Assembly (NCBI GenBank): GCA_964530555.1
Contig: CAZHBD010000003.1
Coordinates: 1-50,389, forward strand
Length of the DNA stretch: 50,389 nt
Source of the DNA: an uncultured Candidatus Saccharibacteria bacterium
GTDB lineage: Bacteria > Patescibacteriota > Saccharimonadia > Saccharimonadales > AWTP1-31
Direction: 5' to 3'
The notes beneath the pieces are model-generated. The model saw nothing but the letters and a program-made list of their open reading frames with translations, had not been told where the DNA came from and made no database searches. Positions 1-50,389 of this stretch are shown piece by piece (position 1 is the stretch's first letter; each line of letters starts with the position of its first letter). Made by a program: the position numbers and the translations under genes.

Positions 1-56
1 CCATGATCGAGGTTACCGCCCTCTTGGCCTTCCTCGGCGCCCTAATTGTTAAATAA
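1..56 (+). CDS. atpE: F0F1 ATP synthase subunit c, C-terminal fragment (5' end outside window)
   Basis: Frame reads ..MIEVTALLAFLGALIVK then TAA (54-56). This is a hydrophobic helix with the conserved carboxylate Glu. It sits directly upstream of atpF-atpH-atpA. Confidence 0.7.
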   Translation, partial: MIEVTALLAFLGALIVK

Positions 57-73
57 GAGGACACGACTACACT

Positions 74-625
74 ATGCTTGAGCTACTGACAACTATCACC
101 CACTTTGCCGAAGCGGCTACCGAAGAAAAGTCCGGCATTGCTGTTCTTGGAATTGACGTCAAAGTTATTCTGTTGCAGGCGGGTACGTTCTTACTGCTCT
201 TCTTGATCATCAAGAAGTTTGCCCTGAAGAATATTGTCAGTACGCTCGAGCAGCGTCGTCAAACAATTGACAAGGGTGTTGAGCTCGGCCTAGAGATGGA
301 AAAGAAGAAAGCCGAGTTCGATGAAGAGTTGAAAAAGCTGCATATTGCTGCCCGAAGCAGTGCTGATGAGATTATCGCCAATGCTAACAAAGAAGCGGGC
401 GATATCATCAAGGCCGGCGAAAGCAGCGCGGCAAGCAAGGTTGACCAAATGCTGAAAGATGCCGAAGCACGCATTGAGCGTGAGATGAGCAAGGCGCGAG
501 CTGACCTCAAACACGAGATGCTCGGATTGGTGGCCGAGGCGACCGAAGTTATTATCGAAGAGAAGCTTGATGCCAAAAAGGATGAAAGTCTGATTGGCCG
601 GGCCTTAGCAAAGGTACGGGCGTGA
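74..625 (+). CDS. atpF: F0F1 ATP synthase subunit b
   Basis: 183 aa with one N-terminal TM helix (VILLQAGTFLLLFLIIKKF), then a long K/E/A-rich coiled coil. Position between c and delta. AAGAGGA lies upstream. Confidence 0.85.
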   Translation: MLELLTTITHFAEAATEEKSGIAVLGIDVKVILLQAGTFLLLFLIIKKFALKNIVSTLEQRRQTIDKGVELGLEMEKKKAEFDEELKKLHIAARSSADEIIANANKEAGDIIKAGESSAASKVDQMLKDAEARIEREMSKARADLKHEMLGLVAEATEVIIEEKLDAKKDESLIGRALAKVRA

Positions 626-1008
626 AAGTAACCAACCGTGAATTAGCTGAGTCGGTTTTGACGGATCTACGATCCGGTAAATCAAGCCAACAGGTAGCGC
701 GCAGTTTAGCCGCTTACTTCATTAGCGAGCGTCGCACTAAAGATGCCGATGCGGTTGTGCGTGAGATCGATCGCCTACTGCGCCAGCAAGGTGTGGTCGA
801 ACTCGAGGTAACTTCTGTTGCGGGAGTTAGTAGTGATATCAAGGCGGAACTTAGCAGATTGTTTACGACAGATGATAAGCAAACGATAAGCGTTCATGAA
901 ACACATGATCCGACTGTGCTTGGCGGTGTGTTAGTTGAATCGGGCGACCAACGTCTTGATTTGACGGTACGCCGACAAATACAACGGCTAAAAGGAGTAC
1001 GAGTTTAA
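622..1008 (+). CDS. atpH: F0F1 ATP synthase subunit delta (OSCP), unusually short at 128 aa
   Basis: GTG start overlaps the atpF stop (GTGA). C-terminal OSCP-like motif [29 protein letters not shown]. Position before atpA. Confidence 0.75.
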
Positions 1009-1009
1009 G

Positions 1010-2563
1010 ATGGCAGACGTATCAGTCAAGGAATTATCAGCAGATATTAAAAAAGCGATCGAAGCGCTCAAGACAAGCCCAGAGATCGAAACGGTTGGTG
1101 TGGTTACTCGCGTAGGTGACGGTATTGCCTGGATCTATGGTTTGAGTAACGCTGGCTATAGTGAAATGCTCGAAATCGAAGGGGTTAATGGCTCGGTCCC
1201 GGCCTTTGCCCTGAACTTGCAAGAAGATGAAATCGGCGCCGTACTCATGGGCGAAGACGTCGAGGTTAAGGCTGGCGCGCGCGTTAAACTGACGGGCCGT
1301 GTGTTGGAAGTGCCGATTGGTCCCGAACTGGTTGGTCGTGTGGTTGACCCGCTTGGTCGTCCGCTTGACGACAAAGGCCCGATCAAGACGAAGCAAATGG
1401 GTCTGATTGAGCGCCCTGCCCCTGGTGTGTTGGATCGCAAAAGCGTGCATGAACCACTTATGACAGGTCTTGTAGCTATCGATGCTATGGTGCCAATTGG
1501 ACGCGGTCAGCGTGAGCTTATTATTGGCGACCGCCAAACTGGTAAAACTGCCATTGCCCTTGATACGATGATTAACCAGCACAAGCAGAACACCGGTGTT
1601 ATTAACATTTATGTCGCTGTTGGCCAAAAGCTCAGTAAGGTCTCCCGTCTGATCGAGCGCCTAAAGCGTGAGGGTGTGATGGACCAGACAATTGTTGTGG
1701 TCACGTCTGCCTCAGATCCTGCATCACTGCAATATCTAGCACCGTACGCTGGTGTGGCTATGGGTGAATACTTCCGTGACAATGGTCAGCACGCCTTGAT
1801 TATTTACGACGATCTTTCCAAACACGCCGTTGCGTATCGACAGATGTCATTGCTATTGCGCCGTCCACCGGGCCGCGAAGCGTACCCTGGTGATGTCTTC
1901 TACCTGCACTCTCGTCTGCTGGAACGTGCCGCTAAAATGAGTGACGAAAAGGGCGCTGGTTCGCTTACTGCCTTGCCGATCATCGAAACCCAAGCCGGCG
2001 ACATTAGTGCCTACATTCCAACCAACGTGATTTCTATTACTGACGGTCAGATCTTTATGGAAACAAACTTGTTCTACCAAGGTATCCGTCCGGCTGTGTC
2101 GGTTGGTCTCTCCGTTTCGCGCGTTGGTGGCTCGGCACAGACCAAGGCTGTTAAGAGCGTGGCAGGTAGCCTACGCCTTGATTTGGCGCAGTTCCGTGAG
2201 TTGGCAGCGTTCGCGCAATTCTCTACAGACTTAGACGCTGATACCAAGGCGAAAATTGAACGTGGACAGCGATTGACCGAACTTCTCAAGCAGCCACAGT
2301 ATTCACCGCTTGGCGTGTGGGAACAAACCGCTTCGCTCATGGCTGCAACACAAGGGGCTTTCGATGCTGTTCCCGTGGAAAAGATTAAAGAAGCGCAGGC
2401 TGCGCTGTTGCATCAATTGCATAGCGAACATCGAAAAGCCATGGACGAGCTTAACAAGGGCGATAAACCCAGTGAGGCGACAGCCAACACTATTCTCAAA
2501 ATTGCCAAAAATGTTGCTGAAGGCTATACGGAGGCACGGGCTAAAGCGGAGGTTAAGGAGTAG
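1010..2563 (+). CDS. atpA: F0F1 ATP synthase subunit alpha
   Basis: 517 aa with Walker A GDRQTGKT and strong family-wide similarity ([45 protein letters not shown]). Confidence 0.98.
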
Positions 2564-2566
2564 TTC

Positions 2567-3541
2567 GTGGCTAGTCAGCAGCAAATCAAAGGTCGCATCA
2601 AGAGCGTTCGCAACACTCGCCAAATTACCAAGGCGATGGAACTGGTTAGCGCCAGCAAAATGCGTAAGGCTCAAGAAAATGCCCTCAAGGGCCGCGACTA
2701 TGCTGCTATGTCCGAGCAACTACTCACGCGCCTACGAGAGATAACCGACGTCAGCAAGCACCCTTTGTTCGAAATTCGTAACGAAGTCAAAGCTCGGTTG
2801 CATGTGGTAGTGACAAGTGATCGTGGTCTCGCCGGTGCCTACAATAGCAGTGTGCTGAAGACCTTCACCAAAGAAGTTCAAGCCGACCGCGACGCCGGTG
2901 TTGACAGCTATACGCTGACCATTGGTCGCCAAGGTAGTAACTTTGCCAGCAAGATCGAACACGTACAGAGCCTGGGTGCTTATACTGACTTCCCTGAACA
3001 CCCGACAGCAAACGATCTTCGTTCGATACTGGATACCGTTATAGCTAGCTTTTTGAAGGGTTCAACGAACCGCAAGCCCGTAAAAGTGTCCGAAGACAGT
3101 GACGCGCCAGTGGTGCCCGAACCAGTTCCGCCAGCTGAGGAACGAGAAGAAGAGCTGCATGTTCCGGCGGTTGATGTCGTAGACGTCATCTACACTGACT
3201 ATAAATCCAGTATTGTGCAAGAAGTCACGAGCCTGCGTTTGTTGCCGGCAGCCTTTACAGAGGTTGAGATTGAGCCGGATCTGGAGCGCGCCGACTTTGA
3301 GCCAAGCGCTACACAGGTGCTGGAATCGGTTGCGCAGCGCCTGATCGAAGCGCAGCTCTATCAGGCCTTACTTGAAAGCATGGCAAGTGAGCAAAGTGCC
3401 CGTATGATGGCGATGAAAAACGCCAGCGACAACGCCAGTGATATCATTGACGACCTGACCCTTGCCTTTAACACGGCCCGCCAAGCAGCTATCACCCAAG
3501 AGTTGGCTGAAATTACTGGCGGTGCGGAGGCGATCAAGTGA
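2567..3541 (+). CDS. atpG: F0F1 ATP synthase subunit gamma, with an acidic/Pro-rich insertion of about 35 aa
   Basis: N-terminal IKGRIKSVRNTRQITKAMELVSASKMRKAQ and C-terminal ARQAAITQELAEITGGAEA hallmarks. GTG start 3 nt after the atpA stop. Confidence 0.93.
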   Translation: MASQQQIKGRIKSVRNTRQITKAMELVSASKMRKAQENALKGRDYAAMSEQLLTRLREITDVSKHPLFEIRNEVKARLHVVVTSDRGLAGAYNSSVLKTFTKEVQADRDAGVDSYTLTIGRQGSNFASKIEHVQSLGAYTDFPEHPTANDLRSILDTVIASFLKGSTNRKPVKVSEDSDAPVVPEPVPPAEEREEELHVPAVDVVDVIYTDYKSSIVQEVTSLRLLPAAFTEVEIEPDLERADFEPSATQVLESVAQRLIEAQLYQALLESMASEQSARMMAMKNASDNASDIIDDLTLAFNTARQAAITQELAEITGGAEAIK

Positions 3542-4170
3542 GTGAAGTTTTTGGCCCTGGTGAGACCCTCAGAGTTAATGCATTGGCGGCTCAGGTGGAC
3601 ACTCATTTCCCACTTGCGGCACCAGGAGGTATTTCAGAAAAAGTTCGTGAATTAATTGACACAGGTCAATTAAGTGAGGCTGCAAACTTACTAGCAAGAC
3701 TAGATTTTGCAGATAGAGCTGTCGCTGAGGAGCTGACCGCTGGTTTACCAGCTTCTGAGGACACAAGCACAGAGGTTCAGGCTTTTCTGCGTGGCTTGTA
3801 TCACGGTAGAGCCGAAGGTGCTCACGTGGTTGAATCCTGGAAAACTGAGCTCGGTCAATTGACTGATCCGGTTGCGTTTGCTGATGCCTTACGAGATCCT
3901 CGTAGCCGACCATCGGTATTGATTCACGAAGCAGCGATTTCGCTCACCGAGAAAGCTTTGCGAGAAGTGCGGATTTACGGTGGCTTTGTGGTTCGAAAAA
4001 TTATGGACCATCGAAAGATTAATGGTCGTGATTCAGCGACGGTGTATGCGGGCGACGCCATCGAGCGTCGAGCTCAGGAAACACTGAAAGATGTACTCCA
4101 TCAGCTTGGATTTTCGGCAACGAGGTCGGCAGACAGGGCAACTAAAGGTAGAATTGACATAAGGAGATAG
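3538..4170 (+). CDS. hypothetical protein (210 aa, basic C-terminal tail) embedded in the atp operon
   Basis: GTG start overlaps the atpG stop (GTGA, 3538-3541). The frame is open to TAG at 4168-4170. No motif recognised. 9 of 21 Arg codons are AGA/AGG, whereas atpD uses CGN only. Confidence 0.65.
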   Translation: MSEVFGPGETLRVNALAAQVDTHFPLAAPGGISEKVRELIDTGQLSEAANLLARLDFADRAVAEELTAGLPASEDTSTEVQAFLRGLYHGRAEGAHVVESWKTELGQLTDPVAFADALRDPRSRPSVLIHEAAISLTEKALREVRIYGGFVVRKIMDHRKINGRDSATVYAGDAIERRAQETLKDVLHQLGFSATRSADRATKGRIDIRR

Positions 4171-4171
4171 C

Positions 4172-5976
<1,805 letters not shown>

Positions 5977-5977
5977 T

Positions 5978-6460
5978 ATGAGCGATGCTCTTGGTGGCAA
6001 AACGGGTGGTTCTATGGCTGATCGAGACAGTCTTCGCGAACTTATGTCAGGCTATGGCTCTTCACCCGAAGCTCCCGTTCCCGGCGAAGTCGCGGTTACA
6101 GTCGCCCCAGACGGAATTCCAGCCGCAGCGCCAGCAAGCAGCACGGAAAAGAGCGATCACATCGCGGCTGACGTTGGCCCTAATAGAGATGATCTGCGAA
6201 AAGTGTTCGCTCGCCCCGAGTGCCGAGCGGCGCTCCTGCGGGGTAGTCTTGACGATGATTTTCTAATTGGAGCAAGCAAAGTTAATGTTGAGGATGTAGT
6301 GACGAGTTTTGTCCACGGAGTAATGGACGAGCGCGCCGTCGGGCCACATAGTCCGTATGTCACCTATCACACGGTTATCGACATAGCTCAGCAAGTGCTA
6401 CACGAAGCGCTGGTTGTTGTTGCTCAGCTACCCCCAAACAATAACGGAGTGGCGCAATAA
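5978..6460 (+). CDS. hypothetical protein (160 aa; G/S/P/A-rich N-terminus) between atpD and atpC
   Basis: GAGGTGA SD. The ATG is 1 nt after the atpD stop, and the stop is 2 nt before the atpC ATG. No motif recognised. Confidence 0.6.
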   Translation: MSDALGGKTGGSMADRDSLRELMSGYGSSPEAPVPGEVAVTVAPDGIPAAAPASSTEKSDHIAADVGPNRDDLRKVFARPECRAALLRGSLDDDFLIGASKVNVEDVVTSFVHGVMDERAVGPHSPYVTYHTVIDIAQQVLHEALVVVAQLPPNNNGVAQ

Positions 6461-6462
6461 CT

Positions 6463-6897
6463 ATGATACGTTTTGAGTTGGTTACCTTAGATGGTGTGAA
6501 ATTCGGCGAAGATGTGTACGAGGTTGTCTTACCGACTGCTGATGGGTACATAGCAGTGTTTCCCGAGCACATGCCGCTGGTTTCGCTGGCTACACCAGGC
6601 GTGATTACGGTTCGTCGAAAAGCCGGCGATCCAGAATCGCGCCTCGAGTACTTTGCTACCAATGGCGGGGTTATTGAGATTGGTAAAAACCATGTTCGTG
6701 TCTTGGTTGACGAGGCTGATCGTGAGGATGAGATCAACGAGCAAGAAGCGCAGAAAGCCTTTGAAAATGCACAGCAATTGCAGCGCCAGGCGGGCGATCG
6801 CGTGAGTCTCGAGCATGCCCAGACCTTAGTTGACCGACAAGCTTCACGCTTGCGCGTGGCAGAGCTGCGTCGTCGTAAGCGCAGTAACCGTATTTAG
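6463..6897 (+). CDS. atpC: F0F1 ATP synthase subunit epsilon
   Basis: 144 aa. N-terminal beta-sandwich-type sequence (FELVTLDGVKF..VVLPTADGYIAVFPEHMPLVS) plus a C-terminal helical hairpin. Last gene of the operon. Confidence 0.88.
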   Translation: MIRFELVTLDGVKFGEDVYEVVLPTADGYIAVFPEHMPLVSLATPGVITVRRKAGDPESRLEYFATNGGVIEIGKNHVRVLVDEADREDEINEQEAQKAFENAQQLQRQAGDRVSLEHAQTLVDRQASRLRVAELRRRKRSNRI

Positions 6898-7019
6898 AGT
6901 CAGAAAGCGCGCTTGTTGTGCCATAAGCTCACTAGTGTAAATACTACTGCACTGAAAATTTGCTTTTTGTGCTCGTTCGTACTATCGTTTTATGCAGAAG
7001 CAATATAAGGAGGGTTTCT

Positions 7020-7772
7020 ATGTTTGGGAGACAAAAAATCGCCATGGTGGTGGCGGAAATTCTTGGCACCGCCGTTTTGGCGGTTGCCGTGTATTCAATG
7101 GTAGCACGAACCAGCTTTCCGCTGTTTGGTGGTTTGGCAGCAGGTTTAGTAGTATCGGCAATGACACTAGCTGTAGGTAGTGTTTCGTCGGCACACTTTA
7201 ACCCAGCTGTAACGTTAGGGTTATGGTCGGCACGGAGGGTTAAAACCTCAGTCGCAGTCGTCAACGTAGCGGCACAAATGCTTGGCGGAGTGCTCGCTTG
7301 GCTCCTGCTTCGTTACTTTTTGGGCAAAAACCTTGATTCGCTTATCCAGGGTGGATTTGAATGGAAGGTGTTCTTTGCAGAAGGAGTTGGGGCTATGGTA
7401 TTTGTGTTTGGCGTCGCCGCAGCTGTGTACCAGAAGCTCGAGGGAGGCAAGCTAGCATATACAGTTGGTGCAGCTTTGACTATCGGAATTTTGGTCGCCT
7501 CAATGGCCTCGAACGGCGTGATTAATCCAGCCGTTGCGTTGGCTATTCGTTCCTGGAACTGGGCATACGCGCTCGCTCCACTGGCGGGCGGTATTGTTGG
7601 CGCAAACTTATATGCACTGCTATTCGCGGGTGACTATCCCGTTGTACGCATTGCAACCGCTAGCACAGTAAGTCGCGGTGCAACCACAAAAGCAAGCACC
7701 ACTAGTAATCGTAAAGCCTCAACAAAGACAAAAGCCCGAAGCCGCGCAAAGACGTCAACGCGCCGCCGTTAA
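7020..7772 (+). CDS. MIP/aquaporin family channel with a basic S/T/K/R-rich C-terminal tail
   Basis: Two NPA boxes (HFNPAVTLG and INPAVALA) and six hydrophobic segments. AAGGAGGG (7007-7014) precedes the ATG at 7020. The longer ORF starting at 6960 was rejected. Confidence 0.88.
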   Translation: MFGRQKIAMVVAEILGTAVLAVAVYSMVARTSFPLFGGLAAGLVVSAMTLAVGSVSSAHFNPAVTLGLWSARRVKTSVAVVNVAAQMLGGVLAWLLLRYFLGKNLDSLIQGGFEWKVFFAEGVGAMVFVFGVAAAVYQKLEGGKLAYTVGAALTIGILVASMASNGVINPAVALAIRSWNWAYALAPLAGGIVGANLYALLFAGDYPVVRIATASTVSRGATTKASTTSNRKASTKTKARSRAKTSTRRR

Positions 7773-7790
7773 GTTAAACCAAAACTGCAT

Positions 7791-7816
7791 AAAGGCCCCG
7801 TGCATACGGGGCCTTT
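7791..7816. terminator. bidirectional hairpin terminator between convergent genes
   Basis: AAAGGCCCCG-tgcata-CGGGGCCTTT is a perfect 10-bp stem with A/T runs on both sides. It lies between the aquaporin stop and the helicase stop. Confidence 0.7.
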
Positions 7817-7829
7817 GTAATGAGCAAGA

Positions 7830-10800
7830 CTACCCCTGGTGACTATCAAGTAACCAGTTTTCAAAGGCTAAGATACCCTTTAAATCGAGGCTATACTTGC
7901 TGGTATCGGGAAAGTCCAGAGCTTGAATTCGCTGCCAGACAGCAGCGATGAGGTGCTCTAATCGCTCTACATCGCTTTCACTAAAGTTGTACGGTAAGTA
8001 TGTGAATATATCTTGATCATTAGGTTCAACAAACTGAAGCGCGAGCTCGGAGACTTTACAATCATGGAAATTTTCTGATTGACGCAACATAAGATAGTAG
8101 AACAACAGTTGTTGTTGATAGAGATGTGCTCGAATTTGACCATATGCTGTGCGGCCTTTCCAGTTGTCTAGGGCGGCACCGGTCTTGTAATCGATGACGA
8201 GCAAGCCCCCATCTATCTCGGTGCGAATCAGATCGACTTTGCCAGTGAGCTGAGCGTTATTCAACACGATCTTCTCGGTCGAGAAATCATACTCGCTTTT
8301 ATCATTTTGCAAAAAACGATTGTCTGCTGACAAAAAACCATGGAGTGCTTCCTGCCCACGAGTGGTTAGTCGCCGTGCTTCTGTTTCCGGTAAGCGAGCA
8401 CGGTTTATAATTGCTTTGAACCGCTGCTCTAAACTGACAGGGTCTACGTCCTGATTGTGATTGGCATTCACGTGACCCAGATGTAAGGTATCATGCATGG
8501 CCATGCCAAACACTGCACTTGGCATGGTCTGTTCTGGAAAGCGAAGGATGTGACGGTATAGCATCGCCCGTGGTCCACCCTTGGTTATGTCCAGAAAGCT
8601 ATTGAGGTGTGTGGCGCTTAGGTGATAGTTTTGTATCTGGTCCTTTAGAGCGTTAACGGTTTTGTGCCTCGGGGGCATTGGCTGAGAAAAACCGAGGGAG
8701 GTGCTTTCGGCAACTATGAGCTCCTCTATGCTTGATGTGGGTACTTCTTGAAGCGATGGCATTCGCGGGTCGTTTGAATCAAGCCAACCAAGTAGCTCAG
8801 CAGGCTGTCCGTTGTGTTTACGATGGTATGAAGATAGGTAGAGGTTCTGTTTGGCACGAGTCAACGATACGTAAAATAGTCGAAGCCTATCATCACTGCT
8901 GTCACGAGCAGGCTTGATCCATTGGAGGTTGGCTGGCAAGCTAAAGCTATAGGTTTGATTTCGCGTGCGGCTACCCCAAACGTCTTCATGACTGCTAAGT
9001 ATGAAAACGGTTTTCCATTCCAATCCCTTTGCCTTATAAGCCGTCATGAGCTGGACGGCGTTTTCTGCTGAAGTATATGGTGACACATCAAGCATTGTGA
9101 GCTTGCTCTCATGGTAGAGGTCGATGTACGCCACGAAATCTTTAAGCAGGCCTTCCCTTGTGGATTGATAATTGTTAATGTGTTCGCGCAGGCTACGCAA
9201 TTGTCCAAGCAAACGCAGGTATTCAGCACTGTTGCTTGTGATATGCTCTGATGGGAAGTAGTAGTCTTTAAACGGAACTGTCCAGTGTTTGCCAGAAGAT
9301 AGTTCCAGGTGCCGGTTGCCGGTCAAAATATCCAACATGCCTGCTAATGGCTCATGCTCTGACAGGGCTATGCAAGTCTCTAGAGCTCGTGCAACGCGGG
9401 CAATGTTGGTGTCGGTACTGTCGTGCATAACCTCTAGCCAGTTGCGGTGGCTTTTGTAGGCAGCGATAGACACTTGCCACAGAGACTCCGCAGGAATGCT
9501 CCAAAAAGGTGCGCTTAGTACTTGCGGGAGCAGGCCTTCAACTTTGCTCCAGTTTTGCTGTGCGCCAGCAACAACAAGGCGCGCGAGATCAATGAGTTCG
9601 CGAATGACCGGCTGTTCAAGTAGGTGCTCGCGTTTCTCGTACTTAACAGGAATATTGCGGGCGAGCAAATGCGGAACGAGCTCTTGCAAGAATCGGTGCT
9701 TGGGGCTCAGAACGGCAATATCATTAGGCTGCTCTCCATTATCAAGCAAACGCTTCATCTCGTTGGCAATATATTGTGCTTCTGTTGCAGGATTATCAAC
9801 ACGCACCAAGTTGATCTTTGCATTTGTTTGGATCTTGTCGGCTTTCAGCTCTTTAGTAATGGTCTTGACCTGATTTTCTAAGCGCTCACTGCCCATGGTA
9901 ATCACAGATCGTGATAGGTCAAGTAATGATTGTGCCGAGCGGTAGTTTTTGGTAAGAACAATTGTTTGTACGTCGCGCCAGCGAGTAATAAAGTCCACCA
10001 TGATTGAGTATCGCGCGCCCTGAAATCGATAGATTGCCTGGTCATCATCGCCCACGACCATAAGGTTTGGGCGCTGCTCATTTACTTCGCTGTCGGCAAG
10101 TAGTTCCAGGAGTTGATTCTGGGCACCGTTGGTATCTTGATACTCATCAACGAGAATATACTGATACTGCTCTTGCAGCTGCCATCGTAGCTCGTGATGC
10201 GTGCTAATTGCCTGTAGCGGTCGGAGAATCATATCATCGTAGCCAAACTGGCCAGTCATGGCGAGTTGCTCTTCATAAGTCGCGTAGACACGCTGAAGAG
10301 CTTGCATCACACGGTGTCGCCGTGCATCAATGAACGACCACTGATTAGGTTGTACTTGTGTGAGCCAGCGGTTTCGCCAAGCAGTTATGGCTGGTGCGTA
10401 TCGACCGGCGGCATCGGTTTGCTCAATAGCGTTGGCGAGCTCAGTACTGGCTAGCTGGGCTAGTTGATTATCGGGTGCGTGGTGTTGGAAGTCTCTAAAT
10501 TTAGAAAGCAGCTCAGTGTACTCGGGTAGCTTTTTAGGACTTGGGCGATCGGAAAAAGTGGACTGTAAAGCCGGAGTTAGCCGATCGGTAAATTGGACGT
10601 TTGCTTGCAAAAGCGTATCAAGTTGATGCGGTGTAATGGCGGCTTGCTTGCACCAGCTAATTAAAGCTTGAGTTGACTTTAAATGTAAGAACTCATCGTT
10701 AACGCGTAGCGACAAAGGGTCGCGGTGAGGAAGCTTACTGAAAATCTCCCGTAATAAAGCAAAAGTGCCAAGTTCGTCGATAGGCTGTAGAAGAGGCGCA

Positions 10801-11141
10801 TTGGTAAAAAAGTCAGGAAAACGCTGAATGATTTCGGCCCCAAAGCCATGGAACGTGTTGATTGCCACCTGGTTTGCGCCCGGACCTATGAGCTGCCGTA
10901 GGCGGTCGCGCATATTTTGCGCGGCAGCTTCAGTGAACGTCAGGCACAGGATATTGTTTGGGTTGCTGTCGGTTCGTTTAAGAATGTTGGCTACTCGCAC
11001 ACTGAGCAGTTGGGTTTTACCGGTGCCAGGACCGGCAATGACCAATAATGGGCCATCAATGGCGTTTACAGCTTGTTTCTGCTCGTCATTGAGTGCTGCG
11101 TAAGTGCTCGAAAACGTACTGGCTCCATCATTTTTCCCCAT
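7830..11141 (-). CDS. UvrD/PcrA-type superfamily 1 helicase fused to a C-terminal RecB-type PD-(D/E)XK nuclease (AddA-like)
   Basis: Helicase motifs GPGTGKTQ, VDEYQDTN, VGDDDQAIYRFQGA, NYRS, YKAKGLEW and YVSLTRAK. Nuclease motifs GKVDLI, VIDYKTG and QQQLLFYYL. Start chosen at the ATG at 11141, with TACAAT 6 nt upstream. Confidence 0.88.
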   Translation of the reverse strand: MGKNDGASTFSSTYAALNDEQKQAVNAIDGPLLVIAGPGTGKTQLLSVRVANILKRTDSNPNNILCLTFTEAAAQNMRDRLRQLIGPGANQVAINTFHGFGAEIIQRFPDFFTNAPLLQPIDELGTFALLREIFSKLPHRDPLSLRVNDEFLHLKSTQALISWCKQAAITPHQLDTLLQANVQFTDRLTPALQSTFSDRPSPKKLPEYTELLSKFRDFQHHAPDNQLAQLASTELANAIEQTDAAGRYAPAITAWRNRWLTQVQPNQWSFIDARRHRVMQALQRVYATYEEQLAMTGQFGYDDMILRPLQAISTHHELRWQLQEQYQYILVDEYQDTNGAQNQLLELLADSEVNEQRPNLMVVGDDDQAIYRFQGARYSIMVDFITRWRDVQTIVLTKNYRSAQSLLDLSRSVITMGSERLENQVKTITKELKADKIQTNAKINLVRVDNPATEAQYIANEMKRLLDNGEQPNDIAVLSPKHRFLQELVPHLLARNIPVKYEKREHLLEQPVIRELIDLARLVVAGAQQNWSKVEGLLPQVLSAPFWSIPAESLWQVSIAAYKSHRNWLEVMHDSTDTNIARVARALETCIALSEHEPLAGMLDILTGNRHLELSSGKHWTVPFKDYYFPSEHITSNSAEYLRLLGQLRSLREHINNYQSTREGLLKDFVAYIDLYHESKLTMLDVSPYTSAENAVQLMTAYKAKGLEWKTVFILSSHEDVWGSRTRNQTYSFSLPANLQWIKPARDSSDDRLRLFYVSLTRAKQNLYLSSYHRKHNGQPAELLGWLDSNDPRMPSLQEVPTSSIEELIVAESTSLGFSQPMPPRHKTVNALKDQIQNYHLSATHLNSFLDITKGGPRAMLYRHILRFPEQTMPSAVFGMAMHDTLHLGHVNANHNQDVDPVSLEQRFKAIINRARLPETEARRLTTRGQEALHGFLSADNRFLQNDKSEYDFSTEKIVLNNAQLTGKVDLIRTEIDGGLLVIDYKTGAALDNWKGRTAYGQIRAHLYQQQLLFYYLMLRQSENFHDCKVSELALQFVEPNDQDIFTYLPYNFSESDVERLEHLIAAVWQRIQALDFPDTSKYSLDLKGILAFENWLLDSHQG

Positions 11142-11247
11142 GCACCTATTGTACTTGTAGGTTATCCGAGTACAAACGGTCTTTTTCTGCTTGCAAGCAA
11201 TCACTTGACGGATTATGCTAAAAAAAGCAATTAAGGAGGATGACCCG

Positions 11248-20838: not shown

Positions 20839-21567
20839 CTAGTTCAGACCGAAAAACTCTTCCATGGTCTGACCGTTGCGGTGCAGTTCGGCCGCAAGTT
20901 TTTCGCCAACAAACCGAAGATGCCACGGCTCGTACTGATAGCCTGTACTGTCTTCCTTGCCCTTCAGATAACGAATAACAAAGCCATAGCGGTAGGCATT
21001 TTCGGCTAACCATTTGCCCGTTGGTGTATCACCAAAGCTCTGCACTAGCTCGCAGTTGGTATTGATTGCGCATACATCCATAGCCAGTCCGGTTTGGTGC
21101 TCACTTGTTCCAGGCTTAGCACTCGAGCGGTCGGCAGCCTCTTGTCCGTCACTTGCCACGTAGCCGTTGTAGAGCTGTCTCTGATACGCCTCGGACCTGT
21201 AGCCACTGGCCAGTACTAGTGGGACGTTCGCCTGCTGCGCGGCAGAAAACAACGCTTCAACTGATTCTGCTGCCGGCTTGCCGATGTGCATTTGTTCTGA
21301 GTCTTTGTTCAAACGCTGCGTTACGCTGGGTACAACCAGGTTTGCTGGTACATACCCACTTGGCAACGGTCGTTGTTTGTTGACTATCCACCACAGGCTG
21401 CCAGGTGTATCGATAGAGTATTCTTTTTTATTAAACACTGTTCCGGCGTTATTGCTTACAACGTTCGGTTTGCTAGATGGTGATCGCTGTGATGATTGCT
21501 GGTTAACACGCCATGCGGCAAACGCGATTGTCCCAAAAAGTGCTATAACAAGCAAAATACGTTTCAT
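20839..21567 (-). CDS. VanY-like D-alanyl-D-alanine carboxypeptidase (peptidase M15B)
   Basis: Signal/TM segment MKRILLVIALFGTIAFAAW. Zn-ligand motifs SEHQTGLAMD and EPWHLRFVG. Confidence 0.85.
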   Translation of the reverse strand: MKRILLVIALFGTIAFAAWRVNQQSSQRSPSSKPNVVSNNAGTVFNKKEYSIDTPGSLWWIVNKQRPLPSGYVPANLVVPSVTQRLNKDSEQMHIGKPAAESVEALFSAAQQANVPLVLASGYRSEAYQRQLYNGYVASDGQEAADRSSAKPGTSEHQTGLAMDVCAINTNCELVQSFGDTPTGKWLAENAYRYGFVIRYLKGKEDSTGYQYEPWHLRFVGEKLAAELHRNGQTMEEFFGLN

Positions 21568-21643
21568 ACGAACTAGTATACACAACTTTTTTACCGGTTA
21601 CGCTTGCTAGCACGAATATCCATACCTTACAGTATGGGTAGCT

Positions 21644-22567
21644 ATGCCAACCGTCAAAGACCCCATCGACCTCATTGTGCCGCTATATATGAATGGTTTG
21701 CAGGGCCGCATGCTACGAATGCCTGCTCCACGCGGGCGCAAGCGCGAAATACTGTTTGTATATGGCCATCATTCGAGTCTTGAGCGATGGTCGGGCTTAC
21801 TGACGGTGTTGAACCGTTACGGTGCTGTCACAGCCCCGGATTTGCCTGGCTTCGGTGGTATGGAAAGTTTTTACAAGATTGGTGAGAAGCCTACCATTGA
21901 GCGACTAGCAGACTATCTTGCATCGTTTATTAAGCTGCGTTATCGACGAAAAAAATTTACCATTGTTGGGTTGTCGCTCGGCTTCGCCATTGCAACGCGC
22001 ATGCTCCAAAAATACCCCGAACTATCAAGTCGTGTCGACTTGCTTATCAGTGTTGTTGGCTTTGTGCATCATGAAGAATTTAAGTTTAAGCGACGCAACT
22101 ATTTATTGATGCGCTACGGCTCGAGCTTCTTTTCCAACCGGCTCCCTGCCTGGGTCTGTCAACATATCTTGATGCGTCCGATCTTCATTCGTACAATTTA
22201 TCGACTACAGTCGGATACCAATGCCAAGCTAAAGGATGCCGATACGGCCGAACGCGACAAACGAATCGACTTCGAAGTCGGTTTGTGGCGCAACAACGAT
22301 GTCAGAACCTACATGGAGACAGGATTGTCGATGCTAACCCTGGATCTTTGCAATGCTCAAGTCGACTTGCCAGTGACCCATATTGCGGTCTCGACAGATC
22401 GTTACTTTGATAACCATATTGTTGAGCAGCACTTAGGTGTGGTTTTTCGCAAATCTACTATTGTTCCGGCACGTATGCCAGCACATGCCCCAACAGTTAT
22501 TGCTGATGCCAAAGCGGCTGCCAGTATCATCCCGCCAAAAGTACGACGTATGCTAGCTGCTCGGTAA
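21644..22567 (+). CDS. alpha/beta-fold hydrolase
   Basis: VYGHHSS oxyanion region and a GLSLG nucleophile elbow (GxSxG). 307 aa. Confidence 0.65.
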   Translation: MPTVKDPIDLIVPLYMNGLQGRMLRMPAPRGRKREILFVYGHHSSLERWSGLLTVLNRYGAVTAPDLPGFGGMESFYKIGEKPTIERLADYLASFIKLRYRRKKFTIVGLSLGFAIATRMLQKYPELSSRVDLLISVVGFVHHEEFKFKRRNYLLMRYGSSFFSNRLPAWVCQHILMRPIFIRTIYRLQSDTNAKLKDADTAERDKRIDFEVGLWRNNDVRTYMETGLSMLTLDLCNAQVDLPVTHIAVSTDRYFDNHIVEQHLGVVFRKSTIVPARMPAHAPTVIADAKAAASIIPPKVRRMLAAR

Positions 22568-22587
22568 GGTCTGTTATACTGTCAGTC

Positions 22588-23709
22588 ATGAGAATCGGCA
22601 TGGTCTGCCCATATAATTACTTTCGACCAGGTGGTGTGCAGACCTGTATACGCGAGCTCAGCCAAGAGCTTCGTAAGCGAGGGCATTATGTTAAGGTGAT
22701 TGCTCCCAACCCGCGTCGCGATATTCCAAAAACGTTGGAACCGGACTTAATATTACTCGGCGGCTCGACGGAGTTTAATACCCCGTTTCACACGAAGGCA
22801 GACATTGGTATTGCTCGAAACACTGACGTAATTGATGACCTTTTTGCTCGTGAGAAATTTGATATCTTGCACGTACATGAGCCCGGCTTGCCGTTATACG
22901 GTGTGCAATTATTAGCTCGCTCCACGGCAAAAAACATTGGCACAATGCATGCCTCATTACCCGACAGCATGATCAGTAAATCATTCGAAAAACTTATGAC
23001 GCCGGTCGCTCGATATGTTGAGCCACGTCTTGATCGGGCAACGGCCGTTTCTGAAGTAGCCAAAGACATTTCGCTCGGTTACTCACCCGGTTTGGACATC
23101 GAGGTAATACCTAATGGCATCCGTTTGGACAAGTTTAAGCCTGTCGTGAATAAGTCGCCCAGACGCAGAAAAACGATATTATTTGTAGGCCGCCTCGAAA
23201 AACGCAAAGGTGCTAGTTACTTGCTGAAAGCGTATGCCGAACTCACAAAACAACGTACTGATATTGAACTTAAAATCGTTGGTGATGGCCGCTTACGGCC
23301 ACGTCTTGAGGCGTTGGTCGAGAAATATGGCATACCACATGTATCGTTTCTTGGTTTTGTCAGCGAGGCTAGGAAAATTAGTCTCATGCAAAAAGCGGAT
23401 ATCTTCTGTAGCCCTGCTCTGTATGGAGAAAGTTTTGGGATTGTGCTTCTGGAGGCCATGGCATGCGGGTCAGTTGTTGTTTGCGGCAACAATCCTGGTT
23501 ATGCTTCTGTCATGACGGGACGTGGTAAGTTAAGCCTGGTTGACCCGACATCGATTACTGAATTTAGCCATCGTCTTGAACTTCTGCTATACGACCAAGA
23601 GCTGCGTGCCTACTGGCTAGAATGGGCGCGTGGTTACGTCAGTCAGTTTGATTATCCTGCTATAGCCAAGCAGTATGAATCGGTGTATAAGCAGGCGCTT
23701 AAAAGCTGA
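22588..23709 (+). CDS. family 4 (GT-B) glycosyltransferase
   Basis: GGVQT at the N-terminus, FVGRLEKRKG and GESFGIVLLEAMACG (EX7E region). Confidence 0.85.
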   Translation: MRIGMVCPYNYFRPGGVQTCIRELSQELRKRGHYVKVIAPNPRRDIPKTLEPDLILLGGSTEFNTPFHTKADIGIARNTDVIDDLFAREKFDILHVHEPGLPLYGVQLLARSTAKNIGTMHASLPDSMISKSFEKLMTPVARYVEPRLDRATAVSEVAKDISLGYSPGLDIEVIPNGIRLDKFKPVVNKSPRRRKTILFVGRLEKRKGASYLLKAYAELTKQRTDIELKIVGDGRLRPRLEALVEKYGIPHVSFLGFVSEARKISLMQKADIFCSPALYGESFGIVLLEAMACGSVVVCGNNPGYASVMTGRGKLSLVDPTSITEFSHRLELLLYDQELRAYWLEWARGYVSQFDYPAIAKQYESVYKQALKS

Positions 23710-24830
23710 TGAAAGTTGGTTTCGTCCTCGACGATCGATTTGATGTCCAAGATGGTGTGCAACAATACACCAGAACCATAGGAGCCTGGCTTAGCGAGCA
23801 AGGACATGATGTGCGGTATTTGGTGGCGGGCGATTCTTCAGCGAATTCAGATGTATTAGTCCTGAGCAAGACAACAAATATTCGGTTCAACAAAAATCGC
23901 GTGCGCCTGGTCAAACCCATTTCTGTTTCCAGGGCATCTGCGACTCTGGAGCGTGAGCAGTTTGATGTTTTGCATGTTCAAATGCCTTACGCACCGTGGT
24001 TTGCCGGGCAGATCATTCGCGCCACCTCACCAAAGACGGCAATTGTCGGAACGTTTCATGTCGTACTCGACTCAAAGATGGCGGCGTTTGCATCGCGCGG
24101 TCTGCGGCCACTTTATGTCCCCACGCTTAAAAAGTTTTCAGCGATTTGTTCGGTCTCCGAAGCTGCGCGAGCATACTTACGTCAAAGTCTAGGTATTTCG
24201 AGTTGTATCATTCCTAATGCGGTTGCGGTCGAGCGTTTTATGCGTCAGCAAACAGCGAACCGGCAGCCTGGTAAGCACCGAATTGTGTTTCTGGGACGAC
24301 TCGTAGAGCGAAAAGGCGCCAAACACCTTATACGAGCCTTTGCACTGATGCCGGATCTCGATGGGCTAGAGCTTTATATTGTGGGGGACGGTCCTTTGCG
24401 TGCCAGCCTGGAAAAACTGAGTAAAGAACTGAACATTGAACAACATACACACTTTACGGGGAGTGTCTCTGAAGAGGAAAAAGCTGCCTATCTTCACTCT
24501 GCGAGTTTGGCGGTCTTCCCAGCGACCGGCGGTGAAAGTTTTGGCATTGTACTGATTGAAGCTATGGCGGCGGGTGCTGGCGTGGTGCTTGGTGGTGACA
24601 ACCCCGGATACGCGTGCGTGCTCGGAAAAAAATCAGCTACACTCTTTGCGCCAAGCAACCATCAGGGCCTTGCCCATTTGATGCAACGTATTCTAGCTGA
24701 TCCGACGCTTCAAACCGATCTACACAAACAACAGCAACAACTTGTCAAACGGTTTAGCGTTGAAACAGTTGGTCAAAATTTGCTGAAGTTTTATCGTCGC
24801 GCTATGAATACACCTCAAAAAGTGGCATAA
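23709..24830 (+). CDS. family 4 (GT-B) glycosyltransferase, second copy
   Basis: TGATG overlap with the preceding GT4. DGVQQ, FLGRLVERKG and GESFGIVLIEAMAAG. Confidence 0.85.
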   Translation: MKVGFVLDDRFDVQDGVQQYTRTIGAWLSEQGHDVRYLVAGDSSANSDVLVLSKTTNIRFNKNRVRLVKPISVSRASATLEREQFDVLHVQMPYAPWFAGQIIRATSPKTAIVGTFHVVLDSKMAAFASRGLRPLYVPTLKKFSAICSVSEAARAYLRQSLGISSCIIPNAVAVERFMRQQTANRQPGKHRIVFLGRLVERKGAKHLIRAFALMPDLDGLELYIVGDGPLRASLEKLSKELNIEQHTHFTGSVSEEEKAAYLHSASLAVFPATGGESFGIVLIEAMAAGAGVVLGGDNPGYACVLGKKSATLFAPSNHQGLAHLMQRILADPTLQTDLHKQQQQLVKRFSVETVGQNLLKFYRRAMNTPQKVA

Positions 24831-24840
24831 TGCTTCTGAT

Positions 24841-25926
24841 ATGGCTGCTACCAAAGAAAAACTTGAGGTAACTATTTCCAACAGAACGGTTTTACGAGTG
24901 CTCGCGATGCTTATCTTTGCCTACTTGGGCGTGCGCGCTTTCGTCTCTCTGGCTCAGCCTATCACGCTAATTCTAATTGCCTTCTTTTTAGCTCTAGCAC
25001 TAAACCCGGCAGTTAGCTGGGTGTCACGGCGCTTACGTAGCAAAAATCGTTCACTGGCTACTGCTATTGCTTTCATAACGGTCTTGGTGTTACTTGTAAG
25101 TTTTTTCTCGGTCGTCATACCCCCGCTTGCTCGACAAGTTGGGGATTTTGTAAAGGATGTGCCGTCAACTGTACAAAACCTCAAGACGCAGGATTCGCCG
25201 GTGGGTCGAGGAGTGCGTCGCTATGGTTTAGACAATAAGCTTGATGAGTTTGCGCATGATTTTAGTCAGAAGATTGGTCCAAAGCCGATCTTAGACACGG
25301 CTGGAAGAGTCGGTGAGGTGCTAGTATCAACTCTGGCGGTGCTCGCCATGACATTTATGATGCTTAATGAAGGCCCCTCGTGGATGGAGCGACTCATGGC
25401 GTTGGTACCTGCGAATAAACGAGCTCATCGTCGCAAATTGTTAGCGCAGATGTACGGAATGGTAACGGGCTACGTGAACGGTCAGCTGATTATGGCGACT
25501 ATTGCAGCATCGTTTTTGTTGGTCATGCTATTGATTACCTCATCGCTATTAAACGTCTCTGTTAATGCTTTAGCGTTAGCCGGCATTATGGCGATTTTTG
25601 GTTTGATACCAATGATCGGCAACCCAATTGGTGCGGTAATTGTAGTAACCGCTTGCGTGCTCAGCTCATTCAACCTAGCAATCATCGTAGGCATCTACTT
25701 CTTAATTTACTTCCAGATTGAAAATATTACGCTGCAACCGTATATCCAGTCCAAGCAAAATGAATTAACGCCACTAACCGTCTTTGTCTCGGCGCTTATT
25801 GGCATCAGCTATGCTGGTATTATTGGTGCGCTCTTTGCTATTCCAGTAGCCGGGTGCCTGCGAATTGTTCTGATTGATTGGGCAACCAGCCGCGGCTATC
25901 TTCAGTCTACCGAACAGCCGGGCTAG
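24841..25926 (+). CDS. AI-2E family transporter (PerM/UPF0118)
   Basis: 361 aa with about 8 TM helices. The family-like N-terminal region is IAFFLALALNPAVSWVSRRL. The overall topology fits. Confidence 0.7.
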   Translation: MAATKEKLEVTISNRTVLRVLAMLIFAYLGVRAFVSLAQPITLILIAFFLALALNPAVSWVSRRLRSKNRSLATAIAFITVLVLLVSFFSVVIPPLARQVGDFVKDVPSTVQNLKTQDSPVGRGVRRYGLDNKLDEFAHDFSQKIGPKPILDTAGRVGEVLVSTLAVLAMTFMMLNEGPSWMERLMALVPANKRAHRRKLLAQMYGMVTGYVNGQLIMATIAASFLLVMLLITSSLLNVSVNALALAGIMAIFGLIPMIGNPIGAVIVVTACVLSSFNLAIIVGIYFLIYFQIENITLQPYIQSKQNELTPLTVFVSALIGISYAGIIGALFAIPVAGCLRIVLIDWATSRGYLQSTEQPG

Positions 25927-27362
25927 GACCGCTTGGTTACTGATGTGCGGGCCCACTGTGGCCCGAAGGAAGTGTCCCGTAGCTCAATTCCCTGTTTGAG
26001 TAGGTCGTTTCTGATTTGGTCTGAAGCCTTAAAGTCTTTTGCCTGTCGTGCTTTTTCGCGCTTGTGTATTAACTCTTTTTGGTCGCGGGTTATGTCTGGG
26101 CGATTGGCTAGGTTAAGTCCAAAGAGGCTATCCAGAAAAGCCAGAGTGCCATCTGTATAGTTCCCTTCAACTCCCGGAATAGGAACGGTCAGCATGTAAC
26201 TGACTAGCTTATTGAGGTGTGCCAACGCTAGTGGGGTATTAAGGTCATCCTGCAAAGCAGTTATTATCTGTTGACGAGTAGTGTCAAATAAATCATCCAG
26301 GTCTTTCGGTATACTATCTGTGCTTGGTTGGTGTCGCAGATCTGCCCAAGCTCGCAGTTCATTGAGCCGGTTTTGCGCTGCTTCCAGACTCTCCCAAGTA
26401 AAGTTGCTCTGGGTTCGATAGTGGCTTTGCAGCACTAAAAGTCGAAATGCCAGCGGCTCAAATCCTTTGGCAATAATATCTTCCAAGGTAAAGAAGTTCT
26501 GTAGGCTTTTGCTCATCTTTCGCCCATCAACTAAGAGGTGCTCATTATGGATGAACATCGAGCAGTAAACGGCGTTGTCTTTTCCGGCAGTGCTCTGGGC
26601 AATTTCGTTTTCGTGGTGCGGAAATGCCAGGTCTATGCCGCCAGTATGTATGTCAAATGGTTGTCCCAAACTTTGACTGCTCATGACTGAACACTCAATA
26701 TGCCAGCCAGGACGTCCAGCTAGATCATGGTCATCCAACACAAATTCCCATGATGGTTCGGTAGGTTTTTTAGTTTTCCAAAGTGCGAAATCGTGTGCTG
26801 AGTCTTTATCATACTCGTCGTTACTGATTCTAGCCTGGCTCGTATTGTCATTCGTTACTGTGACCAACTGACCATACTTTTTTCCACTCCGTTTGTAGGC
26901 TTCGATTGAAAAGTATACTCCGTCATCGGCAATATACGCGAAGTTGTCTCGGTAGAGCTCGGTAATGAGCTGCTGCATACCAGCGATACTTTTTGGATCA
27001 GTCGCGCGTACAAACTGCACTGCGCTTATGTCATTACCGATTACTACCATATCTTGCAGAAATATTTCTTCGTATTGACGGGTTAGCTTAGTCAGGGCTG
27101 CTTTGGGTGGTAGGTCTGGGTATTGCTCGTGGCTGCGTCGAATTGTCTTGTCGTCAACATCAGTAAAATTCATGACATGTTTGGTTTTCAAGCCACTGGC
27201 CTGGATGACACGGCGCAATAAGTCGGCATAAATAAAGGCGCTGAGGTTGCCAATGTGTATGTGGTCGTAGACGGTCGGTCCACATGAGTAGATTGTGACC
27301 CCAGTGTCATGACGGGGCTGCAGTATATCTTGCTGTTTGGTCAGGGTATTATAAAATCTCAT
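25923..27362 (-). CDS. cysS: cysteine--tRNA ligase
   Basis: CGPTVYDHIHIGN (HIGH box), KMSKS and WHIECS. 479 aa. Confidence 0.96.
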   Translation of the reverse strand: MRFYNTLTKQQDILQPRHDTGVTIYSCGPTVYDHIHIGNLSAFIYADLLRRVIQASGLKTKHVMNFTDVDDKTIRRSHEQYPDLPPKAALTKLTRQYEEIFLQDMVVIGNDISAVQFVRATDPKSIAGMQQLITELYRDNFAYIADDGVYFSIEAYKRSGKKYGQLVTVTNDNTSQARISNDEYDKDSAHDFALWKTKKPTEPSWEFVLDDHDLAGRPGWHIECSVMSSQSLGQPFDIHTGGIDLAFPHHENEIAQSTAGKDNAVYCSMFIHNEHLLVDGRKMSKSLQNFFTLEDIIAKGFEPLAFRLLVLQSHYRTQSNFTWESLEAAQNRLNELRAWADLRHQPSTDSIPKDLDDLFDTTRQQIITALQDDLNTPLALAHLNKLVSYMLTVPIPGVEGNYTDGTLAFLDSLFGLNLANRPDITRDQKELIHKREKARQAKDFKASDQIRNDLLKQGIELRDTSFGPQWARTSVTKRS

Positions 27363-28360
27363 TGTGATCCATTGAGCAGCTTGTTCGCTTGTTTTATAAG
27401 TTCCGTTTTGAGCTCATTGTGCTGCCAACCAAAGGTTTTAAAACCTGCCGCGCTGGGATGGCCGCCGCCGCCAAAGTGAGCTGCCAGGTCATTGGCGATA
27501 GTACAACCAAAGTTACAGCGTATTTTGGCTGTAATCTTACCATCGGGATATGATTTTAAGGCGACTGCAATCTTGACGCCTTCTGCAAAACGTAAATCCT
27601 CAAGGGCAAGTACCCCCGGGTTATATAATGCACTATATGTTTCAATCTCTTTCCAGGGAATCTCCACAATCGCCATCTGGTTATCCACAAAATATTGGAT
27701 TCGCTCAAGCAACTTCGCTTTATAGGCGATAATTTCACGAGGCTTGGTCATGCCGCTGCGACGACGAGCATCAAGTTCGGCCAAGTTAACACCAAAGTCG
27801 ACTAACTCGGCAAGCGCGCGAATACTGTCGGCGGTCACATTCTCAGTTGTCAGCCCAAGGGAATCGGCCAGCATGGAAGTAACGATAAGTTCAGCAGAAG
27901 GTTTCGTCACTTCCCAGTCGAGTGCTTTTGCCAGGCGAAAGATAAGTTCTCCACTCGAGATTGCTGCAGCATCGCTGACCAGCAGGTGTTCAAATGGTAG
28001 ATCGGCCGCACTGCTATGATGATCGACGACGATTACCGGTTTTTGTTTAAGGCTGCCGACACGACCTGCTTGCTCTAGTTTTTGCAGAAGCGTTATGGTT
28101 GAGCAATCAACGACAATACTTAGGTCAAATGTGTTGGGTAGTTCATTGGTCACACGATCCCACCCCGGGATAAATTTTAGATAGCTTGGCATGTCTACGC
28201 CGCAATATAATGTGACTGACTTCTTGCGCTGAGCAAGCAGTTCTTCGAGTGCGAGCGCGCTAGCTAGACTGTCTGCATCAGGATTGTCAGCTTGAATAAT
28301 AACAATTGACGTAGCGGTATCAACGGTCGTTTGGAATGCAGTAATAACGTCTGAGTTCAT
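27359..28360 (-). CDS. nrnA: DHH/DHHA1 phosphoesterase (NrnA-like oligoribonuclease/pAp phosphatase)
   Basis: DADSLAS, VVDHHSS (DHH) and GGGHPSAAG (DHHA1). 4-nt overlap with cysS. Confidence 0.8.
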   Translation of the reverse strand: MNSDVITAFQTTVDTATSIVIIQADNPDADSLASALALEELLAQRKKSVTLYCGVDMPSYLKFIPGWDRVTNELPNTFDLSIVVDCSTITLLQKLEQAGRVGSLKQKPVIVVDHHSSAADLPFEHLLVSDAAAISSGELIFRLAKALDWEVTKPSAELIVTSMLADSLGLTTENVTADSIRALAELVDFGVNLAELDARRRSGMTKPREIIAYKAKLLERIQYFVDNQMAIVEIPWKEIETYSALYNPGVLALEDLRFAEGVKIAVALKSYPDGKITAKIRCNFGCTIANDLAAHFGGGGHPSAAGFKTFGWQHNELKTELIKQANKLLNGSQ

Positions 28361-28386
28361 CTAGAGCTAGTATACCGATTTGCTGG

Positions 28387-28995
28387 TTAGTTGACCACTT
28401 GTCTGCCTTCAAGGGCCCGTGCTAAGGTGATTTGGTCTGCGTACTCCAAGTCAACACCAATCGGTAGTCCACGTGCCAGACGTGTAATAGTCACTGATCT
28501 ATCGCCTATTTGTTGCTGAATATAGAGCGCAGTCGACTCGCCCTCGACGCTGGCATTTGTTGCCATGATTACCTCACGGACCTTATCTTCATCAAGCCGC
28601 TGAAGTAACTCGGCAACGTGCAGCTGCTCGGGAGTAATGCCATCAATCGGTGAGATCAAGCCACCTAGTACATGGTATGTGCCCCTAAACTGGCTGGTTT
28701 TCTCTAAGGCCATAATGTCAAAAGGTTCAGCAACAACGGCCACCAGGGTCTTATCGCGTGACGGGTCGGTATAGAGAGACGACAGCTCATCGCCCTTTTT
28801 GATTAAGGCAAAGGTTTTAGGGCAATAGTCTATTTCATCATGTAATACCGATAACTCTTTGGCTAGTCGCTTTGCAATAGCGGGGTCGTTACGCAGTAAA
28901 TAGTAAGCATAGCGTTCAGCAGAACGTGGACCAACGCCAGGTAAACTGCCAAGGGCAGTAATTAGCTTTTCAAGTGCCGGCGGTAAAACCTGCAT
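28387..28995 (-). CDS. recR: recombination protein RecR, with a degenerate zinc finger
   Basis: HhH LPGVGPRSAERYAYYLL and Toprim ATNASVEGESTALYI. Only one Cys remains where the C4 finger normally lies. Confidence 0.92.
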   Translation of the reverse strand: MQVLPPALEKLITALGSLPGVGPRSAERYAYYLLRNDPAIAKRLAKELSVLHDEIDYCPKTFALIKKGDELSSLYTDPSRDKTLVAVVAEPFDIMALEKTSQFRGTYHVLGGLISPIDGITPEQLHVAELLQRLDEDKVREVIMATNASVEGESTALYIQQQIGDRSVTITRLARGLPIGVDLEYADQITLARALEGRQVVN

Positions 28996-29001
28996 GAACT
29001 G

Positions 29002-29295
29002 CTACAGCCCTAGATCGCCGAGTGCGCCCATCATAGGTTGCATTTTCTCGGCAGCAAGCTTTTGACTCTGTGCGATTGCATCTTTCACCGCATCCTCAAT
29101 CCATCGCTCCAGCTCACGGATGTCATTAAGGTCAACCTGGTCTGGGTCGATGTGAATCTTTTTTATCTTCTGCTCACCTGTTATCTCGACTCGGACGGCA
29201 CCATCTCCCTGCTCGACCGTTATCACTTGTTTCTGTAGCTCTTTTTGAAGCTTTTTTACTTTCATCAACATCTTAGCTTGATCGAATCGACTCAC
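29002..29295 (-). CDS. ybaB: YbaB/EbfC nucleoid-associated protein
   Basis: 97 aa. GTG start with AAGGAGA 6 nt upstream. Family-like core GDGAVRVEITGEQKIKKIHIDP. Position upstream of recR. Confidence 0.85.
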   Translation of the reverse strand: MSRFDQAKMLMKVKKLQKELQKQVITVEQGDGAVRVEITGEQKIKKIHIDPDQVDLNDIRELERWIEDAVKDAIAQSQKLAAEKMQPMMGALGDLGL

Positions 29296-29333
29296 TGTGG
29301 ATCTCCTTATTGGTGGTTATATTGTACCATTTC

Positions 29334-30533
29334 TCACAGAATTTGCCGGTAGCTGGCTCGTGTGGCAGGCGTTCGTGGCCAAGCAACAAAATAGTGTTGC
29401 ACATTGTACCAGCCAATTGCCAGGGTGGCACATCCTAGTAAGACATATGCCAAGCCGCGGGCAAATGGGTTGCGGGGGAAGACGGTAAACCACTGCCCCA
29501 CCATAAAGGCAATGCCAGCAGCAACGAATAAGAAGCAAAATGGCAACAAAATTGCTACGGAAACGGGGCCTCCCAAGCTTGTCAACATCCAACTTAACGC
29601 AGCCCCGCCAATTACTATACGGCTGCGATCAAGTTGCCAGTCTAGAAGAAAGCTGTAAATGCCCAAAATCGCCAAAAGAACACTGCCAAAATCAAGTAGT
29701 GGCATACGCCCAAGCCAAATTGAGGGATCGTTCGGGCCGTGCCATAAAAGTCTAATTGGAACGTCGAGAAAGTTTCGACCTATCTGCAGTATGTTGTTCA
29801 TTCCCTCTTTCGGGAGTCCGCCAATCTCATACAGAACATGAGGGTCTTTAATACTGCTATAGATCAACGGTAATAACAGCACTCCCAGAATTGCGCTGCC
29901 GGTAATAACGTGAACTTTCGAAGTTTGAATGAGTTCTTTTAAGACTCGTCTTTGCCATACAGCGCCGGCAATAACAAACCATATCATCCCCGGTATATAA
30001 AGCATCATCGCTGCAAGTAGTGTGCCAACAGGCAGTAAGATATGGCGAAAGCGACGTCCCCTGGTTTCTGTACCGTAAGCGATCACAATCACAGAAAACA
30101 GCAGTATGATGGTTGGTTCTGCCGAACGTGCAATATGCAAAAACCATGCAGATGATGCAAAAAGTACCGTTGATACGACTGCTACACGCTTAGAGAACCA
30201 ATGGGTTAGCGTGTAGTAGAAACTCACGATAAGCCCGAGGGCGATAATTACGCTTGCCAAACGCGCAGAGCCAAATGATGGAGAAAATACTTTAATTATC
30301 ACGAGCTGGAGCAACCGATGGGGCAAAAAAAGCGGATCTGCAATCATCTGTGAGAACGAATGATTGTGGTAGGCTGCCTGTTCCGCATTACTGAAACCCG
30401 GCAACAAACTACCTAGTCGATAAATGAGTAGCAATAAAGTTGTCAACAGGGCAATACTGTAACCCAAAACAGGTTGCCATAGCCCCACCATCCACGTTCG
30501 AAATCGACTCTTACCCATAATGCTTATGCCCAT
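29334..30533 (-). CDS. integral membrane protein (ArnT/PMT-like GT-C glycosyltransferase suspected)
   Basis: 399 aa with more than 10 hydrophobic helices. Assignment to GT-C rests on topology only. An alternative ATG exists at 30518. Confidence 0.55.
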   Translation of the reverse strand: MGISIMGKSRFRTWMVGLWQPVLGYSIALLTTLLLLIYRLGSLLPGFSNAEQAAYHNHSFSQMIADPLFLPHRLLQLVIIKVFSPSFGSARLASVIIALGLIVSFYYTLTHWFSKRVAVVSTVLFASSAWFLHIARSAEPTIILLFSVIVIAYGTETRGRRFRHILLPVGTLLAAMMLYIPGMIWFVIAGAVWQRRVLKELIQTSKVHVITGSAILGVLLLPLIYSSIKDPHVLYEIGGLPKEGMNNILQIGRNFLDVPIRLLWHGPNDPSIWLGRMPLLDFGSVLLAILGIYSFLLDWQLDRSRIVIGGAALSWMLTSLGGPVSVAILLPFCFLFVAAGIAFMVGQWFTVFPRNPFARGLAYVLLGCATLAIGWYNVQHYFVAWPRTPATRASYRQIL

Positions 30534-30546
30534 AAGTATAGCATTT

Positions 30547-31902
30547 TTAACTAAAAGGTGTGCTGTGCTTTGTATCTATACTACGGAACCGTTGCTTCTC
30601 GCGGTCAAAGTACAATTCGACTGCTCCGGTAGGTCCGTTACGATGCTTCTTGATGAAAATGTCGGTTATATTTTTTCGTTCGGATTCCGGATTGTAGTAA
30701 TCCTCACGGTAAATAAAAGCCACGACGTCAGCATCTTGTTCAATAGAACCCGACTCACGAAGGTCCTGTAGCTGTGGAATTTGCGGGCTGCGACTTTCTA
30801 CAGAACGGCTAAGCTGACTAAGGGCAATGAGTGGCACGTTTAATTCGCGGGCGATACCTTTTAGCCCCCGCGATATTTCAGAAATTTCTTGTACCCGATT
30901 GCCATCACCCCCAAACCGAGCGCCACCACTCATCAGCTGCAAGTAGTCAACGATAATTAAGCCCAATGGATGTGTGTGGGCTTCGCGACGGGCTTTGGTC
31001 CGCAGGTCGCTGACGGTAATGCCAGGGGTGTCATCAATATAGATCTTCGCTTCGCTTAGGCTGCCCATGGCGTGGCCAATTTTTTCAAAATCGGCGTCGG
31101 TCAGGTTGCCGGTACGAAGTGCCCAGGCATCAACCCCCGACTCCATGGCCAACATGCGGTCAACAAGCTGCTCTTTGCTCATTTCCAGACTAAATATCAG
31201 CACTGGTACCTGCGCTTGCAGTGCAATATTATGTGCAAGATTTAGCGATAGCGCCGTTTTACCCATTGAAGGTCGTGCCGCGAGGATGAACAAATCGGAC
31301 TTTTGTAGGCCTGCTAGAATATTGTCCAAATCTTTAAAACCCGTTGGGACACCACGGATCTTGCCTTTATCTTTGTGTAGTTCATCCAGTCGATCGAAAC
31401 TTTCACTTAGAATGGTCTCTAGGCTACTGATATCTTGCTTGATATGTTTTTGGCTGACTTCAAATAGCTTGCTTTCTGCGAGTTCAATGAGATTTTGCAG
31501 AGCTTCTTCCTCGTGGTATCCGAGCTCGACGATTTCCTGACTGGCCTTAATGAGCCGACGTCGCAAAGACTTTTGGGAAATTATGTCAGCATATTGCTCG
31601 GCGTGGGCAGCCGTGGGCACAAAATTTGTCAGTTGCGTGAGATAGGTGGCACCGCCAACGAATTCAATGAAGCCAGTTGCTTTTAGTTGATCGGCCAAGG
31701 TCAATACATCGATAGGCTGATGTTTCTCATATAACTGCACAATAGCTTCAAAGATGCGCTGATGTTTCGGGTCATAAAAATCCGCCGCTTGTACGATATC
31801 GGCAACTTTTACGATAGCTTCGCTATCTATAAGAATGGCTCCAAGCAAACTGGCTTCGGCGTCAGTATTTTGAGGTGGTATAATAGCCTTTTTTGGTTCC
31901 AA
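30547..31902 (-). CDS. dnaB: replicative DNA helicase DnaB
   Basis: PPQNTDAEASLLGAILID at the N-terminus, Walker A ARPSMGKTALSLN, IIVDYLQLM and ALSQLSR. Confidence 0.96.
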   Translation of the reverse strand: MEPKKAIIPPQNTDAEASLLGAILIDSEAIVKVADIVQAADFYDPKHQRIFEAIVQLYEKHQPIDVLTLADQLKATGFIEFVGGATYLTQLTNFVPTAAHAEQYADIISQKSLRRRLIKASQEIVELGYHEEEALQNLIELAESKLFEVSQKHIKQDISSLETILSESFDRLDELHKDKGKIRGVPTGFKDLDNILAGLQKSDLFILAARPSMGKTALSLNLAHNIALQAQVPVLIFSLEMSKEQLVDRMLAMESGVDAWALRTGNLTDADFEKIGHAMGSLSEAKIYIDDTPGITVSDLRTKARREAHTHPLGLIIVDYLQLMSGGARFGGDGNRVQEISEISRGLKGIARELNVPLIALSQLSRSVESRSPQIPQLQDLRESGSIEQDADVVAFIYREDYYNPESERKNITDIFIKKHRNGPTGAVELYFDREKQRFRSIDTKHSTPFS

Positions 31903-31916
31903 ATTGCTCCCCTGTC

Positions 31917-33422
31917 TCAGGATTCTAACACTTCTGCACCACCAAAAATATTGCTTACGTTATCAAGTGCCGCAGTATCTTTCGTAGCGGGCTTTGCGAC
32001 TTTTGCGCCAGGAACTTTGGTTTGCAGTGCACACTCCAGGACGACCACTACGCCGAACAACTCTTGAATAATGCCTGTTACAATTGCTCGCTTGGCACTG
32101 TCTTTGAGTTGTTTTTCATGGAAAGCAAAGCGGAACGTCAAGGTCAGGGTGTCGGCATTGGGCATGTTCGCTTGGGCCATGCGTAATATGCCATAGAGCG
32201 TATTGTGGTTTTTCTTGATTGCCGCCAGAACGGCTGGCCAATCGTTGACACTAAAACTACCACCTGTTGCCGAGCTCGTAGAAGCTTTGGGAATTTCGGT
32301 TGGTTGTTTTGTCGAGGGCTCGGGTTTCTGATGTATCTTGTCAGATGTTTTGACGTGCGTTTCAGCCCGTTTTTCTTGATTGCCGCCTGCGTTGGATGTC
32401 AAGCTTGCTTGCACGGGCTGGGCCGCTAGAAGCTGTGGCGTACGTGCTGACTGGGGTTGTGTGTTCTTGGTCGACCCACTGGCGACTAAGGCGGCATCAA
32501 TGAGGCAGAGTTCGAGCCATTGATCTGGTGACGGGCTGCTAGGCACGGTCACGAGCTGTTTCATAAGCTCAATATTTGCAGAACCGTTCTGGATGAGCTG
32601 TTCACGCAACGCTGCGTTCAGTTGTTGTGCCACCTTGCTGCCAGAGATGCCCTGGTCACGTGCTTCGCTTAACGATTGCAGAACGCTTGGTACGCTACCT
32701 TGATCTATAGCTTGAAGTAGGTTGGTGACTAGAGCTGACGGTGCCAACCCGAGGAGTTGCTGTACATCGTCTCGGGTTACGTGGTCGGCAACGGTGTGTA
32801 CCTGGTCGAGCAGACTTATGCTGTCACGAAAGCTACCGCCACTATGCTCAGCTATGAGAGCGAGCGCATCGTTATCGATCTTAAGTTTTTCGGATTTTGC
32901 AATGCTTGTTAGATGCTCGACAAGCTGTTCGGTGTTAATAGGACGAAAAGCAAAATGCTGCGTTCGGCTGATAATCGTCTCGGGCAGTTTGTGTGCTTCA
33001 GTTGTAGCCAAAATGAAGATGGCATGTGCCGGTGGTTCTTCTAGCGTTTTCAGCAAAGCATTGAAGGCTTCGCGGGTAAGCATATGTACTTCGTCAATGA
33101 TGTACACCTTGTATTTTGCGCTGCTTGGCAGAATGTGTACTTTATCGCGCAGGTCTCTGACTTCGTCAATGCGCCGGTTGCTGGCGGCGTCAATTTCGAT
33201 AATGTCCAAATGAGCTTGTCCGTCGTATGGCAGACCATTCACTTCATGAGCTAAAATTCGAGCAACACTCGTTTTACCCACCCCTCGCGGTCCGGTAAGG
33301 AGGTAGGCGTGACTTATTTTACCGGATTTGAGAGCATTCTTGAGCGTTGTGGTAATATGCTCTTGTCCGACAATCTCATCGAGAGACTTCGAACGATACT
33401 TTCGATATAATGCCTGCCCCAT
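31917..33422 (-). CDS. dnaX: DNA polymerase III subunit gamma/tau
   Basis: ALYRKYRSKSLDEIVGQEH, GPRGVGKTS, IIDEVHML and SRTQHF. Start set at the ATG at 33422, with TATAAT 9 nt upstream. The 47-codon upstream extension was rejected. Confidence 0.92.
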   Translation of the reverse strand: MGQALYRKYRSKSLDEIVGQEHITTTLKNALKSGKISHAYLLTGPRGVGKTSVARILAHEVNGLPYDGQAHLDIIEIDAASNRRIDEVRDLRDKVHILPSSAKYKVYIIDEVHMLTREAFNALLKTLEEPPAHAIFILATTEAHKLPETIISRTQHFAFRPINTEQLVEHLTSIAKSEKLKIDNDALALIAEHSGGSFRDSISLLDQVHTVADHVTRDDVQQLLGLAPSALVTNLLQAIDQGSVPSVLQSLSEARDQGISGSKVAQQLNAALREQLIQNGSANIELMKQLVTVPSSPSPDQWLELCLIDAALVASGSTKNTQPQSARTPQLLAAQPVQASLTSNAGGNQEKRAETHVKTSDKIHQKPEPSTKQPTEIPKASTSSATGGSFSVNDWPAVLAAIKKNHNTLYGILRMAQANMPNADTLTLTFRFAFHEKQLKDSAKRAIVTGIIQELFGVVVVLECALQTKVPGAKVAKPATKDTAALDNVSNIFGGAEVLES

Positions 33423-33620
33423 AGGCTTACTATTATACTTGTTAAAGATAGAGAGTTTTAGGTAAAGTGTAGTAGTTTTTATTAAATCATCCAGAAAATC
33501 TGCATTTACTTCAGTTTTTGAGATGCATGTTCTGGGAAGACTAGCCAGAGAAATGGAGCACATTTCCCTGCACGATAGGAAACCCGTTCAAGGGTGTCCT
33601 ATGGGTAAGCGAAGCGAGGC

Positions 33621-34130
33621 CTACAGCGCTGCCTCGAGTGCTGCCCATTCGGCGTTGGCATCATCTTCAGGAATATTAACACTTACCTGATCGCCGGGCT
33701 TGGCCTTGAAGTATGTTACGCTAGCTAGTAATACACGGTACGATTTTGTACCAGCAGTTACGTAGTAGTGACCGTCTTTGAGCTCTAGCACACCAACTAC
33801 CTGTTTACGTGCAATGGGGCCGATTTGCTTATACATAAAGGTGCCATCATCAGCGATTGTAAGCTTCAAGATATCGCCCTGAACGAGCTTAGACTTACTA
33901 GCGTAGTTTGCCGGCACAGGATACGTCTTGCCGTCGCTACCAACCATGTTTTGGCCGTCAAAAACGCCCTCAATAATTTTGCCGAGGTTTTCATCCTTAA
34001 CGCTGGAGGTTACAATAGGATCATCGCCCACCAGGCTGACCAATAACTCCTTGGCGGCAGCCAAAGAAGTCTCAGCTTCCTGAATCAGGCTCCGCAATCT
34101 TTTTATCTGTTTTTCTGGCACATCAGCCAT
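33621..34130 (-). CDS. hypothetical protein (169 aa)
   Basis: GGGAG SD 6 nt before the ATG. Coiled N-terminus, then a beta-rich region (GKTYPVPANYASKSKLVQGDILKLTI). No assignable family. Confidence 0.65.
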   Translation of the reverse strand: MADVPEKQIKRLRSLIQEAETSLAAAKELLVSLVGDDPIVTSSVKDENLGKIIEGVFDGQNMVGSDGKTYPVPANYASKSKLVQGDILKLTIADDGTFMYKQIGPIARKQVVGVLELKDGHYYVTAGTKSYRVLLASVTYFKAKPGDQVSVNIPEDDANAEWAALEAAL

Positions 34131-34312
34131 TTATGCTCCCATATCTCCAAGTGTTTGTTTGGTACACTTCTTACGTAAACGTACCATGAATAGTTTTTTG
34201 TGTCAAAATAGCAATTCGAAACCTGTGGATAAATGACGAGTGTGTAGCCAGAGCAAGTAGATTATGTCGCCTACCCAATTAGCTTTTTTTAAGCGTGCTA
34301 AGATTAGACCAT

Positions 34313-34915
34313 ATGTTGGATTCAAAAAGCACGCCTCCCATCAATCCTGAGACCAGTCGGGAACGTATTAACATACGATGTGGGGACTTCGGTTTCCATT
34401 TTACGCGTGATGAACAAATCCCCAGTCTGTTGCAGCACGGACTATTGTCTCGTACCGAGGAGACTAACAGAGGCCTATCGGTAAGAGGCAAAGCTTCACG
34501 CGCTCCAGGTACATACATATATTTCACCACCGAACCGGAAGACCTATACCTAGTTCCAAAATTCGATGGGCCAAATGATCAATATGGTGATTCGGAACAG
34601 AGTCAATTATCTCACGCGGTGGCAGTTGTGGTTGATCGTCCGGACTTTGTTGATAGAAGCGGCCACTTTGCTATAGAGCACGTCGTGGAACCCAGCGACT
34701 TTAGGGCCTTAATATTTATCGACCTAATGGCAGCAGGCGGTCGTGGGAATATGGCAAATCCTGGGCGGCCAACTCATGAATTTGATAGTCCAATTGATCC
34801 AGTTCAAGTTGCACAGCATGTAGATCTGTTACGAGCCGACTGCCATGCAGCTGGTATTGATATACCGATTTGCGGCGTGTCAGGACAAGTGTATTATCAG
34901 CCAGGTACTTCTTAG
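34313..34915 (+). CDS. hypothetical protein (200 aa); weak N-terminal resemblance to the ADP-ribosyltransferase fold (DarT/Tpt1-like)
   Basis: TGcTAAGAT lies 8 nt before the ATG at 34313. The segment FHFTRDEQIPSLLQHGLLSR..GTYIYFT resembles the H-x-T / GLLS / aromatic-strand pattern of DarT and KptA. This is motif-level evidence only. Confidence 0.5.
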   Translation: MLDSKSTPPINPETSRERINIRCGDFGFHFTRDEQIPSLLQHGLLSRTEETNRGLSVRGKASRAPGTYIYFTTEPEDLYLVPKFDGPNDQYGDSEQSQLSHAVAVVVDRPDFVDRSGHFAIEHVVEPSDFRALIFIDLMAAGGRGNMANPGRPTHEFDSPIDPVQVAQHVDLLRADCHAAGIDIPICGVSGQVYYQPGTS

Positions 34916-34917
34916 TT

Positions 34918-36168
34918 TCATCCTAGCTGGTTGAGACCGCGTAAGTAGAGAGTCAACGCCATATCAAGGCGGACTTTTCGTAGCCAGTCTGTATATTCAC
35001 GTAAGTTATCAGGATTGCGAGGGTTGACCGGAACTTGCGTATAACTTCCGTGGGCATCTTTTATGACTTTGTCTATATCTGGGGACCAGGTTTGATTAAT
35101 AAGTCGAGCAAAAGTAGGGCTACGTCCGAGTATAGCTTCAGTAAACTTTATTAACTCGACACTACGGGACTGATCTGCCCACTGTATCTTACCCTCATCG
35201 TCGAGCCCCCACACCGGTCGAGGAAGATTTATTGTAATGTCTCTAGGCGGGGAGCCATTATCTGAACGTTTTTCGGCTGCTAAATCAATAGTTACAAAAG
35301 ATACAGCATTGGTCCCTAGCCATTTGAATAAGTCAGGGTGTGTGGAGCGTAGAAGCTCAGGGATGGACTCGCCCAGTTCGTCCGGGGCACCTAGAAGCCG
35401 TTTAACATTAATAAAGTGATCTAATACTTCATCTCCTGTAACAAGTAATGGGTAAAGCCCTACTTCACGAGAAGCCTCCGCCAGTAATGCTGCCTCAGCT
35501 TCGTCACGGTCTGCAATAATTAGATGCATATCTGGGTTTGTAAATTCACCAAAAGATTGATGAGTACCGAGATAGTGTCTTCGTTGCTGCTCTAGAACTT
35601 TAGCTCGAAATTCATCTCGTTCTGTTTGTCGTCGCCGAGTAAAGTCTGCAACTGATTCGTCTGCTGGAATTGGTTCTTGGTTTAACATGGCAAGTAAATC
35701 GGCTGTTTCAATATTCGGCGGCATTGTTTGCAAAGGGTCGTCGCTGTCTAGTTTCATATCTATATGTGAGGGTGCAAACCCATATCGGTTATCGCCAATG
35801 GACACATTGATGAAGCCGGTTGAAGTTGCAAATGGATTGGCCACACTGACCCCGTGTCGGGGTTTACCTTTTTCGTCTAGCTCAACTACATCAGCAAATA
35901 GGCCAGATTTTGCTGAATCTTGATTGCGACGCAAAGCATAGTTGATAAGTAGGCCGCTATCCGGGTTAAAAATATAAAGAGGCCGTTCGGGGGCCATATC
36001 GCCACGGGCCTCAAGCATAGCTACAGTCCCCAAGTGGCTATCAATCATTCTATCCATACTGCGCTCGGGGCCCCCAATTTGCGCCTCAATCAAACCGCCA
36101 GCTTTCATCTGTTCAAGCTGTGCTGATACATCTTTCGGGATGGGCAAATTATTGTTAGGTTCAGTCAT
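34918..36168 (-). CDS. hypothetical protein (416 aa)
   Basis: Long uninterrupted ORF with ordinary amino-acid composition. No signal peptide, no TM helix and no recognisable motif. Confidence 0.6.
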   Translation of the reverse strand: MTEPNNNLPIPKDVSAQLEQMKAGGLIEAQIGGPERSMDRMIDSHLGTVAMLEARGDMAPERPLYIFNPDSGLLINYALRRNQDSAKSGLFADVVELDEKGKPRHGVSVANPFATSTGFINVSIGDNRYGFAPSHIDMKLDSDDPLQTMPPNIETADLLAMLNQEPIPADESVADFTRRRQTERDEFRAKVLEQQRRHYLGTHQSFGEFTNPDMHLIIADRDEAEAALLAEASREVGLYPLLVTGDEVLDHFINVKRLLGAPDELGESIPELLRSTHPDLFKWLGTNAVSFVTIDLAAEKRSDNGSPPRDITINLPRPVWGLDDEGKIQWADQSRSVELIKFTEAILGRSPTFARLINQTWSPDIDKVIKDAHGSYTQVPVNPRNPDNLREYTDWLRKVRLDMALTLYLRGLNQLG

Positions 36169-36394
36169 AGAAGGTTATTTTAATATCTTTTCCTACATCT
36201 GTCTACTGTTGCGTAGTCTTTGTATCCAAAGACCTCTTCAGTTGCCCGAGAAGCACTCAGCGTGGTTCGCAAGATATACTGTGCTAATTGGATTTAGCAC
36301 ATGGCTATAGGTATTTGAAAGCTGCTAAGGCTCTCTACAGCTATCCGTACATTATTAACATTAGTCGGATTTCAATTAGTAAGTTGTATAATTT

Positions 36395-36880
36395 ATGCAT
36401 ATGCGGAATAAAAAAACTTATAAAAATAGCCACATAATTCGTAACTTGATAATGACTCCATTCATATTATTTTGCGGCCTGGGGATCATATTGGTTATTA
36501 CAGGTACTTACAACCTTCCTGTAAGTAAAAAATTTGAGAAGAATAGACAATCAACCGTCGCACATATTGTAGATAGGCAAATTGATTACTATGGTAAGTA
36601 TCAAAAGATACCATCATACTCGCTCATTTATGAATTCACCCCACGCGAATCAGCTAACTCCTACAAAGGAGATATTGAGGTTGAATATAGTGATTACTTG
36701 ACCGTCCCAAACGATACAAAAGTGGTTGTATACTATGACTCTACGAACCCCAGAAATAATTATGATGTTGGGACTGAAATTTCAGTTAACGGAAATTATT
36801 TTGCTATTAAGTTAGGCGTAACACTTCTAATATTATCTGTCTTGGCGCTACTAGCATTAGCGCGAGACATAAAATCATAA
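36395..36880 (+). CDS. small two-TM membrane protein (DUF3592-like architecture)
   Basis: TM helix, then a beta-rich domain of about 95 aa, then a TM helix. The gene is about 35% GC, well below its neighbours. An alternative leaderless ATG lies at 36401, 8 nt after TATAAT (36387-36392). Confidence 0.55.
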   Translation: MHMRNKKTYKNSHIIRNLIMTPFILFCGLGIILVITGTYNLPVSKKFEKNRQSTVAHIVDRQIDYYGKYQKIPSYSLIYEFTPRESANSYKGDIEVEYSDYLTVPNDTKVVVYYDSTNPRNNYDVGTEISVNGNYFAIKLGVTLLILSVLALLALARDIKS

Positions 36881-37091
36881 GAATCAAGAGGCCTACGGCT
36901 ATCTATGATAATGATGGTCTAGACTAGATTCTGTGACAACATCAATGAGAAGTCTGAAGCAATATACTTATATTGAAAACATTGCGACTCAGCCGCACTC
37001 TAGCCTTAGATTTGTAAGTACAAAAATATATGCTCATTGATGAGATATAAGTATCGATACAGCTATATTTACTGAGTATTATAAACATCAT

Positions 37092-37124
37092 AAAACAAAA
37101 GACCGCCCATACGGGCGGTCTTTT
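37092..37124 (-). terminator. rho-independent terminator of rplJ-rplL
   Basis: The minus strand reads AAAAGACCGCCCgtatGGGCGGTCTTTTGTTTT, about 20 nt after the rplL stop. Confidence 0.85.
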
Positions 37125-37144
37125 GTGATCGTACAGCGCGTATA

Positions 37145-37525
37145 TTACGCGAGTTCAACAGTAGCACCAGCATCTTCCAATGCTTTCTTGGCGTTGTCGG
37201 CGTCTTCTTTCTTAGCTTTTTCAAGCACAGTCTTTGGCGCGCCGTCTACGAGCGCTTTTGCTTCACCAAGACCAAGACCAGTTAGGTCTTTAACAGCCTT
37301 GATAACGGCTACTTTTTGAGCGCCTGCGTCCTTAAGGACAACATCGTATTCGCTCTTTGCTTCTTCTGCTGGAGTAGCTTCGCCGCCAGCAGCAGGACCG
37401 GCAACAGCAACTGCGGCAGCAGCTGGCTCAATCCCGTATTCATCCTTAAGGATGGTTTTTAGTTCGTTGACTTCCAAAACAGTCAATTTGGTAAGTTCTT
37501 CTGCTAATTTTTTAACATCAGCCAT
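37145..37525 (-). CDS. rplL: 50S ribosomal protein L7/L12
   Basis: [22 protein letters not shown].. then an Ala/Gly hinge, then [24 protein letters not shown]. Confidence 0.95.
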
Positions 37526-37673
37526 AAAATTTTTCGCTTCGCCTTTGAGGAACACCTACGGTTTCCCTCAACGCGCCGGCAAAATGATGTGACATTTTGT
37601 CGGGCTGCTCTCTTCCCTTTTGAGGAAGGAGCAAAACGAAACTCTCCTTTCTTTAACTAATTAATTCTTAACC

Positions 37674-38198
37674 TTACGCGGCTGCCTTATCGGCAACGCC
37701 ATCTAGTAATGCATGCAAATTGCCCGACAAACCATTGGTAATGTCATTGACGGGCGAAAGTAGTGTAGCCACTACCTGAGCAATGAGTTGCGTCTTGCTT
37801 GGCAGGGTTGCCAGGGCGCTAACTTCGTCGCTGCTTAAGAACTTGCCTTCTGGGCTAATGGCGCCAACAAATGTTAGTTGCGGGTTAGTCTTGGCAAATT
37901 CAGCGAGCGCTTTAGCGGGCGCAACTTCATCCTCGGTGTTAAAAGCGTACAGTAACTGACCCTTAAGTGCGCTGGTGTCAACGTCTTTGAGGCCTTCGTT
38001 TTTCTCGATTGCTTTAATCACTAAGCGGTTTTTAACTACTTTTACCGTGGTTTGATCGGCTCGAGCATCGCGGCGGAGTTGCTGCAAAGCCTTAACGGTC
38101 GTTCCCTGGTAAGCGGCAACAACAGTTAGCTTTGAGTCACCCAAAAGGGCGGCCATTTCGTCAATAAGTTGTTGCTTCTTCTCTTTAGTAAGAGCCAT
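37674..38198 (-). CDS. rplJ: 50S ribosomal protein L10
   Basis: 174 aa. KEKKQQLIDEMAALL..TVVAAYQGTTVKALQQLR. Upstream of rplL. Confidence 0.93.
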   Translation of the reverse strand: MALTKEKKQQLIDEMAALLGDSKLTVVAAYQGTTVKALQQLRRDARADQTTVKVVKNRLVIKAIEKNEGLKDVDTSALKGQLLYAFNTEDEVAPAKALAEFAKTNPQLTFVGAISPEGKFLSSDEVSALATLPSKTQLIAQVVATLLSPVNDITNGLSGNLHALLDGVADKAAA

Positions 38199-38378
38199 AG
38201 TAGTACATCCTTTTGATTCTTTAGGTTCGCTGTTTCGACCTTCAGATCGAATTGATCCGACAGCTTCGTTACCTAAAACTAAAAAAGTCTTTGGAAAAAC
38301 GCCAAAGACTTAGAGAGTTTGTACCTCGGTAGCGAATTAAGGCTCTCACCAGCTACGGTCTTTGGTAACGATTGTTCT
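38199..38378 (-). promoter_or_regulatory. rplJ (L10) leader with terminator/antiterminator alternative
   Basis: The minus-strand leader contains CCAAAGAC (38365-38358) and the terminator AAGTCTTTGG-cgttttt-CCAAAGACTT followed by TTTTAGTTTT (38311-38272). The upstream CCAAAGAC copy can pair with the terminator's 5' arm. Confidence 0.55.
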
Positions 38379-38407
38379 AGTTTACCCCTGATGGGTCAAA
38401 ACGTCAA
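38379..38407 (-). promoter_or_regulatory. sigma70-type promoter for rplJ-rplL
   Basis: TTGACG (38407-38402), a 17-nt spacer, then TAAACT (38384-38379), immediately after the ilvA stop. Confidence 0.45.
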
Positions 38408-38408
38408 G

Positions 38409-39896
38409 CTATAAAAATAATCGGGCTGCTTTGGACCTAGCTGGTGTAAATTCCGTTCCTGCTTGCCTCAAAGCTTTTTCGAGCAAGCTGGGATTATCTG
38501 CTTCAAAGCCGATAAGAACCTTCCCAACGTCTGCACCCTGGCCACGGTAGTGAAATAAGCTGATATTCCACCTGGTGCCGATAGCCTGTAAGAAGTCGTT
38601 GAGTGCTCCGGGGCGTTCGGGGAAGTTCACCTCATAGAGCGATTCATTATTGCCAGCCGGTGCAGGGCCGCCAATCATATGTCGAACATGTTCTTTAGCG
38701 ATTTCATCTTCTGAAAAGTCATCGAATACATATCGTTTGTCCCGAAGGCTTGCCACGAATGTAACCTTGTCTTCCGGATTACTAAAAGTGATGCCTACCA
38801 GTATAACTGCATCGTTTCGATCGTTAAGTCGGTAACTAAATTCGCTGATGCTAAAACCATTAACTATATCCTGGCAAAAGCGTCGCAAGGCACCGGGTTT
38901 CTCTGGCAAGTGAACAGCAAACATTGCCTCCTTACCGCTTCCGAGTAGCGTGCGTTCTGCAATAAACTGCAAGCGCTCAAAGGTCATATTAGCGCCTGAG
39001 CAAATAGCGACAGCGACAGCATCGGTTGGTAGTTTGTAAGACTGTAAACCGGCAACACTTACAGCTCCCGCTGGTTCGACGATGCTGCGGGTATCTTCAA
39101 AGACCGCTTTAATGGCAGCGCACGTTTGGTCAATGTCAACGGTTATAACTTCGTCGACATATTTTTTTGCTAACGTAAAAGTGTTTTTACCGACCTGTTT
39201 TACGGCAACTCCATCGGCAAAAATACCGACATGGGGCAAGACAATGCGCTTATTGGCTTTAAGTGATTTTTGCATAGCGTTACTATCTTCAGGCTCAACA
39301 CCGATTACCTTTACATCAGGGCGAAGTGCTTTGATGTATTGTGCGATCCCTGTCAACAATCCACCCCCACCAACGGATATGAAGATGTGTGTTACGTCAG
39401 GTTGCTGCTCAAGTATTTCTCTGCCGATTGTTCCCTGGCCGGCAATTACGAGAGGATCGTCGAATGGATGAATAAAAGTGCGACCAGTTTCTTTGACGAG
39501 CTTCATGCAGTATTCGTAGGCGTCACTGTAGCTGTCTCCATGTAATACGACCGTAGCCCCATAGCTTTTTACGGCTTCAATTTTTATCGCCGGTGTGGTT
39601 TTGGGCATGACAATCAATGCTGAAAGTCCAAGTTTTTGCGCGCTTAAGGCTACGCCTTGAGCATGATTACCCGCGCTGGCGGCTATAACTCCGCGGGCCT
39701 TTTCAGCTTTTGATAATTGGGCAATTTTGTTGTAGGCGCCACGCAGTTTAAAGGAATGAACCGGTTGCAGGTCTTCGCGCTTGAGATAAACTTTGCGCCC
39801 CATAGCTGCCGATAATCGAGGTGCAAAATCCACAGGCGTCTCGATTGCAACATCGTACACTCGAGCAAGCAGCGTTTGTTTGACGGCTTCGTTCAC
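38409..39896 (-). CDS. ilvA: biosynthetic threonine ammonia-lyase (threonine dehydratase) with two C-terminal ACT-like regulatory repeats
   Basis: PLP lysine motif HSFKLRGA, GNHAQG and a GGGGL loop. The 495-aa length is typical of the regulated biosynthetic form. Confidence 0.93.
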   Translation of the reverse strand: MNEAVKQTLLARVYDVAIETPVDFAPRLSAAMGRKVYLKREDLQPVHSFKLRGAYNKIAQLSKAEKARGVIAASAGNHAQGVALSAQKLGLSALIVMPKTTPAIKIEAVKSYGATVVLHGDSYSDAYEYCMKLVKETGRTFIHPFDDPLVIAGQGTIGREILEQQPDVTHIFISVGGGGLLTGIAQYIKALRPDVKVIGVEPEDSNAMQKSLKANKRIVLPHVGIFADGVAVKQVGKNTFTLAKKYVDEVITVDIDQTCAAIKAVFEDTRSIVEPAGAVSVAGLQSYKLPTDAVAVAICSGANMTFERLQFIAERTLLGSGKEAMFAVHLPEKPGALRRFCQDIVNGFSISEFSYRLNDRNDAVILVGITFSNPEDKVTFVASLRDKRYVFDDFSEDEIAKEHVRHMIGGPAPAGNNESLYEVNFPERPGALNDFLQAIGTRWNISLFHYRGQGADVGKVLIGFEADNPSLLEKALRQAGTEFTPARSKAARLFL

Positions 39897-40261
39897 TTGA
39901 CATCACCTCTCGTTGCGATAGCTTCAATTTCGACAAGTAAGCTCGTATTGGCGACGCGTGGTAGTTCTTTTACCGCCACAGTGCTACGTGCTGGCTTGCA
40001 TTGTGCTTTTGCAAAAATCTCGGCATACACTTTGTTCATCGTATCGAAATACTTCATATCTGTTAAAAAAACCGTAACCTTTATAACCTGGCTCAAACTG
40101 CTCCCAACGTCTGCGAGAACGTCGCTTAGGTTTTGGAGCGCTTGCTTCACCTGGTTCTCTATATCTGTGCTTGCCATGCCGTCTTTGGTCCCTACTTGTC
40201 CAGCAGTAAATACCAGCTGCCCTACTGTTGCGCAGGGACTGTATGGTCCAAAAGTTTTCAT
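39893..40261 (-). CDS. ridA: RidA/YjgF family reactive enamine/imine deaminase
   Basis: 122 aa. GPYSPCATVGQLVFTAGQ and ARSTVAVKELPRVANTSLLVEIEAIA. 4-nt overlap with ilvA. Confidence 0.9.
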   Translation of the reverse strand: MKTFGPYSPCATVGQLVFTAGQVGTKDGMASTDIENQVKQALQNLSDVLADVGSSLSQVIKVTVFLTDMKYFDTMNKVYAEIFAKAQCKPARSTVAVKELPRVANTSLLVEIEAIATRGDVK

Positions 40262-40273
40262 AGCATCTCCTTA

Positions 40274-40308
40274 TATTAAAACGACCTCTCGCGGCTTGGA
40301 GAGGTCGT
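40274..40308 (-). terminator. intrinsic terminator (attenuator) upstream of ridA-ilvA
   Basis: The minus strand reads ACGACCTCTC-caagccgc-GAGAGGTCGT followed by TTTTAAT, then the AAGGAGA SD of ridA. Confidence 0.7.
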
Positions 40309-40327
40309 TGCTTGGATCAAATCGACA

Positions 40328-40378
40328 TCAGCCGCTGGTGCGGTTGGTAATAATGTCGATAATGATTTGTTTACCCAT
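40328..40378 (-). CDS. candidate ilv leader peptide MGKQIIIDIITNRTSG (16 aa, 5 Ile)
   Basis: ATG GGT AAA CAA ATC ATT ATC GAC ATT ATT ACC AAC CGC ACC AGC GGC TGA. It lies 7 nt downstream of a TATGAT -10 box and is embedded in alternative hairpins upstream of the terminator. Confidence 0.55.
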   Translation of the reverse strand: MGKQIIIDIITNRTSG

Positions 40379-40385
40379 GCATCTC

Positions 40386-40413
40386 ATCATACGCTGTGAC
40401 GAAGGTATGTCAA
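40386..40413 (-). promoter_or_regulatory. sigma70-type promoter of the ilv leader
   Basis: TTGACA (40413-40408), a 16-nt spacer, then TATGAT (40391-40386). Confidence 0.55.
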
Positions 40414-40416
40414 GAG

Positions 40417-40875
40417 CTATGCTGCCAACTCTCTAGCTGCTTGAGCATCAAAATCTGCCCGCAGTATCTCTATCCCCGCTTGCCTGGCATCAGCCTCTAC
40501 ACTAATGACTAGGCGCTCAGTGGGATTAGGTCCCCAGGCGATATCAAGCCCTTCGCTCGGCTGCACGCCATAGCGTTCGTCAAAATACTCACAAAAGCGA
40601 GCTACTGCGCAACGACCAATAGCGATCTGCTTACGATAGTGGGGTTCCATTTCTGGGTACCTGACAATGCCTTCGATCAAGCGACGAGTGTCTATGTGTT
40701 GTCTGGCGACCATACGGTCAAGTCGGGTTCGATGATAGGTATCTACGTCGCCAATGGTTGCGATAATATCTTCAGCTAAAAAGCCTTTTTCCTTTTCGGT
40801 GTAGGGTCGCAATTTGGGCTCGGGGACAGGAGTTGTAGGCTCCGGAAAACGTTCAGTTAAGCGATGCTTCTGCAT
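40417..40875 (-). CDS. hypothetical protein (152 aa)
   Basis: AAGGAAC lies 7 nt before the ATG. Ordinary composition, no recognisable motif. Confidence 0.55.
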   Translation of the reverse strand: MQKHRLTERFPEPTTPVPEPKLRPYTEKEKGFLAEDIIATIGDVDTYHRTRLDRMVARQHIDTRRLIEGIVRYPEMEPHYRKQIAIGRCAVARFCEYFDERYGVQPSEGLDIAWGPNPTERLVISVEADARQAGIEILRADFDAQAARELAA

Positions 40876-40891
40876 ATGATTGTTCCTTATT

Positions 40892-40924
40892 CAAAATAAT
40901 AAATCAGGCAGTTAAAGCCTGATT
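40892..40924 (-). terminator. hairpin terminator after ilvE
   Basis: The minus strand reads AATCAGGC-tttaact-GCCTGATT followed by TATTATTTTG. Confidence 0.5.
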
Positions 40925-41059
40925 CATCGGGCTGCGCAGTGGCGATAATACGCTCAGGCTTCAACTATGCTGAAGCGCAGCCCAGGAAGGCTGAGAAGGA
41001 GCAAAAGTTGCTGAGTCGTTTGTTTCACACCATCACAATAGAGGTGGGTATCCGGTTTG

Positions 41060-41983
41060 TCAAGATTTCGAGCGGGGGACGATGGTTAGCCACTGGTGTT
41101 TCGGGTCGTGCGTTGCCTGCTGAAAGCGCTTCTGGATTTCACTAAATACTTTACCAGGCGCGGTGCTGATAGATACACCATCAACTTGCTCTACCCAGCT
41201 GAGCTCAGTTGCAGTACCTGAGAAGAAGACTTCATCAGCAATATACAGTTCTGTGCGGTCAATGGGACGCTCCGCAGTTTTAATACCGGCTTGCTCTGCT
41301 AGTTCAATCACGCTCCGCCGCGTAATACCCTCAAGAATATCGGCGGTGACTTGAGGTGTGTACAACACCCCGTCTCGAACCATGAATAAGTTCATAACCG
41401 CACCTTCTCCGACCTGGCCTTCCCCGTCAAGCATAATTGCAGCATCATAACCGGCAGTTTTGGCATCGTGCATCGCTAAGGCTGCATTGACATAGCCTCC
41501 ACTCGCTTTGGTGCGCGGTGGCAATGCATTATCGCTATTGCGGACCCAAGAAGATACAGATACTTTCATGCCGCGCGACTTATCGAAGTAGTCGCCCACA
41601 GCGAGAAGGTGCAACGAAAAACTATAGTCGCCACTGATAGATGGACTGAGCGCTGTATCGCTACGGTAAATAAACGGTCGGTAGTAGACATCACTTGTCG
41701 GCTTATTCTTTTTGGTAAGCTCAACGAAAGTCTGTTTGATTTGATCGGCCCTAAACTCGTACGGAAAACGCAATATCTTGGCGCTTCGCTCCATTCGCTG
41801 TAGATGATCTTCCAAGCGGAAAATGCCGATACTGCCATCGTTTTGCAAATAACCTTTGATACCGCCAAAAATGGCGATACCATATTGCAATCCGTTAGTT
41901 GCTATTGAAATTTTTGCGTCACTAAAGGGTACGATGGTATCTTCGAAAAATGCAAATGGTAGATAATCTTGGTGGGCGGCCAT
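41060..41983 (-). CDS. ilvE: branched-chain amino acid aminotransferase (fold type IV)
   Basis: 307 aa. GLQYGIAIFGGIK, YYRPFIY, ASGGYVNAALA and GEGAVMNLFMV are class IV aminotransferase hallmarks. AAGGAGAG SD. Confidence 0.92.
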   Translation of the reverse strand: MAAHQDYLPFAFFEDTIVPFSDAKISIATNGLQYGIAIFGGIKGYLQNDGSIGIFRLEDHLQRMERSAKILRFPYEFRADQIKQTFVELTKKNKPTSDVYYRPFIYRSDTALSPSISGDYSFSLHLLAVGDYFDKSRGMKVSVSSWVRNSDNALPPRTKASGGYVNAALAMHDAKTAGYDAAIMLDGEGQVGEGAVMNLFMVRDGVLYTPQVTADILEGITRRSVIELAEQAGIKTAERPIDRTELYIADEVFFSGTATELSWVEQVDGVSISTAPGKVFSEIQKRFQQATHDPKHQWLTIVPRSKS

Positions 41984-42012
41984 AAACTCTCCTTATGCAA
42001 TAGTGTACACCA

Positions 42013-42041
42013 TTGACATACTCACATATCAGTTATATAAT
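42013..42041 (+). promoter_or_regulatory. perfect-consensus sigma70 promoter
   Basis: TTGACA (42013-42018), exactly 17 nt, then TATAAT (42036-42041), 21 nt upstream of the ATG at 42063. Confidence 0.6.
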
Positions 42042-42062
42042 AGATCTTTAATTATAACCTAT

Positions 42063-42938
42063 ATGAAACGTGGATTAGCCCTAACTGGAGTGCCTGTTGC
42101 GACGGCCGAAGATCGGCTGGTTTTACGGGAGCCACAGGCAGATGCCTGCCCTGCAAGCCGTCGGCTTGCCGAGCGCCGATTGATCGCTGACTATGTGTTG
42201 GCTGCAACGCAAGGCAGTTCAGATTATCAGGATGTTGCTCCTATAACTACAGGTGTTGATTTTGACGATACTGTTGGCAAAATTGCTTCAGGCTTTAGCT
42301 CTATCCTTGCGGATAATGCTGTAACATGGTTACGCTCGGGTGAAATGTATAACGGAGTTCCTGAGCGCGTGGCTCGCTTGGCACATATTTATCGCACGGG
42401 TGCTGGCGATCGACCGCATAAGCTTAACCGAACAATACAGCTTGTCACCCGGATCAATAAAGGGTCTCAAAAAGCTCTGCCATTATTGGTCGACCACCTT
42501 TCTGATGAAGTACGTAAAGCAGTGGCCGATGCATCCTACGAGGTTATCTGTCAGTTGGGCGGGTTGGTTGTTGTCTCTGCTAACAGAGACGTGGCTGATC
42601 CTATTGAAACAGTTCGATCGTCGAAACGGCTTGTTACTGAGCTGTCGCTAGTTAACAAGGAAACTGACAGTGTACTTCACGGCGTGTTGGGCGCTAACGC
42701 CAAACATGTCAAAGGCAAAGATTTTTATGGTGTTCGTTACGACCCTGCTCAATTTGAGCTAGATAGGCGCCGACGTCTGATAACGGTAGATCTGTCGCAT
42801 CATTTTACAGAACCACGATTCTGGGAACCAACACCTGGCTGCCCTGCACAACTTGGCGGAGGAGTTATGAAATTTACAGACGCAGTGCTGGCTAGTTTTG
42901 ATCAGCTGGGTTTGAATGATCAAGCGCTTGTAGCTTGA
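42063..42938 (+). CDS. hypothetical protein (291 aa)
   Basis: Long ORF with native-like codon usage (mostly CGN Arg). No SD and no recognisable motif. The 3' end overlaps the tmk-thyX 3' end by 47 nt. Confidence 0.55.
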   Translation: MKRGLALTGVPVATAEDRLVLREPQADACPASRRLAERRLIADYVLAATQGSSDYQDVAPITTGVDFDDTVGKIASGFSSILADNAVTWLRSGEMYNGVPERVARLAHIYRTGAGDRPHKLNRTIQLVTRINKGSQKALPLLVDHLSDEVRKAVADASYEVICQLGGLVVVSANRDVADPIETVRSSKRLVTELSLVNKETDSVLHGVLGANAKHVKGKDFYGVRYDPAQFELDRRRRLITVDLSHHFTEPRFWEPTPGCPAQLGGGVMKFTDAVLASFDQLGLNDQALVA

Positions 42939-45264
42939 GCTGGGTGTAGCGCTCAGCCGCAAGACGAGTCAGCTCAGGATCCTCACCCTGGTTCACAAAC
43001 TTCATTGCTTCTGCCAACAATGGGTGGACTTCGGCAACCTTTTCGTGCATTTGCTGGACGAGTTTGCGGTAACCCGGATGCCCTTGTGGGCTGGTGCGCA
43101 ACTCGTGGAAGTGAAAGGCCTCGCGGGCGTTGTAGGTCATTTTCCAGCGCATCTTGTGACCAAGTAAGGTGGCATACTGTGCTTCGAGAGCATAACTGTT
43201 CGCCTGCAAGTAGCTATAGAGTTCGGCACTGAGGTCAAAGCACCGTTCGTACAGGTCGCTCAGACCAGCTTCTTCTACCAGTTCCGGAACATCAAAGCCG
43301 AAGCGCGGGGTAAGCTGCTGCCACTCGAGATCGTCAACCATGCGGTGGCGTTGTAAGTCTCGGAAAATACCGTAGTCACAGATGAGGTCCCAATTATAGT
43401 GGATTTTTTCAAGTGCCCGCCCTGGCTTGTGGCGACGATTTAAACGTTCGCCCATATAAGTATGGATAACCTCTGCTTTTTTGGCATATGGCCACGCAGT
43501 AATTTCAGTCTGTAACTCTTGCAACGACAAGTTGGTATGTTCGTAGAGCATGTCAGCGACAATATCTAGTTCGTTGTGTGGCCAGTGACTGCTCAGGCGG
43601 ACTGCTTCGAAATCGCTGCTATGCTGCTGGGCGACCTCGTTGCCGGCCAGTTTCCGCATCGCCTGAGCGGTATTTGCTCGATAAGCGATCATAGCACCAC
43701 CGCGCTCTGGTTTGTCGGCTCGCTCGAGAAAGGTAGGAATGATTTTGCGCGCTTCGTCTAGGATCTGCTGACCAACTGTGCGAAACTCGGGCAGCTCTTC
43801 GCTCAGGAGATGCATGATAAGGCTTTCAAGTGCTTGTCCTGAAGCATAAATACCAACCGTTGCAGTGGTAGCCACAGGGAGTACTGGGCGAATAGCGTCA
43901 CAGGCCTGAGCGCGAGTAGCCCCTTTCCAGGCGGCATCTTGTTCTGATTTAGATACGGTCGATTGGCCCCGTACATAGTCAGTAAGCTTATGCACCATTT
44001 CGGAGTACAGGTCAAAAATAGTATCGAGCGTACGCTCGTAGCGCTCACGAACCTCTGGGGGAAAGTGCTCGGGGGTATGGTATTTGTAGTGGCCGTTTTC
44101 TTTTTGGTCAAAATAGATATAGCGGGTTGATTGTTCAAGATAGGCGGCCAGCCGGCCCCATTCGAGTTTCTTGGTGAGTAAATTGCTTGCTTTCTCGACT
44201 ACCACATGGAGTCCGACCAGCTGCTGAACGGAATCGTCCCCATAGGCAGTGATAACACGTTGCAAAAGCTTCTCGTCTTTGCCGGCTGCTCTGGCGAATT
44301 CATCGAGAATCGTAATGCGCATGTCGTCGCCACGTCGACTCAATCGGGCCATCGCAGCTGCAATTGTGGTTGGGCTTAGCTGATCTGTAAACGCATACAC
44401 GTTGTTGTCGGTGCTGGTAACGGTCTGTTCCAAAAAAGCCTTACCAGCTGGGGTCACCGAGTAATGCCCTTCTTCGTCCTTAGTGACATATTCAGTGTCT
44501 GCTGTCGGTTTTTCGCTTACTGATGGGACAGTTGCTGCAGCCGCAGCCGAACGTTTCTTATCTGGTTTCGGCGGTAATATAGGCTGAATTGTCTCCCATA
44601 GCATGTCGTTTATGATGTTAATATCGAGCAGCTGATTATTGCGAACACAGTCAATTGCTTTGAAGTCTTTCGGGAACATCTGACATAAGTCATCATACAC
44701 AGCCACACTGCGTTTTAGATGGTTGAGATCAGCTTCGTGCAGGTCGCGTTTTTTGTCCGTATAATTCCGCTCACCTTTTTGGTCAATAAGTTGCTGAGAA
44801 ACCTCTGCCGGCACTCGAAGCACGATGTTCTGATCGGGTCGAGGAATTTGCATCATAATGTATTCTAAATTATCGATCCAGATAAAGTAGCCCCGTCGCT
44901 CTTCTGTGTTGGTGAACTTGGTTCCTTGGTGAGCCATGTTACTGGCGGTAAAGCGGTTTGCCAACACGATCTTGCCTTGATTGAGAGCATCACGAATTTG
45001 TGGGGCTGCTTGGTAGCGGTCGAGAGCATAAAACAGTGAGCCGGTATACGGGCCAACTGCCTCAGCACTGCCATAGGCGCCATTCAAATATTCTTTGACA
45101 AAGTAGCTCGATGGCTCGTCATAGCGCGGAAAGTCAAAAGTTGCTATATCGTAGCCATTGTTTTTGAGGCGTTCTTCGAGTAGCTTTAACTGCGTGCCCT
45201 TGCCAGAGCCATCGCTTCCCTCGATTACTAAAAATAAACCATTATTCGGTTGCCCTAACGCCAT
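42892..45264 (-). CDS. tmk-thyX: fusion protein: thymidylate kinase (N-terminal) plus long-form flavin-dependent thymidylate synthase ThyX (C-terminal)
   Basis: N-terminus has LFLVIEGSDGSGKGTQ, DRY and the lid region typical of Tmk. The C-terminal 520 aa or so has the ThyX RHR box (FRDLQRHRMV) and NAREAFHFHELRTSPQGHPGYRKL. Confidence 0.8.
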   Translation of the reverse strand: MALGQPNNGLFLVIEGSDGSGKGTQLKLLEERLKNNGYDIATFDFPRYDEPSSYFVKEYLNGAYGSAEAVGPYTGSLFYALDRYQAAPQIRDALNQGKIVLANRFTASNMAHQGTKFTNTEERRGYFIWIDNLEYIMMQIPRPDQNIVLRVPAEVSQQLIDQKGERNYTDKKRDLHEADLNHLKRSVAVYDDLCQMFPKDFKAIDCVRNNQLLDINIINDMLWETIQPILPPKPDKKRSAAAAATVPSVSEKPTADTEYVTKDEEGHYSVTPAGKAFLEQTVTSTDNNVYAFTDQLSPTTIAAAMARLSRRGDDMRITILDEFARAAGKDEKLLQRVITAYGDDSVQQLVGLHVVVEKASNLLTKKLEWGRLAAYLEQSTRYIYFDQKENGHYKYHTPEHFPPEVRERYERTLDTIFDLYSEMVHKLTDYVRGQSTVSKSEQDAAWKGATRAQACDAIRPVLPVATTATVGIYASGQALESLIMHLLSEELPEFRTVGQQILDEARKIIPTFLERADKPERGGAMIAYRANTAQAMRKLAGNEVAQQHSSDFEAVRLSSHWPHNELDIVADMLYEHTNLSLQELQTEITAWPYAKKAEVIHTYMGERLNRRHKPGRALEKIHYNWDLICDYGIFRDLQRHRMVDDLEWQQLTPRFGFDVPELVEEAGLSDLYERCFDLSAELYSYLQANSYALEAQYATLLGHKMRWKMTYNAREAFHFHELRTSPQGHPGYRKLVQQMHEKVAEVHPLLAEAMKFVNQGEDPELTRLAAERYTQLKLQALDHSNPADQN

Positions 45265-45965
45265 CGTGCTTTTAAACCTTCAATCTCCACCGGTTTACGT
45301 CGTTTATCGCGGTAAGCCCGCGGCAGCATTTGATCTGGTGACCAATCAGCAATAATTGAGGCGAGATCGTCAGCGGAGTTGGGCTGGTACTTGCCGCTCA
45401 GCAGTTTGTATTCTTGATCAACTGGCCCGGTTTCGTAAAACACTAACTGTGCAATGCGTTCTCCGACTGGCAGTACGACGCTCTCGTGCTGGTTCATGTT
45501 GTAAATCTCCATGGTCCAGCGATTGATGTAACCGGGGTCACCCCAACCGGCATCGAGACAAACGGCTACACCGTTACGACCCCAAGTGCTTCGTGCTTGC
45601 ATCGTGCTAGTTCCTGGCGCTTTTATGCCGATAAATTCGTGGGTGTGCGCTAAAATGCGTTCACCTGGTCGCAATACAATAATCGGCTGGTCGGCCGGGA
45701 TATTCTCGAACAATTGCCGTCCGTGTTTATTAGCCCAGTCTTGATGAACCTCAGCTTTTAGTGCGCCGCTAAAATACTGATTGACAGCATACTCGTCAAA
45801 TGGATTATAAAAACCACCTTCACTCGGACGTTCGGTGCGGTAGTACCAGCTGCCAAGTGTAACGTCCACACTGCTACCCGCAATATGTTCTTCAACAAAC
45901 GGATAGAAGACTATGTGACCGTCTTTAATAGCTTGCTTAATTTGTGTGTTGCTGTATACCCCCAC
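45255..45965 (-). CDS. dcd: dCTP deaminase family protein (possibly bifunctional dCTP deaminase/dUTPase)
   Basis: N-terminal IKQAIKDGHIVFYPF..IAGSSVDVTLG. GTG start with AAGGAG 7 nt upstream. 10-nt overlap with tmk-thyX. Confidence 0.8.
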   Translation of the reverse strand: MGVYSNTQIKQAIKDGHIVFYPFVEEHIAGSSVDVTLGSWYYRTERPSEGGFYNPFDEYAVNQYFSGALKAEVHQDWANKHGRQLFENIPADQPIIVLRPGERILAHTHEFIGIKAPGTSTMQARSTWGRNGVAVCLDAGWGDPGYINRWTMEIYNMNQHESVVLPVGERIAQLVFYETGPVDQEYKLLSGKYQPNSADDLASIIADWSPDQMLPRAYRDKRRKPVEIEGLKARWR

Positions 45966-46056
45966 AAACGCTCCTTGTAAGTACTATTTTACGTGACTAT
46001 TTGACATACTGACAAGCTTACTGTTGATATTACAACTGCAGTGGAGAACTTGTCTC

Positions 46057-46800
46057 CTAGTAGCTTTTACCAAGTTGATTGCGCTGCAGGTCAGCGTAAA
46101 TCTTGTGGGCTGCCTCCCGTAACTCGGCTAGCGTCGCGTTATTCGTAATCTGGCTGTCGAATACGACTTTTGCGCGTTCGCGCTCCGTTGGGTCAGCTTG
46201 ATCGAGTACTTGGGCACCGGGACGAGTGATTTGTAATACATGGCCGCCAGCGGACTGGATAATCTGGCCATCACTCGGGAACCTGACACCCCCAATGATA
46301 AACAAGGGACAGCCATTTCTAGCGGCGTTCTGGGCGCGGCGCACCAGTTCGTCGTACCAAATACCTCGGCTGACATGGGTCACGAAGTAGCCGCCCAACC
46401 ATTGTAGTAAGGCTCGGTAGTGCTGCTTATTGTGTGACGTAATTACCTCGTGTGCTAAGGACGGCTGCTGATTAACGTGGGCGATGTACTGAAATAACTT
46501 TTCGTAGTCGGCAGGCTGTTTATTGATGTTCTGCTGTTTCAGAGTGACCTTTTCAAGCGGTACTCTGACCTGGGTGATGTGACCCAGAATGCTTGGCAGG
46601 TGGCTAAGCCAGCGATTGACACTGTCGAGGTCAGTTTCCTTGGGCTGCTCCTTGGCAAAAAACGTATTGAGCTCGTTAGCGACTTCGGAGATGACCAGGC
46701 TGCTTTCAGTCTGTTGAGCCTTCGAGTCGATCTCAGTCAAAAAATTAGCGAGTGTTGTCTTGCCGTGACCGATTGGCCCGGTAATACCAAGCAATATCAT
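46057..46800 (-). CDS. P-loop kinase, deoxynucleoside-monophosphate-kinase-like
   Basis: Walker A GITGPIGHGKTT. FIIGGVRFPSDGQIIQSAGGHVLQITRPG resembles the DVRFPNE..GG..I.V.R core of dNMP kinases. Contains an insert of about 100 aa. Confidence 0.55.
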   Translation of the reverse strand: MILLGITGPIGHGKTTLANFLTEIDSKAQQTESSLVISEVANELNTFFAKEQPKETDLDSVNRWLSHLPSILGHITQVRVPLEKVTLKQQNINKQPADYEKLFQYIAHVNQQPSLAHEVITSHNKQHYRALLQWLGGYFVTHVSRGIWYDELVRRAQNAARNGCPLFIIGGVRFPSDGQIIQSAGGHVLQITRPGAQVLDQADPTERERAKVVFDSQITNNATLAELREAAHKIYADLQRNQLGKSY

Positions 46801-46838
46801 GCGTCTATTATAGACATAACGTCTACAAACGTCGCAAT

Positions 46839-47825
46839 TTAGAGTACTTGATTGGCGTTGAGCTTAATGCTCGGACCCATCGAGGTGGTTACATAAGCGC
46901 TTTTTACGTAGACGCCCTTGACACTCGATGGCTTATTGCTCTTGATGCTCGCGAGTACAGCAACTGCGTTTTCTTCGAGCTTCTTGGCGTCAAAACTTAC
47001 TTTGCCAATGCCTAAGTGAATAATTCCTGTACTGTCAACGCGGTATTCAACTCGACCAGCCTTGGCTTCGCTAACGGCTTTGGTAACATCTGGCGTCACG
47101 GTACCGCTTTTAGGGTTAGGCATCAGACCACGTGGACCGAGTACGCGGGCATATTTTCCGAGTTTAGCCATCATGCTCGGCGTAGCAATCAGCACATCGA
47201 AGTCGAGCTGACCCTTGTCGAGCTTTTTGGTAATATCGTCTGCGCCAGCAATGTCTGCGCCCGCCTTCTTAGCCTTGGCAGCATCTTCAACATCGGCAAA
47301 AACAGCAATTCTGACAGTTTTACCTGTTCCTGCTGGTAGTACAAGGTTGTCTCGGATATTTTGGTCGGCTTGTCGTGGGTCAACGTTCAAGCGTACGTGT
47401 AGCTCAACGGCGGCATCAAACTTGGTGGTGCTTGTTTTAGTGGCGAGTACCAGAGCTTCACTGAGTGCGTACTCTTTGTCCTTAGCAACGAGTTTTGCAG
47501 CTTCACGGAACTTCTTGCCTTTGCGCTCCAGCAAACTTCGGGTCTTGGGTGCAGGCTTAGCCTTAGTTTTTTCGTCCTCGTGCGCTTTAGCCTCGGCTTT
47601 GCGCTCCTCTTTGGCTTGCTTTTCTTCGGCTTCTTTTACAGCTTTAGCGCTGCGCTTGCCGGCTTTTGCAGTCGACTTCTCAACTACTTCTTTTTCATCA
47701 CTTGCTTGACTCGCAGTGTCACGAGTTTCTTCAGTAGGCCCATCGACTACCTCCGTTTTATTGGTTACTTTTTCTTCTGCGTCGGCTGATTTATTCTTGG
47801 TTGCTGTTTTCTTGGCTTCTGCCAT
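46839..47825 (-). CDS. rplA: 50S ribosomal protein L1 with an N-terminal K/E/A-rich extension of about 100 aa
   Basis: Canonical L1 starts at ..[45 protein letters not shown] before the ATG at 47825. Confidence 0.92.
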
Positions 47826-47887
47826 CTGGTCTCCTTCGTGGTTCATGCGAGCTACTAACTCTCCCACAAACTAATAATAATTCGCAT

Positions 47888-47917
47888 ATTATACGCCAAT
47901 TTTAGTCTTTTAGCCAA
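47888..47917 (-). promoter_or_regulatory. sigma70-type promoter for rplA
   Basis: TTGGCT (47917-47912), an 18-nt spacer, then TATAAT (47893-47888), about 60 nt upstream of the rplA ATG. Confidence 0.45.
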
Positions 47918-47924
47918 TTCTTGC

Positions 47925-48200
47925 CTATTCGGATTGCGACAAGATGACCTCGCCTAATGCCACGAATAGATCGGCAGCTGCGGCTTCGAGATCTGTGGCA
48001 GCCTGACGCGCATCATAGCCAGCCAACTCTTTGAGTGTGGCAAGTAGGGTTGGAAGGTTCACAACAACTGCCATGGCAGAATTGAGAGTCGCTACTGTAT
48101 CTTCGACATCGATCTCTTGTCGGGTAGTCATGCTAGACTCGGGTGAAGTTCTTTCATTCATAGCATGCTTCTGGTTAGTTGTCTGCCGTAAAAGTGACAC
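47925..48200 (-). CDS. small hypothetical protein (78-91 aa, acidic, helical)
   Basis: ORF between rplK and rplA. The GTG start at 48200 overlaps the upstream ORF by 26 nt, and an alternative ATG lies at 48161. No motif. Confidence 0.45.
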   Translation of the reverse strand: MSLLRQTTNQKHAMNERTSPESSMTTRQEIDVEDTVATLNSAMAVVVNLPTLLATLKELAGYDARQAATDLEAAAADLFVALGEVILSQSE

Positions 48201-48420
48201 CGACTTCGCTCAGTCGGCCAATAAAATAGCCAGCTTGGTGACTGCTAAGCATGTTCTGTTGACGCACGAGTCGTACATAGTCAGCAATGCGGATCGATTG
48301 ATCTGCTAGTGCAGCATACGCAACAGAGCGATCACGCTCGGTATATAGCAAGTCTGGATGGTGCTGTTCCGCTTGAGTAACTGGCTCCACCCCTTCGCTG
48401 CTTTGACCGGAATACTGCAT
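48175..48420 (-). CDS. small hypothetical protein (81 aa) translationally coupled to rplK
   Basis: The ATG overlaps the rplK stop (TAATG at 48422-48418). Native CGN Arg codons. No motif. Confidence 0.55.
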   Translation of the reverse strand: MQYSGQSSEGVEPVTQAEQHHPDLLYTERDRSVAYAALADQSIRIADYVRLVRQQNMLSSHQAGYFIGRLSEVGVTFTADN

Positions 48421-48851
48421 TATTGCTCGATTTCGACGCCCATGCTCCGAGCCGTGCCAGCCACCATTTTCTTGACGGCAGCAACATCGTCGGTGTTCAT
48501 ATCTTTGGCTTTTTCTTCGGCAATCTCAGTGAGCGCTTGGTCGCTCAATTTCTTGTCAACCTTTTCACTGTTGGGCTTTCCCGAACCCTTCTGAATACCC
48601 AGTTTAGCTCGGATTAAATCGTCGGTTGGTTGGCTGACGACACGGAAATCCATGGTCCGATCATCATAAATGGTGATATGCGCAGTTACGGTGCCTTTCA
48701 TTTCCTTAGTGGCATCGTTAAAGGGTTGGATAAAATCCATCATATTCACACCGTACTGACCAAGAGTGCTACCAACCGGTGGTGCGGCGCTAGCTTTGCC
48801 AGCAGGAATTTTCATCTTCAGGTTAGCTTTAACCTGTTTTTTGTCTGCCAT
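48420..48851 (-). CDS. rplK: 50S ribosomal protein L11
   Basis: KMKIPAGKASAAPPVGSTLGQYGVNMMDF.. AAGGAGA SD 7 nt before the ATG at 48851. Confidence 0.95.
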   Translation of the reverse strand: MADKKQVKANLKMKIPAGKASAAPPVGSTLGQYGVNMMDFIQPFNDATKEMKGTVTAHITIYDDRTMDFRVVSQPTDDLIRAKLGIQKGSGKPNSEKVDKKLSDQALTEIAEEKAKDMNTDDVAAVKKMVAGTARSMGVEIEQ

Positions 48852-49035
48852 ACATTTTCTCCTTCGAGTATGGGACAAACCTGCGGTTTTTCCCATCGCG
48901 CCCGGCCAAAAAATGTGATTTTTAGCTCGGGCTACTCTTTTCCCTTAAAATTATGATTTGCCTTGCCGGTGAAGCGTCCGACTTGTGCGTAACCCAGTCA
49001 GTATATCAGAAACTTACCCCTGTTGTCTACTTATC

Positions 49036-49419
49036 TTACTGACGGCTTGCAATGCGATTATGGTGAGCTTCGCTGATCCAGTGGAGAGCGTGACGAACCA
49101 GTGCGAGTGCACCAACCCCAATTGGCACTGCGGAAACTTCGGCTATTGCATTACCGGATCCGATTAAACGCACTTCAACACAGGCTGCTAATACTGGCAG
49201 TGTAGAAACTGCTATAGCATCTCCCCAGCCTGCACCATGCCACACAGGTACATCTTTTCTCTCTGAACGTACATGAAATGTCCAGTCACGAGACGGCGAC
49301 ACAGTATCTTGGCCTGTTGTCTGGTTGGCTTGATCCGCGCGACGAGCACGAGCATAGATTGTAGGAGTATCAGGGACCGCTAAATCGTGAGAATGAGGGT
49401 TTGCTTCGGGGCTTACCAT
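49036..49419 (-). CDS. hypothetical protein (127 aa; hydrophobic C-terminal half) between nusG and rplK
   Basis: Strong AGGAGG SD 5 nt before the ATG, which lies 8 nt after the nusG stop. No motif. Confidence 0.55.
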   Translation of the reverse strand: MVSPEANPHSHDLAVPDTPTIYARARRADQANQTTGQDTVSPSRDWTFHVRSERKDVPVWHGAGWGDAIAVSTLPVLAACVEVRLIGSGNAIAEVSAVPIGVGALALVRHALHWISEAHHNRIASRQ

Positions 49420-49427
49420 ACAGCCTC

Positions 49428-49970
49428 CTACACTCGTTTAACTTGGAGGCTGTCGAGCTCAACCGGCGTTTCGCGCCCAAACATGTTGACCAAAACTTTG
49501 AGTTTACCCTTGGCTTCGTCAATTTCGTTAATTGAGCCATCAAAGCCTTTGAACGGTCCGTCCACGATGTTGACAACTTCGCCTTCTTTGAAGTCCATCT
49601 TGTGTTTTGGCTGAGAAAGTCCCATGCGCTTGTTGATCTTGTCCATTTCCTCTTGGCTGACTGGGGTTGGATCTGTTCCGCTCCCTACAAAGCCAGTAAC
49701 ACTTGGCGTATTACGGACAATATACCAAGCGTCTTCGCTCAGCTTCATTTGCACCAAGACATAACCCTGGAAGATACGCTTCTCGACGACCTTTCGTTTA
49801 CCATTTTTGATCTCGATCATCTTTTCTTTCGGTACGAGAACTTGGAAGATTTTATCCTTCATGTCGAGACTGTCGGCGCGTTGGCGGATGCTTTCTGCGA
49901 CTTTTTCTTCATAACCACTATAGGTGTGGATGGCGTACCATTGTTTGCTGGTGTCATAACGTTTTGTCAT
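49428..49970 (-). CDS. nusG: transcription termination/antitermination factor NusG
   Basis: NGN domain (WYAIHTYSGYEEKV) and KOW (GEVVNIVDGPFKGFDGSINEID). Confidence 0.96.
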   Translation of the reverse strand: MTKRYDTSKQWYAIHTYSGYEEKVAESIRQRADSLDMKDKIFQVLVPKEKMIEIKNGKRKVVEKRIFQGYVLVQMKLSEDAWYIVRNTPSVTGFVGSGTDPTPVSQEEMDKINKRMGLSQPKHKMDFKEGEVVNIVDGPFKGFDGSINEIDEAKGKLKVLVNMFGRETPVELDSLQVKRV

Positions 49971-49978
49971 ATGGGCTC

Positions 49979-50389
49979 CTATTTGAGTAGTACTTTCTTA
50001 AACAAGTTTTCAAGACCATAGTCGGTTACAGTTACAAGCAGACCGAACACTATGGCAAAAGCAAAGACGGCAACGGTGAGCTGCCATGTTTCACGTCGAC
50101 CGGGCCAGGTAACCTGACGAAGCTCCTTCCAAGAGTTGCGAAAATAGCGCAAGAAAAGGATAGCCGCCAGCACGCGACCAATTAACCGAGCTGGCCGGGT
50201 TTTAAATGGCCAAAGTAGAAATCGGAATGGGCGTGCGATTTTTTTGATGCCAACCCAGAGCTTTTTGAAAGGTACTGCGGCAGTAGACGCGGTCTTGCGT
50301 AAGACGCGTGGGTTTTTGTTTGCTTTGGCAGCAGCCTTTTCGGCCTTGGTACGAACCGTATCAGCTGGCTTACGTAAGCGAGGTGCTTT
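49979..50389 (-). CDS. secE: preprotein translocase subunit SecE, 5' end outside window
   Basis: The conserved C-terminal part is FLRYFRNSWKELRQVTWPGRRETWQLTVAVFAFAIVFGLL. The same frame stays open with no stop to the window edge, encoding a basic K/R/A-rich N-terminal extension. Confidence 0.8.
   Translation of the reverse strand, partial: KAPRLRKPADTVRTKAEKAAAKANKNPRVLRKTASTAAVPFKKLWVGIKKIARPFRFLLWPFKTRPARLIGRVLAAILFLRYFRNSWKELRQVTWPGRRETWQLTVAVFAFAIVFGLLVTVTDYGLENLFKKVLLK

Follow-up and report, generated by a model that had tools for sequence, protein, structure and literature searches.

A probable ribosome-mediated isoleucine attenuator, predicted to be leaderless, upstream of ridA-ilvA in an activated-sludge Saccharibacteria genome

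Saccharibacteria and other Patescibacteria are ultrasmall, mostly episymbiotic bacteria in which few regulators can be recognised and the capacity for amino-acid biosynthesis is generally small, and to our knowledge almost nothing is known about the control of their gene expression. How, then, would such an organism control IlvA, the enzyme of the isoleucine-committed step? We addressed this question at a ridA-ilvA locus in a 50-kb window (the whole stretch of DNA analysed, 50,389 nt) of an activated-sludge Saccharibacteria genome, where an initial annotation had proposed an Ile-rich leader-peptide attenuator. Taken together, the sequence elements, the fold energies, conservation and covariation, and the match between leader codons and operon make it quite probable that the element is a ribosome-mediated leader-peptide transcription attenuator of ridA-ilvA, sensing the supply of charged tRNA-Ile. 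From this evidence we infer where transcription starts, that the mini-ORF is translated, that the hairpin terminates transcription and that the response depends on isoleucine; the attenuator reading is supported by the comparison with relatives.

IlvA scores 679.8 bits against TIGR01124 (cut-off 411.3) and 696 bits against NF006674. RidA falls slightly below the cut-off of TIGR00004 (104.8 bits, cut-off 106.25) and its orthologues match PF01042; an exact-protein look-up found no identical RidA sequence on record. The last 4 nt of ridA are also the first 4 of ilvA, and 66 nt on the same strand separate the stop codon of the leader ORF from ridA-ilvA (Table 1). Neither ilvBN nor ilvC nor ilvD was found within the 50-kb window. 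An L10 leader and rplJL lie directly downstream of ridA-ilvA, and no terminator was found between the two units. On the upstream side, a 152-aa ORF has no Pfam or NCBIfam match; the idea that it is a remnant of the HMGL-like gene that relatives carry at that position was rejected, there being no similarity. Sequence of this organism was located in activated-sludge, sludge and wastewater sequencing runs. In the RNA-labelled runs (X3, X17-X19), Logan contigs were of about 3x depth or comprised rplJ/rplL only, and the leader lay outside the coverage.

Table 1. Features of the ridA-ilvA locus and its putative attenuator, in window coordinates.
Feature	Coordinates	Strand	Description or basis
-35 hexamer TTGACA	40408..40413	minus	Consensus sequence, identical in relatives' leaders
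-10 hexamer TATGAT	40386..40391	minus	16-nt spacer after the -35 hexamer
Leader ORF, 16 codons + UGA, MGKQIIIDIITNRTSG	40328..40378	minus	Predicted translation; stop at 40330-40328
Segment 1, 5' arm of the 1:2 helix (AAUC..AUCGACAUUA)	40351..40366	minus	Minimum-energy folds; over the Ile codons
Segment 2, GCGGCUGAUGUCGAUUUGAU	40316..40335	minus	Last two codons, stop and following nt
Segment 3	40291..40309	minus	Terminator 5' arm AACGACCUCUC (40309-40299) and loop CAAGCCGC (40298-40291)
Segment 4, terminator 3' arm GAGAGGUCGUU (40290-40280) and UUUUAAU tail	40274..40290	minus	Predicted folds
ridA	39893..40272, including SD AAGGAG at 40272-40267	minus	Rid-family enamine/imine deaminase, 122 aa
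ilvA	38409..39896	minus	Biosynthetic threonine ammonia-lyase, 495 aa

The promoter read by the initial annotation (TTGACA, 16 nt, TATGAT, then 7 nt) is present on the minus strand as described, the last 7 nt being gagatgc, followed by the ATG at 40378-40376. By its sequence, this predicted promoter is near-consensus and of the sigma-70 type: it agrees with the consensus at 11 of 12 positions and is one of only two sites of at least 11/12 on both strands of the 50-kb window, shuffled sequence giving 0.73. The -35 hexamer TTGACA is unchanged in all fetched relatives with such a leader (L161, L163, L164, L165, L167, L170, L174 and L001), and in 7/7 ridA-ilvA leaders the ATG follows the -10 hexamer by 6-8 nt. 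Transcription is predicted to start either on the A of the leader ATG or on the preceding nucleotide (40378/40379), so that the mRNA would be leaderless, and no Shine-Dalgarno motif precedes this ATG. Leaderless translation appears plausible in this genome: among 43 genes of the window, 13 have a TAnnnT motif whose end lies 5-9 nt ahead of the start codon, and an SD-like motif was seen in only 17.

The ORF that would begin at this start also stands as first described, with 16 codons, five of them Ile and two Thr (ATG GGT AAA CAA ATC ATT ATC GAC ATT ATT ACC AAC CGC ACC AGC GGC TGA). The Ile codons form two runs, codons 5-7 (40366-40358) and 9-10 (40354-40349). At the window's Ile frequency of 5.9%, the probability of at least five Ile in the 15 codons after the start is 0.0013, and five Ile are reached by just 3 of 356 short ATG ORFs in the window. 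The ORF, its UGA stop included, sits within a hairpin. The Thr codons were rejected as regulatory because they are not conserved across relatives; moreover, inducing a Thr-consuming enzyme at Thr scarcity would be counter-productive. The Thr codons are probably incidental.

The folding of the leader is much stronger than that of shuffled sequence (-36.2 kcal/mol, z = -4.17; 0/200 shuffles as good). Segment 2, inside which the UGA stop falls, can pair with segment 1 (leader nt 13-28, overlapping Ile codons 5-10) or, as an antiterminator, with segment 3 and the terminator loop. When segment 2 was shuffled, both partners were matched as well as by the real one in 0/2000 trials. The three alternatives have comparable energies: -17.8 kcal/mol for 1:2, -15.3 for 2:3 and -18.1 for 3:4.

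Folding extended the pairings proposed initially. The 8-bp 1:2 stem given there is an exact complement (AUCGACAU, 40360-40353, with AUGUCGAU, 40328-40321), but the stem is longer, running to 10 bp (AUCGACAUUA:UGAUGUCGAU), with a further outer 4 bp and an inner CCGC/GCGG hairpin. A hairpin does stand where a 10-bp GC-rich terminator had been placed, but its stem has 11 bp or, equally, 9 bp and then UUUUAAU. A simple, consensus-based terminator scan made no call there because the U-run is short (UUUUAAU). The antiterminator, first given as a match at 7 of 9 positions, survives as part of a larger and stronger pairing found by folding, in which GCGGCUGA.UGUCG (the final two codons with the stop and the next 5 nt) pairs with CGAC.UC....AGCCGC at about -15 kcal/mol; within it, GCGGCU of the last two codons pairs with AGCCGC of the terminator loop.

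Constrained folding, with a mask in the place of the ribosome, reproduced three states in 7 leaders. With the mask at an Ile codon, an antiterminator of about -7 to -15 kcal/mol occupies the terminator 5' arm, except in L167 masked at its first Ile codon, where merely 3/13 arm bases pair. Moving the mask to the stop codon brings the energy to about 0 and leaves most or all of the arm unpaired. At equilibrium, every masked fold of the full-length RNA favours the terminator, and the model therefore requires kinetic, co-transcriptional control, like the classic attenuators. The 1:2 / 2:3 / 3:4 scheme suggested at the outset thus draws support from both the constrained folding and the leaders of relatives.

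The proposed mechanism would run as follows. RNA would start from the near-consensus sigma-70-type promoter at, or 1 nt before, the AUG, giving a leaderless message, and the nascent RNA could adopt three mutually exclusive folds: 1:2, joining the Ile-codon region to the stop-codon region; 2:3, joining the end of the ORF (two codons and the stop) plus 5 nt to the terminator 5' arm and loop; and 3:4, the intrinsic terminator. When isoleucine is plentiful, the ribosome would reach the UGA and cover segment 2, 3:4 would form and transcription would stop before ridA. When Ile-tRNA is scarce, the ribosome would stall on codons 5-10, over segment 1, leaving segment 2 free to capture the emerging segment 3; no terminator would then form, and RNA polymerase would enter ridA-ilvA. 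With zero translation, 1:2 and 3:4 would both form and termination would follow.

Orthologous ilvA upstream regions were the place to look for Ile-rich mini-ORFs and covarying stems, as the initial annotation had advised, and they yielded five alignable leaders, four of them Ile-rich. These relatives (L161, L163, L164, L165 and L167) share ridA-ilvA-rplJ synteny, have IlvA proteins 70-76% identical, and form with the window an alignment of six sequences. All five carry TTGACA, 16 nt, TAnnAT, 6-7 nt and ATG, followed by ORFs encoding, in the same order, MTKSMIIDIIIRTPTRG, MFTLVVAAKIISRHCSG, MSQQIIIDIIRNRTSG, MSQMIIAAIIIDPHCG and MSQRIMASIMIRFCG. These ORFs have 15-17 codons, every length difference is a multiple of 3, and the stop always lies in frame within GGYUGAUG (5/5). 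Ile enrichment is uneven: the Ile run is conserved in L161, L164, L165 and the separate leader L170, and is weaker in L167 (3 Ile) and in L163 (2 Ile), whose peptide is a T/L/V/I mixture. The terminator hairpin is conserved in the five relatives, with at least five U residues after it in three; the tails read UUUUUAAUU (L161), UUUUUAGUU (L165), UUUUUCAUU (L163) and UUUUAAU (L164 and L167). Upstream neighbour genes differ among relatives and are mutually unrelated, which marks the leader and ridA-ilvA as a unit of their own.

In the 1:2 stem, five pairs covary across the six sequences with both sides changed (variants AUCGACAU:AUGUCGAU, GCCGCCAU:AUGUCGGC and GCCAGCAU:AUGUUGGU), a covariation score reached by 0/500 shuffles. 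In the 2:3 antiterminator, 88.6% of cells are paired in the six sequences, versus 25-47% with the partner columns slid; one pair covaries (CG:2, UA:2), and the shuffle control was not exceeded (102/500). Support for the antiterminator comes mostly from conservation, its covariation being thin. The penultimate codon varies between AGC, CGC and UGC (S, R, C) with GCGG invariant, and the terminator loop keeps CCGC, as the 2:3 pairing predicts.

Other Saccharimonadia carry leaders of similar layout made from different RNA. The L170 leader encodes MTRAIIIRIIIENPSERA (IIIRIII), precedes ridA-ilvA and has the antiterminator GCGGGCU:AGCCCGC. The L174 leader encodes MIKKLVIEVVNLPG, an I/L/V mix, and precedes ridA-ilvB-ilvN-x-ilvA. 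A third type (L001, L082 and L168) encodes an SV(L/I)IIL peptide and has a textbook set of segments (GCUUCA, UUGAAGCC, GGCUUCAA and GAAGCC with a U-run); in the L001 type, the ORF has 24-27 codons and further ORFs lie between the terminator and ridA. The RNA of these leaders is unrelated to that of the window leader and unalignable with it; in all, at least four mutually unalignable leader RNA designs were seen. The sibling leaders nevertheless share with the window a gene neighbourhood (ridA, ilvA, ilvBN, near rplJ) and a mini-ORF rich in branched-chain codons, an antiterminator overlapped by the ORF end and then a terminator; L170, L174 and L001 also have the TTGACA promoter with the ATG 6-8 nt past the -10 hexamer. 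In L082 and L081, the copies are perhaps not leaderless.

Leader codon content appears broadly to follow operon content. Before ridA-ilvA alone, the codons are Ile-only in 5/6 alignable-type + L170 leaders, whereas the leader of the ilvBN-containing operon (L174) is mixed; exceptions are L163 and the L001/L082 type, which have mixed peptides before ridA-ilvA. Two loci, L172 and L173, have ilvA with neither ridA nor a leader. Genome and metagenome scans with IlvA returned mostly proteobacterial ilvA at 52-58% identity, again with neither ridA nor a leader, and L001, L081 and L082 were the only useful loci obtained from them.

Could the same features arise from a constitutive 5' structure or plain terminator that senses nothing? 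Such an element would serve only to insulate the ridA-ilvA message, to stabilise it or to terminate a short non-coding RNA, and the mini-ORF would be an untranslated by-product of the AU-rich stem. The AUU and AUC codons do also make the stem AUCGACAUUA, which ties part of the Ile richness to RNA structure, and the weak covariation of the antiterminator would suit this explanation. However, the ORF changes length only by multiples of 3, its stop always falls in the same motif, and in every relative its ATG stays at a constant distance (6-8 nt) past the -10 hexamer. Unrelated RNAs (the L170, L174 and L001 type) again show runs of Ile or I/L/V codons, and the conserved terminator loop is complementary to the ORF end. 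A plain terminator needs no such complementarity, nor would the conserved loop (A)CCGC be expected of one, and a terminator between a strong promoter and the sole downstream genes would be sensible only if conditional. We regard a structure of this kind as improbable.

All attenuation mechanisms share mutually exclusive terminator and antiterminator folds, and the hairpin might instead be chosen in trans by a protein or a small-molecule-binding RNA (riboswitch, T-box, TRAP-/PyrR-like). Rfam gave no match up to E = 10 in 39800-41000, none in the leader at gathering score in a search of the whole window, and, for the leader regions of the six relatives searched, none up to E = 1. Both the T-box and the riboswitch reading were rejected, as the leader (about 100 nt) is too short for a T-box, has no specifier/T-loop architecture and has no Rfam match. 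No repeated protein-binding motif is evident either, and what is conserved (a start codon at the 5' end, the frame, the regulatory codons and the stop position) is what a ribosome reads; control in trans thus strikes us as very improbable. We would give the smallest chance of all to the possibility that the mini-ORF encodes a small peptide with a function and a terminator of its own, ridA-ilvA being expressed independently. The strong promoter of its own and the hairpin past the stop codon would fit such a gene, but the peptide has merely 14-18 residues with no recognisable domain, is poorly conserved outside the Ile run (with free variation at positions 2-4 and 11-15) and has a C-terminal residue pattern that tracks the RNA motif GCGG and not an amino acid. 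Nor does the interval of about 8-27 nt from the hairpin to the ridA SD contain a second promoter.

Our literature search found no published report of a leader-peptide attenuator for Saccharibacteria. The mechanism of the proposed attenuator is textbook; its value would lie in its occurrence in this phylum and in the variety of the leaders rather than in the principle. A conserved Ile-specific attenuator would give the phylum a concrete, testable regulatory element. If the attenuator reading is true, some environmental Saccharibacteria would sense the charging of their own Ile-tRNA and adjust the Ile-committed enzyme, transcription and translation would be coupled closely enough for attenuation, and these organisms would initiate translation on leaderless messages as a matter of course. 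The sibling leaders, unlike in RNA and alike in logic, would offer a natural experiment on attenuator turnover. More speculatively, and on balance we think this unlikely, Saccharibacteria might regulate acquired branched-chain genes mainly by fast-evolving leaderless attenuators, and read-through of the Ile attenuator might also feed L10/L12. Were this so, ribosome synthesis would be tied to Ile supply, and tight coupling with routine 70S leaderless initiation would exist in a lineage of the Candidate Phyla Radiation (CPR).

The classic 1:2 / 2:3 / 3:4 model comes from the E. coli trp, thr and ilvGMEDA/ilvBN attenuators, and the three fold energies of the window leader are of classic-attenuator magnitude. 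In the E. coli attenuators as in the window, the regulatory codons lie in or beside segment 1, the stop is placed so that a terminating ribosome would mask segment 2, and the antiterminator has segment 3 in common with an intrinsic terminator, a predicted one in the window. However, the E. coli leaders have a 5' UTR and a Shine-Dalgarno site, which the window leader is predicted to lack, and only in the window does the stop lie inside segment 2 and the antiterminator also use the terminator loop. The E. coli ilvA gene closes the ilvGMEDA operon and is not known to have Ile-only leader control of its own.

Outside the Proteobacteria, two reports describe a leucine-rich attenuator peptide for ilv-leu in Staphylococcus aureus (PMC5794164) and an ilv attenuator in Listeria monocytogenes (PMC5864092). 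The Firmicute attenuators resemble the proposed window element in being ribosome-mediated, in serving branched-chain biosynthesis and in letting the leader codon content decide the amino acid sensed. The Firmicute leaders are Leu-rich or mixed, whereas that of the window is Ile-only, and they work jointly with CodY and control long ilv-leu operons.

A further comparison is with the ilvBNC leader of C. glutamicum and C. diphtheriae. Corynebacterium belongs to the Actinobacteria and the window to the Saccharibacteria (Patescibacteria), and the two leaders are dissimilar in sequence, with neither Rfam nor any other model connecting them. The Corynebacterium leader controls ilvBNC with an Ile/Val/Leu mix of codons, whereas the window leader precedes ridA-ilvA and uses Ile only; the former was tested by mutation, the latter is a prediction from sequence. 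Yet the corynebacterial IlvL (e.g. MNIIRLVVITTRRLP) is, like the window peptide, of about 15 codons, rich in branched-chain residues and encoded upstream of ilv biosynthetic genes, and the ilv leader, in the manner proposed for the window, uses three hairpins as anti-antiterminator, antiterminator and terminator (PMC11857589). Its ilvB leader peptide is leaderless, with transcription starting at the start codon (PMC5784534), as is predicted for the window, so that the leaderless leader peptide, which the initial annotation had singled out as noteworthy, has a precedent in Corynebacterium ilvB (PMC5784534, PMC11857589).

The initial annotation had described an Ile-rich leader peptide attenuator upstream of ridA-ilvA, and its account of the elements was correct in every particular: all were re-located on the minus strand (see table), although the real stems are somewhat longer than first described. 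The U-tract after the terminator hairpin is short in this copy. The downstream genes, ridA (Rid family) and ilvA, share a 4-nt overlap, and ilvA encodes the biosynthetic threonine ammonia-lyase (680 bits vs TIGR01124).

Coordinates of the predicted leader and its flanking features in the window.
Feature	Position	Strand	Remark
Upstream 152-aa ORF, TAG stop	40419-40417	minus	
-35 hexamer TTGACA	40413-40408	minus	followed by 16-nt spacer
-10 hexamer TATGAT	40391-40386	minus	7 nt before ATG
Leader ORF MGKQIIIDIITNRTSG	ATG at 40378; UGA stop 40330-40328	minus	
Terminator hairpin 5' arm AACGACCUCUC	40309-40299	minus	loop CAAGCCGC
Terminator hairpin 3' arm GAGAGGUCGUU	40290-40280	minus	followed by UUAAUAU
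Shine-Dalgarno AAGGAG	40272-40267	minus	ridA start 40261

Several of these features were compared with chance expectation. The promoter agrees with the consensus at 11 of 12 positions and is one of only two such sites on both strands of the 50-kb window (shuffles give 0.73). Five Ile in 15 codons has a probability of 0.0013 at the window Ile frequency of 5.9%, and among the window's 356 short ATG ORFs only 3 have as many as five Ile. The predicted fold of the 118-nt leader has an energy of -36.2 kcal/mol (z = -4.17). Segment 2 (ORF end and stop region) was set against its own shuffles, which matched each of its partners alone at 0.1% and 0.35%, and both together in 0/2000.

The comparative set consisted of IlvA relatives, many at 66-76% identity; contigs were fetched for eleven, and P0003 yielded no DNA. 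The initial annotation had pointed to orthologous ilvA upstream regions as the place to look for mini-ORFs and covarying stems, and both the mini-ORFs and a covarying 1:2 stem are present in five synteny-sharing relatives. These contigs (L161, L163, L164, L165 and L167) combine ridA-ilvA-rplJ synteny with a leader that aligns with that of the window. All five have the promoter geometry TTGACA, 16 nt, TAnnAT, 6-7 nt, ATG, ORFs of 15-17 codons each closed by the invariant motif GCGG-Y-UGA-UG, and a hairpin (A)ACGACCUCUC...GAGAGGU(CGU) followed by U4-5. Their peptides are MTKSMIIDIIIRTPTRG, MSQQIIIDIIRNRTSG, MSQMIIAAIIIDPHCG, MSQRIMASIMIRFCG and MFTLVVAAKIISRHCSG. ORF lengths differ in steps of three only, all ORF starts coincide with the predicted 5' end of the transcript, and Ile codons are kept while adjacent codons drift. 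The first base of the penultimate codon varies (AGC, CGC, UGC) with GCGG fixed, which places the constraint at the ORF end on the RNA and the mid-ORF constraint on the Ile codons. Together, length in threes, the 5'-end start, Ile persistence and the end-codon pattern argue that the predicted mini-ORF is read by a ribosome. The genes upstream are mutually unrelated among relatives (152-aa ORF, HMGL-like synthase, 172-aa ORF, 83-aa ORFs), so promoter, leader and ridA-ilvA form a self-contained unit. The element is not universal, since ilvA contigs L172 and L173 lack both ridA and the leader.

In a six-sequence alignment, pairing across the 1:2 helix (Ile-codon region with segment 2) and the terminator (3:4) comes to 87.9%. 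Six pairs changed on both sides, five of them in the 1:2 helix; the covariation score was reached by 0/500 shuffles, and slid controls were far lower. The 1:2 pairing AUCGACAU:AUGUCGAU becomes GCCGCCAU:AUGUCGGC in L165 and GCCAGCAU:AUGUUGGU in L167; L163 has GUAGCC:GGCUAC. We folded the nascent RNA, up to but excluding segment 4 (terminator 3' arm), with a ribosome placed on an Ile codon or the stop. A ribosome on an Ile codon leaves GCGGCUGA.UGUCG (final two codons, stop and next 5 nt) to pair with CGAC.UC in the terminator 5' arm and AGCCGC in the terminator loop. The 7-of-9 antiterminator proposed earlier is only one portion of this larger predicted pairing, which includes the terminator loop. 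The full antiterminator has an energy of -14.1 kcal/mol for the nascent RNA and -15.3 kcal/mol when evaluated in full-length RNA; values for the five alignable leaders and the sibling leader L170 run from about -7 to -15 kcal/mol, the sole exception being L167 at its first Ile codon, where most of the 5' arm stays unpaired. Masking up to stop + 10 nt, as for a ribosome at the stop codon, brings the energy to ~0 and leaves most or all of the 5' arm unpaired, so that the terminator could form. The three states are of comparable stability (1:2, -17.8; 2:3, -15.3; 3:4, -18.1 kcal/mol), a magnitude like that of classic enterobacterial attenuators. For the 2:3 pairing, 88.6% of cells are paired vs 25-47% when slid (six sequences). 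Its covariation is thin, with one pair changing (C-G to U-A in L163 and L165), and did not exceed the shuffle control. The 2:3 pairing would account for the conserved terminator loop (CCGC) and the near-invariant 5' arm.

Other Saccharimonadia carry leaders of unrelated sequence. L170, with tmk/thyX...ridA-ilvA-rplJ synteny, encodes MTRAIIIRIIIENPSERA (six Ile) in an RNA unrelated to that of the window, with a 7-bp GC antiterminator (GCGGGCU:AGCCCGC) overlapped by the ORF end and the terminator CAGCCC-GCAA-GGGCUG-UUUU. The L174 leader, MIKKLVIEVVNLPG, begins 6 nt past the -10 TATGGT and precedes ridA-ilvB-ilvN-x-ilvA. Leaders of L001, L082, L168/L169 and L081 have 24-27 codons with SV(L/I)IIL or LILII, and the L001 type shows a textbook set of segments (GCUUCA, UUGAAGCC, GGCUUCAA, GAAGCC and U-run); in L168/L169 it stands in front of ilvB-ilvN-ridA-ilvA. 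Five of the leaders in front of ridA-ilvA alone are Ile-only, and L174, whose operon includes ilvBN, has a mixed I/L/V leader; L163 and the L001/L082 type depart from this pattern in having mixed peptides in front of ridA-ilvA. This broad codon-pathway match across unrelated RNAs is the strongest argument that the leaders would act as amino-acid sensors.

In L081 (388-760, minus strand) an L001-type leader, MVRELILIISLPGLRFSMVEARVR, and its terminator lie on the strand opposite ilvB-ilvN-ilvA, preceding a 68-aa and a 112-aa ORF and no ilv gene. At least one small ORF (60-67 aa or longer) separates the attenuator terminator from ridA in L001 (3437-3620), L082 (2046-2615) and L174 (1006-1209); the window has none there.

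A TAnnnT motif ends 5-9 nt before the start codon in 13/43 window genes, vs ~4 expected by chance. Several are TATAAT or TATACT (examples at starts 12826+, 18325+, 22588+, 28360- and 46800-), and only 17/43 genes have a Shine-Dalgarno-like motif. These counts suggest that leaderless mRNAs are common, even routine, in this Saccharibacteria genome. Promoter-to-start geometry is constant among the leaders, the transcription start being predicted. In all the leader promoters (L161-L167, L174, L001) the spacer ends in a G-rich stretch (window 40392-40396; gcgTA, gggTA, gagTA, ccagTA), which may represent a lineage-specific element immediately 5' of the -10 and differs from the common TG extended -10. 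A perfect 12/12 match to the sigma-70 consensus occurs just once in the window, as TTGACA-17-TATAAT (42013-42041, plus strand), and points away from ilvE. About 22 nt downstream, an ATG at 42064 opens a ~291-aa ORF (42064-42938, plus strand) with zero Pfam and NCBIfam matches, its 3' end overlapping the convergent tmk-thyX gene.

The minus-strand order is nusG-rplK-rplA, dNMP kinase, dcd, tmk-thyX fusion, gap, ilvE, 152-aa ORF, leader, ridA, ilvA, L10 leader, rplJ, rplL. The normally contiguous nusG-rplKAJL cluster is thus split between rplA and rplJ by nucleotide-metabolism and ilv genes (37145-49970, minus strand), namely dNMP kinase, dcd, a 790-aa thymidylate kinase-ThyX fusion, ilvE and ridA-ilvA. 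Many relatives (L161, L164, L165, L167, L170, L172, L174) also have ilvA next to rplJ. A terminator-like hairpin and U-run (40898-40928, minus strand) lies after ilvE, before the 152-aa ORF, so ilvE probably belongs to a different transcript from leader-ridA-ilvA. An Rfam L10_leader (62.3 bits; 38271-38383, minus strand) begins 25 nt past the ilvA stop, is preceded by a promoter-like TTGACG-17-TAAACT (38379-38407) and contains its own hairpin and U-run (38285-38311); L161, L164, L170 and L174 also have one after ilvA. No terminator was found in the window between the ilvA stop and the L10 leader, and transcripts that pass the Ile attenuator could therefore continue into rplJ-rplL. The window sequence is present in activated-sludge and wastewater metagenome runs. 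Within the species-representative genome set, the nearest IlvA comes from a Saccharibacteria MAG, and the best named relatives of ATP synthase alpha (81-88% identity) are exclusively Candidatus Saccharibacteria, Saccharimonadales or Patescibacteria. The reduced genome first surmised is thus borne out.

The window element displays the features of a ribosome-mediated leader-peptide attenuator that can be examined in sequence, and we consider it likely to work as one. What sets it apart is its host phylum, a predicted specificity for Ile alone in the control of ridA-ilvA, and the surrounding family of sibling leaders. No Rfam family matches the leader, and full-text literature searches yielded no publication that deals with leader-peptide or transcription attenuation in Saccharibacteria/Patescibacteria. 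In E. coli, the trp, thr and ilv attenuators follow the 1:2 / 2:3 / 3:4 logic too, but their leader is led by a Shine-Dalgarno site. Among described systems the Corynebacterium ilvBNC attenuator comes closest; its leader peptide (MNIIRLVVITTRRLP in C. diphtheriae) lies on a leaderless mRNA (PMC5784534), and its three-hairpin model was tested by mutation (PMC11857589).
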